Shown piece after piece: positions 1 to 64,000 of a DNA stretch of 64,000 nucleotides. Origin of the DNA: a virus; IMG/VR virus record IMGVR_UViG_3300045451_000008, positions 1 through 64,000 of that record, one strand, 5' to 3'. The notes under the pieces were generated by a model. That model worked only from the letters and a program-made list of their open reading frames with translations, was not told the DNA's origin and searched no databases. Made by a program: the position numbers and the translations under genes. Position 1 is the first letter of the stretch. Each line of letters opens with the position of its first letter.

Positions 1-625
1 CCGCAGCATGAACGTCACTCAGAACCTCATCCGCCAGTGCTTCGACGTCGGCATGACGGTGCAGGGTCCCATGGAGAGCAACTCTGCGTCCAACATCCTT
101 TACCAGGGCAACTGGATCGAGAACTGCAACCAGTCCTTCGAGGTGTGGGCGACCACCTCTTCCACTCCTTCAGCTCTGCCGCTCGCCAAGATCTTCTTCA
201 CCGAGAACGTATGCGTGGGAGCAGGACGTAGCTGGGCGGCAGCAGCTCGGGCGGACTCGTACGGGAAGGGAATCCACCTCCTCTCCTACCAGCTCCCGGC
301 AGCTATCGAGGTCTTCGTCCGACGCAACGTCTTCTTCGACGCCAAGGATGCGCTCGCCTGGTACCACACGGACTTCCCGGCCATCCCTCGCGGTTATGTC
401 GTGGAGGACAATTCCGTCTACCTGAACTCCGGAACCAAGATCTCTTGGCAGGACGCACAGACCGTGGAGAATCCGGGCGCCAACAAGTACGTGGCGAACG
501 GAAGACTGTTCCGGATTCCGACCGGAACTACGCTGGCCGATGTCCTCGGGCAGACGGCGGCACAGGCAGCGTTTGCGGTCGAGGCGGCACGGTACTGGTC
601 CACCTCTTCCGAGATTGCAGCCTGA
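1..625 (+). CDS. C-terminal part of a right-handed beta-helix (pectin-lyase-like) protein, probable tail spike; 5' end lies outside the window
   Basis: Frame open from the window edge; repeated beta-helix-like rungs (VTQNLI, YQGNWI, FTENVC, VRRNVF, VEDNSV); tail-gene context. Confidence 0.55.
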   Translation, partial: RSMNVTQNLIRQCFDVGMTVQGPMESNSASNILYQGNWIENCNQSFEVWATTSSTPSALPLAKIFFTENVCVGAGRSWAAAARADSYGKGIHLLSYQLPAAIEVFVRRNVFFDAKDALAWYHTDFPAIPRGYVVEDNSVYLNSGTKISWQDAQTVENPGANKYVANGRLFRIPTGTTLADVLGQTAAQAAFAVEAARYWSTSSEIAA

Positions 626-676
626 TCGCTACTTGCTAGTAGCAGTGTCGAAATCTTCTCGTAGAGAGCACCCCTC

Positions 677-1600
677 ATGGCCCGCAAGCAGCTCGGAACA
701 CCAGCAGTCCAGCCCGTCGATGCTGTCGTCAAGCGGGACCTGGACACCTCGGTTGCCTCCAACAGCACGCTGACCGCACAGGCCATCGCCGCGCGCAACG
801 ACGCCGTCGCCGCCAGGCTCGGAGCAGAGGCCGCGGAGCAGAACACCAACGGGCGCCTCGTGCGTGACGTCATGGGTCTTCGAGTGGTCCATGCCAGCTA
901 CTCCGACGAGGGCGGTGGAACCACTCCCAACCCCGGCACGGGCGCTCCTGGCGACCTTCTGACCATCGGGCAGGTCACGACCCTCACCCCGGGCTCCACG
1001 GCCACAGCCACCATCACAGGCACGAGCCCGAACAAGGTCCTCAACCTGGGCATCCCTCGTGGTGTGCAGGGTGTACCCGGCGTCGGCAAGGATGGCACGG
1101 ACGGAAACGACGGCGCCGATGGCGACCGCATCACGAGCGTCTCTGTCACCACCGTGGCAGCGGGCGGCAACGCGACCGTCACCCTCGGAGGCATCAGCCC
1201 CAGCCGTACCCTGTCCTTCGGAGTTCCTCGCGGTGCCCCTGGTGCAGACGGTGCCAAGGGTGCAGCCTCCGCAGCCGAGACCATCACGTGGTCCACGGCC
1301 TCTGTCTCCATCTCGCAGTCACAGATGGAGAACACGCTCAACATCACGCTGACCGCCAGCGTCACAGCTCTCGCGCTCCCGACGCTGGCGTCCAACGTCT
1401 CTCAGACCGTGCAGCTCATCATCACCAAGGCCAGCGCGACGAACACCATCACCTGGCCGACCTCGGGAACCAGCCGCGTCTACTGGACTGAGAACGCCAT
1501 CAAGGCCCTCAGCACCACGGCGAACTCCAAGGACTACTTCTCGCTGACCTGGACCGGAGCGATCTGGGTCGGCTCGTTCGTGGGGAAGAATCTTGCATAG
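677..1600 (+). CDS. Collagen-like minor tail/fibre protein
   Basis: Gly-X-Y stretches (GVQGVPGVGKDGTDGNDGADG) and TIGxVTT...TATITGTSPNKVLNLGIPRG repeats shared with 3680..4252. Confidence 0.65.
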   Translation: MARKQLGTPAVQPVDAVVKRDLDTSVASNSTLTAQAIAARNDAVAARLGAEAAEQNTNGRLVRDVMGLRVVHASYSDEGGGTTPNPGTGAPGDLLTIGQVTTLTPGSTATATITGTSPNKVLNLGIPRGVQGVPGVGKDGTDGNDGADGDRITSVSVTTVAAGGNATVTLGGISPSRTLSFGVPRGAPGADGAKGAASAAETITWSTASVSISQSQMENTLNITLTASVTALALPTLASNVSQTVQLIITKASATNTITWPTSGTSRVYWTENAIKALSTTANSKDYFSLTWTGAIWVGSFVGKNLA

Positions 1601-2924
1601 GTCCGCACTCATCTCGCCGTACACCCTCCGACCCTGGGCGTACTCCCCTGGCGGGAGCAATCCCGGTCCTGAGGAGCCTCCGTACGAGGGTCCTCGCTCG
1701 GGCATCGGTCCGCAGGAGTACGGCGTCGTCGGTAAGACGCTGAGTCGTGGAGAGCGCGCCAACAAGACCTTCGAGGCCGCTTCGGCCTCGGGAGGTGCCA
1801 TCAAGGCAGCTATGATTCTGGCGCTCGACTGGGCCAAGCGCTACCCGACGCAGGACGTCGAGGTCACCATCCCCGGCTCCGGCTCCTCGGGTGAGCTGGT
1901 GGGTCAAGGTTCCGGCTCCACCTCCAAGCTCTTCATCGACGGCTCTGACGGCTCTCTGGACGGTTCTGGGCTGGCTCGCCGCATCCGCGTGCGTCCGGTG
2001 GACCAGTACGGCGCCATCAAGATCAAGGGCAGCTCCAAGATGGCGCCCCCTGGTGAGGTGGGCAACAAGACGACGGGCAGCATCCTCGCGGAGTTCGGCC
2101 TGCGCTTCCTCAAGGTGCACGGCTTCACCTTCCAGGAGATCGACGGTAACGAGTCCGCAATTCTTCTTTCCGGTTGCTCTAACACGGCTCTCGCCTACAT
2201 GGACCGTCTCGCCTACTGGGGCACCCTCGGCATCCCGGGCTACACGAGCTTCGACACCGAGATCGCACACGTCATGTATCGCCCGCCGCGCATCAAGAAC
2301 GGTGACGGTTGTGCCATCGGTACCGGCAGCGGCGCACAGCGCAACTTCATCAACCGGAACCTCTACCTCAGCCCCATCTACATCGGGGAGGAGGCGACGT
2401 GGAACTTCAAGCGCAAGCGCAACGCTGATGGAACGACCACCATCACCGATATCCCCGACAAGCCTCACTCCGACAACATCCAGGAGAAGGGCACGTTCGA
2501 GATGACGGGGTGGAGTGTCTACGACTCCATCATGTACGCCGCCTACAACTGCATCTTCCAGCTCGGTGGTCTGACCAAGAACTTCCTCACGGACGGCAAC
2601 TACCTCCTCGGTGAGGACATGGTCCGCAATCTCCAGCCCGCTCCGCCGAACCAGTACTGCTCGGTCTATGACTCGGCAGGTCCTGCCACCTTCCAGATCT
2701 TCAACGGTGAGGGCATCGCTCCTCACAAGAGCCGCAACTCGTACGCCTATGGGAACATGGGTGCAGCGGTATTCGCGAACACTGCCGCGGACAAGCTTTC
2801 TTCTACCTATGGACTGGACAGCAGCCCGCAGTGGACCAAGATCACCCCCAAGACTCTCGCGCAGCTCCGCACTGAAGCGCCTACTCCCCCTCCCGGAACT
2901 CAGCTCTGGGCCAAGCGCTTCTAA
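1593..2924 (+). CDS. Putative virion-associated beta-helix/polysaccharide-active protein (start uncertain)
   Basis: 443-aa ORF with phage-typical codon use; Pro-rich N-terminal linker; PHSDNIQ motif resembles the HxDxxQ motif of beta-helix glycan enzymes. Confidence 0.4.
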   Translation: MHRSALISPYTLRPWAYSPGGSNPGPEEPPYEGPRSGIGPQEYGVVGKTLSRGERANKTFEAASASGGAIKAAMILALDWAKRYPTQDVEVTIPGSGSSGELVGQGSGSTSKLFIDGSDGSLDGSGLARRIRVRPVDQYGAIKIKGSSKMAPPGEVGNKTTGSILAEFGLRFLKVHGFTFQEIDGNESAILLSGCSNTALAYMDRLAYWGTLGIPGYTSFDTEIAHVMYRPPRIKNGDGCAIGTGSGAQRNFINRNLYLSPIYIGEEATWNFKRKRNADGTTTITDIPDKPHSDNIQEKGTFEMTGWSVYDSIMYAAYNCIFQLGGLTKNFLTDGNYLLGEDMVRNLQPAPPNQYCSVYDSAGPATFQIFNGEGIAPHKSRNSYAYGNMGAAVFANTAADKLSSTYGLDSSPQWTKITPKTLAQLRTEAPTPPPGTQLWAKRF

Positions 2925-2945
2925 GAAACAAGAATTAGGAAGGAG

Positions 2946-3680
2946 ATGCCGATGGCTACCACTGACCCGAAGGACGTACCGCTCTACGAGCGAGTCGTGA
3001 CATGGGACATGGCGAACGTCCCTGGTGGATACCCTCAGCTTTCCGGCTACGACGCCAGGGAGCCCGGCACGGTCGCTCTGACCTCTCTCCCTCTGGTGGC
3101 TCTGGGCTTCGTCTTCGGTGGCTCAGGAGAAGGCTCGGGCGGTGTGGGAGACGCTGAGTACCTCAAGCAGCTCGCGCGCTCTCCCGAAGCACTCATCCAG
3201 GGTGCCATCACGGGTGACCCTGTCACTGAGGCTCAGGTCATGTGGCCTAAGGGCATCGCTGGGACTCTCAAGATTCTTGAGCGAGACCCCTCTGGTGCCG
3301 TGAACTCCTACAGCATCACCTATGGTGCCCCGACTGTCATCCGCACCTACACGCAGCCCGCCATCACAAGAAATGCGAATGGGGCGGCTACCTTCATCCC
3401 GGCTATCGTCGTGAGTGGAGAAGTCGAGCAGGACTTCCCGACGTTCGGCTCTCGCATCTCGGGTGGAAACGCTACGTCCACTCCGACCAACATCCTCTCG
3501 GGAGGCTCGGCCACGAGTGTTCCGGCCTACACCATTCGAGGTGGAGGTTCCGGAGGAGAAGCACTTCAGTTCGCCTCTGTTCTCTCGGGTGGAGACGCCA
3601 CGAGTACCCCCACCAACATCCTGCGCGGCGGAGAGTCCACCGTTGCGCCTCAGTATCAGATCAATGGAGGCGGAGCATAA
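2946..3680 (+). CDS. Putative structural protein with C-terminal GG-x-ATS repeats
   Basis: AGGAAGGAG RBS; four SGGxATSxPxxxLxGG repeats; stop overlaps the next start. Confidence 0.5.
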   Translation: MPMATTDPKDVPLYERVVTWDMANVPGGYPQLSGYDAREPGTVALTSLPLVALGFVFGGSGEGSGGVGDAEYLKQLARSPEALIQGAITGDPVTEAQVMWPKGIAGTLKILERDPSGAVNSYSITYGAPTVIRTYTQPAITRNANGAATFIPAIVVSGEVEQDFPTFGSRISGGNATSTPTNILSGGSATSVPAYTIRGGGSGGEALQFASVLSGGDATSTPTNILRGGESTVAPQYQINGGGA

Positions 3681-4252
3681 TGGCTCTCGTAATCGACGCA
3701 GTAGTTCTTCCCAAGGCCGACACCGCGGCAGCATGGGCCTCTTCCACGTACATCGCCGGTATCGGAGAGAAGCTGGCGGAGGTCGGTGGCACTGCCTCGG
3801 CTCCGGTCATCAAGTACAAGACCGGCAACGGCAAGGACACCTACCCCAACCTCTCGTACGACGGCAGTGGTACGGGCACGGGTACTCCGGGTGACCTCCT
3901 GACCATCGGCTCCGTCACCACCGTGGCGGCTGGCGGCAACGCGACCGCGACCATCACGGGCACCAGCCCGAACAAGGTCCTCAACATCGGCATCCCGCGC
4001 GGTGCGACCGGCGTCGCGGACACCCTCTCGGTCGGCACGATCACCACTCTCGCCGCGGGCGCCTCGGCCACAGCCACCATCACGGGCACCAGTCCGAACA
4101 AGGTGCTCAACCTGGGCATCCCCAAGGGTGCGGACGGCATCAACGGAACGGGCACCGGCTCGGGCGGCGGAGTCATCGTGCTCTCGCAGACCGCGACCGT
4201 CCCCTCGGGCACCCCGTCCGGAACCCTCATCGTCCGAACGGCGGCAGCGTAA
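3680..4252 (+). CDS. Minor tail/fibre protein with Mtd_N/hyaluronidase-N-like N-terminus and collagen-associated repeats
   Basis: DTAAAWAS...GE...KYKTGNGKDTYPNLSY resembles the DTAANW...GE...K.GDG...W..L.Y motif; two TITGTSPNKVLNxGIPxG repeats. Confidence 0.6.
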   Translation: MALVIDAVVLPKADTAAAWASSTYIAGIGEKLAEVGGTASAPVIKYKTGNGKDTYPNLSYDGSGTGTGTPGDLLTIGSVTTVAAGGNATATITGTSPNKVLNIGIPRGATGVADTLSVGTITTLAAGASATATITGTSPNKVLNLGIPKGADGINGTGTGSGGGVIVLSQTATVPSGTPSGTLIVRTAAA

Positions 4253-4255
4253 GCC

Positions 4256-7201
4256 ATGGTCACTTTCTCCGACAATTTCAACCGCAGCGACACGTTCTTC
4301 AACGCGTCGCCGTGGCAGTCCTCCATCCCCTCGGCGTGGAAGATCGTCAACAACGCCGCGGAGGTCATGACGACTTCCACGGTGGCCATCGTGGCGCTCG
4401 CAGAGAACCCGATGGCCACGAGCGACATGTCGGTCAAGATGAAGATCGACACCTACGCCTCGGGCTCTGTGTCGATCCTCGGGCGCGCTGACACGAACTT
4501 CACCGGCTACTACGCCGTGCGTCTTCTCACCGCAGGCATCAGCATCGTCAAGGTCATCAACGGCTCGCTCACGACGCTGGCCAGCTCCACCACGGCGCCT
4601 GTCGCGGGCATGGTCGTGGAACTGCGCATGTACGGGACGACCATCGAGGCATGGGCGCACCAGAACGGGACCAGCACCAAGGTCACGTCCGTCGTGGATT
4701 CTTCTGTGGTCTCGGGCAACATCGCTGGCTTCCGCACCAACGGCAGCTCGGTCGGCTACCGCCTGGACGAGTTCGAGGCCTCGGACTACACCAACGCCAG
4801 CACCCCGGGAGACACCGCGGTGCCCTCCAACGTGCCCTCTCTCGCCGTCTCCAACGTCACCTACAACAGCGCCACCATCTCGCACGGCGCCGCGACGGAC
4901 GACACCGGAGTGGCTGGCTATGAGGCGCGGGTCACGGTCACTGGCACGGGTGCATCCATCAGCGGCTCCCCCTTCACCTACACGGGCCTGTCCAAGGCTC
5001 TGTCGGGCCTGGCAGCCTCCACGGGCTACACGGTCTCCTCGCGGGCGTACGACGCCGCGGGCAAGTACTCCGCCACGCCCTCCGTCACCACCTTCACCAC
5101 GCCGTCCGCTCCGGTGGCCTCCACGGGCACCAAGGACGACTTCAACCGCTCCGATGCTTCTTCGCTCTCCAGCCCCTGGCTTCTCTCTGCAACCGGCGCC
5201 GTGGGCATCGTCAGCAGCGCAGCTCAGGTCACGTCTACTGCCTCCTCGGTCGTGGCCGCGTACTCCACCCTGGCTCCGACGTCGGACATGTACTGCAAGG
5301 CCAAGTTCTCCTCGCTCACGAGCACGTTCGCCATCGTGGCGCGTGCGGACGAGACGTTCCTGAACTACTACGGGGTGCGCCGTGCTTCGTCCTCGGCCAT
5401 CACGATCATCAAGGTGCTCGGCGGGGGCAGCTTCACCTCCATCGCCAGCTTCGACTACGCCCTTCAGGAGGGCGACATCATGGAGATCCGGTGCATCGGC
5501 ACCAAGATCTCTGCGGTCGTGAACAACGTCGAGCTGGGCAACGCCACGGACGGGTCCATCTCCAGCGGCCAGGGTGGCGCCTTCCGCACGACGGCTTCGG
5601 CTCAGGGTCTTCGCTTCGATGACTTCGAGATCGGCCAGGTCGTCTCCGGCTCGGACACCACGCCGCCCACGGCCCCTGGTGTCACGGTGGATGTCGGACA
5701 GACCTCGGCCACCCTGCGGGTCACCACGCCTTCCACGGACGCCTCCGGCATCTCGGGCTACCAGTACTACCGCGGTACGACCCTCCTGGCCACCACCACG
5801 GCCCTGTCGTACGTCATCACGGGTCTCACGGCGGACACCGCCTACAACGGCGTCTACGGGGTCGTGGGGCTCGATGCAGCCTCCAGCCCGAACGCCTCGT
5901 CCAAGACCACGGTGAGCTTCCGCACCAACGCCGCGAACAGCACGGGCAGCACCATCAGCCTCTGGTACAGCGGCAGTGAGAACCGGCTCGGCACGAGTGA
6001 GCCCGCAGCTCACGCGACCAACCCGCTCTGGGGAGGCCTGACCGAGTACGGGCTGAGCTACGGAAACAAGCTCAGCTACTGGACCGGCACGCAGGAAGCG
6101 GAGCTGACTCTTCAGGACGACCGTCCGGCCTTCAGCCGCTGGGTCGGCAAGCGCTACGCAGCCTGGGGAGATTCTTCTTCTGTGCTCCAGACCACGGGTG
6201 GCGTGGACTACACCGCGGCGGAGACGTGGTCTCGCCTGGTGGGCTCCGGCTTCGGCGGCACTGACCCCGACCCCTCGGCCTACCCCAACGGCCTCAACGT
6301 CACCACGAGCAACAAGCACGCCAACTCCGCCACCATGCAGGACGTCGCCACGCGCATGCTCCTCTCGGGTGGAACTTCCGAGTACGTGCCTGGCACCTGG
6401 GATGTCGTCTCCGTCTTCGCGGGTGGCAACGACGTCGGCTTCCAGCACGCCACTGACCGTGGTCGCGCCGCGTACAAGAATTCCATGTCGGCCATCCTGG
6501 GCATCCTGCGTCACAAGACGCGGGTCTCGGCTCGCTCGGCAGAGACCGGCTCGTGGGCCATCGCGGGGACGAACTACTCGGGCAACACCCGGGTCTCGTC
6601 CACTAACGGCGACACGACCACGATCACCTTCACCGGCAGCAACGCCACCCTGATTCTTCTTGCCCTGCGCTCCGGCGCCGGTTCGCAGTTCACCTATCAG
6701 GTGGACGGTGGGCAGACCATCTCGGGCACGACCAAGAATCAGGCGCAGGTCGTAGACCTCAACAGCGACTACGCCCCGGTGCCTCTGCACATCCGGGGCC
6801 TGTCCTCGGGCTCGCACACGGTCAAGGTCACGCACACGGGTGCCGCAGGGGACCCGCTCGTCGTGGACTCCGTCTTCGTCTGGGCCACCACCGAGGCTGA
6901 GATGCCCTTCGTGCTCATCGTTCCCCCGGGCCTCTTCAGCACCAAGGGAGCAGGCCTCTACCCCACGCCCAAGCCGACCAACACGGACGTCGGAGAGTTC
7001 CGCACGATGTTCAACGAGGTGCTGGCGACCTTCTCGCACGCGTCGAACATCGGCAAGGTGCTCGCGAACCGCATCGACGTGGCTTTCCCCCCGGATGACA
7101 CCACCATCCGCATCAGCGACGGCCTTCACCCGAACAAGCAGGGGCACCGCATCATCGCCTCCGTCATGCTGGAGACTCTTCGTCAGTACAGTCCGACCTG
7201 A
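4256..7201 (+). CDS. Large tail-associated protein: two lectin-like domains, two FN3 domains and a C-terminal SGNH/GDSL esterase
   Basis: DxFNRSD-initiated domains twice; FN3 motifs (ATDDTGVAGY...YTVSSRAYDAAG; STDASGISGY); SGNH blocks WGDS, GGND and DGLHPNKQGH. Confidence 0.75.
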   Translation: MVTFSDNFNRSDTFFNASPWQSSIPSAWKIVNNAAEVMTTSTVAIVALAENPMATSDMSVKMKIDTYASGSVSILGRADTNFTGYYAVRLLTAGISIVKVINGSLTTLASSTTAPVAGMVVELRMYGTTIEAWAHQNGTSTKVTSVVDSSVVSGNIAGFRTNGSSVGYRLDEFEASDYTNASTPGDTAVPSNVPSLAVSNVTYNSATISHGAATDDTGVAGYEARVTVTGTGASISGSPFTYTGLSKALSGLAASTGYTVSSRAYDAAGKYSATPSVTTFTTPSAPVASTGTKDDFNRSDASSLSSPWLLSATGAVGIVSSAAQVTSTASSVVAAYSTLAPTSDMYCKAKFSSLTSTFAIVARADETFLNYYGVRRASSSAITIIKVLGGGSFTSIASFDYALQEGDIMEIRCIGTKISAVVNNVELGNATDGSISSGQGGAFRTTASAQGLRFDDFEIGQVVSGSDTTPPTAPGVTVDVGQTSATLRVTTPSTDASGISGYQYYRGTTLLATTTALSYVITGLTADTAYNGVYGVVGLDAASSPNASSKTTVSFRTNAANSTGSTISLWYSGSENRLGTSEPAAHATNPLWGGLTEYGLSYGNKLSYWTGTQEAELTLQDDRPAFSRWVGKRYAAWGDSSSVLQTTGGVDYTAAETWSRLVGSGFGGTDPDPSAYPNGLNVTTSNKHANSATMQDVATRMLLSGGTSEYVPGTWDVVSVFAGGNDVGFQHATDRGRAAYKNSMSAILGILRHKTRVSARSAETGSWAIAGTNYSGNTRVSSTNGDTTTITFTGSNATLILLALRSGAGSQFTYQVDGGQTISGTTKNQAQVVDLNSDYAPVPLHIRGLSSGSHTVKVTHTGAAGDPLVVDSVFVWATTEAEMPFVLIVPPGLFSTKGAGLYPTPKPTNTDVGEFRTMFNEVLATFSHASNIGKVLANRIDVAFPPDDTTIRISDGLHPNKQGHRIIASVMLETLRQYSPT

Positions 7202-7225
7202 AGGGGTACCGAAACCCGGGACCCG

Positions 7226-7963
7226 ATGGCGCCCATCGCGACGTGGAACTTCGCTGAGACGAGTGGGAACTACTCGACCACGGAAGGGGACCTCACGCTT
7301 CTTCCGGGTCGAGGCGCTCCCGCTCGCGTCACCACTCCGTTCGGCTATGGAGTCTCGCTCTCGTCCAGCTTCCTCCGGGTGGACAAGGACTCCGTGGGAC
7401 GTCTCAACATCGGAGCACAGGGGAAGAACACCGTCACCATCGCCGCATGGGTCAAGCGCTCCAACACGGGCACTGGATTCCTCGCGGGGATGTGGCAGGA
7501 GGACAACACGGACCCGCGCCGCCAGTACGGGGCCTTCGTCCACCTCCCCACGTACGGTGGGTCGAACAAGGCGTGCATGCACGTCTCCAAGACCGGCGCC
7601 CCGACTCCTGGCTACCCCTACAGCCGGGACTACAGCGCTTCCGGGCAGACCATCACCAACGATGTCTGGCAGCTCCACGTGGGCACGTACGACGGCAGCG
7701 AGGCGCGGTCCTACCTCAACGGTGCGTTCCAGGCCGTGAGCAGCTACACGGACAGCCTGGGCAACACCTACGCCAAGAACCCCTACGCCTTCGCAGACGG
7801 CCTCAACGCCACCCCGTGTGACTTCACGGTGGGAGCGGTGGAGCTGTCGGCAGGGCCGGGGAACTACTTCGGTGGAGAGATGGCCAAGCTCCGTGTCTGG
7901 GACCGAGCCCTCAGCGCTTCCGAGATCTCGGCGCTCTACGCAACCGAGTCCGCCGTTCTGTGA
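7226..7963 (+). CDS. LamG/concanavalin A-like domain protein
   Basis: TIAAWVK, WQLHVGTYDG...YLNG and FGGEMAKLRVWDRALSASEISALY are typical LamG_3 motifs. Confidence 0.8.
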   Translation: MAPIATWNFAETSGNYSTTEGDLTLLPGRGAPARVTTPFGYGVSLSSSFLRVDKDSVGRLNIGAQGKNTVTIAAWVKRSNTGTGFLAGMWQEDNTDPRRQYGAFVHLPTYGGSNKACMHVSKTGAPTPGYPYSRDYSASGQTITNDVWQLHVGTYDGSEARSYLNGAFQAVSSYTDSLGNTYAKNPYAFADGLNATPCDFTVGAVELSAGPGNYFGGEMAKLRVWDRALSASEISALYATESAVL

Positions 7964-7969
7964 TAGCGT
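7961..7969 (+). promoter_or_regulatory. Extended -10 promoter (TG-n-TAGCGT) for a leaderless leader-peptide/tRNA transcript
   Basis: TGATAGCGT followed by 7 nt and then ATG at 7977, similar to the spacing at other leaderless promoters in this window. Confidence 0.55.
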
Positions 7970-7976
7970 GACCGAC

Positions 7977-8018
7977 ATGGAGCGCAACCAGCAGCAGAAT
8001 CAGTCCCACACGGGCTGA
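7977..8018 (+). CDS. Putative attenuator leader peptide MERNQQQNQSHTG
   Basis: Codons AAC CAG CAG CAG AAT CAG are six consecutive Asn/Gln codons, upstream of a terminator and tRNA-Asn/tRNA-Gln. Confidence 0.65.
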   Translation: MERNQQQNQSHTG

Positions 8019-8035
8019 CTTCTTTGCTGATCGCT

Positions 8036-8079
8036 AGAAGCCCCCCGTGCCTAACAAGGTCCGGGGGGCTTCTTCGTTT
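8036..8079 (+). terminator. Intrinsic terminator (attenuator 3:4 hairpin) upstream of the tRNA genes
   Basis: 12-bp perfect stem AGAAGCCCCCCG (8036-8047) / CGGGGGGCTTCT (8062-8073) followed by TCGTTT. Confidence 0.75.
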
Positions 8080-8092
8080 CCCGCTTCAATGA

Positions 8093-8165
8093 TCCCCTGT
8101 AGCTCAGTTGGTAGAGCGCCGCACTGTTAATGCGGATGTCGTTGGTTCGAGTCCAGCCGGGGGAG
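8093..8165 (+). tRNA. tRNA-Asn (GTT), CCA not encoded
   Basis: Acceptor TCCCCTG/CGGGGGA; D-arm GCTC-AGTTGGTA-GAGC; anticodon arm CCGCA-CTGTTAA-TGCGG; T-loop TTCGAGT. Confidence 0.93.
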
Positions 8166-8166
8166 C

Positions 8167-8241
8167 TTGCCTGTCGTCTAATCGGCAAGACGGCGCGTTC
8201 TGGGCGCGTCTATCGAGGTTCGAGTCCTTGCAGGCAAGCCA
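8167..8241 (+). tRNA. tRNA-Gln (CTG) with encoded CCA
   Basis: Acceptor TTGCCTG/CAGGCAA + G + CCA; anticodon arm GCGCG-TTCTGGG-CGCGT; T-arm CGAGG-TTCGAGT-CCTTG. Confidence 0.9.
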
Positions 8242-8298
8242 ATTCGGGTCTGCTAGTAGACTGAGACAGCTCATCTAGTAGAAGCCGGAGCCCGCCCC

Positions 8299-10743
8299 GT
8301 GGGAATTCTTGACGCACCTCTTCGTTGGGGTGGCATCCGCGGCGACATCAAGGACCAGGACGACCTCGTCGCAGCTCTTGAGGCAGCAGTCGGCGGCGGA
8401 CCAGTGTCCAAGACCGTGCTCAACGTCAAGGACTTCGGGGCCAAGGGTGACGGCGTCGCAGACGACTGGGCAGCCATCGACGCAGCCTGTGACGCAGCGG
8501 AAGCCTCGCGAGGCACCACCGTCTTCTTCCCCGAGGGCGTCTACCTCATCTCCAAGAGCATCGGCAACGGGAGCACGGGCTACACGAGCGTCCGCCTGGA
8601 GGGCGACGGGGAGCTGGGCTCGACCATCAAGGTCACGACCAACGTCCCCGTCATCAACGGTGCCTGGTGGGTCTCGCGCATCAAGAATCTTGTTCTGGAC
8701 GCCGCAGGCAAGGGCTCGCCCTGCATCTCGGCTCACGTGGACAAGACCAAGCTGGAGGCTCTCCAGCTCCTGGGCTGGACCGGCCACGGCATGCGGCTCA
8801 ACGACGGCACCTTCGGTGACCTCGGGCTCCTGAACCGTATCATCGACTGCAACATCGACCAGAACACCGGCTACGGGATCTGGGCCACCTACCGCTTCAT
8901 CGACTCCTGGATCGCCAACAACAACATCGGCTCCTCTGAGGCCAACATCTCTGTCGAGGGCGGTCCTCTTCGCATCACGGACAACCACCTGGACGGTGCC
9001 CCGCGAATCAACATCGAGCTTCGAGGCAACAAGCGCATCACCATCACGGAGAACATCCTGGAGGGCGCACGGGAGTCCGCGATCACCTACACGATGCCGA
9101 GCTGGCTCTCGGGAGACAAGCCGGACATCCAGATCGTCGGCAACGCCTTCAGCAACGGTGGCAAGGCCGCAGCGGGCACCTACCCTGCCATCAAGATTCT
9201 CGGCGTTTCGGCCGACAAGCTCGTGCGCGGCTTCAACATCGTGGGCAACATCTTCGCCAACGAGGACGCAGGCGCCGGGTGGTCGTACATCATCGACGCG
9301 CAGTTCGCCGCAGGCATCTCTACCGCGGGCAACCAGTGGGAGACGGGCTTCACCACCTCCCCGGTGCGCTTCGTCTCCAGTGAGATGACGTCTATCGACA
9401 TCTCCGAAGGTGCCGCCTCCACCTTCTCTGTGTTCCGCACGAGCGTCTCGGACGCACTCGGGACCAAGGCGCCGCTCACGCACACCCACGAGCAGAGCGA
9501 CGTCAACGGCCTGGTCACAGCTCTCGCAGGCAAGGCCTTCACCTCGCACTCTCACCAGCAGAGCCAGGTCACCGGACTCACCGCAGCTCTGGACGGCAAG
9601 GCAGCGCTCTCCCACACGCACGCGCAGAGCGAGGTCACTGGGCTGACCACAGCGCTCGCAGCCAAGAGCGACAACGGCCATGTGCACCTTCCCACCGACA
9701 TCACGGGCCTGGTGGACGCGCAGGGGAAGATCCAGTCCAGCTTCCTCCCGCCCATCAGCGTCGTGGACGTCACGCCCGTGTCCTCGCAGGCAGCCATGCT
9801 CGCGCTCAACGCGGACAAGGGCGACGTCGCCATCCGCACCGACACGAACCAGACCTTCATCCTCTCCGCCAACACCCCCACGGTGCTCTCGGCGTGGAAG
9901 GAGATCGTCTCCCCGGCTGACGGGGTGCTCACGGTCAACGGACGCCAGGGGCCGAACATCTCAGGCCTCGCGGAGCAGACCGCGCTCGAGAATTTCGCGG
10001 GTGCTGTCACGACCCTCACGAACAACCAGGGCGCCGCCATCACCGAGCGAGAGCTTCTGGTGAACAAGAGCATCGACCCCGCACTCGGCGCTTCCGACAC
10101 GCTCTACTCCACGCAGAAGGCCGTCAAGACCTACGTGGACGCTCAGGTGGCCACTCGTGCAGCTCTGTCTCACACCCACACCACTGCGAACATCACGGGG
10201 CTCGACGCGACCCTTCAGAGCTTCGCCCCCATCACGCACTCCCACAACACCTCGCAGGTCACCGGCCTGGACGCCGCGCTGACCGCACGTGAGCTTGTGA
10301 CGAACAAGAGCACCGTGGTCACCCTGGGCAGCTCGGACACGCTCTACCCCTCTCAGAAGGCCGTCAAGACCTACACCGACACGCAGATCTCTACGCTCGC
10401 GTCGTCGCTAAACCGGCTCTCCAACCTCGCCACCTCTACCGCAGGCATCACGCCGGACCCGCTCACCTACTTCGAGTACGAGATCACGGCGCAGTCCACG
10501 TCTCTCACCATCGCCAACCCCAACGTGGTCCCGCCCAACGGCACCTCGCTCCAGTTCGTTGTCAAGGACAACGGGACCAACTTCCCGATCACCTGGGGCT
10601 CGGCCTACCACCCCACGTACTTCACGCTCCCGTCCCAGACCATGAACGGGACGGGAGTCACTAACAAGATTTTCGTCGTGGTCTTCCGCTACGACTCCAC
10701 CCGCGCACGGTGGGAGCTTCAGTCCTACCGCCAGGAGGCATAG
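8299..10743 (+). CDS. Tail spike/fibre: pectate-lyase-3-like beta-helix plus His-containing tail fibre repeats
   Basis: NVKDFGAKGDGVADDWAAI...TVFFPEGVY motif; several HTHxQSxVTGL repeats; duplicated RELxxNKS...SDTLYxxQKAVKTY unit. Confidence 0.8.
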   Translation: MGILDAPLRWGGIRGDIKDQDDLVAALEAAVGGGPVSKTVLNVKDFGAKGDGVADDWAAIDAACDAAEASRGTTVFFPEGVYLISKSIGNGSTGYTSVRLEGDGELGSTIKVTTNVPVINGAWWVSRIKNLVLDAAGKGSPCISAHVDKTKLEALQLLGWTGHGMRLNDGTFGDLGLLNRIIDCNIDQNTGYGIWATYRFIDSWIANNNIGSSEANISVEGGPLRITDNHLDGAPRINIELRGNKRITITENILEGARESAITYTMPSWLSGDKPDIQIVGNAFSNGGKAAAGTYPAIKILGVSADKLVRGFNIVGNIFANEDAGAGWSYIIDAQFAAGISTAGNQWETGFTTSPVRFVSSEMTSIDISEGAASTFSVFRTSVSDALGTKAPLTHTHEQSDVNGLVTALAGKAFTSHSHQQSQVTGLTAALDGKAALSHTHAQSEVTGLTTALAAKSDNGHVHLPTDITGLVDAQGKIQSSFLPPISVVDVTPVSSQAAMLALNADKGDVAIRTDTNQTFILSANTPTVLSAWKEIVSPADGVLTVNGRQGPNISGLAEQTALENFAGAVTTLTNNQGAAITERELLVNKSIDPALGASDTLYSTQKAVKTYVDAQVATRAALSHTHTTANITGLDATLQSFAPITHSHNTSQVTGLDAALTARELVTNKSTVVTLGSSDTLYPSQKAVKTYTDTQISTLASSLNRLSNLATSTAGITPDPLTYFEYEITAQSTSLTIANPNVVPPNGTSLQFVVKDNGTNFPITWGSAYHPTYFTLPSQTMNGTGVTNKIFVVVFRYDSTRARWELQSYRQEA

Positions 10744-11882
10744 TGGCCATCCTTCAGCGCGGCTTCCGTCAGGTCTCGACGGTCACCAACCTCAACCCGC
10801 GCCCGTACCCCACAGCAGACCTCACCGGCTACCTCGCCAACTTCGCCACGGGCGGTGCCGGTGACGTCAGCTACCAGACCACGGGCGGTCCTCTAGGCCT
10901 CCCCTACTTCCGCATGACTTGGACGGCAGCATCGACCGAGCTGAGCCGGGGTGTCGAGGTGCCGATCACCAACAGCATCACGCCGGGCCTGACGTACACC
11001 CTCAGTGGTTGGATTCGAGTGAACCGCTCGCAGTCCATCGTCACCACAGCTCTTCCCACCAACTCCAGCGGCGCAGGCATCGCGAACTCCTTCGGCCCCG
11101 TGGTCAACCAGCAGGTCAACGTCTGGCACTGGGGCTCCGTCACGTTCGTAGCGCCCGCAGGCTCCGTGGGCGTGAGTGCGCGCTTCTACTCCAACAGCAC
11201 CAACGGCGGCACTGTCTGGGCCGTGGGCGACACTCTCGACGTCTCGGGCATCTTGCTGACGCAGGGACAGCCCACGCCCTACTTCGATGGCAACAGCACC
11301 GGAGCCTCGTGGGCGGGAACGCCGGGTGCTTCACGCTCCAGCACTCCGACCATCGACGGGATCTGGCCGCTGGCTCGCCTGAACGACATGGGGCAGCTCC
11401 TGCACTCGCAGGGGCACACGGGAGGGGCGAACGTCCTCCTGCCCAACCCGCTTCCGTCGAACACGCCGATGACCATGTACACCGCGCACGCGACAGGGAC
11501 GACCACCCACCGCGCCAACTTCGTGAATTCCTCAGGCACTTCCGTGCTCGCCACTGGCCGCAACTCCGCAGGCTCCGGGTGGTTCATCCTCGCCATGAAC
11601 ACTTCGGGCACCGCGATTGCTCCTAACACATCCAGGTCCACAGGACCCAACGTGGTCGCCGGGGTGCGCGAGCAGACGCTGCTTCTGGTCCACTCCCTCG
11701 CAGGCAACCAGCTCAACGCCGGGCAGGCCATCAGTGGCTGGCCTCCGGCTACCTCCATCATGGAGCGTGTGAACGCCTCCAGTGACGTGCGCAACGTGGA
11801 GGTTTGGGCCGGTGTGCACGCCGCCGACATCCGCTACGCCCGTATGTCGCAGATTCGCACGACGTACGGCATCGCTGTCTGA
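10743..11882 (+). CDS. Minor tail protein with a carbohydrate-binding-module-like domain
   Basis: GTG overlaps the upstream stop; TNLNPRP...PGLTYTLSGWIR...YFDG...WAGTPGASRS is typical of actinophage minor tail proteins. Confidence 0.65.
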   Translation: MAILQRGFRQVSTVTNLNPRPYPTADLTGYLANFATGGAGDVSYQTTGGPLGLPYFRMTWTAASTELSRGVEVPITNSITPGLTYTLSGWIRVNRSQSIVTTALPTNSSGAGIANSFGPVVNQQVNVWHWGSVTFVAPAGSVGVSARFYSNSTNGGTVWAVGDTLDVSGILLTQGQPTPYFDGNSTGASWAGTPGASRSSTPTIDGIWPLARLNDMGQLLHSQGHTGGANVLLPNPLPSNTPMTMYTAHATGTTTHRANFVNSSGTSVLATGRNSAGSGWFILAMNTSGTAIAPNTSRSTGPNVVAGVREQTLLLVHSLAGNQLNAGQAISGWPPATSIMERVNASSDVRNVEVWAGVHAADIRYARMSQIRTTYGIAV

Positions 11883-11918
11883 GTTGACATCTGTCATCTC
11901 TTTTGGCATTCTCAACCC

Positions 11919-12215
11919 ATGACTCCTACCAATCGAGACCTGGCCATAGCCAAGGCGCAGCGCGCTCGCAAGTGGCGCAACATCCGGGACAACACCATCA
12001 TCGGCATCGTGGGAACGTTCGCGGTCCTGGGCATCATCGCGCTCTGGCTTCTCATCCCCGCAGCGCTCATCGCCAGCTCCTGGGCCATCGCCAACGGCGC
12101 CCTCGCCATCGTCAAGGGTGACCCTGAGGTGTGGGACGTCGCGTGGCTCATCCTGGGCGGCGTCTTCCTCGTGAGCTTCCTCGCCGTGGTCTTCAAGCGG
12201 AAGGCCAAGGCGTGA
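11919..12215 (+). CDS. Small membrane protein
   Basis: Leaderless ATG after the promoter motif; two to three hydrophobic segments. Confidence 0.7.
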   Translation: MTPTNRDLAIAKAQRARKWRNIRDNTIIGIVGTFAVLGIIALWLLIPAALIASSWAIANGALAIVKGDPEVWDVAWLILGGVFLVSFLAVVFKRKAKA

Positions 12216-12574
12216 GCAGCATCTTCTCGGGCACCATCACAGCCATCACGATGGATGCCGGGGCCAGCTACAACAACCGCTTCGGTGGCTTCGCCATTGC
12301 CGAGGGGTGGGCTGACCCGAACGACGCGGACGACTGGACCCGCTTCGCCTTCAAGAGCGAGAAGCAGGCCAAGAAGTTCGCCAAGACCTTCAAGGTCGGA
12401 GACACCATCGAGGGCCTCTACACCTACTCCGGTGCTACGGACGTGCTGGAGAGCTACGAGACTCCCGAGGGCACGTCCGCACCTGAGCTGGCGAAGCGCG
12501 TCACCGAGCTGGAGCGCTTGGTCAAGCTCCTTGTCGAAAACAACAACGGTCCCACCAACTACTTCATCGACTAG
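12212..12574 (+). CDS. Hypothetical protein
   Basis: GTGA overlap with the upstream gene; typical codon use. Confidence 0.6.
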   Translation: MSSIFSGTITAITMDAGASYNNRFGGFAIAEGWADPNDADDWTRFAFKSEKQAKKFAKTFKVGDTIEGLYTYSGATDVLESYETPEGTSAPELAKRVTELERLVKLLVENNNGPTNYFID

Positions 12575-12589
12575 GAGCAAACAAGAATC

Positions 12590-12847
12590 ATGGGTCAACG
12601 ACGAATCACCATCGAGGTGACCGAGCAGCAGGCAGCGGCCATCGCCTACGCCATGGAGCGAGCTGGCATGGTCAACTTCACACAGAAGCAGGCGGGTGCC
12701 AACGGTCGCACCTCGGAGTGGAGGAAGTTCCAAGAAGCTCTCGCCATCGTGCGCGAGGCCACCCAGGGGCTCAAGGTCTTCGAGACCTTCCCCAAGAGCA
12801 TCCCCAAGCTCCCGGCCAACCGTGGCGGACTGTCGAGGTTTCGATGA
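12590..12847 (+). CDS. Hypothetical protein
   Basis: AGGAG RBS; ATGA overlap with the next gene. Confidence 0.6.
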   Translation: MGQRRITIEVTEQQAAAIAYAMERAGMVNFTQKQAGANGRTSEWRKFQEALAIVREATQGLKVFETFPKSIPKLPANRGGLSRFR

Positions 12848-13390
12848 GTGCCGCGACGGGAATCTTCATCGGTGGACCGCTGGACGGTGAGATCCGCGCT
12901 ATGACGGTGGACATGAAGGGTGAGCCCGCCATCGTGCAGAACCTCATGCTTCGAGTCGACAACTTCCGGCATCACCAGGGCGTGAACCCGGACGACGAGG
13001 TGCAGCTCATCCACCGCCAGTACTTCCGCATGCGGTTGCCCAACGACGATGGGACGTGGAACTACATCTACGTCCCCGGACCTCAAGGAGAGACCTCGTG
13101 AGCACTCTCGCGCCCGGCTTCGAGAACTACGCCCCGCTGTCGATGGACCACACGGCGCAGGATCTCCGTCCTGGTCACGTCATCGGCATCCAGTTCAACA
13201 CCTACGGCTACATCTCCCTGGCGGAGGTCATCTCCGTGGACCACAACGCTCGCGGCTACGTCGAGGTCTGCTACGTGTGGCTCTCTGCCGATACGGCGTG
13301 GCCGGGGAACAGCATGCCCAACGGCTTCATCGCCTTCAAGCCCTCGCAGTGGGTCACTCAGTACCGGTACCTCCGGGACTCCACTGAGTA

Positions 13391-13672
13391 GTGGGAGAGA
13401 TTCGACACGGCACGTTCTACAGCTACAACCAGCTCCGGTGCCGGTGCGTCACGTGCCGAGACTTCTGGGCCGTGTACCAGCGCATGCGCCGGGGTGGCAG
13501 TGAGAACCCTTCCAGGCCTCCGCACGGTACGGCGAACTGCTACCGCAACGGGTGCAGGCAGGACGAGTGCCGAGAAGCACACCGGGTCTACATGGCCGAC
13601 TACCGCAGGACGGTCAAGGAGCGGCAGACGCAGCAGCGTGCGGCCAATCGACGTCGAGCCATGGGGAGTTGA
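13391..13672 (+). CDS. Cys/His-rich protein with two HGT..Y...CR...CR repeats
   Basis: HGTFYSYNQLRCRCVTCR and HGTANCYRNGCRQDECR; likely Zn-binding. Confidence 0.65.
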   Translation: MGEIRHGTFYSYNQLRCRCVTCRDFWAVYQRMRRGGSENPSRPPHGTANCYRNGCRQDECREAHRVYMADYRRTVKERQTQQRAANRRRAMGS

Positions 13673-13725
13673 CATATGTCAACCACAACCGCATACTGAT
13701 AGGACACAAGCACAAGGAGCACATC

Positions 13726-14025
13726 ATGAAGACCGGAACCCACAGCATCGACCGCCTCAAGGCACGAGCGGCCACCCACGGCATCACGCTCTGGTCGCAG
13801 CACGAGCACTACATCGCCTACGCGCAGCTCACGGACGCCGACTTCATGGAGATGGACTTCGACGCCTTCTTCAACTTCACGCAGGCCGTGGACTTCACCT
13901 TCGTGGGCGAGGCGGACTCGTACGTCGAGCTTCAGGCCAAGCTCAAGGGCAACAACGTCATCGCCCCCGTCGAGGCCACGATGATGGTCCGCGACGGCCT
14001 GTGGTTCGAGAAGAACCCCGCATGA
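13726..14025 (+). CDS. Hypothetical protein
   Basis: AAGGAG RBS downstream of the promoter motif at 13666. Confidence 0.65.
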   Translation: MKTGTHSIDRLKARAATHGITLWSQHEHYIAYAQLTDADFMEMDFDAFFNFTQAVDFTFVGEADSYVELQAKLKGNNVIAPVEATMMVRDGLWFEKNPA

Positions 14026-14762
14026 CCCGCCGACCGCACGCCAAGATCTTCAAGCACGGCGGGACGTGGTACTACAACGTCCACGACAGCGCGGACCGCG
14101 TCGTCTTCACCGACAACACGGGGTCGTGGCCTCCCATGCTGGAAGCAGCTCTTCGCCGTGTCGTCGCCGTTCGTGAGATCGAGTCCCTGCACCTTCGTCT
14201 CCCGCTCTACTCGGACCTCGTGGAGGCAGAGTTCGAGCACCACGGCATCCCGCCCGAGCAGTTGACCATCCAGCCGTTCGATGACTTCAGCAAGGCGGAC
14301 GGACCCATCGAGGATGCGGACTGGAAGAAGAATCCGGACTTCTTCGCTCGTCAGCGTGAGATAGACGAGGGCCACGCCACGGTGAACAGGCTGGTCGCTG
14401 ACCTGGAGAGTGCACCGGTTCTTCCTACTCGTCCTCCCAAGGAGGAACAGTGGCTCCGCATGGAGGCAGCCGACTGGCAGCTCCACCATCCGAACGAGGT
14501 CTGGGAGTGGGAGAACGGCGAAGGATTCACCGTGCTGGGCACACACGACAGCGACGAGGCGCTCACCCGCGTCCGCTACCACCTCCTGACGACGCTGGGC
14601 AGCATGAACGAGGTGCTGGGCGCTCTGCCCTACCGCCACAGCTTCAGCGAGGCACGGCGCCTGTGGGTCAACCCCAAGCGCTACGAGGACGACTTCCCTG
14701 CCGAGCAGGGTCACAAGCACTGGTGGTTCGGTCGCCAGCGCATCATGCTCATCAAGATCTAG
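14022..14762 (+). CDS. Hypothetical protein
   Basis: ATGA overlap; typical codon use. Confidence 0.6.
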   Translation: MTRRPHAKIFKHGGTWYYNVHDSADRVVFTDNTGSWPPMLEAALRRVVAVREIESLHLRLPLYSDLVEAEFEHHGIPPEQLTIQPFDDFSKADGPIEDADWKKNPDFFARQREIDEGHATVNRLVADLESAPVLPTRPPKEEQWLRMEAADWQLHHPNEVWEWENGEGFTVLGTHDSDEALTRVRYHLLTTLGSMNEVLGALPYRHSFSEARRLWVNPKRYEDDFPAEQGHKHWWFGRQRIMLIKI

Positions 14763-14772
14763 GAGAACAGCC

Positions 14773-15024
14773 ATGACTCAGGACGAGACACAGCAGCAGC
14801 AGCAGCAGCAGCAGCGCAACACCGAGGCGGGGTGGAGTGCCTTCATGTACGTCGGCATCGCCTTCGCCATCGCGGCAGCCTTCGTCGGCGCCATCATCTT
14901 CGGTGGGCAGGCCATGACCCGCGCACACGAGGAGGGCACCAAGCGCATCGCGGAGTGCGTCGAGGCCGGGGGCTCGTGGATCAACACCACGCAGCTCTGC
15001 ATCAACGACGGGAACGAGGAGTGA
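14773..15024 (+). CDS. Small membrane protein with an N-terminal poly-Gln run
   Basis: AGGAG RBS; (CAG)8 at 14791-14814; one TM helix; C-terminal CxxxGGxW...C. Confidence 0.7.
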   Translation: MTQDETQQQQQQQQRNTEAGWSAFMYVGIAFAIAAAFVGAIIFGGQAMTRAHEEGTKRIAECVEAGGSWINTTQLCINDGNEE

Positions 15025-15068
15025 GCGAAGACGCCTGATTCCAAGGCGGAGCTGGGAGGATAGACGAC

Positions 15069-15407
15069 ATGCTTCCCAACAAGAATTCAGATGGCCAGGA
15101 CCTCTCCCGACAGGCCTACGACATCGAAATCGCAGCGCAGCGACAGTTCCGGAGGATGGCACGGCTCATCCGTGGTTTCTTCCTCTTCCTGGTCACCGTC
15201 GCCGTTGCCGTCTTCTACACCTCTGGTGTGTGGCAGGACGGCATGCTCCTGGTCCTCTTCGCCACGCTGGCGCTGATGACCGTACAGATGATGAAAGTGC
15301 TCTACGCGCTGATGCTGGCCGTAGGAGCGAACCGTAGCTACATCCACTACCTGGAGGACACACGTGGGACGACACAGCAAGGACCCCGAGCAGCCGAAGA
15401 AGACTGA
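15069..15407 (+). CDS. Two-TM membrane protein
   Basis: GGAGG RBS; two hydrophobic helices. Confidence 0.6.
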   Translation: MLPNKNSDGQDLSRQAYDIEIAAQRQFRRMARLIRGFFLFLVTVAVAVFYTSGVWQDGMLLVLFATLALMTVQMMKVLYALMLAVGANRSYIHYLEDTRGTTQQGPRAAEED

Positions 15408-16151
15408 CGAGCGGACCGAGGAGTGGTTGGCACGACTCGACGGGCTGAACCAGCGTCGTCTGGAAGCTCTGGAGCAGCTCCGGGTCCAGCCCCTGCCCAC
15501 TCGTGCCACCTCAGTAATGCTCCCGCGCCTCATCGAGGAGGAGTTGAGCAGGGAGGTCATGGCCAGGCTGGTGGAGCCCATGCAGCAGCCCCGCTCCTTC
15601 GTGGACAGCTTCAACGATGAGCACTTGCCCTGGGACACCCAGCTCCCTCCGGTGACCCGCACGCCGCGCATCCGCCCGCTGGTCGAGACCCGTCACGGGG
15701 TGACGTACATCAAGGACGAGATGACGTACTACTACCGGAGCGCTCGTCTGATGCGTTACCCCCGCCTCAGCGAGGACAGCCTGGACGCCATCGAGCAGGG
15801 CATGCGCAAGCAGCCCATCGACACGCACGTGACGAGGAAGCCGTGAGCGAGCGCGAGGCCGGTCACTTCTGGAACAGGTGCCCCAGCCGCAACAAGACCG
15901 ATTACCGCCGAGGAGCCAGGTGTGAGGGAAAGAAGAATCACATCGGCTCCCACTTCGCAGATGACGGCTTCTACGACCTGGAGTGGGAGGACGACCATGG
16001 CAACGCGTGAGACCCTCTGCCCTGTCTGCTACGAGTCGCTGGGCACCGTCACCCTCATCAGCCCTCTCCTGTCCGTGGAAGAGGACGCGCTGACCATCGA
16101 GCGAGCCATGGCTCCCCTCGTGCGTGAGCACATCAACAAGGAGCACGCGTC

Positions 16152-16484
16152 ATGAACTGGAACATCCTGCACCCCCGAGCAGCCAAGAAGCACAAGTGCT
16201 TCATGTGCTTCCGCATCATCGACAAGGGTGAGGTCTACCTCAAGGGCTCTGCCTTCGGTGAGGGCTCCGCTTGGACGTGGTACGAGTGCGCGCACTGTGA
16301 GGCCATCCGGAAGCTCTACGACATCCAGGACGAGGACAGCGGTGAGTACAACGAGGAGATGCTCATGTGCTGGGCCGAGGATGCTGGAGGACACGACCTT
16401 CGTCAGCTCCGTCATGCAGCGGGCTACCGCATGAAGTGGCGGACCCGACAGGGCACGCTCCTGCCCATCCCCACCGCAGCATGA
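16152..16484 (+). CDS. Zn-finger-like hypothetical protein
   Basis: RAAKKHKCFMC...IDKGEVY...CAHC pattern. Confidence 0.6.
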   Translation: MNWNILHPRAAKKHKCFMCFRIIDKGEVYLKGSAFGEGSAWTWYECAHCEAIRKLYDIQDEDSGEYNEEMLMCWAEDAGGHDLRQLRHAAGYRMKWRTRQGTLLPIPTAA

Positions 16485-16630
16485 ACATGAATCACGCGCC
16501 GCGGCCCGGTCCTCTGTACTGGAGCTGGCGCTGTCTCGTGTGCAGCGAGCCCGTGCGTAATCACCCGTCATGGTTTAGGCGATTGTTCTTTAGGGTTGAC
16601 AACTGACAACTCCTATGGTTAGTTAGTCAT

Positions 16631-16870
16631 ATGAGCAGCAGCGACACCCCCCGACTCTCCCGGGCACAGGAAGAACTCCTCGGAGCCCTCTCCCGCATCG
16701 AGCCCGCCTTCCCGCAGGACCTGGCCAAGAAGATCTACGGCACGCCCAACTCCCTCCGTGTCGGCTGGGTGCGCAACACCCTCAACGACCTGCGCCGCAA
16801 GGGCCTGGCCACCTTCGAGGACTCCGGCACGTCCAAGGGCCTCATCTGGAGCACGGTGGCCAAGAGCTGA
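16631..16870 (+). CDS. Winged-helix DNA-binding protein
   Basis: LSRAQEELL...PQDLAKKI...VRNTLNDLRRKGLA...W pattern; leaderless start after the promoter motif. Confidence 0.6.
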   Translation: MSSSDTPRLSRAQEELLGALSRIEPAFPQDLAKKIYGTPNSLRVGWVRNTLNDLRRKGLATFEDSGTSKGLIWSTVAKS

Positions 16871-17111
16871 TGGGCGCCCGCAACCCGTTCGAGCTTCTCA
16901 CCGACGAGGCCGACATCGCGTGCCAGGAGGGATGCGACAACGAGCTGGACCTCATCGAGCGGCTGACCAACGCCCTCACGGTGCAGACCGAGAAGCTCCT
17001 CAGCATCAGCCTCACCATCGCTGACATCAACCTGGGTGTGCGCACGCGTCACAGTGCCATCAACAAGATTCGCAAGCTCTCGGCTGAGAGCTACAACCTG
17101 AAGGAAGCATC

Positions 17112-17483
17112 ATGAGCAAGCAGATCACCACCGTGGACGACATCACGGGCGAAGAGGGCGCCGAGCCGCGTCGCTTCAGTCTCGACGGGACGACCTTCGA
17201 GATCGACCTGACGCCCGAGAGCTACAACACGCTCGCGGAGTTCCTCACCCCGTACATCGAGGCCGGGCGCACCGTGAGCACCAGCAAGGCCTCCACGAGC
17301 AGCACGCAGCGCAGCCGCACCGGCTCCCCGCGCCGGGCCAAGATCGACCAGATCCGGGCCTGGGCCGACAAGCACGGCATCGCGCTCCCCAGCCGTGGGC
17401 GCATCCCCGCGCACATCGAGGAGGCCTTCGACCGCGGTGGCTTCACGCGTGAGCAGCTCGACGCCATGGACGAGGAGAGCTGA
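17112..17483 (+). CDS. lsr2: Lsr2-like nucleoid-associated protein
   Basis: N-terminal DDITG...FSLDGTTFEIDL...L.PYI.AGR; C-terminal IRAWA..HG.....RGRIP AT-hook. Confidence 0.93.
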   Translation: MSKQITTVDDITGEEGAEPRRFSLDGTTFEIDLTPESYNTLAEFLTPYIEAGRTVSTSKASTSSTQRSRTGSPRRAKIDQIRAWADKHGIALPSRGRIPAHIEEAFDRGGFTREQLDAMDEES

Positions 17484-19229
17484 GCCATGGGCGCCATCAA
17501 GAATCTTCTCTCGGAGCTGGCACGCCGCTTCGATGAGAGCGTCCTCTCCGAGGTCCGTGAGGCCTTCCGCAGCACCTACGAGGACGAGGACACCGTCCCC
17601 ATGGCCTACTGGAACGACGAGAACCTCTGATGGGCGCGCAGGAGCGTGCAGCAGCGCTGGAGCAGGCCAGGACCACCAACGCGGCCACTCTCGTCATCGA
17701 GGCTCTGGAAGGCGAGGACCACGAGTTCGGACTTGTGGCCACCTCTGCCATCTACCGCATCCATGGAGCCCTGGAGACCGTGCAGGAGCGTCTGCGCGTG
17801 CAGGCTCGCACCATCAAGGACATCCGTGCCATCGTGCATTACTACGACGAGACCAGCTCCTCCGTGGCTCCGGCACTCCTCAAGGAGCTGAAGGAGGCGC
17901 TGGGCCTGTGAGCAGGGATGAAGAAGCAGAACTGAGCATCATCGATGCGCTCCGTCATGAGCGCGTCAGGCAGGAGCGAGAGCTGAGCCGAACGCTGGAG
18001 AACATGCACCAGCACGGTGAGTTCCTCATCAAGGACCACATCGGCAGCAACCTCATCAGCCCCATCCAGAACGGCGGGGAGTTCTACATCACGCGCAACG
18101 GCGTGGACATGGTCGTGAGGGTGGAACTCCTGTGAGCTACGAGGAGAACCCCATCCCCTTCGTCCAGTGCGGCTACACCTACGAGGTGGACGACCGTTGC
18201 CAGTGTGTCGAGGAGCGAGGCCACCCGGGCATGCACAAGTGCCTGCACGAGCGGGCAGCCGAGAAGCTCAACAAGATTCTGGCGCAGGACCGGCTGGAAT
18301 CAGCGGCTCGCAACCTCAGCAGCCAAGCACGCTCCGTGTACAGCATGACCACCCTCCACGACCTCAAGGAGACCACGATGATCCCCGACCCCGAGCACGT
18401 CACCGCGCCCTACCAGCCCCCTCGCACCCCGTACGAGCTGAACGTGCACATCAACCCCACGAGTGCAGCGACGCCTGACGTGCACGCCATCGCGGCAGCT
18501 CTTCGCAAGCAGACCGACATCAACTCGCGCCAGCAGCGTCACATCGACTACCTGGAGCGCCGTCTCGTGGTTCTGGAGGCCAAGAAGTGAACCTCGTGGA
18601 CATCGAGGCCACTGTGTGGGAGCAACGACGCACGCGCTACCCCAACCTCCACCCGCGCATCATCCGCATCCGGAAGGATGACTTCGACGGCGTGCGCTTC
18701 GAGGTCGCTCACATCGACAGGGTCGGCTCGCTGACCTGGAAGCTCTCCGCGCGCTCCATGAAGTTCAAGAACCTCCTCAAGGAGTACAAGCTCTCCGAGA
18801 ACGGGATGATCGAGCGAGGCGGTGTCCTCTACGGGCTGGGCGCGGGCTCTCTGTCCTGGGCGCCGCTGACCGTCATCGCCCTCAGCACCAACACCGGGCA
18901 CATCCTGACCAACACTGCACCGGACACAGTCCCGCAGACGCAGCAGCTCACCCTCTCGCAGGCCCGAGAGATGCAGGCCCTCGTGGACCGGTTCAAGGCC
19001 GAGGCCGAACAGGAGCTGAATCGCACGTGGTAGACAACGCCTACTACTTCCCCGTCCACACCATCTTCTCCACCCACGACATCCCCGCGCGGCTTCGCAC
19101 TGACGGGAGCTACTTCCCCGAGGCGGGCCACAGGCTCTCCACCCTCTGCCGGTGCAATCCGACCTCAGGAGCCATGAGCCACATGCTGGACAACGTGGGC
19201 CATTACCGACTGTTCAAGGAAGAAGAATC

Positions 19230-19508
19230 ATGACCTTCGAGATCCCCAAGCCGGATGGCACGCGCGAGGCAGACATGCTCTGGGCACAGCTCAAGCCGCT
19301 CTACCGCCGCATGGCAGCGCTCATCATGCCTCCGGTCACCAGCGGCTCCTACAAGCTCGGAGGCGCCAAGGGTGAGGACCTGGAAGCCGTAGCCACAGCC
19401 ATCGGGAAGATTCTCTCCACCATGTCCGGTGAGCAGCTCGCGACCGTGCTGTCCATCGCAGCCACCGAGGGCATCGTCCAGGGTGAGATGAGGGGCCGAG
19501 GACTGTAG
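19230..19508 (+). CDS. Hypothetical helical protein, paralogue of 23874..24137
   Basis: Shared pattern L..L..R...LI.P...G..L......I.ST...EQLA..L. Confidence 0.55.
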   Translation: MTFEIPKPDGTREADMLWAQLKPLYRRMAALIMPPVTSGSYKLGGAKGEDLEAVATAIGKILSTMSGEQLATVLSIAATEGIVQGEMRGRGL

Positions 19509-19546
19509 GAGTTGACATCTGTCAACCACTGAAGGAGACTAGACCC

Positions 19547-19894
19547 ATGAGCACAGCATTCAAGCTCCCCGAGGGGATCGAACTCGTCCAGACCGCTGAA
19601 GGCACTCCGAAGGAGTACAGCGGGCCGAGGAGCTTCGGTGAGAAGAAGACCATCATCATCGACCGCAAGTACGAGGTGCGTCGCGGTGACGAGGTGCTCG
19701 GCTACATCGAGTACAAGATGGCCACGCGTGAGCAGCGCACCCCGGGCAAGATGTACGTCAACCGTCGCTGGCAGTCGCCCGCGTGGTTCGACCGTGCCAA
19801 CGATGGCTCGGCCAACTACTGGCGCTCCTACGAGTCCACGTCCAAGACGCAGGCCATCCGGAACATCCTCCGCGCGCACGGCATCGACTCCTGA
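19547..19894 (+). CDS. Hypothetical protein
   Basis: Leaderless ATG 38 nt from the motif at 19509. Confidence 0.7.
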   Translation: MSTAFKLPEGIELVQTAEGTPKEYSGPRSFGEKKTIIIDRKYEVRRGDEVLGYIEYKMATREQRTPGKMYVNRRWQSPAWFDRANDGSANYWRSYESTSKTQAIRNILRAHGIDS

Positions 19895-20890
19895 CCATGG
19901 GCATCACAATCTCTCGTCGGGCGTACGACTTCCGTCTCCCGCTCCTCTGCCGGTTCAAGCACCACTGGGACAAGATTCCCTACCTCGTCACGCACAGCTC
20001 CGGCTCCACCACCGCGCACTACATCTGCACCCGCAAGTGTGCCTACACCAAGACCGAGGACCTCTGATGACCAAGGCCAAGTGCAACAGGTGCGGCAAGC
20101 AGCGTGAGGTCCGAGCTGGAAGCCACTTCGGTGGTGGCAGCTACAAGCGTCCGGGCCGCATGTACTCGTCCAACATCTGCCGTGAGTGTGCAGTCATGCT
20201 CCTCACCTACATCACCCCGGGTCACCGCCGCGTGAGCAACTGGGACATCCTGACCCTGCGCCGCATCTGGAACATCGAGAAAGAAGAATCATGACTGTCA
20301 CAGCCGACGACATCTTCATCAACGACGAGTGGCGCCGGAAGGCCGATGGCGCCCTCGTGCGCATCGTGAGCTTCAACAAGGAGTTCGGTGACGTGCGGTG
20401 GTACAACCCCGCCAAGGGCACCTACGGCAACATCTACCTCCACAACATGGAGGAGCGCTACGAGCTGATTCCCGACGACGAGCGGCTGAAGCGGGCGCAG
20501 GCTGAGTTCCAAGAACTCGTCCTGGCAGAGCGCAGGCGCGCCATCGGGCTTGGCTACGACACGGAACACGATGACACGCACGGGCTGGATTGCCTCTTCC
20601 GTCGAGCACAGGAGTACCTGCGTCGAGGCAAGACCATCCAGGGAGCAGCTCTGATGCTCGCAGCGCAGGATTACGTGGACCGCAACTACGGTGCAGAGCG
20701 GCGCTGATGACCAAGAAGAAGAAGAATCTCGGACAGTGGCTGGACGCCATCATCGAGTACCGAGACAGCGGTTGGTGGATTGTGGCACTCGTCCTCATCC
20801 CTGCCATCGTCATCAGCACCGTGCTCACCCTGTCGCTCTACTTCGCCAGCAGGAGTTGACATCTGACAACTCCGGGCGCACACTAGACAC

Positions 20891-21523
20891 ATGAGCAACC
20901 GCACCGCAGAAATTGCCGCAGCACGAGCCGCTGACGAGCAGATCGCCGCCGCCTGGGCCGAGTACTACAAGGTCGCCACCCAGCTCGCGACGGCCAAGAC
21001 GTCGCTGAAGGACGCCACCAAGCGCATGGCACGAGCTTCCTACAACAGGGAGAGCTACCAGGAGGACGTTTCGTACTACGAAGCCCGGGTCGAGAAGCTT
21101 CAGGCCGAGGCCAAGGACCTGCGCACCATCGCCGTCGAGCTGAACCAGGACCTCTACAAGGGCTGGACAAGATTCTTCCTCGTCAAGCACATCCACTCCT
21201 CGCAGTACTGCTCCTCCTTCCGTCCCACCACTCAGGTCGGATGGCTCCCCAACCTCAGCGGGCAGACCGAGGCCGAGGCAGTGGCCGAGCACGGCGCCAT
21301 CCTCTGCACCATCTGCTACCCCACGGCTCCCGTCGCGTGGACCGAGGGCAAGAAGGAAGACGGCATCTGCGCTGGAAGCGGCCAGTACTACAACGCCGAC
21401 AAGCCCACGGGGCGTGAGCGTTCGTACTACTCGCCCACCGGCACGTGCAGCACGTGTGACAAGACGGTCGGCCTCACCGCTCGCAACTCCACCCGGGTGC
21501 GCAAGCACAAGGTCACTGCCTAG
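20891..21523 (+). CDS. Coiled-coil and Cys/His-rich hypothetical protein
   Basis: Leaderless start; HIHSSQYCSS, LCTICYP, C.GSG and CSTC motifs. Confidence 0.7.
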   Translation: MSNRTAEIAAARAADEQIAAAWAEYYKVATQLATAKTSLKDATKRMARASYNRESYQEDVSYYEARVEKLQAEAKDLRTIAVELNQDLYKGWTRFFLVKHIHSSQYCSSFRPTTQVGWLPNLSGQTEAEAVAEHGAILCTICYPTAPVAWTEGKKEDGICAGSGQYYNADKPTGRERSYYSPTGTCSTCDKTVGLTARNSTRVRKHKVTA

Positions 21524-21637
21524 AAGTTGATTTTGCATTCCTAGGGGTCTGTCAGTTCTACTTTTAGACATCAGGGAATTCCTCGCAAAAGAATGTAGGG
21601 TGAGCCCCGCATTCGACATCGCCACAGGGAGCCCCAC

Positions 21638-21874
21638 ATGACCGTCATCAGCGCCACACTGGCCCTGGAAGCCCTCAGGACCGAGTCAACCGACCTCCAG
21701 GACCTCTTGGAGCTTGCCCGCGCCAAACGGGCATCCAGGGATTCCCTCATCCGTGACGCCATCACCTCAGGCATGACCTACAAGAGCGTGCAGCGCGTCA
21801 CTGGACTGTCCCGCGACCACATCAGGGACATCGTCAACAAGCCCACTGGCACACACCTCCGGACGGTCGTATAA
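21638..21874 (+). CDS. Small HTH DNA-binding protein
   Basis: RDSLIRDAITSGMTYKSVQRVTGLSRDHIRDIV HTH pattern. Confidence 0.7.
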   Translation: MTVISATLALEALRTESTDLQDLLELARAKRASRDSLIRDAITSGMTYKSVQRVTGLSRDHIRDIVNKPTGTHLRTVV

Positions 21875-21879
21875 CAGGC

Positions 21880-22830
21880 ATGCTCAGTCACATCGCGGTA
21901 GAGAACTACCAGTCCATCAAGAGCGCCTCCATCGAGCTGGGACGCTTCACCGTCGTAGTGGGACAGACCGACTCCGGCAAGAGCGCCTTCACCCGTGCCA
22001 TCAAGACCCTCACCAGCAACACCAGGGGTGACAGCTTCATCACGACAGGTGAGCGCCTCACCCTCATCACCGCCACCACCGACAAGGGCACCGTGGTCCT
22101 CAAGCGTGGCAGCAGCAATGAGTACGTGCTCCTGCCTGACTCTCACCCCGAGCAGCAGCAGACCTTCACCAAGCTCAACGCCTCCACCCCTACTGAGGTC
22201 TCTGCCTTCCTGGGCATCGAGGCCAAGGACCCCATCAACTTCGCAGGCCAGTTCGACACCCCCTACCTGCTCAAGAGCACGGGCACCGAGGTAGCAAGAA
22301 TCCTGGGTGAGCTGACCAACGTGGACGTCATCTTCCGTGCAGCAGCCGAGAGCAACAAGCGACGCCGCAACGCCTCCACCACGCTGAAGACCCGCAGCGA
22401 GGACCTCGCCTCCCTGATGCTCACCATCGAGGACTACAGGCCCCTCCAGGCACAGCGTGAGGCCATCACCAAGGCACAGGACGCACTGCGCCGTGCAGCC
22501 GAGGCTGATGAGGCCATCAAGCAGCTCTACGCGCTCTACATCCACATCGAGGAGACCGAGTACGAGCTGGCGGAGAACGAGAAGCTCCTGGCCAAGCACA
22601 TCCCCGACATCACCACCATCGAGAAGGCACAGCAGCAGCTCACTGACTTCCTCACCATCGTTCGAGATCTCACCCAGGCAGCCACAGACCTCAAGCACTC
22701 ACGGGCAGCAGAAGCCGATGCAGCAGAAGCAGTCGCCACAGCCGAGCAGCTCTACTTCGACACCCTCACCGCAGCGGGACAGTGCCCCACGTGCAGCCAG
22801 GACACCAGCCACCTCCACCCTCACTCCTAG
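21880..22830 (+). CDS. SbcC/Rad50-like ATPase, N-terminal half only
   Basis: IAVENYQSIK; Walker A GQTDSGKS; Q-loop FAGQFD; coiled coil; ends at Zn hook CPTC; no signature motif or Walker B. Confidence 0.8.
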   Translation: MLSHIAVENYQSIKSASIELGRFTVVVGQTDSGKSAFTRAIKTLTSNTRGDSFITTGERLTLITATTDKGTVVLKRGSSNEYVLLPDSHPEQQQTFTKLNASTPTEVSAFLGIEAKDPINFAGQFDTPYLLKSTGTEVARILGELTNVDVIFRAAAESNKRRRNASTTLKTRSEDLASLMLTIEDYRPLQAQREAITKAQDALRRAAEADEAIKQLYALYIHIEETEYELAENEKLLAKHIPDITTIEKAQQQLTDFLTIVRDLTQAATDLKHSRAAEADAAEAVATAEQLYFDTLTAAGQCPTCSQDTSHLHPHS

Positions 22831-23873
22831 ACAGGAACAAGAATCATGAGCACCCACACCCTCAGGCCCTACGTACTCTCCGCTGATGGCGACATGCTCT
22901 GGCGCAAGGACTACAGCTACCGCATCGCCATCGTCCTGTGGCTCCCTGAGATGGACAGCTACATGCTCACGTGCGTGCACTGCACCGAGGGTCACTTCAC
23001 CAGCCGCATCAGGCGTGAGGCAGCAGACCTGGCGTACCAGCACTTCATCGCCAAGCACACGACCCTCACCGACGAGGGACTCACCGCATGAGCAGCGCAC
23101 AGTGCCAGGCCACCATGGGCACGCAGCGGTGCGCACGTCGAGCAGCTCACAACTACAACGAGCAGACCCACCACGAGAGCGGCACCAGGAGCTGGACGGA
23201 TGAGGACGACTTCTCCGTGCCTCACCCCAAGGACCCCATCACGCTTGCGCTCTACATCGCAGAGCAGCTCCTCGTGCAGGACGAGTACGAGCGTGGCAAC
23301 AGCCGCTCCTACTCCCAGCTCGTGAATGATCGAGACCCCCAGGCCCTGGCCATCGAGCAGGCCCGTACACAGCACAGGAAGAACAACGGCGCATGACCAT
23401 CTCCGCATCCTTCTACGTCGCCCGTGACCGCAACGTGTACGAGCGAGGCACCCACCAGTGGCTGGGCACGCTCTTCCCGGACCACGCCTCCGAGGAGCAT
23501 CTCCCCATGGGCTGGAACGCCCTGTGCAGCTACAGCGGCCTCTACAGCAAGTGCGGCCCGTACCTGTGCCAGCCGGACAGGACCCCCAGGCGCCGGGATG
23601 CTCTCGCAGACCTCATCCGCCACCACCACGAGGTGCACAGCAAGTGAGCGCGAACAAGAATCTTCCTGCCAACGCCCGCAACAAGGGCAAGGACGTCAGC
23701 CTCAAGAATCCCGACACCGAGGAACTGACCCCTATCGGCACCGTGCAGCGCCTCCCCATCAGGCAGTGCGTCTGGATCATCGACTGCATCGTGTGCTCAC
23801 AGCAGCTCTACGCCGACCACAAGCCCGAGGGCATCACCTACCTCGTGGAGCACTACGAACAGGAGCACAGCGC

Positions 23874-24137
23874 ATGAAGCTACCCACTGATGAGGACGCC
23901 AGCAGCTACGAGGAGCCCCTGGCCAGGCTCACTGTGCTCTGGGACAGAATCTCCGAGCTGATCGACCCTGCCATTCGCAACATGAGCTTCGAGGTGGCCG
24001 AGCACCACGGGGCAGAGCTGGACCAGCTCACCGCAGAACTGAACGGCATCGTCAGCACTCTCACCCGTGAGCAGCTCGCAGCCATGCTGATGTTCACTGC
24101 CATGTACTGGCGTGCTCACGGAAGGAACAGCGCATGA
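23874..24137 (+). CDS. Hypothetical helical protein, paralogue of 19230..19508
   Basis: AGGAG RBS; ATGA overlap; shared motif. Confidence 0.55.
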   Translation: MKLPTDEDASSYEEPLARLTVLWDRISELIDPAIRNMSFEVAEHHGAELDQLTAELNGIVSTLTREQLAAMLMFTAMYWRAHGRNSA

Positions 24138-24918
24138 GCCTCGTCACAGGCGTCCGCATCAAGAAGAACGGGCAGGTCTACCTCCACGACATGAATCCCA
24201 ACGTGGACGGCATCATGTTGGGCCTCGTGCGCACGATTCCGGGTTGGTGGCACACCAAGTGCACCGCCTTCGCCTGTGGGCAGATGTTCGAGGCCAAGAA
24301 TCGTGTGGACGCCGTGGACAAGCTCAAGCAGCACTACCTCAGGAGGCACATCACGTGAGGTACAGCTTCGTGCTCCACGGGCCGTTCATCCACGAGATCC
24401 CGAGCAGCACTCTCCGCAGCATCTACTTCATCGAGCCGGGGCATCAGCTCCACAGCTCGTGCCCGTGCAAGCCGGAACACCAGGGCACCTACTACAGCCA
24501 CCACAGCATCAAGGAAGAAGAATCATGACCGACGAGCAGCAGCTCCCCACCGTGAGCTTCGCCACCCCCTGGCGTACAGGCCGGGTGCTCATCCGCATCA
24601 CCCACAAGGAGCTGGGCAGCGTCTACTTCGTCCGCAGTGTGCATCTGCGCTCCACAGGGCTCGTGCTTCGCCTGGCAAGCGCCACACGGCCTCACCTGAC
24701 CCGACTGGACTCCTACCTGGAAGTGCCCAACGGCCTCACCAGCGACTGGACGGCGGAGAACGTCATCAGCGAGGAAGCGTACCGAGCAGCATGACCGAGG
24801 AAGTGCGAGTCAGCATCGCTGCCCTGTTCATCTTCGGAGGCATCCAGGTCTTCGGGATGGCCGTGGGATGGACGCTTCGAGGCATCAACGACCGAGCCAA
24901 GGACCGAAAGAAGAATTC

Positions 24919-25203
24919 ATGAGCCACAACGCCTACGACGAGCGCATGCGCCGCGACCACATCCCACCCACGCCCCCGCAGCCTCGCAAGATGGTCGTCT
25001 CCGTGCAGCTCCCCAAGGCCAGCACCGACACCCTGAAGAACCTCAGTCAGGAGCTGCACAAGAGCCACGCCACCATCGTGCAGGAGGCCCTGTGGCTCTT
25101 CGAGCTGGCATGGCAGGCGCAGGAGAACGGCGGGGTGCTCACCATCCAGGGGGATGGGCCGGACAAGAGCATCCACATCAGGAAGCTCCCTGAGGCGATC
25201 TAA
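24919..25203 (+). CDS. Ribbon-helix-helix (CopG-like) DNA-binding protein
   Basis: VVSVQLP beta strand followed by LKNLSQELHKSHATIVQEAL helices. Confidence 0.6.
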   Translation: MSHNAYDERMRRDHIPPTPPQPRKMVVSVQLPKASTDTLKNLSQELHKSHATIVQEALWLFELAWQAQENGGVLTIQGDGPDKSIHIRKLPEAI

Positions 25204-25392
25204 GGCCCTAGGACCTCAGAACAGACAGACACACGGCGAGCGCCGTTTCTCCCGCCCTAGGCCCCCTAGAAGGGCTTACAGCAGCATGTGGGGGATATCG
25301 GCGCTCGCCGCAGTCGTCTCTGCCTTGAAATTGGTCCAACGGGTTTCCCTCAGGAGTTGACACATGACAACTCCGTCCCGCATACTAGACAC

Positions 25393-25554
25393 ATGAGCAG
25401 CACAGCGATCACCGCCTTCATCACCGCCGCAGTCATCGCGGGCATCCCGGCCCTGTTCATCTTCGTCATCACGGTCGTCCCGACCTTCGTCAAGGAGCAG
25501 CTCATCGCTCGCGGCGTCATCAGCGCCTTCTACGTCGAGAAGAAGCGCAAGTAA
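25393..25554 (+). CDS. Small membrane peptide, paralogue 1 (MSSTAITAFITAAVIAGIPALF...)
   Basis: Leaderless ATG after the motif at 25354; single TM segment; basic tail. Confidence 0.7.
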   Translation: MSSTAITAFITAAVIAGIPALFIFVITVVPTFVKEQLIARGVISAFYVEKKRK

Positions 25555-25629
25555 CCCTCAGGGGGTCCTGACCGACCTCCCCCCCCCCCAGCAGTACACG
25601 AGCCCCCAGGGGCAGCTAGGAGCCACACC

Positions 25630-25836
25630 GTGCACGTCTTCGTCGTCACCCACCACACCTCGGACAGCCTGGGCGACCACGTCTCCGTGGATTCGGTGCA
25701 TGGCACCCAGGGGCTCGCTGAGGCCCGCGTGCGCGAGCTGGACGCAGGGCACGGCTACGGGGAATTCGATGAGCTGTTCCTGGCCCCCGTGCTCACCGTT
25801 CACGAGAAGCGCGTTCTCGCTGAGCTGGAGGCCTAG
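25630..25836 (+). CDS. Small hypothetical protein, VFVV...VHxT...A family
   Basis: AGGAG RBS; similar to 26221, 28892 and 51378. Confidence 0.6.
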   Translation: MHVFVVTHHTSDSLGDHVSVDSVHGTQGLAEARVRELDAGHGYGEFDELFLAPVLTVHEKRVLAELEA

Positions 25837-26070
25837 GCCATGAGCCGGTTCGAGAAGTTCGTCCTGGGCTTCTGCATCCTGTGGGGCGTAGTTGCCATCG
25901 TCGGCACCGTCTACGCCATCGTCATCGCCGTGCAGCAGTACTACAGCTAGGGGGCCGCTGTCGGCGCTCGCCGCATGCGGTGCAGCACTAGGGCGAAAAA
26001 AAGTTCCTTCCCCGGAATCTAGGGGATCTTGGAGTTGACATCTGACAACTCCATCCCACATACTGGACCT

Positions 26071-26193
26071 ATGAGCAGCCAGGTCGTCACCGCATTCGTC
26101 GCAGCACTGATCGCCGCGGGCGGACCGGCCATCCTCTACTTCGTCATCATCGAGCTTCCCGAGGCTGTCCGCAGCTTCTTCTCTCGCCGCTAA
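26071..26193 (+). CDS. Small membrane peptide, paralogue 2 (MSSQVVTAFVAALIAAGGPAILYFVIIELPEAVRSFFSRR)
   Basis: Leaderless ATG after the motif at 26032; 40 aa, below the ORF-track cutoff. Confidence 0.75.
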   Translation: MSSQVVTAFVAALIAAGGPAILYFVIIELPEAVRSFFSRR

Positions 26194-26220
26194 GCCCCCA
26201 GGGGCCGTCAGGAGCACATC

Positions 26221-26613
26221 ATGAGCACCGTCTTCGTCGTCACCCGCTACGACACCTACCAGGACACCAAGAACGTCCACTCCGTGCACAGCACCGAGGA
26301 AGCCGCCAAGGCCGCACAGGACGCCATCGACGCCTCCCTTGGCCAGCACGCGTTTTACGACTCCTTCGAGTTGGACGCCTCTCAGGAGGCCGCTCCTGAG
26401 AAGGCCCTCACCTGGGGCTACTACATGGAGCTGGGCCTGCGTGGGGACACCTACGAGGGCACGGGCTACGCCAGTGACACCGAGGCGGCTTCGGCCATGA
26501 ACGCGGCTCGTGCCGGACGCCCGGCGCAGCGAATCTGGATCGGCACCTACGAGGGCTACATCGCCCCCACCACCTTGGGCCTGCTCGTCCAGGTCCCCGC
26601 AGAGGAGGTCTAG
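26221..26613 (+). CDS. Hypothetical protein, VFVV...VHST family
   Basis: AGGAG RBS; motif shared with 25630. Confidence 0.65.
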   Translation: MSTVFVVTRYDTYQDTKNVHSVHSTEEAAKAAQDAIDASLGQHAFYDSFELDASQEAAPEKALTWGYYMELGLRGDTYEGTGYASDTEAASAMNAARAGRPAQRIWIGTYEGYIAPTTLGLLVQVPAEEV

Positions 26614-27332
26614 GCCGTGTGGCAGCTGCCTCCCGCCTTCAAGATCGGGGACCGCGTGATTCTTGTTCCGCCGACCCTGAGTACCCCGGGCATCGTCATG
26701 GACTACGCGGGCTACAACCAGAAGGGCCGAGTGCACACCGTCGTCGTTCGCAACATCCTTACCGGACGCGTCACCACCTACCGTGAGGACGCCCTCACCC
26801 CCGCCCCTGAGGAGGCCTGAAACATGAATCTCTTCCCCACTGACGTGCACCAGTTCGCTGAGGCCGCACAGGGCGACAAGTGCTACTACTGCCACCGCCC
26901 CTATGGGGGCCTCATCCATGACGTGCAGCCCGGAGACACCCCCGAGCAGGTACAGGCCGCACAGAAGCTCTACTACGCCCTACAGGGCCGACAGGAGGCC
27001 TAGAGCCATGCCGTACACACCCAAGCCCATCACGAGCTGGCAGCGCCTCACGCTGGCCTGTGGCTGCACCAAGGACATCAGCAACCGCAACGACGACCGC
27101 TACGAGGTTCACGAGGACTACTACTGCGAGACCCTGTCCGGCATTCACCCGAAGGTGCACGGGCTCGTCATCGTGACCGCAGAGGAGGACCTCAGCGGGA
27201 GCGACGTCGTAGGCACGGTGCTCATCGAGGCGGGCCTGGAGTTCGTGCGGTTCCGGGCCGGGGATGCAGCACTTCTCTACAGGGGCGGCGCCAAGCCCAT
27301 CACCAAGGAGCAGTGGGAGGCAATCAAGGCCC

Positions 27333-27394
27333 TGTGATACGGTGCAACCACCGTGTCAGGACACGAGCCCCTAGGGAGACCTGGGGGCTTTCGT
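27333..27394 (+). terminator. Stop-codon hairpin plus terminator cassette, copy 1
   Basis: TGATACGGTG/CACCGTGTCA stem, then AGCCCCTAGG-GAGA-CCTGGGGGCT-TTCGT. Confidence 0.6.
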
Positions 27395-27489
27395 GCATCC
27401 AGGGGCGGATGTCGGCGCTCGCAGAAGATCTTTGGACGGGTTTCCCTCAGGAGTTGACACATGACAACTCCCTCCCGCATACTGGACCT

Positions 27490-27612
27490 ATGAGCAGCTC
27501 AGTCATCACCGCCTTCATCACCGCCCTTGCCGCCGCTGGCGCCCCCGCGGTCATGTACTTCGCGGTTGTGGAGCTGCCCGCCATGGTTCGCGACTTCTTC
27601 GCTCGCCGCTAA
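27490..27612 (+). CDS. Small membrane peptide, paralogue 3 (MSSSVITAFITALAAAGAPAVMYFAVVELPAMVRDFFARR)
   Basis: Leaderless ATG after the motif at 27451; clearly homologous to 26071. Confidence 0.75.
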   Translation: MSSSVITAFITALAAAGAPAVMYFAVVELPAMVRDFFARR

Positions 27613-28055
27613 GACCCCCGACAGACAGGAGCACGACATGGACACCGCACTGGCCGACGAGTACCGCGCCACAGCCACCCGTGCCCGTGAGAGGGCCAAT
27701 GAGCTGGAACTCCGGATGTGGAAGCTCAGGGACATGGCCGACCACCTGGACGCCGCCGCTGACGCCATCGACAAGATGGAGGCCTGACATGCCGGGCACT
27801 GCACTCACCGTCCACCAGACCTCGAACCTGAAGTACTGGTACCTCAAGGCAGGGGACCGCATCCTCTACCGCGTCTTCGACACCGCAGCCGAAGCAGAGG
27901 CGCACGCAGCCGAACTCGACAAGCCCAAGGAGGCCATCTGACATGGGCTCCGACACCATCTCCCTGTTCCTCATCGCAGGCATCCTCTTCCTGACGGCCT
28001 TCATCGTCGTCCCCAAGCCCTAGCTCCACCCCTGAAACAAGAATTCGGAGACACC

Positions 28056-28406
28056 ATGAAGCAGCTCATCGACGCCGACCACAGCGTTTACCTGACCCCG
28101 GGCAACAGTGCCGTCGTGCGCAGCACCAAGGACGGCCTCTGGCATGTCACCCTGGGCACGGACTACACGGGCACCTTCGCCAGCCGCAAGGACGCGGAGG
28201 AGGCCGCTCAGAAGGCCCTGGAGGACTGGGACGACGCCCGTGCCAAGGTCGCCGCTCAGAACGCCCTCCAGGCCGTCAAGGAGATCCTGGCGCCCGTCAT
28301 CGCCATGGACGCCTTCGACCCCCAGGCCCTGAGCAAGCAGGAGCAGGCCACGCTCACTCTGGCCAAGCTCCTCCACAAGGCCATCATCGACAACGGGGCG
28401 GGCTGA
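28056..28406 (+). CDS. Member of the W-x-V...G-x-F-x-x-R-x-x-AE paralogue family
   Basis: WHVTLGTDYTGTFASRKDAEEAAQKAL plus C-terminal LQAVKEIL helix. Confidence 0.65.
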   Translation: MKQLIDADHSVYLTPGNSAVVRSTKDGLWHVTLGTDYTGTFASRKDAEEAAQKALEDWDDARAKVAAQNALQAVKEILAPVIAMDAFDPQALSKQEQATLTLAKLLHKAIIDNGAG

Positions 28407-28891
28407 GATGGCCTCCCTGGAAGAGATGAAGGCCGACCTGGAGAAGCGGGGCTACAAGCACATCCCCGAGACGGCTACGAGCATCCGCGTAGGGGACCGC
28501 ATCCGGCACACCTCCCACAGGTACCCCGACGCCTTCCGCAAGGGCACTGCGACCGTGCTGGCCATCCTGCGCAACGAGGGCTCGACCTGGGAGCAGAGCT
28601 ACAACAAGCACGACGTGGAGCTGATCGTCCAGCACGACTGGAGGGATGCCACTGAGGTCACCCAGTGGGCCGACTACCACTGCGCCGCCATCGGAGGGGA
28701 CCTGTGAGCGCCCCCGAGTACCTGGACTGGGACGACAAGAATCTGACGAACCAGACCGCCGAGGTACGAACCGCCTTCGTGCGTTCCGGCGCCCTCTTCG
28801 ACTACACGGCACAGGAACGCAGGAACCAGTTCGACATCTGGCTGGGCAAGGTCATCGAGCAGAGCCACGAGGCAGAGAAGGAGCCGGAACG

Positions 28892-29233
28892 ATGAAGGTC
28901 TTCGCACTGATGGGGCACGATTCCCAAGGCGCGCCTGTACTGATCGCCGTGCACGCCACCAAGGCCTCCGCTGAAGCCCAAGCTGAGTACCTCAAGTTGG
29001 AGGAGAACGGCTGGATCGGCTGGCATGTCTCGAAGCTGACGCTCCAGGACAACCCCATCCCTCGCGAGGCCTACATAGACGAGGTCCTGAGCGCCCTGAA
29101 GACGACCTGGCACAAGAATCAGAGCCTCCCCCTGGGGCAGCTCATCGTGGACGCCGCCAGCATGGCCAGCCAGAACCCGGTCTATGTGGTCTCGGACGCC
29201 GACATGCTCTCAGGGCTGAGGATTCTCGCATGA
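28892..29233 (+). CDS. Two-module hypothetical protein (VF...VHxT module plus YihD/DUF1040-like module)
   Basis: IDEVLSALKTTWHKNQSLPLGQLI matches the N-terminus of 29999. Confidence 0.55.
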   Translation: MKVFALMGHDSQGAPVLIAVHATKASAEAQAEYLKLEENGWIGWHVSKLTLQDNPIPREAYIDEVLSALKTTWHKNQSLPLGQLIVDAASMASQNPVYVVSDADMLSGLRILA

Positions 29234-29998
29234 GCGCTCCCATCGTGGACCACTTCACCCGGCATGACGCCTCCATGCGCCGCCTGAAGCTCATCGAGGT
29301 CCTCTGCAACGGGGACGAATCACGCAAGACCTACAGGGCCTTCCCTGAGTACCGCGCACAGGAGGGCCAGCTCTGGACCCGCCTAGGAAAGTGGACCGCA
29401 TGAACAAGAATCTGCGAGACCCCGAGTGGCTGTGGCACGTCGATCCCGAGACCGGCATCCTGTCGATCTATGACGAGGGTCTTCGCGACGCCGTGCAGAA
29501 GATGCTCAACGCCACCAACGACGAGCACGAGGCCGCTCTCGCCAAGAGCGAAGGGCTACGGACGATGTTGCTCAACACAGGTCGCCAGGTACTCGCGGAG
29601 CGCGATGAAGCCCGAGCCGCTCTCAAGAAGGCGGAGGAAGAGTCCGACCAGTGGCTCCGGGACATCATCGCGCAGGCCAAGGACCGGATCGGTACTGCCG
29701 CCTTCGGTGGAGGTCCCTACGGCCCCACCGTGTCCCTCGTCAGGATCGTCTACGACATCCTCGATGACCCCCGCCTCAAGTACGCTCCGCCCACCATCCT
29801 GAGGACGGCGGAGGAGTTGCGAGCGCTTCCCCGTGACAGCGTGATTCTTGTGGACGGTGTGCCCTGGGTCTCGGACGGCTTTAGGAACTGGGTCATCGGA
29901 GGTTCCTCTCCGCTCGCTATCGCGGTCGCATCGAAGAGCCTTCTGTCAGGCGGCGCAACCGCGCGCGTCATCTACGTCCCGCCCACCAAGGAGTCAGC

Positions 29999-30301
29999 AT
30001 GACCCGAGACGCAAGCCGCATCCCCGAGGTCCTGGAGGCCCTCAGGAAGGCCTGGGAAGCCAGCCCCGACCTCCGCCTAGGGCAGCTCATCACAGGCGCC
30101 GTAGACGCCTTCAGCCAGCGCGGGGGAACCATCTTCTACCTGGACGACGTCGACATGAAGCAGGCCCTGGAGAACGTCACCCCGGAACCCGAGCCCAAGC
30201 ACGTGCACTCCTTCTGGACCGTGCAGTGGCTGGAGGAGGGGCTTCTCCAGGATTGCAGCGACTCCATGTGCCACGAGCGTCGGATGGTGCCGTACCGATG
30301 A
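29999..30301 (+). CDS. YihD/DUF1040-like phage protein
   Basis: RDASRIPEVLEALRKAWEASPDLRLGQLI motif. Confidence 0.55.
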   Translation: MTRDASRIPEVLEALRKAWEASPDLRLGQLITGAVDAFSQRGGTIFYLDDVDMKQALENVTPEPEPKHVHSFWTVQWLEEGLLQDCSDSMCHERRMVPYR

Positions 30302-30876
30302 CCGTGAAGCGAGTGCGCTACCTCGACTGGGTGCCCATCATCTCTGAGGAGGACAAGCACGACTGGAAGCCCTACGCCAGCACCGAGCTGTCCGCCTACC
30401 AGTGGTGCCTTCACTGCCTGAAGGTCCGGCTGAAGCCCCGAGAGGAACCCACATGAACACCCAGAAGCCCGAGATCCCGAGCATCCAGGAGCAGATCGAC
30501 GTCCTGCGCTCCATGGCGGGCGACTTCCGCATCGTCAAGCTCGGCCTTCAGGAGCCCGGCATGGACTACTCGTGGGACCGAGGTCAGGTGGTGTGCTGGT
30601 ACGCCGCTGAGGCGCTGGAGCGCCAGCAGAAGGCCTCTCCTGAGCCCAAGCCGAGGGACGAATGGCAGGCCTTGGAGCATCAGGACTGGCTCGCCCGAGT
30701 AGATCGCGCGACGACCCCGTGGCATGCAGCCAAAAAGCTCACGCGCCGGGAGGCCTGGTTCGTCACCCGTGCCAAGGACGGTCGTCAGTGGTGGCACGAG
30801 AGCAACGGCAACCTCGTGCTGTACCGGACGGCTGAGGCAGCTCAGGTCAAGGCAGATGAGCTGAACGCTTCCGAGG

Positions 30877-30951
30877 TGTGATACGGTGCTACCACCGTGT
30901 CAGTGGCGGTAGCCCCCAGGCTGGTTCGACCTTGTCGCCTGGGGGCTTTGT
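30877..30951 (+). terminator. Stop-codon hairpin plus terminator cassette, copy 2
   Basis: TGTGATACGGTGCTACCACCGTGTCAG, then AGCCCCCAGGC/GCCTGGGGGCT stem and TTGT. Confidence 0.6.
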
Positions 30952-31040
30952 CGTGTCGGCGCTCGCTGTAGGAGTTGACATCTGACAACCACTCCCGCAT
31001 ACTGGGCCTACGAGCAAGACCGACAGGCAGGAGCTACACC

Positions 31041-31544
31041 ATGAAGCACACCCCGGGCCGCATGCAGGCCATCCTCAGCGAAGAGGAGCGCACCGAGGCC
31101 GCGCGCAAGGACAGCCACGTCCAGCCGGTCAAGGCCATCGAGCCCTACGAGGTCACCCGTCTTCAGGACTTCACCCGCTACGAGCTGGGCACCTTCGAGG
31201 CCACCGTCACGATGTTCGTTTCCGGCCTCTGGCGCGTCCGCCTGGAGAGCGAGACGGAGCGCCGCATCGAGATTGGTACCCCCGCCGTGCTGGACGCGCA
31301 GCGCGCCTACGGTACCCGTGAGAACGCCGAGGCGGCGGCCAAGCGCGCTCTCATCGAGCTGTACACCGCGGCTCTCGTCAAGTCGAATCCGCTCACCGAG
31401 GCCCTCGCGCAGCTCGACGCCGTCAAGAAGATTCTCGCCCTGGAGCTGATGGACCTCGGTGAGGGGTGGGTCCGCACCGAGCCGGGACGATTCCAGCTCG
31501 CGAATAGCATCGCCAAGGCCATCGGCTACGAGAAGAAGGCCTGA
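31041..31544 (+). CDS. W..R..AE paralogue family member
   Basis: WRVRL...YGTRENAEAAAKRAL...LDAVKKIL. Confidence 0.65.
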   Translation: MKHTPGRMQAILSEEERTEAARKDSHVQPVKAIEPYEVTRLQDFTRYELGTFEATVTMFVSGLWRVRLESETERRIEIGTPAVLDAQRAYGTRENAEAAAKRALIELYTAALVKSNPLTEALAQLDAVKKILALELMDLGEGWVRTEPGRFQLANSIAKAIGYEKKA

Positions 31545-31545
31545 C

Positions 31546-31926
31546 ATGCCTTCGCTGACCGACGCCTACCACTGGGCCTACGACTCCAAGTACGTCCGGG
31601 GCAACCACGAGACCACGGTGACTCACACCGCCACGGGATGGGCGTACTCCCTGGACGGCGTGGCGCAGAGCAACTTCCGCGACAGGGTCACTGCCGAGGA
31701 CCGCGCCTTCGAGGTTCTCCAGAAGACCTGCGCGCAGGACGGCTATGACCCCACGTACGGCCTCCCTCGCGATGTCCAGGGGCCTCGTCCCCTGTCCGTG
31801 GACGCTCTCGACGCCGTCAAGAAGGTCCTCCAGCGCGAGCTGAATACCACGGTCCAGAACGACGCCGACAAGCACCGCCGAGCCCTCGTGCGTGAGCTGG
31901 CCAAGATTCTTCTCCTGGAGGGCTGA
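31546..31926 (+). CDS. W..R..AE paralogue family member
   Basis: WAYSLDGVAQSNFRDRVTAEDRAFEVL...LDAVKKVL. Confidence 0.65.
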   Translation: MPSLTDAYHWAYDSKYVRGNHETTVTHTATGWAYSLDGVAQSNFRDRVTAEDRAFEVLQKTCAQDGYDPTYGLPRDVQGPRPLSVDALDAVKKVLQRELNTTVQNDADKHRRALVRELAKILLLEG

Positions 31927-32060
31927 CATGGGCTTCTTCGAGCAGGTCCGCCCCCGAGGGACGGTCATCGCAGGAGTCAACGGTCCGACCGGGGATTCCG
32001 ACATCGAGTACGACAGCGAGGAGCTGGAAGCAGCCGCTCGCGCAGCCAGGAAGGCCTGAC

Positions 32061-32264
32061 ATGGGCATCCGCAAGAACGTCTACCCCACTGCCACGATCT
32101 ACACCGTGGTGTCTCCGCACGAGGTCAACATCCGTCAGTCCCCGCAGTGGGGATGGTCCCTCCGAGTGGACGGGGAGCTGAGTGGCTTCTACAAGACCCG
32201 GGACGAGGCCGAGGACGTCGGCTTCAGCATCCTTCGAGACGCACTGATGGAGGAACTGGCATGA
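32061..32264 (+). CDS. W..R..AE paralogue family member (single domain)
   Basis: WSLRVDGELSGFYKTRDEAEDVGFSIL. Confidence 0.65.
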   Translation: MGIRKNVYPTATIYTVVSPHEVNIRQSPQWGWSLRVDGELSGFYKTRDEAEDVGFSILRDALMEELA

Positions 32265-32478
32265 GCGACGACCTCCTCTGGAAGGTCCCCGCAGCAGACG
32301 TGCGGGAGTACGACATCATGCTCGCGAACGAGGGTGACACCAAGGGCGCCTGGCGGGTCACCAAGACTGCGCGCCACGGCAAGACCAGCTACATCAACGC
32401 GGAGAGCGCAACGGGCGTGCGGCGCCTGTTCTTCATCGACGTCGAGGACGTCATCACCATCGTGAGAAGGGACATCTG

Positions 32479-33117
32479 ATGCGCACCAAGGGCAAGAACG
32501 TGACCACCGACGCACTGGTGGTCGGGGACATCATCATCCTGGGCGTCAAGGAAAAGCGCTGGGAAGTGAGGTCCGTCACTCCCGCCCGTTTCATGCAGGA
32601 GGCACTCCGTGTCCATGTCAGGGAAATCGGGACGGGGTACGGAGAGATCTTCTTCTTCGACCGCAAGGCACTGATGACGCTCGCGCCCTCCGTGACCACC
32701 AAGGAGATGGCGGAGGCACAGCCCTTCGCAGAGTCGGCCATCAAGGAGACGGACCGCTTCTCTGGTCGGACCGAGTACAACCTGGGAATGCACAACGCTT
32801 CGGTGCAGCTCGACTCGGATGGGCGCTGGGTGAGCTTCCTGGACGGGGAGCCACTGGCCGACCACCTGGACCGGGCGCCCGCAGAAGACCTCGCCAAGGA
32901 AGCCCTGCGCTACCACCGGACCATCTACCTGGAGAAGCCCAAGGCGCCGAAGATCCCGGCTTCGGTCCAGCTCGACAAGCTGAACAAGATTCTGGGCGAA
33001 ACCTTCGCGCTCCTGGAGGCTGCCGAGGGAGACCTCACTCAGCGGGAGCAGGGTGCACGCACGCTTGCCCGGCGCATCGTCCGGGAGCTGGGCATCACTG
33101 CGCTGGAGGGCAAGTAG
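32479..33117 (+). CDS. W..R..AE paralogue family member with an extra N-terminal beta domain
   Basis: WVSFLDGEPLADHLDRAPAEDLAKEAL...LDKLNKIL. Confidence 0.65.
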   Translation: MRTKGKNVTTDALVVGDIIILGVKEKRWEVRSVTPARFMQEALRVHVREIGTGYGEIFFFDRKALMTLAPSVTTKEMAEAQPFAESAIKETDRFSGRTEYNLGMHNASVQLDSDGRWVSFLDGEPLADHLDRAPAEDLAKEALRYHRTIYLEKPKAPKIPASVQLDKLNKILGETFALLEAAEGDLTQREQGARTLARRIVRELGITALEGK

Positions 33118-33267
33118 CCGTGGAGTGGTTCTTCATCGGCCCCATCATCCTCATTGCCGTCGTGTGCCTGGGCGCTTTCTTCCTGGACAACGATCTCTAA
33201 TCAGGAGTTGACATCTGACAACCACCTAGGGCACACTGAAGCCAACGACAGCGAGGAGCTACCCACC

Positions 33268-33495
33268 ATGAGCCAGACCCGCACCACCCTCCGCCTCCCG
33301 AACATGACCTACATCAGCAGCGCGAGCGCCGACCACTTCGCCGTGGTCATGCAGAACGGCAGCGACTGGGACGTCTACCAGGACGGCAAGATCGTCAACC
33401 CGAGCGTCATCTTCCGCATCCGCTCGGACGCTGAGGACTGCGCCAACATGGCCCTGGACATGTTCGAGGTCGTCTGGGACGAGGTGAAGAGCTGA
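33268..33495 (+). CDS. W..R..AE paralogue family member
   Basis: GAGGAG RBS; WDVYQDGK...FRIRSDAEDCANMAL. Confidence 0.65.
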   Translation: MSQTRTTLRLPNMTYISSASADHFAVVMQNGSDWDVYQDGKIVNPSVIFRIRSDAEDCANMALDMFEVVWDEVKS

Positions 33496-33902
33496 TGTAC
33501 CCGGCTACCGCCACCACTCAGGTGAACCCTCAGAAGTCCACGGTCCAGTCCGAGCACTACCTCGCAGAGATCACGGAAGAGTTCCGAGGCTGGGCCATCC
33601 ACGTCAACAAGCAGTACCTGGGCACCTTCTGGAGCCGCACCCGTGCCGAGGAGTCCGCGCGTCGTCTTCTCCAGAAGTGGGAGGCGTCGCGTCTGCCGGA
33701 GAAGATTCCGGTCACCCTCCACAAGGGACTCACGTGCAGCATCCTGACCGCCAAGACCGGGACCCTCGTCGTCAAGGAGCCGCGGTTCAACATCGACACG
33801 ATCTGGAACGTCCACGACGGCGCCGAGCTGGTGTCGTGGGCATGGACCCGCCAGGAGGCCGAGGACAAGGCCCGCGTCCTGCTTCAGGAGAGGAAGAGCT
33901 AG
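33495..33902 (+). CDS. W..R..AE paralogue family member with two tandem domains (AP2-like)
   Basis: WAIHVNKQYLGTFWSRTRAEESA and WNVHDGAELVSWAWTRQEAEDKA. Confidence 0.65.
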   Translation: MYPATATTQVNPQKSTVQSEHYLAEITEEFRGWAIHVNKQYLGTFWSRTRAEESARRLLQKWEASRLPEKIPVTLHKGLTCSILTAKTGTLVVKEPRFNIDTIWNVHDGAELVSWAWTRQEAEDKARVLLQERKS

Positions 33903-34249
33903 TGTCCGCCGCAGCCGACAGCCACCGCAACCTGGCCAAGATCTACAAGGGCAAGGCCGATCAGTTCCGCAAGCAGGCCGCTGAGCAGGACGAGATCGTG
34001 AAGCACCACCTCGCCATGGCCGACAAGATCGACGGGGTCGAGAACCTCGGTCACCTCACCTCCATCAGCACCAACCCCAACGGGACGATCTACTACACCA
34101 AGAACCACGAGGCAGCCGTGCGGCGCTCGCAGGGAAGCTCCGGTGACTCGTGGGAGGTCTACCTGGACCACCACTACACCGAGACGCACACGGACCGCTT
34201 GCTGGCCGAGGTCGTCGCCCTGGGCTTCATCGAGAAGGCGGAAGCCTAA
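33902..34249 (+). CDS. W..R..AE paralogue family member
   Basis: WEVYLDHHYTETHTDRLLAEVVA. Confidence 0.6.
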   Translation: MSAAADSHRNLAKIYKGKADQFRKQAAEQDEIVKHHLAMADKIDGVENLGHLTSISTNPNGTIYYTKNHEAAVRRSQGSSGDSWEVYLDHHYTETHTDRLLAEVVALGFIEKAEA

Positions 34250-34317
34250 ACAAGAATTCCGGACCTACCTGGCACCGGATCAAGCGCCACCAGGCGCCGT
34301 ACCGAAAGGACGCCCTC

Positions 34318-34569
34318 ATGGGTAAGAACAAGAGCGAGACCAAGAACGTCAACCTGAAGAAGCTCGCGCGCGTCAACGCGAACGAGGACCGCAAGCAGGC
34401 CAACGTCGTCGCGCTCCGGGAGCTGGGCCTCACCGCCTACTCGGAGCGCCCGTCCAAGGCCCTGCGCCGCTCCAAGCGCGCGAACCTCACCCAGAACACG
34501 AGCGTGCGCTGGGACACCCCGAAGAAGCTCACGGCGCGGGAGCGCGCTCAGCTCCAGAGCAAGAAGTGA
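34318..34569 (+). CDS. Small, very basic protein
   Basis: GAAAGGA RBS; Lys/Arg-rich. Confidence 0.6.
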   Translation: MGKNKSETKNVNLKKLARVNANEDRKQANVVALRELGLTAYSERPSKALRRSKRANLTQNTSVRWDTPKKLTARERAQLQSKK

Positions 34570-34677
34570 GCGACGCGGCGGTAGACACCCTCGTGCAGGG
34601 GGCCGTCCTCATCACGTTCCTCGTGCTCTTCTACCTCGCCTTCTTCCGAAACTGAGGTTCGTGCTACGTTCTCCTCA

Positions 34678-34722
34678 AAGCCCCGTCAGGATTCTCCAGG
34701 TCCTGACGGGGCTTCTTCGTTC
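34678..34722 (+). terminator. Intrinsic terminator
   Basis: AAGCCCCGTCAGGA/TCCTGACGGGGCTT stem followed by CTTCGTT. Confidence 0.75.
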
Positions 34723-36897
34723 CCTGAACTCAGGAGTTGACATATGACAACTCCCCATGAGAGGCTGTACTCAGCAGGGAGAGAGAAGCTCTCCCACTCG
34801 AAAGGACACAGCTCATGCTCGCTCTCGCCATCTACTCGGCCCCCGGTATCGCCATCCTCGCCTGGTCGGTCGCGGACAAGATCCGCTTCAACCTCCGCAA
34901 GAGCGCCTGAGCATGGACATCAAGAGCATCCGCGACGACCTCGTCACCACCAACGAGCTGGGCGATGGGTCGCGGGAGTACTACATCGACAGCCAGGACC
35001 GGCTCTGCGTGGACCTCTACGAGGATCCCAACGACGGTCAGAAGCTCACCGGGTCCTTCGTCATCAACATCACCTTCGAGAAGAACTGACATGGTCCTGC
35101 GCAACATCGTCACCCACCACCTCTGGAGTGGAGGCAGCTATCTCGACCAGGACGGCAAGCAGACCCTCGTCTCGCCCTGGTGCTTCGAGTCTGTTCACAA
35201 GCTCTGCTCCGGGCGCATCATCCTCGGAGCCGGAGCCTTCCAGAAGTCCACGCGCCCCAAGTGCGACTGCCAGTGCCACAACAAGAATCCGGAGAAGTGA
35301 CCATGAACCGCCTCGCCACCGCCGAAGAGATGCGGAAGGAAGTCCGAGCCGCTGAGGAGATCGTCACCCGCGCCGAAGCGACGTTGGAGCGCACGCGGAA
35401 GTACCTCACGCGCCAGAAGGAGGCTCTCCGCCTCGCAGAGAACCGCGAGCGCCTGGAGCGGGGCAACGTCTGCGGTGCCACTTGGAGGGGCCACACTTGC
35501 ATCCGGGAGTTCGAGCACGGGATTCGACACGACGGCTGGGCTCACCACGACACCCAGACCATGTGGGCCGCTGACGCGAGCTGATGGACTTCACCGAGAC
35601 CGCTCGGTCAATGGTCGAGCAAGGGCAGATCTCCGCGCGGGCCTACAGCGAGGTGCTGACTGCCTACGAGAAGAAAGAGCTACAGCAGCAACACATCCCG
35701 CGGGGTCAGTGGTACACCGTCGTAGACGGCAATCTGAGCTACCAGATCTTCGAGGAGTGGCCGAGACCTCAGGACGAGCCCTACGTCGCTCCCTGGGGCA
35801 CCTGGGACCCTGCCAGACCCGCTCTGAGCGTGGTGGTCTCGGAAGCTCGCAAGGGCACCCGCGGCGGAGAGATGAAACTGCTCTACCGGCACTACGCCCG
35901 GATGCACAGTGTGCAGGACGCTGTCCCTCGCAAGCCCTCGCTCCTGAAGCGGCTGGCAAACAAGATTCGACAGGAAGTAGAAGAATGACCCGCAACGCAG
36001 CAGACCTCGCCGCCACCGTCGCTGAGCTGGAGGAGGTCGCGCGCCTTCTCGGTGAGCTGGGCGTCACCGACCAGGGTCCTCGCTCTCTCGGAGGGCTCAT
36101 CGGTCGTGCCACCAAGGCGCTGAAGGACACCATCCCGCAGGAGTGGGTGATCGGCTGGGTTGGTCGCTACCCCAACGGGGACAAGTACGAGGGTCTCATC
36201 CAGGACGACCTGGAGCAGGCCGAGGACAACGTCCGCATGTGGAACGAGATGGACCGCTACGACGATGACGTAGACCCTGAGGACCGGGTCACCTACGCCG
36301 TCGAGCGGCGCCGTCCTGAGATCCCGGCTGGACCTTGGGAGCCCTACCCTGTCTGCGGGACCGATGTCCCTGGCACCGTTCCGTCCTGGGCCGGTGAAGA
36401 CCAGATCGACCCCTGCCGGTGCATTCGACCGCAGGGTCACGCCGGACAGCATCAGTGCAGCCACTACAAGGAGAAGAAGTGACCGAGAACAAGAATCTCA
36501 TCGAACCCGGCATGCGGGTCACCTGGAACGAGACCGGGGAGAAGCTCTTCGGCAAGACGGACAACTCCGCCCTCGTGACGGGCATCGACGCCGTCAGCCC
36601 GGGCCACACCGGTCCGGCAGCTCACCTCCTCTGGGAGAGCGGCCAGGAGACCTGGGCCTCGCTGTCCTGCCTCAAGCAGGTCGAGGAGTGACCCGCAAGC
36701 GTCGCGGAGAGATGACGGCGGAAGAGCGCGTCTGGGACAACGAGCGCAACAAGCGCCGCAAGGCCCGCAAGCTCTACCGCGGGTGCCCCTGCCTGTGCCA
36801 CGAGTTCGTCGGCGGCTCCGTCCATCGAGGACAGACCTGCGTCTGCAACGGAGGAGAGGGAGTTGTCAGATGACAACTCCTGTGGCAGACTGAACCC

Positions 36898-37257
36898 ATG
36901 AGCATCCCCAACAGCATCAAGGTCACCAGCGAGAACGCGAACTACGTGGACCTCACCCACACCGACGCCATCGAGCCCGTCACCGCGGGCATCTACCGCA
37001 GCCGACTGTCCAACCTGTGGGCCGTCTTCCTGGACGGCGACCGGCTGACCGAGTACACCATGCCCAAGGAAGAGGCCTTGCAGTTCGCGTCCGACGAGCT
37101 GGTGCGGCGCCGCACCCTGGACTACAACGACATCTACCGCCTGGCAGTGGAGACCTTCCCCGCTGGTGAGTACACCAGCACCGGGACCCTCCTCGTCCTG
37201 CGCGAGGCGTTCACCAAGGGCTACATCGCCGCCAAGCAGGGAAAGCGAGCTGAGTGA
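36898..37257 (+). CDS. Hypothetical protein, divergent W..LDG family member
   Basis: Leaderless start; WAVFLDGDRLTEYTMPKEEALQFA. Confidence 0.6.
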   Translation: MSIPNSIKVTSENANYVDLTHTDAIEPVTAGIYRSRLSNLWAVFLDGDRLTEYTMPKEEALQFASDELVRRRTLDYNDIYRLAVETFPAGEYTSTGTLLVLREAFTKGYIAAKQGKRAE

Positions 37258-37626
37258 CATGGCACGAGGACTGACCCGCAGGGAGCGCGAGGAAGAAGAA
37301 CGTCGCCTGGCCGAGATCGAGCGCCAGAAGGACCCCGACATCATCGACACTCCGAAGGAGATGGCCGAGTTCGAGGACTTCTCCAAGCGCTGGACGGCCA
37401 TCCTCAAAGAGGGGTGGGACCGGCAGTGGCTCGTCTCCTACGGCTATGACCCGCCTCCGAATCTGTACTCCCCGCACGCTCGTGAGAGTGACCGAGTGCG
37501 CCACCTCGAACACCAGAAGTGGGCGCAGGAGCAGGAAGCCAAGCGCCAGAAGGAGCAGCGTGCTCGTGACCTGTCCGAGAAGGCAGCGGAGCGTGCTCGT
37601 CAAGAGACCTACAGAAGGGCGATGCA

Positions 37627-37947
37627 GTGATCGGCCTGGAGGGGTGCCCCTTCTGCAAGCGCATCGAGGCGAAGGAGTACGACCGGCGCTGGGGCGACGC
37701 GGTCACGTTCGAGCCTCTGAACCCTGTGACGCCTGGGCATCGCCTGTTCCTCCCGGTGACACACATCGACCCGAGGAACGCCGCGCCCTTCCTCGAAGAC
37801 GTGTTCAAGCTCGCCTACCAGTGGGCGTGGGGGGACTTCAATTTCATCCTCAACGCGGGCGCCGACGCGTCACAGTCCATCGAGCACACTCATCTTCACC
37901 TCGTGCCCCGGCGCAAGGACGACGGCCTCATGCTTCCGTGGAGTTGA
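37627..37947 (+). CDS. HIT (histidine triad) family nucleotide hydrolase
   Basis: CPFC; FEPLNPVTPGH; NAGADASQSIEHTHLHLVPR. Confidence 0.9.
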   Translation: MIGLEGCPFCKRIEAKEYDRRWGDAVTFEPLNPVTPGHRLFLPVTHIDPRNAAPFLEDVFKLAYQWAWGDFNFILNAGADASQSIEHTHLHLVPRRKDDGLMLPWS

Positions 37948-38004
37948 CATCTGACAACTCCCATGGTTAGCTCTACTCAGGTCAACAAGCACAAGGAGCA
38001 CACC

Positions 38005-38688
38005 ATGAACAGGGACTACGAGACGCACCCGTCCTTCGGCGCCATCACCATCGGACGCGCGCAGGCTTCGCCCGGCGTCCCGCTCTTCCAGAGCGACCTG
38101 AAGCACCACGACATCATCCGCCTGACCGTGCACACGGCGGTGCGCAAGCGGGACCTGAACCACGACTACGTCCACCCGGAGAAGCCCATCATCGAGGTGG
38201 AGATGTCGCTGGCGCAGTGGGCCGCGGTCATCAGCTCGCAGGGCATCGGCTCGGGCACGCCGGTCACGCTCTCGTACATCCAGGGCCAGGGCCGCATCGA
38301 GGAGCCCCCGTTCGAGCCGCGCATCGAGGAGTCCATCAAGGAGGTCGAGAACAGCACGGCCAAGCTCGTGGAGGGCATCGCTCGTGCACTCGCCGTCCTG
38401 GAGGACGCCATCGAGACCAAGCGTGGCGTCAAGGCCACCCGCGACGCTCTGCGCACTCTGAAGCTGAAGGTGGACCAGGCCAAGGGCAACCAGAGCTTCG
38501 CCGTCCGGTCGATGGCCAACGCCGCTGAGAAGCTGGTCGGCAACGCCAAGGCCGACATCGAGATGGCCGTGCTGAACGCTCAGCGCCTCACGGGTGGGCA
38601 GGCTTCCATCGAGGCGCCCGAGGTCCGCCAGCAGGAGCTGACGGCCGCTGAGGTCATCGAGAACGACGGTCACGGGTGGGACGACTGA
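38005..38688 (+). CDS. Hypothetical phage protein with coiled coil
   Basis: AAGGAG RBS; HPSFG...LFQSD...IEVEMSLAQWA. Confidence 0.7.
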   Translation: MNRDYETHPSFGAITIGRAQASPGVPLFQSDLKHHDIIRLTVHTAVRKRDLNHDYVHPEKPIIEVEMSLAQWAAVISSQGIGSGTPVTLSYIQGQGRIEEPPFEPRIEESIKEVENSTAKLVEGIARALAVLEDAIETKRGVKATRDALRTLKLKVDQAKGNQSFAVRSMANAAEKLVGNAKADIEMAVLNAQRLTGGQASIEAPEVRQQELTAAEVIENDGHGWDD

Positions 38689-39710
38689 TGCCCACCAAGC
38701 TCGTCCAGTCCCAGGCTGAGGTCATCGCGCTTCAGCCTGGGACCCTCCTCCGCGACAGCGAGGGCAACGCCTACCGAGCCGTGCCGTGGCGCCCCGAGTA
38801 CCTCCGCAAGGAGCTGGGCTTCCTCATCGTCATGGAGACCGAAGGCGACCGGAGCGCTGTCGCCGCCAACCAGATCCCCTTCCCCCTCTTCATCCTCTGG
38901 GAGCCCGACGCATCATGAGCAACTTCAGCCGAGCCGAAGAACTCGAACCGAGCATGGACAACGAGGAGTGGCAGTACGGCGTAGCCGAGGACAAGATCGC
39001 CGTTGAGCGTGGCACCGCGGTCTGGTTCGAGTCCGGCTGGGACGCCCTCAACTGGATGAAGGAGTTCGGAGGGCCTGAGTCGGAAGTCCGGCGCCGCCTT
39101 CGTCCTCGTGGTGTCGGCCCTTCGCAGCCGATGGAGCGTCGCATCCCCGAGGGCTGGGTCTACAAGCGCATCCAGGTCACGGTGGAGATCGAGGTGCCTC
39201 GTCCGCCCGACGACACCGGGGAGAACCTGGAGTTCTACTACAACGAGGGCACGTGGTGCGCAGAGAACCTCCCCGACCTCATCGAGGAGCATCAGTACCG
39301 CGTGGGTCACCGCGACTCGTGCATGACCCGTCGTCCGGTCATCAAGGCGCTGGACTAACAAGAATCCAGGAAGCCATCTAGCTCAGTGTCGCAGGACGTA
39401 CAATGCCGTACATGTCCTCCACTGACGATCTTCCTCCGTGCCCTGCACCGTGGATCCCCCCTCAGGGGTACGAGCCCACGGCTCCCGAGCGCATCGCTGT
39501 GGTTCTCGGCCATGCGGTCGAGTCCTTCAACAAGAATCACAAGATGCCCGTCTCGGACATCCTCGACGCGCTCGACGGTGAGACCGCCCGCGTCTGGACC
39601 ACCAAGACCCACGCCCTCGTGCTCACGCGCGGAAGCCAGAAGTTCGAGTTCACCGATCCCGACCTGAACGTCACCCTCGAAGCAGGGGACGTTTTCGAGG
39701 CGGTGGCCCT

Positions 39711-40754
39711 GTGAAGACTCTCGAACAGCTCACGACGCGCACCTTCCGCTCGTACCAGAGCAGCTCGCGCAACGGCGTCAAGGTCAAGCGCGCGCAGCTC
39801 CACCACGGAGCCACCACCAGCGCCATCAACATGCGCGACATGATGGTCTCCGGCTCCCGCCAGGTGTCGGCCAACCGCATCTGCACGGTGGACGGTGAGT
39901 TCTGGGACATCGTAGATGCCTCTCTGCGCGCCTGGACTTCCGCCGACGCCGCCTACGACCGCGAGTCCTTCACCGTCGAGACGCAGAACCTCTCTACCAA
40001 CGGGTGGACCATCTCCCGCGCCTCGCACGAGGCTCTCGCGCAGCTCTGTGCCGCGCTGTCCGTCAAGTACGGCTGGGGGCGCCTGAACCGCTCCGGGCCG
40101 TTCTCCACCTGGAACGTGGTCGGTCACCGCGAGATCTTCCAGTTCCTCGGTCGGTCCTACGCGACGGCGTGCCCCGGAGGCATGGACCTCGAATGGATCG
40201 TCAAGCGCGGCAACGAGATCCTCGATGGCCGCGACAGCATCGACACCCCTCCCGTCGTCATCATCAAGAAGGAAGACATCGACATCATGGACGCTGAGAC
40301 CCGCTCGTACTTCGACAACCGGTTCGGTCGCATCGAAGGCCGCATCGACACCCTGGAGGAGAAGGCGAACGACGGCCTCCAGGACCACGACAACATCGGG
40401 AACCACGTCACCCGCATCTCGAACGAGGCCGAGGCTCGCATCATCGACGTGACCACGCGCGAGGGCAAGGGTGCGCGCGCGTACCAGTGCATCATCACGC
40501 GCCGCACCGTGGTCATCAGCGAGAAGGGTCAGTGGTGGCGCGACTTCACCAACGCCGCCAACCCGGTGGCCGAGGTGGATCAGCTCGCAGCTCAGGGCTG
40601 GTGCCAGAAGGACATTCAGATGCGCACCAAGGAGGACTTCGAGTACCTCGCTCGCAACGCCAACCGGACCTTCCTTCAGGCCAACCCCCTGCCCTACACC
40701 CTGACGGGCGAGAAGCCCCCGGCGCCGCCGACCGCGGGCGGCGTGCTGTCCTAG
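39711..40754 (+). CDS. N-acetylmuramoyl-L-alanine amidase (Amidase_2), probable endolysin
   Basis: LHHGA, SAN, TVETQN, VVGHRE and ATACPG Zn-amidase motifs. Confidence 0.8.
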   Translation: MKTLEQLTTRTFRSYQSSSRNGVKVKRAQLHHGATTSAINMRDMMVSGSRQVSANRICTVDGEFWDIVDASLRAWTSADAAYDRESFTVETQNLSTNGWTISRASHEALAQLCAALSVKYGWGRLNRSGPFSTWNVVGHREIFQFLGRSYATACPGGMDLEWIVKRGNEILDGRDSIDTPPVVIIKKEDIDIMDAETRSYFDNRFGRIEGRIDTLEEKANDGLQDHDNIGNHVTRISNEAEARIIDVTTREGKGARAYQCIITRRTVVISEKGQWWRDFTNAANPVAEVDQLAAQGWCQKDIQMRTKEDFEYLARNANRTFLQANPLPYTLTGEKPPAPPTAGGVLS

Positions 40755-40765
40755 AAATTCTTCTT

Positions 40766-40803
40766 TGAAGGCCCCCTCTGGATTCGTCTGGAGGGGGCCT
40801 TCA
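40766..40803 (+). terminator. Terminator-like hairpin after the amidase
   Basis: TGAAGGCCCCCTC/GAGGGGGCCTTCA stem. Confidence 0.7.
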
Positions 40804-41323
40804 GTGTTGCATACGAGTTGACATCTGACAACCACTGAGGCATGCTGGCGACATGACCGACAACGAGAACATCGACCAGATCCTCAACCCGGGCGCCGTC
40901 ATGGAGGCGTTCGAGCACCTGGAGAAGAACGAGCACGTGGACGAGGCCTCCGCCGTCATCCTGATGGCCGCTCGCGCGTACGCGGACATGGCCGTGGAGT
41001 TCGGCTACGAGTCCTCTGTGCCCAACGTCTTCCTCGCCACCTCGAACCTGATCGCCGTGGACCTCATGGAGAAGGCGCGGCCCACCAAGCAGCTCTACTA
41101 CCGGATCGCCCCGCAGTGGACCGTCATGCCGGAGAAGCCCAGTGCCTGAGGTCATCTTCCTTCCGGGAGCAGGGCCTCAGACCGAGGAAGAGATTCTCCA
41201 GGAACTCATCGACAAGCTGGACCGCGCGGCGCTCATGTCGTGCTCGGACCCTAGCCGCGTCCTCATGACGCTCTACGGCCAGGCATCCGCCGCGCTGAAG
41301 CACCTTCGAGAGAAGAGCAACTG

Positions 41324-41872
41324 ATGACCCGTTCCATCACGAGTGCCGCAGAGCTGAAGGCTCTCCCCGAGGGGGCCGTCGTCCTCGACGCCCAAGAAGA
41401 CGTGTGGCAGCGTCGGGGAGGTGAATGGTGCTCCTACGAATCCGCGCCCGAGATCTCAGAAGTCCTGGCCAAGCGCTACTCCCCCTTCGAGGTCCTGTCC
41501 CCTTCTGGCGAAGACGAGATCCCGGACATCGTCACTCCTTCCGTCATCGAGCTGGCCAGGTGGCTCACTGAGCACAACTACAGCCCGGGTGAGCCCGACG
41601 TAGCCCAGAAGGCTCTCAACGCGCTGAAGGCCCTTCAGAAGGCCGTAGACGAGCCCGTGGTAGCGGAGCTGGATGAGACGTCCGACATCGGCTTTGAACT
41701 GGCCCTGCGCATCGCCGCGGTGACCAATGCCGCGCGCGCCTGGGGCGTTCTCGCCGGAGCCGGGGGTGCTGAGCGAGGGGTCGAGATCCTGACGCAGTCC
41801 CTCAACACCCGCGCGGAGTGGCTCAACGAGTACCTGGAGGCTACCTTCGGCGTCTCCCTTCCGGAGCTGTAG
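41324..41872 (+). CDS. Hypothetical protein with an IT.AELxALPxGxVVxD module
   Basis: Module also present in 29391 (C-terminus) and 38688. Confidence 0.6.
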   Translation: MTRSITSAAELKALPEGAVVLDAQEDVWQRRGGEWCSYESAPEISEVLAKRYSPFEVLSPSGEDEIPDIVTPSVIELARWLTEHNYSPGEPDVAQKALNALKALQKAVDEPVVAELDETSDIGFELALRIAAVTNAARAWGVLAGAGGAERGVEILTQSLNTRAEWLNEYLEATFGVSLPEL

Positions 41873-42827
41873 CCATGATGTCGTTCGATGAAACCATGGA
41901 CAGCGTCAGGCAGCAGCACGGGCGTGACCAGGACGCCGTGGGCCTGTGCGACCACTGTGGGGAAGAGCTTCCCTGCCTCGCACTCCAGGCAGTCTCTTGG
42001 GCTGAGTACGAGCACCACCGTGCACGGCGCTTCCTGAAGACAAATCGGGAGGGCTGGACCCTGGCCAACAACCTCAGGCGTCAGCGGCTCGCGCTCCTGG
42101 AGATCATCACGGGCTTCATCGAGCCGAGCGACCTTCCCCTCTGGAAGCGCATCGGCAACCAGCGGCTCGCCATCCGTGACGAGATCCGCACGCGCGGGAT
42201 GTACGAGCGCATCACCACCTCGACTCGCGAGGAGAACAAGAATCTGCGCAAGCGGATCGAAGAGCTGGAGGCTCAGAAGAGTGAATGACACCGAGAAGAT
42301 CGAGCGCTCTATCGAGCAGCTCGCCATCTACTCCTTCCTGCACGACCAGCACGTCTGGGGTCGGCGCGGTGAGGTCCAGGAGGACGGCAAGGTCCGAGAC
42401 CTGCCCTGGGAGGACGCGGGCATCATGGCGCAGGAGCAGTACCGGCAGGACGCCACCATGACCGTGGGTGTCATGCTGAAGCTCGGCTGGAACCCGCCCG
42501 CATGAGGCTCCTCATCGTGCTGGCGGTCGCAGCCATCGCCGCCTTCGTCTGGTTCAAGCCCGGACGCTGACCGAAAGAAGAATCATGGCTCTCGAACACA
42601 TCTACCGGATGCGCCCCGACGGCTCCGAGGGCAACCTCGTGGCTCGCATCGACCCGCTGGACGTTGACTACCTCATCACCATCCAGGCAGCTCGGGACGA
42701 CAACTGGGTCATCATCGCCAACCCGTCTTTCGCCGCTCCGGACTTCACTCTGGAGGAGTGGAAGGACGCCACCCCCTTCGACAATCGCTACTACCGCAAC
42801 GAACGCGGCTAACCGAAAGGAGCCCTC

Positions 42828-43952
42828 ATGGGCTTGAAGAAGTTCCTCGACCAGCACGGGATCGAGGTCATCGAGACGGATGCCGGAATCCATCTGCGCT
42901 CCAAGCAGGTGCCGTTGGTGACCAAGGTCCGGACCGTGGATGAGGTGATTCAGGAGAAGCAGGACCGCGCCCAGGCAATTCGGCAGAGCCTTCACTACGG
43001 CGCCGAGGCATCCCGCCTCTTCGACGGCGTGCCCAAGAGCTTCCCGGGTGACGGTGTGCCCGAGGGCAAGATCGACTGGGGCACTGAGACCATCCCGCAG
43101 GAGGACTCCGTGGCGCCTCCGGTCAAGCGCGGCATCCTCATCGGCCTGGGAGGTCGTCTCCGCCACGGCAAGGACGAGGTGGCTGACGCCCTGGTGGGTC
43201 AGTACGAGTTCCAGAAGTACGGCATGAGCGACCCGCTCAACGAGGCGCTCCTGACCCTCAACCCCATCGTGGTCGCCACCACCAAGCTCGACCAGGGCGG
43301 GGAGAGCGACCGGGTCGTCTCGGAGAAGGTCTACTACCGCGACCTGCACGCCAGGGTCGGCTACGTCGAGGCGAAGAAGAATCCGGAGGTGCGGCGCCTG
43401 CTTCAGATGCTGGGCACGGATGTGGGCCGCAAGATGATCGACCCGGACATCTGGGTCAAGATCGCTCGCGAGCGCATCGAGAAGTCGCTGTCCGAGGGCA
43501 AGAACGTCGTCATCACGGCCATCCGGTTCCCCAACGAGGTGAGCATGGTCGAGAAGCTGGGCGGGGCGCTGGTCTGGGTCCACCGGCCTGGCAAGGAGTT
43601 CGAGCCGTCCAAGGACGCACACGCCAGTGAGACGAGCGTGAACATCCAGAACTTCCCCATCACGCTCCACAACGACGGGGAGCTGAACCAGATCCCCTTC
43701 CTGGCGGAGACGGCCTTCAAGTTCATCAAGGACAACATCCGTCCCGAGGGCTACACGGGAGGTTTCGGCTACTCCTTCTCGGCCAAGAAGCTCTTCGATG
43801 ACATCCAGAAGGTGGCCAAGAAGCTCAACGGCGCGGCGGTGGGCATCGACCTCGAAGGCAAGGTCACGCTCGCGGTGCCGAAGGGGACCCTCTACGGCAA
43901 GTCGAGTGACACCCGGAGGATGCCCCGGGGCTTCAGCATCATCGGGGACTAG
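42828..43952 (+). CDS. Deoxynucleoside monophosphate kinase (T4 gp1-like) with terminal extensions
   Basis: IGLGGRLRHGKDEVA P-loop; RRLLQMLGTDVGR; W; IRFPNE; HASE. Confidence 0.85.
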   Translation: MGLKKFLDQHGIEVIETDAGIHLRSKQVPLVTKVRTVDEVIQEKQDRAQAIRQSLHYGAEASRLFDGVPKSFPGDGVPEGKIDWGTETIPQEDSVAPPVKRGILIGLGGRLRHGKDEVADALVGQYEFQKYGMSDPLNEALLTLNPIVVATTKLDQGGESDRVVSEKVYYRDLHARVGYVEAKKNPEVRRLLQMLGTDVGRKMIDPDIWVKIARERIEKSLSEGKNVVITAIRFPNEVSMVEKLGGALVWVHRPGKEFEPSKDAHASETSVNIQNFPITLHNDGELNQIPFLAETAFKFIKDNIRPEGYTGGFGYSFSAKKLFDDIQKVAKKLNGAAVGIDLEGKVTLAVPKGTLYGKSSDTRRMPRGFSIIGD

Positions 43953-43962
43953 CTCACCCTCT

Positions 43963-44000
43963 CGAAGGCCCTCTGTCGTGTGGCAGGGGGCCTTCGTTGT
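43963..44000 (+). terminator. Terminator hairpin
   Basis: CGAAGGCCCTCTGTC/GGCAGGGGGCCTTCG stem followed by TTGT. Confidence 0.7.
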
Positions 44001-44644
44001 GAGTTGACATATGACAACCCCCATGGGAAGCTGGAGCCATGGACACGATCAACAAGAAGCTCACGGAGGCTCTGGAGGGCGTTCTGTGCAGGCACTGCGG
44101 CGGTGGCCCCATCGTGGTCGAGAACCGCTTCGAGGCCAAGGACATCGGAGAGTTCTCTCTCGCAGGCGTTCAGATGAAGTTCTCGGGAGGCTTCTGGCCC
44201 TGGGCCAAGTGCCTGAACTGCGGCCACCAGTCGAGGGGTCAGGTCGAAGCATGAGCGGCGCGTTCTGGCTGGGCTACTTCACCGTCCCCCTCCTGCTCCT
44301 CGGGATCTGCCTGGTGTGGGGCGCCTACTCCATCGCCTCCAACCTCTGGAACAAGATTCACGTCGCCTGGTGCGTCAAGGTGCCGCTGGCCAAGGACAAG
44401 GCTCGCGTGGACATCGTTGACGGCAAGCTGGAGATCGACTCGTCCGACAGCTACGTCACCTCGGCCAACCTCATCCGAGACGCACTCCTGGAGAGCCCCA
44501 AGCTCTACTCGATGCACGGGCTCGGATGGCGCATCATGCTGGTGCGCGACATCCGGGACAAGAAGTGACCTCCATCGTCTACGTCCACGGTCAGCCCATC
44601 ATCATCGGCGCTACCGACCAGACCCTCATCTTCAAGGACTCCTC

Positions 44645-45130
44645 ATGGCAACGCACGCGGTCATCTTTGACGTCGATGGCACCCTGGCTGACGTCAGTGG
44701 TGTCCGCCATTACGTCATCCCTCGATTCATCGAGCGAGACGGACGCCTTCGGCCTGCGGGGAAGAACTTCGAGAAGTTCCACGCCGGGGCCTCTCTGGTC
44801 CACCCCGTCCCTGGAGTAGTCGAGGCAGCTCAGGCCCTGCACAAGGCGGGCTTCGTCATCGTCGTCATGACCTCGCGCAAGCAGCGCTGGGAGTTCCAGA
44901 CCATCCAGTGGCTCAACAAGTGGCAGGTGCCGTGGCACCTCTTGGCCATGCGGGACGACGCCGACGAGCGCAAGGACAACCTCGTGAAAGAGGACCTCCT
45001 GAACAAGATTCACGAGCGCTTCCCCGAGCTGAAGGTCCACCTGGCCTTCGATGACAACCCGACCGTCATCGCTCTCTGGCGCCGTCTGGGCATCCCCGTG
45101 GTGCGCGTGCCCGGCTGGATCGAGGACTGA
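44645..45130 (+). CDS. HAD-family phosphatase, polynucleotide-kinase 3'-phosphatase-like
   Basis: FDVDGTLAD; TSR; MR...D.R.D...K; FDDNP...W...G. Confidence 0.85.
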   Translation: MATHAVIFDVDGTLADVSGVRHYVIPRFIERDGRLRPAGKNFEKFHAGASLVHPVPGVVEAAQALHKAGFVIVVMTSRKQRWEFQTIQWLNKWQVPWHLLAMRDDADERKDNLVKEDLLNKIHERFPELKVHLAFDDNPTVIALWRRLGIPVVRVPGWIED

Positions 45131-45975
45131 TGCTGGAACTTCTGGCCCAGTCGGTTGTCTTCTCGGGGATTATTGCGGCGGGGTTGACTGGCTTTGTAAT
45201 TCATCAAAAAGCCAGTCAACCCCGAGCAAGAAATAAAGCAATAGCCGAGGCAGAACATGAGCAGTTGAAATCCACCATGACTGCCATGTTTCACGAGAAG
45301 CAGAAGAGTCAAGCCGACCTATACGAGATGCACACTCAGCTTGCGCGAAACACGGAGAACCGGAAAAAGGTTCAAGTAGCGCTTCAAGAGCTAGATGACA
45401 AGCTCGCTCAGGAACGCGTGGAGAAGTACCGACTGGAAGCAGAGCTGGCTGAGCTTCGTTTGAAGGCTCGCAGGGAGAACAAGACCTACGTCTCTCCCGT
45501 GGGTCACTTCGACATCCCGGAAGGTACTCCCCCAGGGCTTGTATCTCGGGACGAAACCGGTCGCATCACCAACTTCGCTCCCGAGGTGCCCGCCCTCCGT
45601 GTCAACGACGGGATTCACCCGAACAAGCCGACCTACCAGCTCATCGCGGACGAGGACGCTCTCTTCTACACGCTCCAGAACGAACTCCTGGCGCTGAAGA
45701 CTCCTCCGAGCAAGAAGCCCGCCCCTCCCATCTACGGCTCCAAGCCGGACACCACTCCCGCACACACCGTGCTGGACGAACCTCAGAAGGACGACATGAA
45801 CCCCGACATCATCTCCAAGGAGGACCTCTGCATGGCGCTGGGCATCTCCCTCCACGGTGACCCTCAGCTCTCCGTGGAGCACCAGAAGGACGGCTCGTCC
45901 ATCCTCACCTTCGTGCAGACCAAGGGCGCGGCGCCGGTCCGCGCTCGCATCAACCTGGAGATCCTCGATGCCTAA
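45130..45975 (+). CDS. Hypothetical protein (N-terminal TM segment plus coiled coil); 5' part has atypical codon use
   Basis: 281-aa ORF with TGATG overlap; AT-richer 5' third. Confidence 0.5.
   Translation: MLELLAQSVVFSGIIAAGLTGFVIHQKASQPRARNKAIAEAEHEQLKSTMTAMFHEKQKSQADLYEMHTQLARNTENRKKVQVALQELDDKLAQERVEKYRLEAELAELRLKARRENKTYVSPVGHFDIPEGTPPGLVSRDETGRITNFAPEVPALRVNDGIHPNKPTYQLIADEDALFYTLQNELLALKTPPSKKPAPPIYGSKPDTTPAHTVLDEPQKDDMNPDIISKEDLCMALGISLHGDPQLSVEHQKDGSSILTFVQTKGAAPVRARINLEILDA
45179..45224. repeat. 17-bp perfect inverted repeat inside a CDS
   Basis: CGGGGTTGACTGGCTTT (45179-45195) / AAAGCCAGTCAACCCCG (45208-45224). Confidence 0.85.
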
Positions 45976-46612
45976 GGCGCGCGTCTCCCACTGGCTCACG
46001 GAGGTCCGCACGGTGCACTCCCGTGCTATTAGCGCTCTGCGGGCCATGGACTACCTGGAGAAACCAGGTGTGGTCGAGCAGATGTCCAAGTACTACCCCG
46101 ACGAGCAGTGGCCAGACGAGCTGGCTCAGGACATGCGGGCCGACCTCGAACAGGTGGTCTTCCTCCTGGAGCCCTACAGCAAGGAAGCGATGAAGGGGAG
46201 TTGACATCTGACAACTCTTCCCGTAACGTCTCTCTCATGAGCGACTTCAAGGCCCGGCTGAGGCTGGCCAAGCACCTTCTCCGCGGCAATGCCGTCCTGT
46301 ACGGCGTGCACTTCTCTCAGCACGTGGAGCTGGCCGGGAAGATCTCGGGCGCTCCCATCGAAACCGAGGAGTGCTTCTTCGAGGAGGGCGTCAGCTCTCT
46401 GGAAGATGGTCACTACGACCTCTCCTCGGGAGCCGTTCGAGTCAGGAAGGAAGAAGCATGACCCCCGAAGAGAAGCTCGCGGAGATCCTCCGCATGCTCG
46501 ACCAGCACGACTCCCTGGAGCGCGACGAGGTCGAGATCTCCACCCATGGCGGGTGGGTCTCGCTCCGAGACTTCATCCAGGACAACTGACCACCCACAAC
46601 GAAAGAAGAATC

Positions 46613-47068
46613 ATGGGCAACGACTCCTGGCGCGATGAGCGCCGAGAACTGAACCGCGTCGGTCGCTGGGGCATCGGGTGGTGGATCGTCATCGTCGTGG
46701 TGGGGCTCCTCATCAGCGGCGCCGTCTGGGGCCTGACCGTCGCTCTCTCCGGCCCCCGGGGTCAGGGTGACGCGATCATCGAGAAGAACTCGGCCGAGAA
46801 CTGGGTCGCGGCTCAGGCTGGCTTCGAGCGCGACTACCAGGAGATCCTCACCACCGACCTGAAGATCACGAACGCCTACCAGGCGTGGCAGGCCGACACG
46901 GAGGACAAGACCCTTCAGACGAACTACGAGGGTCTGAAGAGCTACTGCCTCAGCAAGGTCTCCAGCTACAACGCCGACGCTCGGTCCTTCCTCTCGCAGG
47001 ACTTCCGCTCGGCCGACCTCCCGTCCGAGATCCCCCTCACCAACTCCACCACCGACTGCAAGGAATGA
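46613..47068 (+). CDS. Membrane-anchored helical protein
   Basis: One TM helix, amphipathic helices, YNADAR motif, two Cys. Confidence 0.7.
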   Translation: MGNDSWRDERRELNRVGRWGIGWWIVIVVVGLLISGAVWGLTVALSGPRGQGDAIIEKNSAENWVAAQAGFERDYQEILTTDLKITNAYQAWQADTEDKTLQTNYEGLKSYCLSKVSSYNADARSFLSQDFRSADLPSEIPLTNSTTDCKE

Positions 47069-47559
47069 CTATGAAGCTGAACCGCATCGGAATGCTCACC
47101 GCGGGAGCCATCGTGGCCTCGCTCGCCCTCTCGGGGTGCGTGACCGACCCGGACGCCACCGCGGCGTACGACAAGCGCCAGGAGCAGCAGAAGGAGACCA
47201 CGCTGAACGACTCCATCGCGCTGGACAACCTGAAGAAGAAGCGCGATCTGGAGAACGACCCGAACAAGGTCCGGTACATCTACCTGATGAACTTCGGCCA
47301 GATCGTCGGCTACTACGTCTCGGTCGGCAACATCACGTCGAACGCGTCGCAGATGGCGCCTGAGCAGGAGATCGTGCGCCGGACCGAGGCTTCCGACGCC
47401 CTCGTGGTCGATTCGGCCTCCGACGACGGCACGTTCGGTGCGGGGGACCCCGGAATCTTCTTCTTCACCTCGGACGGAACCATGGTGGTCACCTCTCTCG
47501 ACTACATCCAGTCGGACCAGCCGCTCGCCATCGACGTTCCCCGCCTCGATCCCCAGTAG
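47065..47559 (+). CDS. Lipoprotein
   Basis: Signal peptide with lipobox LSGC; ATGA overlap with the upstream gene. Confidence 0.75.
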   Translation: MTMKLNRIGMLTAGAIVASLALSGCVTDPDATAAYDKRQEQQKETTLNDSIALDNLKKKRDLENDPNKVRYIYLMNFGQIVGYYVSVGNITSNASQMAPEQEIVRRTEASDALVVDSASDDGTFGAGDPGIFFFTSDGTMVVTSLDYIQSDQPLAIDVPRLDPQ

Positions 47560-50500
47560 TGAACGCTGAATCAATCGTGCGGGACCTCGTTATGTGGCAG
47601 CTCAGGCTTCGTAAGCCTCAGGCCGTCATCAACAACGGGGTCCCGTACCCGGAGCTTCGTGCTCTGGAGCCCATCCCCGAATTCGGACAGGGTCGCCTCG
47701 TCGTCATGTCCGAACTGACCTGGAACATGCTCGTGGAGAAAGTAGGACTGGAAGAGATGCTCAAGCGAATGACGGTCCCTGAGGGGGAGTACGGCCTGGT
47801 GCCGGAAGACGTCAAGGACGACCTGGACTGGAAGCTCTTCAGTGCCGGGACCACCATCTACATCGGCACTGACGGCGTCCGAGTGACCCGGGCTCGCTCC
47901 ATCCAGGAGGCCAAGGACCTTCTCTGGAGCTACCTCCTGGTCCGTGAGGGCTCCTACGAGGCCGCACGCGCCGCTCTGCCGACCGATGAGCAGTGGGCAG
48001 GAGCACGGCGTCGCTGGACCCGTGCCAGCCGCTTGTACGACCGCTGGGCGCCGGGGCGAATCCGCGTCATCATCCTCGACCCGAAGAAGGCATCGTGACC
48101 ATCCAGATCTACGAACTCTCCTACCTCCAGGTCCAGAACATCGGGGAGTACCTCGCCGCGCTGAACTCGGTGGACTCCGAGGACGTGACCCCCTTCGATG
48201 ACAAGAAGGCCTTCGGCAGTGGCTACTACGCCGCCATCGTCGGAGTCATCCCGGTCCAGTCCGACGCTTCCGGCGCCGACGAGCTTCTCGGCTGGCTGGT
48301 GCGTGGTGACCACGAGTGGGGTTTCACCCAGGACCCCGCCCGAGCGAGCCAGGATCCTTCGCTCTACAGCATCAGCACGCCGCTGAAGCCTCCGTTCGCG
48401 TCCCAGCCTCTGCCGTCGCCGTGAGCAGGCCTGACGCTGACGGCATCCTCGTCAAGGAGATCCTGATTGCCCCGAGGCTTCTCGTGGAGCAGGAGAACTG
48501 GGGCGAGATGCAGAACTTCGCACTGGTCATCACGTGGCGGGGTGTCCAGGAAGACGAGGGTGACCGAGCCCGAGGAGGCTACGGCGTCCAGGGTGGGCAG
48601 TTCAAGTGGCTCTCGCGTACGGGCAAGTGGGCTTCGTACGTCGAGCCTTACCAGCAGTGGCAGTACCGCTGGGCCACCATCGAGGAGGCCATGAAGGTGG
48701 CGCTCGAACACCGCGACGACATCAGGGTCAACGGCAAGACGTACTCCGAGTGGTACGGCAACATGAATCAGGAGCAGAGCAATGGCTAAGCACGACGGCA
48801 CCGAGTTCGAGAACGGCGATCAGGTCCGCGTCAAGAAGACGCGGGAGGTCCTCTTCCTCTTCGACATCAACGACAAGAGCGCGAAGGAGCGCGAAGAGGC
48901 GGACGAGTACTGGAGTGAGGCGGCGCGCGACCTCGACACCTACGAGGGCATGCGGGACATCGACAGCCCCGACGATGTCGAGCTGGTCACCAAGGCCAAG
49001 GACGTCATCCCGGCCAAGGTCCCCACGCTGGCGGAGCTGTCCGAGTACGTCTCCAGCGCCCTGCACAGCGGCTTCGGCCCGCTCACCGTGGACGAGTCCG
49101 ACATCGGAACGAACCCCAACGGCAAGGTCGAGTTCTACGGGCGCAGCGCCACGGGCAAGCGCTTCGGTGCGCTCATCACCATCTCCGAGGTTGTGGCTAC
49201 AGACTTCTGAGATGACCGAAGCTACACACTCTTCAAGAGCTGTCCTCGTCCAGAGGCTGGAAGTCCTCAACCGCTATCTCGGCTCGCCTCTCATCGCAGA
49301 AGCGATTGCTGAGCTTCAGGTCAGAGACGCTGGTTTCCAGCGCGGGGCCACTCAGGCACTCCAGTCTGTGTGGGCCAGTGGACAACCTCTTGGAAACGTT
49401 CCTAAGACCGTGGGCGTCCGTATCTCTAGCAGCAAGATTCGCCGGATTGCGGACGCCCTTGGTGCGCATCCCTCCGCTGTCAGCGACCTCAATCGAGGCA
49501 GCGCTTACCAGAAGAGTCAACAGTGATAGTCGTCACCTACCTGCGCGAGGGCAACGTAGACCCCGTGCTCGCGTTCTGCCCCACCACCGAAGGGCTCAGG
49601 GTTACTCTCGACTACATCGAGGCCAAGCCTGGGCTCACCCTCCTCAACCTGAAGGAAGCATCATGACCAAGAAGAAGCCCGTCAAGATCATCGACACCGC
49701 GCTCTCCACCAAGGACTCGCCGTACTTCCCCAAGACCCTGGAGGGCGCCGAGCAGCCCGAGGAGGGCTTCGAGACGGAGCAGGAGGCGGCGGAGTGGTTC
49801 GATGAGGCGAACATCCAGCACGTCTCCTTCGGCAAGCTCAACGCCGAGGGCTCCCGGTTCATCTTCCTCAAGGTCTGACGTGATCGAGGCCGATGAGCAG
49901 ATTCTTCTTGGGACGCTGACGAGGCACGACCTCATGATCGCGTCCCAAGAGAACCTCAATTTCATCAGCTTGCTGGAGCGGCTCGGTCGCATCGAGGTCT
50001 GGGAGCGGAACAACTTCCCCAGCGGTGAGGAATACCGCATCCTGACCAAGACCCCGTGCATCACCGGCCTCAGGTAGTTGACATCTGACAACTCTGGACC
50101 TAGCCTGGCACCATGTCGAAGAGGAAAGCGCAGCGTCACCTGGAGAGCAAGTTCCGTGTCTCTCCCATGGACGAGAACGCCATCAAGCAGAAGCTCGCGC
50201 ATCAGGCCAAGGAGGCAGAGCGCGAGCGAGAACTACAGGGCTACGCGATGCTCCTCGCGCGCCAAGCAGCCGCCCGCATGGGCACCGCATCCTGGGAGGT
50301 ATTCCGATGAAGGCCAAGGCCACCGCCGACTACGCCAAGTACCGCGCCGAGCTGAAGGCGGCAACCGACGCCCTTGGTGTCCGGCCCGTCTCGGACGTCC
50401 GTCAGGAGCTGCACGACCAGCTCATCACCCGGCTCACCAGCAATGTCGATCCCGCGTTCTCCGACGAGGAGGCAGAGAAGATTCTGGCCTACTACGTCGC

Positions 50501-50666
50501 TCTCTCCCGCCAGGACTCCAAGGAGTCCCCGTGACCTGGGAGCTAGTCGGCGCCGCTATCGCGGTGTTCTACATCCTCGTGCTCGTCCCCTTCGCCCTCA
50601 TCGTGGCCACAGTGAGCTTCATGCGCTACTTCCTCCCCACCACCACAACAAGAATCGAGGCTCCGC

Positions 50667-51272
50667 GTGAGCAGTTCTACTCCGACCGGCGCTAAGTCGA
50701 TCAGCGCCAACAAGTACGCCCGCGTCATCGAGCGCGTGACCGGCGTGACCCAGTACGGGCGCGGGTGCATCATGCTCGACATCGAAGGTCCCCTCGTGAC
50801 GGAGAAGGAGATCCGCGGCTTCGGCCTGGAGCCCTACTTCTCCGAGAACCCCAAGCTCTCGTACATCAAGGGCGTCGTCGGGGAGAAGAACGCGCACGTG
50901 ACCCTCCTCTACGGGCTCCTGGACACTGGTGAGGACTGGAAGGAGGCGGTGGACGCTGTGCTGGAGGAGTGGATCACCCCGCTCACCATCCAGATCGATG
51001 AGATCTCGACCTTCCCGTCCACGAACGAGGGGGAGGACTACACCGTCCTCATCGGCAAGGTCCAGGTCACGGACGATCTCCTGGAGGGCCGGGCTCTCCT
51101 GAGCTTCCTGCCGCACATCAACACCTTCACCGACTACTCCCCGCACGTCACCCTCGCGTACATCAAGGGCAAGGAGGAGGACGTGCGCGCGTCCGAGGCC
51201 TTCAAGGAGGCTCAGATCTTCCTTCTCTCCGAGACCGAGCTGAACGTCATCGGCCTGAACTACGGGCGCTGA
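50667..51272 (+). CDS. 2H phosphoesterase, Acb1/T4 gp57B-like anti-CBASS candidate
   Basis: Two HxT motifs, AHVTLLYG and YSPHVTLAY, with spacing typical of the 2H fold. Confidence 0.7.
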   Translation: MSSSTPTGAKSISANKYARVIERVTGVTQYGRGCIMLDIEGPLVTEKEIRGFGLEPYFSENPKLSYIKGVVGEKNAHVTLLYGLLDTGEDWKEAVDAVLEEWITPLTIQIDEISTFPSTNEGEDYTVLIGKVQVTDDLLEGRALLSFLPHINTFTDYSPHVTLAYIKGKEEDVRASEAFKEAQIFLLSETELNVIGLNYGR

Positions 51273-51288
51273 CTCCACCTCGTTCGAC

Positions 51289-51329
51289 CAAACGCCCATC
51301 GGCTGGCCCTGTGCCCCGGTGGGCGTTTG
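51289..51329 (+). terminator. Terminator-like hairpin
   Basis: CAAACGCCCATCGG/CCGGTGGGCGTTTG stem. Confidence 0.65.
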
Positions 51330-51377
51330 CCGTATCCGGGAGTTGACATATGACAACCACCCAGGCAGACTGTAGGC

Positions 51378-51725
51378 ATGAGCACACAGAAGGTATGGGT
51401 CGTCATCGAGACGATTGGAGAGTACGACTACCTGGACACCGCGGTAGTCGGCGCCGCCGCCTCCGAAGAGCTGGCGGAAGAGTTCGCGCAGAAGCACCGG
51501 AGGGCCTCGTTCATCAAGGACGTGGGTGAGGCGTACCAGAACTGGAACCGCTTCCGGCAGAGCGTCCGAGACAACGTCGTCTCTTCCAAGCGCGCGGCGG
51601 AGGTCTATGCCATCCGCGGGTTGGACTGGAACAACTTCTTCACCTTCCATGCGGAAGTGTTCCGCCCCGAAGAGAGCGAAATCGTGGTCCAAGAGCTGGA
51701 CCTCATCACGACAGGAGGCCACTGA
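51378..51725 (+). CDS. Hypothetical protein, VWVV...VG family
   Basis: Leaderless start 38 nt from the motif at 51340. Confidence 0.65.
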   Translation: MSTQKVWVVIETIGEYDYLDTAVVGAAASEELAEEFAQKHRRASFIKDVGEAYQNWNRFRQSVRDNVVSSKRAAEVYAIRGLDWNNFFTFHAEVFRPEESEIVVQELDLITTGGH

Positions 51726-52336
51726 TGGCTAAGAAGCAGTTCACCCCGACCGAAGAGTTGATCCTGGAGGTCCTCGTCGCTCGCACCCGTCTCGGAGAAG
51801 GTCTCTGGACCTTCGAGGGTAGGAACGCCGTCGCCCTCAGCTCCCTGGAGGAGAAGGGTTACATCCGCACGATGCACGGCGTGACCGAGAACACGATTCG
51901 CGCCGTTCTGACCAAGATGGCCACCGCCGAGTTCCTCTCTCCGAATTACCGCCCGCCCATCATCAAGCAGGTCAAGAGCAGCCTCCTCTCGCAGCTCGAA
52001 GAGATGTGCCTCGATGGAGGCAACTTCATCACCCACCGCCAGATCGTGAAGCTCCGCAAGGCGGTGGAGGAGTCGTGACCCACTACAGCGACAACCCCGG
52101 CCACGTCCGCGCCGACTTCTTCAAGGAGTCCGGCAAGTGGTACATGACCGAGACCATCAACATGGAGCCCTACTACAACGAGCTGGACATCTTCGTCGCC
52201 GTGAAGAAGGCCCTCGTTGACTCCGGTCGAGGAGATACGACCCTCATGGTCGTCGTCCTGGAGCCCTACCACCGCAACGCCTACCCCGTCTGCATCCCCG
52301 CGCGGGACTGACCACAACAAGAATCTGGAGAACCAC

Positions 52337-52906
52337 ATGATCGTTCTGTCCGACATGGACGGCGTCCTCGCCAACTGGGACAAGCACTACGGCGAGATGC
52401 TCGCCTTCCACTTCCCTGACGCGGTGCAGGTCCCCTACGAGGAGCGCCCCTTCATGGACCCCAACAGGAGCCACTCCGAGCAGGAGGAACTCATCCGCAC
52501 CCTTCCTGGCTACTACCTGGCACTGGAGCCCATCCCGGGCGGCCTGGAAGCTCTGGAGGAGCTGGAGGCGAACGGCCACGAGGTCTTCATCTGCTCCGTG
52601 CCCTCCCTCGGGAACATCTCCTGCGCCAGCGACAAGTACGTCTGGCTGGCCGAGCACTTCGGTGAGAAGTGGGCCAAGAAGCTCATCCTCACCAAGGACA
52701 AGACCCTGGTTCTGGGCGACATCCTCGTGGACGACAAGCCGGGTCACCTCATCACCGGCGCCAACCCGCACCCGACGTGGACCCACGTGCTCTTCGACCA
52801 GCCCTACAACCACGCCTTCGACGCCGAGTTCCGCATGCGCGGCTGGGACGAGCAGGGCGTCATCTACGAGGCGCTGGCGGTGCGGAACCAGCCCGTGGAC
52901 TTCTGA
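52337..52906 (+). CDS. 5'(3')-deoxyribonucleotidase (NT5C, HAD family)
   Basis: DMDGVLANW; LEPIPG; KYVWL.EHFG; DKTLV.GDILVDDKP; LFDQPYN. Confidence 0.9.
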   Translation: MIVLSDMDGVLANWDKHYGEMLAFHFPDAVQVPYEERPFMDPNRSHSEQEELIRTLPGYYLALEPIPGGLEALEELEANGHEVFICSVPSLGNISCASDKYVWLAEHFGEKWAKKLILTKDKTLVLGDILVDDKPGHLITGANPHPTWTHVLFDQPYNHAFDAEFRMRGWDEQGVIYEALAVRNQPVDF

Positions 52907-53262
52907 TGGCCCGTCCTCACACCTACGACCTCGCAACCGTCGTGAGACTGACGAAGCGGGGCCTGTCGGCCAGTGAGATCGGACGGCGTCTCGATGTCTC
53001 TGCTCGGACCATCGAGCGAGCACGAGACGCCGCGGGGCTGGCTCAGACCCGGAACCTACCGCCCTTCGAGGAGAGGCTGGCCATCGCTCAGCGCATCTAC
53101 GAGGACGGCGGGGCACTCAAGCATGCGCAGGAACTGGCTCACATCGGAGCGAAGCACCTGCGGAAGCTCTTCCCTGACTGGGAGCCTTGGGATCAGAAGC
53201 AGGTCAGCGACATCGGCAACATCGCCCGGTCAGTGGCGCAGCTCCCCAACCGCCTCTACTGA
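52906..53262 (+). CDS. HTH DNA-binding protein
   Basis: LTKRGLSASEIGRRLDVSARTIERAR. Confidence 0.8.
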   Translation: MARPHTYDLATVVRLTKRGLSASEIGRRLDVSARTIERARDAAGLAQTRNLPPFEERLAIAQRIYEDGGALKHAQELAHIGAKHLRKLFPDWEPWDQKQVSDIGNIARSVAQLPNRLY

Positions 53263-53264
53263 CA

Positions 53265-53310
53265 AACAAGAATCGCCCCTCTGGCCGAAGCTGGAGGGGC
53301 GATTCTTGTT
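53265..53310. terminator. Bidirectional terminator between convergent gene blocks
   Basis: AACAAGAATCGCCCCTC/GAGGGGCGATTCTTGTT stem at the strand switch. Confidence 0.8.
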
Positions 53311-53317
53311 GTGCGGG

Positions 53318-53701
53318 CTAGAAGCCGTTGAGTGCTTCTTCCAGGGCTTCGTCCATCTCGCTGGGACGAGCCTGCTCCGCCTCGTAGTTGAGGCGCTCCT
53401 GCTCGTAGTCGCGCTCAGGCGTCACCTCCTGGTCCTCGACAGCCACCTCGGTGACCTCGACGGGGATGCTGTGAGTCTCGACCGGCGCCGACTCGGTGTA
53501 CGGCGTCATCGCGACCTGAGCGGCCACCTTGCGGAAGGTGACCATGTGGTCGATGAGCTGGATGAGCGCGCCCTGGTCCACCGTGAGGATGGGCTGGTTG
53601 TCGCGGTAGAGCGAGATGCGGCGCTCGCCCTTGATGTCGATGATGGCCAGGGCGTGGTCGGGCAGGACCTCGTCCTGGAAGACGATGGTGGGCTCAGACA
53701 T
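53318..53701 (-). CDS. Hypothetical acidic protein
   Basis: 127-aa ORF downstream of the clamp gene; typical codon use. Confidence 0.6.
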   Translation of the reverse strand: MSEPTIVFQDEVLPDHALAIIDIKGERRISLYRDNQPILTVDQGALIQLIDHMVTFRKVAAQVAMTPYTESAPVETHSIPVEVTEVAVEDQEVTPERDYEQERLNYEAEQARPSEMDEALEEALNGF

Positions 53702-53714
53702 GATTCTTCTTTCT

Positions 53715-54950
53715 CTAGCTTCGGAAGGGGTTGTCGGGACTCATCTGCTGGCAGATGCCGATGAAGACGTCGCTGTGCACGAGCACGGACATCCTCTTGG
53801 TCTTGGTGTCGGTGCCCAGGCGGAAGACGACCTCCTCGCCCTGTACGGCCACCAGAAGCTCCAGGAGGTGCCGGTGATTCAGACACACGTTCTTGGAGCC
53901 TGAGCCGCTGTACTGGACGTCCAGGGTCTCGTAGGCACTGTTGCCGACTGCACGGTCACTAGCGCTTGTCGCCAGCGACCACTCTCCCTCTGCGTCCTTG
54001 GTGACGTCGAGGAAGAAGCTGGCGTAGTCGGGATCGGCGTTGACCCTGATGCGCTTGATGGCCTGGATGAGTTCGAGGCGGTTCACCAGGAGCTGGTCCT
54101 TGTTCTGGAAGGCAGGTCCCAGAAGGATCGCCTCCAGGTCCGGGAAGCCGACCATGAGCCGCTGAGCGATGATGCGGTCCTCCCCGATCTCGAAGAGGAG
54201 GTGCATGTCGTTGGAGCCGAGCTGGAAAAACTCGGCGTCCGCGGCCTCCAGCCCTCGGATCAGCTCGTCCACCACCTTGATGGGGATCTCCACGTCGAGA
54301 GCCTCGTCCAGCTCCTCCACGCGGACCTGATGCACGCGCGAGCCATCGCAGCCGGTGACCTTCTGGTTGCGCACCTGAATCTGCATCAGGGAGAACCGAG
54401 ACGAGTTCGTAGCCGCAGCGAGCTTGGCCACCTTCAGGGCACGCAGGAAGGGCTTCAGAGGCACTCCGGAGGTCTTGATGTCCGAGACGTCGGGGAAGGG
54501 CGGGAGATCGACTCCTGCGGGCGCCTGGACGGTCCAGACCGCTCTGCCCGAGCGGATGGTGACGGTGTGGCCGATGACGTCCAGCCGGAGCGTCTTCTCC
54601 TTGGTCAGGATGAGCTTGAGGATGTCGAGGATCTTCCGACCGGGCAGGAGCACCTCGCCGGGCTTGGTGATCTTGAAGCCAGCGACGACGGCAGAGAGGG
54701 CCTTCTCCGAGTCCAGCGCTGTGACCTCGACGTACGAGGAGGTCGTCGCCGTGCTCGCCACCGCGGACAGCTTGGTGTAGATGGTGCCCGGGATGACCTC
54801 CTTCTGAGGAGCGATGGCCACCGCGCGCTCGAAGGCCTGCGCGAGAGTCTCAGCCGAACCCGAGATGGACAGCCGGGAGTCAATGGGGACGATCTCCGGG
54901 ATGAGTTCCGGGTCGCCCTCCTCCACCAGGAGGTCGGAGTAGTCGTTCAA
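53715..54950 (-). CDS. dnaN: DNA polymerase III beta sliding clamp-like protein
   Basis: Three-domain pattern: ALDSE...PGEVLLPGRKILDILK; GCDGSR; IPIK; RL..GFPD; LNHRHLLELL. Confidence 0.85.
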   Translation of the reverse strand: MNDYSDLLVEEGDPELIPEIVPIDSRLSISGSAETLAQAFERAVAIAPQKEVIPGTIYTKLSAVASTATTSSYVEVTALDSEKALSAVVAGFKITKPGEVLLPGRKILDILKLILTKEKTLRLDVIGHTVTIRSGRAVWTVQAPAGVDLPPFPDVSDIKTSGVPLKPFLRALKVAKLAAATNSSRFSLMQIQVRNQKVTGCDGSRVHQVRVEELDEALDVEIPIKVVDELIRGLEAADAEFFQLGSNDMHLLFEIGEDRIIAQRLMVGFPDLEAILLGPAFQNKDQLLVNRLELIQAIKRIRVNADPDYASFFLDVTKDAEGEWSLATSASDRAVGNSAYETLDVQYSGSGSKNVCLNHRHLLELLVAVQGEEVVFRLGTDTKTKRMSVLVHSDVFIGICQQMSPDNPFRS

Positions 54951-55189
54951 GAGGCGTCCTCCAGGTAGCGCTCGGCGTCGGCCAGCGCTCCTTCCAGAGC
55001 CTTCTCCAGCTCTGCGCGCTTGGCCCGGATCTCGTCCGCCGTGGTGACGCCGAACTGGTCGAGAAGCTCAGCCCGAGCCTTCTCCAGACTCTCGCTGGCG
55101 TTCTCCTTGCGGAGCTGTGCCCGACCCTGGAGGGTGTTCTGCTGGCTGATGCGCGACTTGATGTCGGCCAGTTGCTCTTGGATGCCCAT
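54947..55189 (-). CDS. Small coiled-coil protein
   Basis: 80-aa helical ORF overlapping the clamp start; preceded by CGTAGAACA. Confidence 0.65.
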   Translation of the reverse strand: MGIQEQLADIKSRISQQNTLQGRAQLRKENASESLEKARAELLDQFGVTTADEIRAKRAELEKALEGALADAERYLEDAS

Positions 55190-55213
55190 GGCTGTTCTAC
55201 GCACGAGGCCTGG

Positions 55214-56074
55214 TCAGAGCAAGGAGACTCGACCCCGACCGATGGAGCCCTGAGGGGAAAACTTCGAGCACGCGTGCTTGACGTTGCAGAAGCCGCACTC
55301 AGCGTTGTCCGAGCGCGGGGCGTTGTCGCCACTCCAGATCCCGTTGGCCATCCGGACGATGCGCTGGAGCATGCCGGAGCGCTCCTCGTCCGTGACCTCG
55401 TGCGGGAAGAATTCTTGTTTGACGAGGGGCTGCATCAGACCGGTCAGCGTGGTCTTCTTCTGGTTCATCGAGAGGTTGACGAGGTCGTAGAAGATGAGCT
55501 GGCCGAGCGTCTTGCGCCAGTAGTTCGCGTCCCGGGTCACCTTCAGGTCGTAGATCTGCCAGGTGTCGTCCTCGGGCCGGTGCACGATGAAGTCCATGGC
55601 GCCGTTGAGGATGATGGTGCCGAAGCCACCCCTGCCGTCCGGGATGGACAGCGGCACGCGGAAGCGCATGTCGGCCTGGTACTCGTACGGGAGGAGCTTG
55701 TGCACCAGCTCGCCTTCGAGCTTGGTGGCTGCCTCGATGCACGTGGCCGTGACGGTCGCCTTGTCGGCCTTGTCTCGCCAGCGGAGGAGCCCGCCGCTCT
55801 CGATGATCTTCTTCTCTTCGCGGTCGATGTACTCGCGGACCATGTCCGGCATCCGACCGAGATTCTTCTCCGGCTCGTTCTGGAGCCAGTCCCGGGAGAT
55901 GCGGTCAACGACCGTGCCGGGGAAGTAGTTGCGCTGGTCTTCGAGCGAGGCTCGCTTGCCGGAGCGCTGGAGGAAAGCCTTCTGATGGCACGTCTCCCAG
56001 GTCTTCAGAGAGGACCACGAGATCCGTAGGGGCTCCAAGCGACCGCACTCCTTGCATAGTGCCCGTGCTGCCAT
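55214..56074 (-). CDS. PD-(D/E)XK Cas4/RecB-like exonuclease
   Basis: ISWSSLKTWETC; GAMD...IYDLKV; QL.FY; C-terminal CGFCNVKHAC Fe-S motif. Confidence 0.85.
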   Translation of the reverse strand: MAARALCKECGRLEPLRISWSSLKTWETCHQKAFLQRSGKRASLEDQRNYFPGTVVDRISRDWLQNEPEKNLGRMPDMVREYIDREEKKIIESGGLLRWRDKADKATVTATCIEAATKLEGELVHKLLPYEYQADMRFRVPLSIPDGRGGFGTIILNGAMDFIVHRPEDDTWQIYDLKVTRDANYWRKTLGQLIFYDLVNLSMNQKKTTLTGLMQPLVKQEFFPHEVTDEERSGMLQRIVRMANGIWSGDNAPRSDNAECGFCNVKHACSKFSPQGSIGRGRVSLL

Positions 56075-56360
56075 GCGCACGAGTCTATGTGTTCTACGCC
56101 GCTGAACGGCGGGAGGCAACCTGGCCGGTGAGACGGTCCAGTTCACGCTGGGAGCAGACCTGATTCTGCTCCTGAGCGGCGACGTACTCGAAGAGGGACT
56201 GGACGAGCAACTCGACGTCCTCGCGCTTCTTCGGAATCTTGGGCACCGGGATGGTGCCGGTATCTGCCCGGTGCTTGCCAAGTCCCATGCGGTCCTCCAG
56301 AGTTCAGGACCCGGTCTATCGGGTTTGCTCGGCAAGCACCAGGGCAGATGCCTAGAACTT

Positions 56361-57029
56361 CTAGCGGAACATCTTCTTGATGCGGTCCGCGTGCTCCTTG
56401 ATGTAGTCCAGAGACACCGTGGCTCGCTCGCGCCCATTCCAGCCGTACTCGGACTTGATGGAGTCGATGAAGCCGGACAGGTCGCCCTCGGTGGGCTGAA
56501 GGTCCAGCGTCGGCTTCTGGTGGGCGACCTTGCCGTCCTTGACGATGAACTCGACGGCGGCAGGAGCGGCCCCCTCCTCCGGGAAGAGCTGAGCCTGGAG
56601 GTTCAGGTACGGGAAGGCATCAGCGATGACCTCCCAGTCCGACAGGACCTCGGTGACACTCGGCCACTTGCCGATGTTGTCCCTGGAGCTGCCGACCGTG
56701 CCGTCCCAGTTGATCCAGCCAGCCGGGCCGTAGATGTAGGCGGAACCGAGCCGGGAATTGCTGAGGTACGAAAGGCCGATTCGACCCAGGGAGTCCCAGA
56801 CCGCCAGCTCTGCGTGGTACGAGTCCAGTCCGTGGGAGTCGTCGGGCAGACCCAGGACCACGCGAAGCGCGGCGTCCCACTCCCGGTCGTTGGTGCCGTA
56901 GTAGAAGCCGTTCGTGCGGATGATGATCTCCGCGGCCTGGTCAGGAGTCACGGACTCCCCGGCCACGACGAGGCGGGGCCACTTCCCCAGGTCGGGGTAG
57001 GGGTACAGCTCTTCGATGTCTTCGGTCAT
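56361..57029 (-). CDS. Hypothetical protein
   Basis: 222-aa ORF; GWINWDG and GKWP motifs; typical codon use. Confidence 0.65.
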   Translation of the reverse strand: MTEDIEELYPYPDLGKWPRLVVAGESVTPDQAAEIIIRTNGFYYGTNDREWDAALRVVLGLPDDSHGLDSYHAELAVWDSLGRIGLSYLSNSRLGSAYIYGPAGWINWDGTVGSSRDNIGKWPSVTEVLSDWEVIADAFPYLNLQAQLFPEEGAAPAAVEFIVKDGKVAHQKPTLDLQPTEGDLSGFIDSIKSEYGWNGRERATVSLDYIKEHADRIKKMFR

Positions 57030-57098
57030 GATTCTTCTTTTCTGTTAGGGGCGGCTGACACCTGTCAAGATGCCAGCCGCCCAAGGGGGTGGAACTAC

Positions 57099-58655
57099 CT
57101 ACTTGACGAGGCCGACGTTCGCACGGATCTGGCGGAGGTTGAGGTGCTGGTCCTCCAGGTAGTACCCGTCCTCCCAGACCGTCCGCAGCTCGTTGCGGTC
57201 GGACAGCTCGTCCTCGGTCGCCCGGGTGAGGCCGTCCACCAGCTCGTACTCACCCTCGCTGTTGATGACGACGGCCACGCGCGAACGGGCGCTCCGCTTC
57301 AGACCGCTGTCCGTGATCGGGTCCTTGTAGATGGCCTGCTCGACACCGTTGATGTCCTGGGTCCACGTGCTCTTCATCGCGAAGCCGAACGTGTCCCGGG
57401 TGTTGTACTGGTAGGTGTAGCTGCCCACGCCCGCGACCCAGTTGATGCTGGCGAAGCCCTTGGCCTTCAGGCGGGCGTTGATCTGCTCGGCCCGCTCGTA
57501 GGTGATCGCGTCGCCGTAGATGGCACCGATGTGCTCGTCCAGGACCTTGTAGCCCTGCTCGGACTTGGTGCCTCCGAAGACCTCCCAGAGAAGCTCGATG
57601 ACACCCTTCTCCTCCGGCGTGCGGTAGTCCTCCACGACCTCGCCCGTGCGCAGGTCCGTCTTGTAGCCGAAGCCCGCGGTGAGCGTGCCGCAGAGGATGT
57701 CCACCGGGTCGCCCGAGTCCGGACGGATGACCAGCTTGCCCTCACGGGCCAGGATCTTCTCCTTCAGGTTCGGGAGGATGACCGTGAGCACGTTCCAGAG
57801 GTCCCAGGTGTCCGAGACAGCCGAGAAGATGCCCGTGGGGTACAGCTCCAGGAGGCGCTCGAAGGTGGCCTGCTCGTCGCCCTCGTCGTTGCCACCGGCG
57901 CACATGACACTGTGCTCGGTCGCCGGGACCGAACCGCCGATCATGTAGTCGTCGCCCTCCGGACCCCAGACCGTGTAGTACTGGTCCAGCCAGTCGATGC
58001 TGGGCATGGAGTCCGTGCCGAGGAACGACAGGAGGTGCCCGGCGCCGACGCGCTCAGCGGCCTCGATTCCCGCGTCACCACGGAACGAGAAGTCGTGGCC
58101 CTGGAAGTCCACGGTCGCCGTCTGGCCGGTCGTCTCCAGCGCGTCCCGGTCCAGGAGCTTGCGGAAGCGGCGCGCGAGGGTGGCAGCGGTCATGCCCTGC
58201 CAGATCTCCGACGACATCGGGGTCTCGATGTAGTTCACGAGCCAGTAGAACTCGGCCACCGTGTTCTCGACGGTGAACATCGGCACCCGCAGCGGGACCT
58301 CCTTGCCCTCCGGCAGGGCGTTGAAGCGCAGCGGGAGGTAGCCCAGCTCCCAGAGGGCGGCGATGTGATCCACACCGATGCTGTTGGGTCCCACGTAGGC
58401 GTCGATGAACTCCTGGTAGCGCTTGGTCACGACCTCCTTGGGGGAGCGGAAGAACACGTCCCACTGCTCGGTGAGGTAGTTCTGGAGGAAGGCCTGGAGC
58501 CCGAAGAAGGTCACGTGCGTGACGTCGTCCAGGCGGCTGCCGCGGGGCGTCCAGTTCGCCTGGATGAAGGCGGTGCCCTCGGGGTACTGGCGGCGGTGAT
58601 CGAGCTTGTAGCCGTCCGTGCGGATGAGGGGGCGGATGGGGGCGTAGCGGTTCAT
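57099..58655 (-). CDS. nadV: Nicotinamide phosphoribosyltransferase homologue (NARP1 Namat candidate)
   Basis: TDGYKLDH; HDFSFRG; GTDS; SVPATEHSVMC; VSDTWD; VIRPDSGDP; IYGDAIT; GVGSYTYQYNTRDTFGFAMK. Confidence 0.93.
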   Translation of the reverse strand: MNRYAPIRPLIRTDGYKLDHRRQYPEGTAFIQANWTPRGSRLDDVTHVTFFGLQAFLQNYLTEQWDVFFRSPKEVVTKRYQEFIDAYVGPNSIGVDHIAALWELGYLPLRFNALPEGKEVPLRVPMFTVENTVAEFYWLVNYIETPMSSEIWQGMTAATLARRFRKLLDRDALETTGQTATVDFQGHDFSFRGDAGIEAAERVGAGHLLSFLGTDSMPSIDWLDQYYTVWGPEGDDYMIGGSVPATEHSVMCAGGNDEGDEQATFERLLELYPTGIFSAVSDTWDLWNVLTVILPNLKEKILAREGKLVIRPDSGDPVDILCGTLTAGFGYKTDLRTGEVVEDYRTPEEKGVIELLWEVFGGTKSEQGYKVLDEHIGAIYGDAITYERAEQINARLKAKGFASINWVAGVGSYTYQYNTRDTFGFAMKSTWTQDINGVEQAIYKDPITDSGLKRSARSRVAVVINSEGEYELVDGLTRATEDELSDRNELRTVWEDGYYLEDQHLNLRQIRANVGLVK

Positions 58656-59533
58656 TAGTTGTGTCCTTCGTTCATGAGGTACTGGTTGAAGATGGGGAGG
58701 GTCTCGCGCACGATGACGTCGTGCGGGTTGGGGAGGTACCAGCTCTTGTCCACTCCGGGGTGGCTGTCGGTCGTGTAGATCGTGCCGAAGCTGTTCCTGA
58801 GGTCGTCGTAGCCCCTGGAGAAGATTCCGTGGGTCACCCAGAGATCGAGACGCTCAGGAGCGAGACGCAGCACGGAGGCCAGGCCGATGAAGGTCCCCCC
58901 GCCGTCGCAGATGTCGTCCACGATGAGAAAGCGACCGTCACCCTCACGCAGTGCGTTCCAGCCCTCAGGAGCCTCGAAGCCGGAGAGCTTGCCGGTGGCG
59001 AAGTCACGGGACTTGCCCGCGTAGAACACCTCCAGCTCCAGCTCAGCGCCAGCGGCCTCAGCACGTGCGTGCGAGCCCTTGTCCGGGGCGATGATGCCGC
59101 GGTAGGGGAGGACACCGTCCTGGTGCGGGAGGAGCTTCCGCATGTACTTCTGGATGGGCAGGACCTTCAGGTTGTAGAGGTGGCTCGGCATCCGCTCGGA
59201 GTGCGGATCCAGCGTCACGATCTCGTCCAGGTCCATCTCGTTGAAGAGCTTGGCGTAGACCCAGGCACCCTCGGGGCGTCCTCGGTCAGAACGGGCTCCG
59301 GGGAGGTAGGGCAGAAGAAGAATCTTCTGGAACCCGCCGTCGAAGTAGTTGTCCCAGACAGCGAGGTCGATGATGTCCTGCGGGTCGGCACCTCGGAGAA
59401 GAGCGACCTGAGGGCCGCCCACCTCGATGCCGTTCGTCGCCACCATGTAGCGCTCGCCGCCCGGGTAGGACTTGGACTCGACGTTCTGCGGGACCAGGCC
59501 CGCTTCGGTCAGTGCGAAGTAGTTGATCGTCAT
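58655..59533 (-). CDS. prs: Ribose-phosphate pyrophosphokinase homologue (NARP1 Adps candidate)
   Basis: YPGGE; PYLPGARSDR; LDPHS; IAPDKG; IVDDICDGGGTF; VTHGIFS; stop/start overlap with the NAMPT homologue. Confidence 0.9.
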   Translation of the reverse strand: MTINYFALTEAGLVPQNVESKSYPGGERYMVATNGIEVGGPQVALLRGADPQDIIDLAVWDNYFDGGFQKILLLPYLPGARSDRGRPEGAWVYAKLFNEMDLDEIVTLDPHSERMPSHLYNLKVLPIQKYMRKLLPHQDGVLPYRGIIAPDKGSHARAEAAGAELELEVFYAGKSRDFATGKLSGFEAPEGWNALREGDGRFLIVDDICDGGGTFIGLASVLRLAPERLDLWVTHGIFSRGYDDLRNSFGTIYTTDSHPGVDKSWYLPNPHDVIVRETLPIFNQYLMNEGHN

Positions 59534-59584
59534 GTGCCGAGCTTGGCATGGGAGTTGTCATATGTCAACTACATCCAGGCACAG

Positions 59585-59604
59585 AAAAAGCCCCCGTAGG
59601 GGCT
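59585..59604 (-). terminator. Intrinsic terminator on the - strand, upstream of the NARP1 promoter
   Basis: AGCCCC-CGTA-GGGGCT stem with an A-run on the left (U tail on the - strand). Confidence 0.7.
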
Positions 59605-60157
59605 AGTTCTGTCAGGCGAAGGAGATCGAGAGGCCATAGTCCTTCCGGTTGACCACGTACCTCCCACTGTTCTCCAGGAGGTCCTTCGTCTTCTGAGGCA
59701 GGTCGTCGTAGTACTTGGAGGGGAAGTAGATGGACCCGTGAGCGGTCAGAAGCCGGTCGAGGCTGTACTGCTGAGGGTCCGGCTTGTCACTGTCCATGCG
59801 AGGTACTCCAGAGATTGATGCAAGCGCATCGTAACCCGATTGGGGGTCACTATGTAGCGGGTTGTGCGACAAGCGTCGGATTGTCCCGCTTCCACTTGTC
59901 GTACTCGCAGTCGAGATCCAGAGCGAGCTGGGTCTTGCCCTCCTTCTGGGCACGGCGGATGAGGAACTGGTACTCGTTCTCGATGGCGGTCATGCTCACG
60001 CCGCCGCCTCGCAGTGGTCCGTGCCCGGAACCAGGGGACTGCGGTCGTGGGTCAGGCACCCGGCGAAGTAGCCCGGGTGGTCGGACTGAGCGAGAGTGAC
60101 GATGTTGCATTCGGACACAGAGGTCTCCTAGTTCGGTGCGGAGGGGTGAAGAAGAAT

Positions 60158-60427
60158 CTACTCCACCGGCCAGAACTCACCCCGGTCGATGTCGAAGTCC
60201 TGGTGCCAGCTCTTGACGTCGTCCAGGGTGTTGCTGAGGTCCACCGCCATCGCTGCCTGCTCGATGAAGCTCTTGGCTTCGAGGAGCCCATCGGTCTCGG
60301 AGACGAGCTGCTCGAAGAGGTCCTGCGGGATGGCGATGTAACGCCCCGGAGCCGTGCCGAACTTGCTCGCGTTGACGATGGTGGCATGAAAGGAGATCGG
60401 GACAGGGTTGATCGGTGCCAGGGTCAT
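60158..60427 (-). CDS. Hypothetical protein
   Basis: ATGA overlap with the Mre11-like gene. Confidence 0.6.
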   Translation of the reverse strand: MTLAPINPVPISFHATIVNASKFGTAPGRYIAIPQDLFEQLVSETDGLLEAKSFIEQAAMAVDLSNTLDDVKSWHQDFDIDRGEFWPVE

Positions 60428-61437
60428 GAGACGTCCTCCAGGACCTCGATGGCTCGCTCGCGGACGGGCTTGTCCACGTGTTCGAGCTTCTTGATGTGGT
60501 TCACAACAGACTCGGTGCTGCTGATGGCCAGCGTGGTGCTGCCGACCTCCGAGAGGAACTGGTCCAGGCTGAGCTTCTCGTGCTTGGCCTCAGCGATCTC
60601 GGTCTTCTTGAAGACCTCCGAGCCCGGGCGGTGTGGCACCGGCAGGGACTTGAAGCCCTTGCCCTCGGTCCAGAGGGTGACCTGGATCTTGCGCTCGAAG
60701 TTGTACTCGTGCGCGGACCCGCGGCTGAGCGCTCCGACGTTGGCGTACTGCACTCCGTCCGAGAAGAAGAATCCGTGGTCCTCGTGGATGTGGCCGTACG
60801 CGAGCGAGCCCGTGTTGCCCATGGCGGCGGAGATGCCGTCCTCACCCTTGGTCGGGATGTGGTCGAACTCGTTCTCCTGCCCCGGAGGGTAGAGCGGCGC
60901 GTGCGTGATCGCCAGGCTGTCGGTGAGGTTGCGCTCCGCGTCCACCCAGTCCTCCTCACCGATGGTGGGGTTGCCGAGCGTGGTACCGCCCTCGCGCCAG
61001 CCCTTGAAGGCGTCCATGCGCACGTCGGGGTGGTGCCAGCGCTGCTGCCAGGAGACACCGAAGATGGGCAGGGTCTCGTGCCAGCCGTCGAGGAAGGTCG
61101 CGGCGCCGGACGCCAGGAGCACACCGAGCGGCTGCTGGTCGAACAGGGTGTCCATCCGGTCCTGCGTGAGGTCGTGGTTGCCCGCGATCACAAGAAGATT
61201 CTTGTAGAGCTTGGCCACCTCGATGGTGCGCAGCACGAGCTTGTGCGACGAGCGCAGGGGCTGCTTGTGGTGGAACACGTCACCCGCCCACACCACGGCG
61301 TCCGCACTGAGGTCCTTCTCCAGCTTGGCGACGTACGCCAGCATCTCGAACAACTCCTCGACGTAGCCCTCGTGCACGCTCGACGGAGGACGGTCGGTGA
61401 GGTGGATGTCGTTGACGACGATGATCCTGGCGGTCAT
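60424..61437 (-). CDS. Mre11/SbcD-like metallophosphoesterase nuclease
   Basis: NDIH; AGDVFH; GNHD; THAP; GHIH; NVGALSR. Confidence 0.85.
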   Translation of the reverse strand: MTARIIVVNDIHLTDRPPSSVHEGYVEELFEMLAYVAKLEKDLSADAVVWAGDVFHHKQPLRSSHKLVLRTIEVAKLYKNLLVIAGNHDLTQDRMDTLFDQQPLGVLLASGAATFLDGWHETLPIFGVSWQQRWHHPDVRMDAFKGWREGGTTLGNPTIGEEDWVDAERNLTDSLAITHAPLYPPGQENEFDHIPTKGEDGISAAMGNTGSLAYGHIHEDHGFFFSDGVQYANVGALSRGSAHEYNFERKIQVTLWTEGKGFKSLPVPHRPGSEVFKKTEIAEAKHEKLSLDQFLSEVGSTTLAISSTESVVNHIKKLEHVDKPVRERAIEVLEDVS

Positions 61438-61445
61438 GGCTGCTC

Positions 61446-61952
61446 TCAGTCGTAGTTCGGGAAGGACGGTGACCCGGGATGCGTCTCGGGCTCTTCCTCG
61501 GGAGGTGGAGGCTCGAACTTCAGAAGTGGGTTGGGGACGTACCTGGAGACGAACTCTTCCTTGACCGGAGGCGCCTTCGACGTGAAGTCCCACGGAGGGG
61601 CGTTCTTCGGCTCGGTCCTGGCCTTCGGTTTCTTGTTCCTCTTGGCGGGCTGCCCCAGCGACTTGAACTGAGGGTCAGCGTCCTTGGGCTTCACCCGGCT
61701 GAGGCCACCGATGCTCTCCCAGTAGTTGACCGCCGTCCGGCAGAAGGCGCACTGGCACGTCGGCATGTCGTCGCCCTTGGCCTGATTACAGAACGCACAG
61801 GACGTGATGAGGTTCAGCATGGAGTCCGTGCCACCGAGCGCCTTGGGGACGATGTGGTCCCAGGTGCGATTCTTGTCAGCGAAAACCGGGATGCCACAGT
61901 AGTGGCACGTGAAACCGTGGCGGGAGGGTGCCTTCGCCCTCTTGATGCTCAT
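61446..61952 (-). CDS. HNH endonuclease
   Basis: CHYCG...TWDHIVPKALGG...NLITSCAFCNQAKG. Confidence 0.9.
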   Translation of the reverse strand: MSIKRAKAPSRHGFTCHYCGIPVFADKNRTWDHIVPKALGGTDSMLNLITSCAFCNQAKGDDMPTCQCAFCRTAVNYWESIGGLSRVKPKDADPQFKSLGQPAKRNKKPKARTEPKNAPPWDFTSKAPPVKEEFVSRYVPNPLLKFEPPPPEEEPETHPGSPSFPNYD

Positions 61953-62481
61953 GACTGTTCTACGAGGAAGAGTCCTGCTCACGCAGGATCGTTTCCGCGA
62001 TCTCCTGGCCATGGAACTTCTGCTCGTTGTTGACCACTTCCAGGAGCTTGTAGAGGAGCACCGCAGCGCCGTCGCTGTACAGGTGCTGCACCACGTGCAT
62101 CGTCACGTTGCCGGTATTGAAGTCCTGGTACGTGATCTTGTAGCGGTGCGTCTCCTCGTAGCCCTTCAGGCTCTCCAGCCTCCTGGCCACCCAGTGGGCG
62201 ATGACGTGGTCGTTGACCTTCAGGTCTCCGCTGAGCATGGTCGGTTCTCCTACCTGAGCCGGTTCAGCTCGGTCTCGATGAGGTCACGTTCTGCGTTGGA
62301 CAGCCCCGCGGCGATGGTCCGGATGGAGTCGAACACCTCCTGGGACCGAGCGAGCTGCTGCTTGTACGGCTTGGAGATGGTCTCGATGATGGTCGTCATG
62401 CGAGAGGCAACGGCCTCCGCGACGCCTTCGTCTACGAGGCGGTCGAATTCTTCTTGGGTCAGCTCCGTCATGCAGACGAAC

Positions 62482-62658
62482 CTAACGGACGATCACCAAG
62501 GTGTGCTCGTCCTCGTACGAGTAGCTGTAGTCGTTCCAGGCCACGTATGCCGAGCCCTCCTTGTGACCGACGACGAGACCGTTGAGGCCTGCGCGATCAG
62601 CCCGGAGGCTGGTGACCTTGGCGTGGAGGGGGACGGGGAATGCGGTGAGAGTGCTCAT
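62482..62658 (-). CDS. Small hypothetical protein (58 aa)
   Basis: Leaderless ATG 38 nt from the motif at 62696 (-); below the ORF-track cutoff. Confidence 0.6.
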   Translation of the reverse strand: MSTLTAFPVPLHAKVTSLRADRAGLNGLVVGHKEGSAYVAWNDYSYSYEDEHTLVIVR

Positions 62659-62893
62659 GAATTGAGCTTCTCATGGGAGTTGTCAGATGTCAACTCCACG
62701 GGCCTCGCTGCACTGCGGGTCTTGGCGGCACTGCCTGAGAGGGCCTGACGCAGCGCGTAGTAGAACCTCACGAGGTCCCGAGTCTCGACGTTGAATTCAA
62801 ACGGCGAAGCGCCCTGAGACGTCATGGTGATCTTCCAACCGTGCCGGGTGACGGCCAGGGTCGGGATCCACGTCTCAGGGCGCTTCTGGGGGC

Positions 62894-63250
62894 TCACAGG
62901 CTACCGTTCTCGACCTTCTTCAGGGAGAGGGTCTTGCTCGTCTTGAAGAACTTCTCCGCCGTGGTGGCGCCGAGCTGCTTGCGGATGGCCGCGGCGTCCG
63001 GCGCCGACTTGTACAGCTCGGGGAAGTCCTCCACACCGTACGCCGCCTGGAACTCCTTCGCATCCAGACGCGAGGTGAGGCCGATGGTGACCGAGACCTC
63101 CTCGTAGACGTAGGTCTTCTTCTCCGCCTCGAAGGCCTCCTTGATGCGGTCGGTCAGCTCCTTGTGCTCGGCCTCCAGCTTGTCGAGGCCGACCTTCAGC
63201 TTCAGCGCTCGGTCGAGGTCCGCCTGGGTGATGCCCTGGGGAAGTGCCAT
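62894..63250 (-). CDS. Hypothetical protein with an N-terminal coiled coil
   Basis: CAGGAG RBS; driven by the reverse face of the motif at 63301. Confidence 0.7.
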   Translation of the reverse strand: MALPQGITQADLDRALKLKVGLDKLEAEHKELTDRIKEAFEAEKKTYVYEEVSVTIGLTSRLDAKEFQAAYGVEDFPELYKSAPDAAAIRKQLGATTAEKFFKTSKTLSLKKVENGSL

Positions 63251-63339
63251 GGTGTGCTCCTGTGTGCTCGTGGTGACTTGGTACCTCCAAGGTATCAGAA
63301 GAGTTGACAGATGACAACTCCATCGGTCATGGTGACGGC

Positions 63340-63513
63340 ATGACCTTCATCGACTTCCTCACCATCTGCTTCATCGCAGCCTTCCTCCTCAGCGCGCTCA
63401 TCCTGGGCCTCGGCATCCGGGAGATGGTCCGTGGGAACCGGCCCCTGCCCGCCCTCCACGAGCAGATCGACTGGACCTCGCGTGCGGAGGTGACATCTGA
63501 CCACTCCCAGTGA
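63340..63513 (+). CDS. Small membrane protein
   Basis: Leaderless ATG after the motif at 63301; N-terminal TM segment. Confidence 0.6.
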   Translation: MTFIDFLTICFIAAFLLSALILGLGIREMVRGNRPLPALHEQIDWTSRAEVTSDHSQ

Positions 63514-63525
63514 TACCCTGGGCTA

Positions 63526-63582
63526 GAAGCCCCCTGGATGATCTGTGCCCCCACACTTCTGTGCAAACCAGGGGGCTTCTTC
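63526..63582 (+). ncRNA. Candidate ~57-nt small RNA or leader (promoter followed immediately by a terminator hairpin)
   Basis: GTGACA-N18-TACCCT with extended TG, then AGAAGCCCCCTGG/CCAGGGGGCTTCT stem around a ~30-nt loop. Confidence 0.4.
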
Positions 63583-64000
63583 ATGCCCGCTTGCGTTTCG
63601 CGGATGCTCCGGGTTAGCCTGCTCGCGCACAGATGTGTGGGGGGCGACAGCTCAGCCACTCCAAGCTCGATTCCCAGTCAGACTCCCGGACCAAGTTCCC
63701 GGAGGACACGGACGAAGAGGTTGGACAGGCCTCTCCTACCTCGTGAAGACGATGGCGTCTCACGTTGTCCCCAGGAAGCGAAAGCTGGCCTGGGGGGTAG
63801 GGGGGCTCTGCCCAACATCCAGCTCTTCAAACCCGTCTCCTCCACGAACCAAGTTCTTTCAAGATCAAGAACAAGATCTTGAATCAAGAGGCCAGAGCTA
63901 TGCCCTAAGCTGGCGGAGCTGGGTCACCTTCCTGCTCAGCGAAGATGTGGGTCCGAGTGGCTTGTCCTGCCTTGCTGCTAACAGGGATCGAGGACCCACA

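Follow-up and report, generated by a model that had tools for sequence, protein, structure and literature searches.

We found that the only two tRNA genes of an uncultured phage, one for Asn and one for Gln, are preceded by an element that we take, with reasonable rather than strong confidence, to be a ribosome-mediated (leader-peptide) transcription attenuator. The anatomy of the sequence, its statistics, its alternative pairings and the co-variation of leaders with tRNA sets across phages were observed; promoter use, translation, ribosome stalling and regulated read-through are inferred. An attenuator had been proposed in an earlier sequence-only reading of this DNA, and our analysis supports that proposal in silico only, without RNA or ribosome data. 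Because an Asn/Gln leader lies in a switchable stop and the leaders of related phages match the tRNAs behind them, the phage probably makes its Asn and Gln tRNAs when ribosomes run short of them. We found no published account of an attenuator of this kind over phage tRNA genes in the literature searched, which agrees with the earlier belief that none has been described.

The tRNA locus

The window analysed here, 64,000 nucleotides long, is the first 64 kb of the 132,847-bp phage genome (IMG/VR record IMGVR_UViG_3300045451_000008). The genes for tRNA-Asn (anticodon gtt, 8093-8166) and tRNA-Gln (anticodon ctg, 8167-8241) were called by ARAGORN, score 69.3 and 49.7 bits, respectively, against the Rfam tRNA model, abut directly at 8166/8167 and are the only tRNA genes in the whole record. 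A LamG-like gene (7226-7963, with its stop codon at 7961-7963) lies upstream, and a pectate-lyase-like/phage-tail-repeat gene identified by Pfam (8299-10743) lies 3' of the tRNAs, all on the + strand. Promoter scans recognised no promoter belonging to the latter gene, which is therefore possibly co-regulated by read-through. Under the attenuator reading, the protein genes from 8299 to 11882 would be gated as well; they look structural, which makes such control odd and counts against the reading.

Neither a host origin nor a single nearest kin could be sustained for the two tRNAs, as the Rathayibacter tRNA-Asn is only 79% identical and the copies in other phages are 68-85% (Asn) and 53-77% (Gln) identical. 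The Asn+Gln tRNA pair recurs in unrelated actinophages.

A leader ORF rich in Asn and Gln codons

Between the LamG-like gene and the tRNAs, on the + strand, we located a 13-codon ORF at 7977-8018 (stop codon 8016-8018), which has no Shine-Dalgarno sequence and whose start codon begins at the eighth base after a -10-like hexamer. The same start-codon geometry is found in leaderless genes of this phage and in 12 leaders of related phages, and the ORF itself aligns with the B-type leaders of five of those phages (see below). The leaderless ORF named in the sequence-only reading thus lies where it was claimed to be, its translation being inferred only. Its core, described earlier as made of the codons decoded by both downstream tRNAs, does comprise six such codons in a row at 7986-8003 (two Asn and four Gln). 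With 6 of the 12 leader codons read by tRNA-Asn and tRNA-Gln, the match has P = 1.2e-4 under a null model drawn from the phage's own codon usage. It is also frame-specific, with 0/12 matched codons in each shifted frame and 1/36 in antisense. Only two runs of at least four Asn/Gln codons exist in the six frames of the 132,847 bp, namely 7986-8003 and a poly-Gln stretch within a gene at 14791-14814, and runs of at least six codons were absent from each of 20 Markov-simulated genomes.

Promoters and gene-end hairpins

The nine-base string at 7961-7969, read earlier as an extended -10, is present as claimed and consists of the -10-like hexamer at 7964-7969 with a TG two bases upstream. Its function as a promoter is inferred only. 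No good -35 accompanies the hexamer, and bases 7961-7963 double as the stop codon of the LamG-like gene, which explains three of the nine bases. The same hexamer heads the B-type leader of phage Magritte, where 7 nt likewise separate it from a leaderless start codon, and it also occurs in one of the palindromic promoters of the present phage. On transcripts from the upstream operon the ORF is without a ribosome-binding site, and re-initiation 13 nt past the upstream stop codon would be needed.

The palindromic promoter pattern has 24 matches and follows five of the six other terminators of the genome, but none of the matches falls on the + strand between 126058 and 13669; the tRNAs therefore lie behind a terminator without a recognised promoter. 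A separate tRNA promoter downstream of the terminator had been named as an observation that would refute the attenuator. Consensus and phage-specific scans detected none in the 19 nt between terminator and tRNA-Asn, unknown promoter classes not being excluded. A candidate promoter in 8242-8298, behind the tRNAs, was rejected for want of a -35. An 8-mer is found twice in that interval but at no other place in the genome; one of its copies overlaps a hexamer that resembles the phage's -10 boxes.

The element sits at the end of a long + strand operon, with the nearest recognised promoter at 126058, a position that also suits an ordinary gene end. According to this explanation, a transcript-stabilising hairpin and a leaky terminator would end the upstream operon, read-through would supply the tRNAs constitutively, and the hairpin sequence would have given rise to the ORF with its Asn/Gln codons as a by-product. 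The gene ends at 27333 and 30877 likewise carry a small hairpin and then a terminator, with a common 10-base motif around the stop codon, and so many windows were screened that a 1-in-1,000 coincidence will turn up somewhere. We nevertheless regard this explanation as improbable. The codon match is confined to one frame, the pairing that would compete with the terminator is peculiar to this terminator, and what this window led us to predict held true in six further phages that had no part in the prediction, as described in the following sections. The 10-base motif was rejected as a functional element and carries little weight, because about 0.1 occurrences would arise by chance and one of the three is merely a duplicate of another.

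Mutually exclusive RNA folds ahead of the tRNAs

The region 7977-8092 is predicted to be highly structured (z = -7.4), none of 200 shuffled sequences being equally stable. Four + strand segments can be assigned to it. Region 1 (7989-8006), the 5' arm of hairpin A in minimum-energy folds, is made of the sensing codons. Region 2 (8009-8029) contains the leader stop codon and can pair either with region 1 through 8012-8029 or with region 3 through 8009-8023. Region 3 (8036-8049) is the 5' arm of the terminator, aligns with the B-type terminator arm and is fully covered by the alternative pairing with region 2. Region 4 (8060-8079) comprises the terminator's 3' arm at 8062-8073 followed by a T-rich tail at 8074-8079, which is imperfect and resembles the tails of the other terminators of the phage. 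The minimum-energy fold pairs 7989-8006 with 8012-8029 at -21.3 kcal/mol, confirming the 1:2 hairpin of the earlier reading. The terminator described there as a 12-bp stem between the ORF and the tRNAs was likewise found at 8036-8073, with 12 outer and 4 inner pairs and -31.4 kcal/mol, 19 nt before tRNA-Asn.

The 2:3 antiterminator joins 8009-8023 with 8036-8049 by 12 pairs at -16.6 to -18.6 kcal/mol and is mutually exclusive with both the terminator and the 1:2 hairpin. The sequence-only reading was right that this alternative exists and wrong to call it short and modest: with 12 pairs and -16.6 kcal/mol, it was reached by none of 300 dinucleotide shuffles of the upstream strand. Comparable 2:3 pairings are missing from the six other terminators of the genome; in two of them the upstream strand offers no cross pairs, and in the remaining four the cross pairing is no better than in shuffles (joint fractions 0.07, 0.21, 0.18 and 0.76). 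The competing pairing is thus unique among the seven terminators tested, which speaks against ordinary gene-end hairpins. The proposed attenuator layout, with a leaderless ORF and 1:2, 2:3 and 3:4 pairings, holds and is better than first described.

In folds with ribosome footprints masked, region 2 was freed by a stall with the A site at 7992-7998, and masking extended to 8028 for a ribosome placed at the stop codon. Equilibrium folding still yielded the terminator with region 1 masked, and the switch would therefore need kinetic trapping and depend on folding order.

A highly structured region adjoining tRNA genes might also be an RNA that senses tRNA directly, in the manner of a T-box, or a member of another known cis-regulatory RNA family. 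A cmscan search of 7700-8500 at E up to 10 matched no Rfam leader family and no T-box, tRNA alone passing the threshold, and we consider this explanation hardly credible.

Leaders and tRNA blocks in cultured Microbacterium phages

We compared the element with six cultured Microbacterium phages, Magritte, Pumpernickel, Cece, A3Wally, Big4 and Zooman, leaving out one further Pumpernickel-like phage. Magritte, Pumpernickel and their relatives are in culture, with Microbacterium foliorum and M. paraoxydans as hosts. Magritte has the same genome size as the present phage, a portal protein 56% identical over 86% of the query, and syntenic tRNAs. In each of the six phages, two tRNA blocks each lie behind a promoter, a leaderless mini-ORF and a terminator. 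Together with the leader in this window, the 12 leaders in the relatives make 13 in seven phages.

The sequence-only reading had proposed checking whether leader codons co-vary with the identity of the downstream tRNAs in related phages, and the outcome was positive. Over the 13 leaders, 161 of 230 codons are read by the tRNA block downstream of the leader, against 37 of 218 that are read by the phage's other block. Frame controls gave 94/230 (+1), 80/230 (+2) and 247/690 (antisense). The A leader of Magritte covers all 8 of its downstream tRNAs in 14 codons (P = 8e-4 by random draws), a coverage equalled by none of 4,402 CDS windows taken in frame and by 5 of 39,914 windows over all six frames. 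Its B leader covers 10 of 12 tRNAs in 22 codons (P = 4.5e-3), only 12 of these codons being matched to the block. In Pumpernickel, the B leader covers 16/19 (P = 6e-5) and the A leader 8/13 (P = 0.025). A Trp codon is present in the five B leaders whose block holds tRNA-Trp and absent from Magritte B, whose block has no tRNA-Trp. There are exceptions: a His codon stands in the Magritte A leader although no tRNA-His is annotated, and a Tyr codon in the Pumpernickel and Zooman A leaders although no tRNA-Tyr was called. Since the leaders are homologous within types, these comparisons amount to about three independent lineages per type and not to 13.

Leaders of this sort do not precede every phage tRNA block. 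The Ile/Ala block of Zooman, A3Wally and Pumpernickel has a promoter and no leader in all three phages examined, and Streptomyces phage Satis showed no leader upstream of its tRNA block. In Microbacterium phage Katzastrophic a plain promoter takes the place of a leader before the Asn+Gln pair, and the pair in Mycobacterium phage SheaKeira also has no leader upstream.

When aligned with five B-type leaders, the leader in this window and the 5' arm of its terminator fall in register and the order of parts agrees. Of the 12 codons of this leader, 9-10 belong to B-type tRNA sets, only a short core being common to it and the B-type ones. Judged from these alignments, the leader is a reduced relative of the B-type leader. 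The element thus appears to belong to a family in large Microbacterium phages in which, as far as the sequences can tell, each leader lists the amino acids of its tRNA block. The block in the present phage would have shrunk to two tRNAs and the leader would have turned into an Asn/Gln counter.

The mini-ORFs are conserved and intact in six of six cultured phages for each type. Conservation in the alignments is highest in the ORF core, and the terminator stems show changes on both sides of pairs. Conservation would also be expected if the mini-ORFs encoded small peptides with a function of their own. This seems very improbable to us, as the A and B types have nearly disjoint amino-acid sets that mirror their tRNA blocks, the B peptide of A3Wally differs in sequence and keeps the same amino-acid set, and no more than the short core unites the present leader with the B type.

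A more serious competitor, which we still judge unlikely, accepts the mini-ORF as a real translated sensor tied to the tRNA set and places its output elsewhere than in regulated termination: in precursor processing or stability, in Rho access or in the firing of an overlapping promoter. The co-variation of codons and tRNAs demands only that translating these codons matters, and the persistence of the terminator in equilibrium folds with region 1 masked is what such a sensor would allow. In the five Pumpernickel-like phages, all 10 terminator loops contain a consensus -35 hexamer, with a T-rich hexamer 17-18 nt later, a possible second promoter bypassing the terminator. The 2:3 pairing is also weak in several relatives. 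An automatic 2:3 test gave values of at most 0.05 in only 6 of the 13 leaders; its window was mis-set for Big4 A, Zooman A and Magritte B, and Magritte B reached -24.6 kcal/mol with a window set by hand. Against this explanation, all 13 leaders are followed, 13-42 nt past the stop codon, by a stable hairpin with a T-rich tail, that is, a terminator. Moreover, the competing pairing covers the terminator 5' arm and beats shuffles in Magritte A and several B leaders as well as here, and neither Magritte nor this window shows a second promoter between terminator and tRNAs. RtcB-like ligase genes adjoin the tRNA arrays of the Pumpernickel-like phages.

Searches for closer relatives of the locus

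The locus has few close counterparts in the collections that we searched. In the phage collection, 7700-8400 matched tRNAs only, 7955-8095 gave nothing useful (best E 0.4), and tblastn with the LamG-like protein found nothing. Five scans of IMG/VR revealed no syntenic relative and nothing for the flanking large genes or the tRNA-junction pattern, what they did match being an unrelated LamG locus and two portal relatives on fragments, all three lacking tRNAs. Two scans of JGI metagenomes returned no match and then two unrelated bacterial tRNA-Ala loci. LamG homologues also occur at eight loci in Rathayibacter and elsewhere, none of which has such tRNAs, and among 401 Microbacteriaceae genomes 14 had weak matches only, 19 to 46 nt long (best E 4.8e-4), none of them resembling the whole leader.

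An 86% identical homologue of the LamG-like protein is encoded on a 1,426-nt contig. Contigs from three metagenome runs, which represent the closest relatives, span 7959-8078, differing by 10 substitutions and a single inserted base, or 7959-8384, differing by 21 substitutions and three inserted bases; no RNA run is listed as containing the stretch. In two contigs the match starts exactly at 7959 and the upstream gene is a different one. The ORF at 7977-8018 has no insertion or deletion in four related contigs from three runs, a result that concerns indels only and not the identity of the Asn/Gln codons. Among the substitutions listed, 7967 C>G and 7972 C>T fall inside the element; the hexamer 7964-7969 keeps its first, second and last bases in the three runs, 7967 C>G being its only listed substitution.

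Proposed mechanism

In the attenuator that we favour, RNA polymerase would either start from a weak promoter at 7964-7969 with nothing but a -10, or enter from the long upstream operon, and would then transcribe the leader. With plentiful Asn- and Gln-tRNA, the ribosome would reach the stop codon at 8016-8018 and cover region 2, or else the 1:2 hairpin would form; either way the terminator at 8036-8073 would fold and transcription would end 19 nt before tRNA-Asn. A ribosome stalled on the six Asn/Gln codons would instead mask region 1, leaving region 2 free to capture the terminator's 5' arm ahead of the synthesis of the 3' arm, and the polymerase would continue into tRNA-Asn, tRNA-Gln and perhaps the next genes. 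Since the tRNAs produced would relieve the shortage that caused the stall, the circuit would form a negative feedback loop on the supply of both tRNAs.

If this is true, at least some phages gauge the pace of decoding at individual codons and produce tRNAs as they are needed, and classical attenuation extends from amino-acid supply to tRNA supply. The version in this window would be its simplest member, with one leader, two amino acids and two tRNAs, and the design would make a compact synthetic-biology part, a promoter-free sensor of any chosen codon set. A broader picture, which we offer tentatively and would sooner doubt than assert, is that a clade of large actinobacterial phages regulates its own tRNA supply by a leaderless "menu" peptide that gates each block and is rewritten as tRNAs are gained or lost. 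Here the peptide would have been pared down to an Asn/Gln-only sensor, perhaps detecting the collapse of both pools, for example through a host tRNA-cutting defence, and answering with replacement tRNAs. Asn and Gln are loaded via a shared GatCAB transamidation route in many Actinobacteria; together with the recurrence of the Asn+Gln pair in actinophages, this means that the circuit may specifically detect the collapse of these two pools.

Comparison with known systems

Why and when phages use their own tRNA genes has been argued for decades. The available part of one study puts forward, as a hypothesis, that phage tRNAs counter host tRNA nucleases (PMC10264068). It shares with our proposal a reason for a phage to sense and refill particular tRNA species, and it differs, in the part available, in dealing with changes in the anticodon loop and not with regulation (PMC10264068). 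Host anticodon nucleases as the trigger of this element are pure conjecture. If host tRNA cleavage were the trigger, the leaders would be built-in sensors of a defence system.

The T-box riboswitch binds uncharged tRNA directly and needs no translation. The element as proposed would resemble it in sensing tRNA supply and in the choice between terminator and antiterminator, whereas direct tRNA binding sets the T-box apart and no T-box match was obtained at this locus.

Leader-peptide transcription attenuators control the amino-acid operons trp, his, leu, thr and ilv in enterobacteria, and the thr and ilv leaders are multivalent. The phage element is like them in its short ORF rich in sensing codons, its overlapping 1:2, 2:3 and 3:4 pairings and its intrinsic terminator before the regulated genes, and the leaders of the related phages are multivalent as those of thr and ilv are. 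Unlike them, it would regulate not enzymes but the tRNAs that decode its own sensing codons, and the leaders in the relatives list up to about ten amino acids, usually with one or two codons each. It has no sequence or Rfam relationship to the amino-acid operon leaders.

A long tRNA array of Anabaena, the trn operon, is induced under translational stress and associated with rtcB RNA-repair genes, according to the portions available of two reports (PMC8421152, PMC10272220). Within those portions, the string "attenuat" has 0 matches in either report, as have "leader" in PMC8421152 and "leader peptide" in PMC10272220. As described there, the array is alike in that a supernumerary tRNA set is switched on when translation is impaired, RtcB-like genes also lying beside the Pumpernickel-like arrays, and unlike in that a protein repressor, TrcR, acts at the promoter (PMC8421152, PMC10272220).

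A parallel in leader structure comes from Streptomyces lividans, in which, as far as the available part of the source goes, attenuator leader peptides of 12-22 residues, including trpL, leuL and ilvL, were reported to be leaderless (PMC8079986), so that the leaderless start is shared with actinobacterial attenuators. Several of the S. lividans leaders precede aminoacyl-tRNA synthetase genes (leuS, trpS, alaS and thrS), and several lack a clear U-tract, in that same part of the report (PMC8079986). To that extent, these synthetase leaders and the phage element are alike in being leaderless, in belonging to Actinobacteria and, if the phage element works as proposed, in tuning the translation apparatus; the synthetase leaders are monovalent and chromosomal, and their output is a synthetase and not, as proposed here, a tRNA (PMC8079986).

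Leader codons and the tRNA genes downstream

The virus record (132,847 bp, about 64% G+C) is rated complete and represents a large phage. A GC3-based gene call and PHROG searches placed its portal and structural genes at about 64-104 kb and its replication genes at 104-125 kb, followed by a long plus-strand gene run that crosses the end of the record into the window. We infer that the host is probably a member of the Microbacteriaceae, because the LamG/concanavalin-like protein encoded at 7226-7963 (+) has its best homologues in Rathayibacter and Microbacterium and the portal shares 56% identity with its counterpart in Microbacterium phage Magritte. ARAGORN identified only two tRNA genes in the entire record, tRNA-Asn(gtt) at 8093-8166 and tRNA-Gln(ctg) at 8167-8241, both on the plus strand between the LamG gene and a pectate-lyase-like gene with phage tail repeats (8299-10743, +). 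Between tRNA-Gln and the latter gene, an 8-mer found nowhere else in the genome occurs twice, 22 nt apart (8253-8282), and one copy overlaps a hexamer resembling the -10 boxes of this phage.

The sequence-only reading had described an extended -10, a leader ORF and competing hairpins in front of these tRNAs, all of which are present where it had placed them. The 9-base extended -10 opens with the LamG stop codon. The 13-codon leader ORF (7977-8018, +) contains six consecutive Asn/Gln codons (7986-8003, +), one of just two runs of at least four such codons in all six frames of the genome. The other, at 14791-14814, is an in-frame poly-Gln run of eight codons of the kind read by the phage tRNA-Gln, close to the beginning of a small gene (14773-15024). 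No run of six Asn/Gln codons appeared in twenty first-order Markov genomes, and the probability that at least six of the 12 leader codons belong to the set that the two tRNAs between them read was 1.2e-4 under the phage's own codon usage. Off frame, the match was 0/12 in both shifted frames and 1/36 on the antisense strand. Since coincidences are expected when very many windows are scanned, an out-of-sample test was sought.

Leaders of related Microbacterium phages

An independent comparison was set out beforehand, asking whether the leaders of related phages match their downstream tRNAs. The predicted co-variation between leader codons and tRNA identity was borne out, in Magritte and then in Pumpernickel-like phages. 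Magritte (133,228 bp) has 26 annotated tRNAs within the stretch examined (60000-80000), which comes after the replication genes, as does the tRNA locus of this phage. Two of its tRNA blocks, A and B, have an intergenic region in front, and in both we found the predicted arrangement of a -35/-10 promoter, a start codon 7 nt past the -10 box, a mini-ORF and a terminator. Eight of the 14 codons after the start in the A leader pair one-to-one with the eight downstream tRNAs (one each for Pro, Asp, Tyr and Phe, and two isoacceptors each for Glu and Leu). The two Glu codons fit different isoacceptors, and so do the two Leu codons. Among 4,402 in-frame windows from Magritte's own genes none reached such complete coverage, and 5 of 39,914 six-frame windows did (P = 7.6e-4 for random draws from its own codon usage). 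The 22-codon B leader covers 10 of 12 downstream tRNAs, as did 24 of 4,194 in-frame windows (P = 4.5e-3, random draws). When the leaders were crossed, A covered 3/12 of the B tRNAs and B covered 4/8 of the A tRNAs.

Both Magritte leaders have the topology of an attenuator. In A, a G-run starting within the stop codon either pairs with the 5' arm of the terminator (-25.5 kcal/mol) or is covered by the terminating ribosome. In B, the strand beside the stop codon is complementary both to the sensing-codon strand and to the 5' arm of the terminator, with energies of -36.4 (1:2), -24.6 (2:3) and -21.1 kcal/mol (3:4). Annotated Magritte gene 99, a 32-residue hypothetical on the minus strand (11092-11190 of the Magritte stretch), lies antisense over the B promoter and leader start and is probably not a real gene. 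Elsewhere in this stretch, the region 7986-8525 holds genes 84-85, for a 54-residue membrane-like protein with six Trp residues and a HicA-like toxin, directly before tRNA-Leu(caa) and tRNA-Trp(cca) with no terminator between.

Pumpernickel (186 kb) has its tRNA blocks in the same order as Magritte, with homologous A and B leaders. BLAST with both Pumpernickel leader regions retrieved five more Microbacterium phages at 70-78% identity; in each of the four analysed (Cece, A3Wally, Big4 and Zooman), both leaders, A and B, are intact and come immediately after a -10 box. The leader ORFs are unannotated in all six records, Magritte included. For codon counts, we used ARAGORN calls plus four annotated tRNAs that ARAGORN missed. 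The A3Wally record names its tRNAs by reading the anticodon as a codon, for example labelling Pro(tgg) as Trp, and its amino-acid names are thus wrong, so the ARAGORN identities were used.

Over 13 leaders, the tRNAs of the leader's own block read 161 of 230 non-start codons, and those of the other block of the same phage read 37 of 218; shifted frames gave 94/230 and 80/230, and the antisense strand 247/690. Own-block P values were 8e-4 and 4.5e-3 for Magritte A and B, 0.025 and 6e-5 for Pumpernickel A and B, and 1.2e-4 for the window. A-type leaders contain codons for Tyr, Glu, Leu, Asp, Phe, His and Pro, and B-type leaders for Ser, Lys, Arg, Asn, Gln, Trp, Thr, Val and Gly, which are, with exceptions, the amino acids of the respective tRNA blocks. 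Differences from phage to phage follow tRNA content. A Trp codon is present in all five B leaders whose block has tRNA-Trp and absent from Magritte B, where tRNA-Trp lies elsewhere; likewise, four phages that possess the tRNA with anticodon tag have the Leu codon it reads in their A leaders, and the codon is missing from the A leader of Magritte, a phage without this tRNA. Conservation within the alignments peaks at the ORF core. Over nine residues the A3Wally B leader encodes a different peptide that still uses only B-block amino acids, which points to selection for codon identity rather than for the peptide.

All 13 leaders are followed by a hairpin with a T-rich tail 13-42 nt past the stop codon. 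Two-sided changes of terminator-stem pairs were seen at 2 of 39 predicted pairs in the B alignment and 3 of 25 in the A alignment (just five sequences each), and an automatic test of the 2:3 pairing gave a shuffle fraction of at most 0.05 in 6 of 13 leaders. In the five Pumpernickel-like phages, the stems vary and a consensus -35 hexamer is invariant in all ten leader-terminator loops. This element could be a site for a protein, or a promoter fused with the terminator. A T-rich hexamer does follow it by 17-18 nt, but the usual A at the second position occurs in just two of eight distinct hexamers, so that a second promoter is no more than a possibility here. If the element is a promoter, the Pumpernickel-like leaders would supplement a basal tRNA supply rather than gate the tRNAs; it is absent from the window and from Magritte.

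Among the tRNA blocks of the five Pumpernickel-like phages are peptidyl-tRNA hydrolase genes and, in varying combinations, genes for an RtcB-like RNA ligase, a second RNA ligase, and an ADP-ribosyltransferase or glycohydrolase. This interleaving suggests a tRNA maintenance island.

Competing RNA structures

RNAfold predicted two adjacent hairpins and a closing helix for 7977-8092, at -60.8 kcal/mol versus -35.1 +/- 3.5 in 200 shuffles (z = -7.4). Hairpin A, the 1:2 pairing of 7989-8006 with 8012-8029, contributes -21.3 kcal/mol, and hairpin B, the terminator (8036-8073), -31.4 kcal/mol. The 2:3 pairing had been called short and modest; it instead comprises 12 pairs between 8009-8023 and the whole 5' arm of the terminator (8036-8049), at -17.2 to -18.6 kcal/mol when 8007-8050 or 8007-8061 is folded without the 3' arm. 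None of 300 shuffles of the upstream 29 nt reached the -16.6 kcal/mol observed for the native strand (mean -8.3, sd 2.2).

Folding with a ribosome footprint, as had been proposed, gave a divided answer. A ribosome stalled with sensing codon three, four or five (7992-7998) in its A site leaves region 2 (8009-8029) free; at the stop codon it covers region 2 up to 8028, and without a ribosome the 1:2 hairpin forms. However, equilibrium folding prefers the terminator in every masked state, and the attenuation model hence depends on the order of folding. Classical attenuators likewise rest on folding order.

Transcriptional context of the terminator

A conserved palindromic promoter, in which the -35 hexamer lies within a 22-bp inverted repeat, has 24 pattern matches on both strands (window 13669-63304; genome 110815-126058) and heads about 21 transcription units. 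At many of these, the start codon of a leaderless gene lies 6-7 nt past the -10 box. Such a promoter typically comes right after a terminator. The -10 hexamer at 7964-7969 is identical to that of one palindromic promoter. Seven terminators were inspected. Five of the six strong ones other than hairpin B have a palindromic promoter about 10-75 nt downstream; at hairpin B, tRNA-Asn takes that place, 19 nt downstream. At none of the six did an upstream strand pair with the 5' arm better than shuffles. Judged by these contexts and the lack of comparable pairing, hairpin B is of the ordinary type for terminators of this phage, and it is its position and its competing structure that are unusual. The pattern scan found no plus-strand palindromic promoter between 126058 and 13669, and on present evidence both tRNAs, and the genes to about 11.9 kb, are reachable only by read-through of hairpin B.

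Contigs from three sequencing runs span the element and are about 90-95% identical to it. In two of them the match starts at 7959 and the upstream gene is a different one, which implies that leader, terminator and tRNAs move as one block; judged from these alignments, its left edge is the stop codon of the neighbouring gene. The substitutions listed include 7967 and 7972, and the first, second and last bases of the hexamer are kept. All insertions in the related contigs lie at the base or top of hairpin B and none in the ORF. A motif of 10 specified bases across a stop codon occurs at 7959, 27333 and 30877, in each case where a gene ends and a hairpin and terminator come next; the chance expectation is about 0.1 copies, but two of the three are near-identical duplicates.

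Origin of the leader and proposed mechanism

The core of the window leader and the 5' arm of its terminator align in register with five B-type leaders, 9 or 10 of its 12 codons fall within B-type tRNA sets, and it shares its -10 hexamer and 7-nt spacing with the Magritte B leader. We infer from sequence that it is a B-type leader with its tRNA block cut down to Asn and Gln and its central part recast as six Asn/Gln codons. With the smallest tRNA set and the most specialised leader, it is the strongest single case of co-variation.

The attenuator reading is supported by the independent co-variation test, and classical attenuation is the best-supported model, the mechanism being inferred. The ORF may be translated leaderless from a -10-only promoter, or by re-initiation on a long upstream transcript, 13 nt past the LamG stop codon. 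Overall, we lean towards the element acting as a codon-sensing attenuator of both tRNA genes, with moderate confidence. It would be a new form of a known kind of control, and cultured relatives make it open to direct testing.

tRNA-Asn(gtt) followed by tRNA-Gln(ctg) are also the only tRNA genes in the stretches examined of two unrelated small actinophages, the 42-kb Microbacterium phage Katzastrophic (704-902 of stretch L031) and the 52-kb Mycobacterium phage SheaKeira (1495-1648 of stretch L003). This recurrence is a hint that precisely this pair of tRNAs meets a special need.

Comparison with published systems

We found no description of a leader-peptide attenuator ahead of tRNA genes in the open-access and bioRxiv full texts searched. 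Phage tRNAs have been proposed as a counter to host tRNA nucleases (PMC10264068) and as a way to make up for tRNA genes that integration disrupts (PMC10865867). In Streptomyces lividans, leader peptides of 12-22 residues are described that are leaderless and have hairpins behind them, not always with a clear U-tract, including ones upstream of leuS, trpS, alaS and thrS (PMC8079986); in Corynebacterium glutamicum, leader peptides are described at trpE, leuA, ilvB and aroF (PMC3890552). For the regulation of extra tRNA genes, the Anabaena trn array is the nearest published case, but its mechanism differs: it is induced by translational stress via the repressor TrcR (PMC8421152, PMC10272220).
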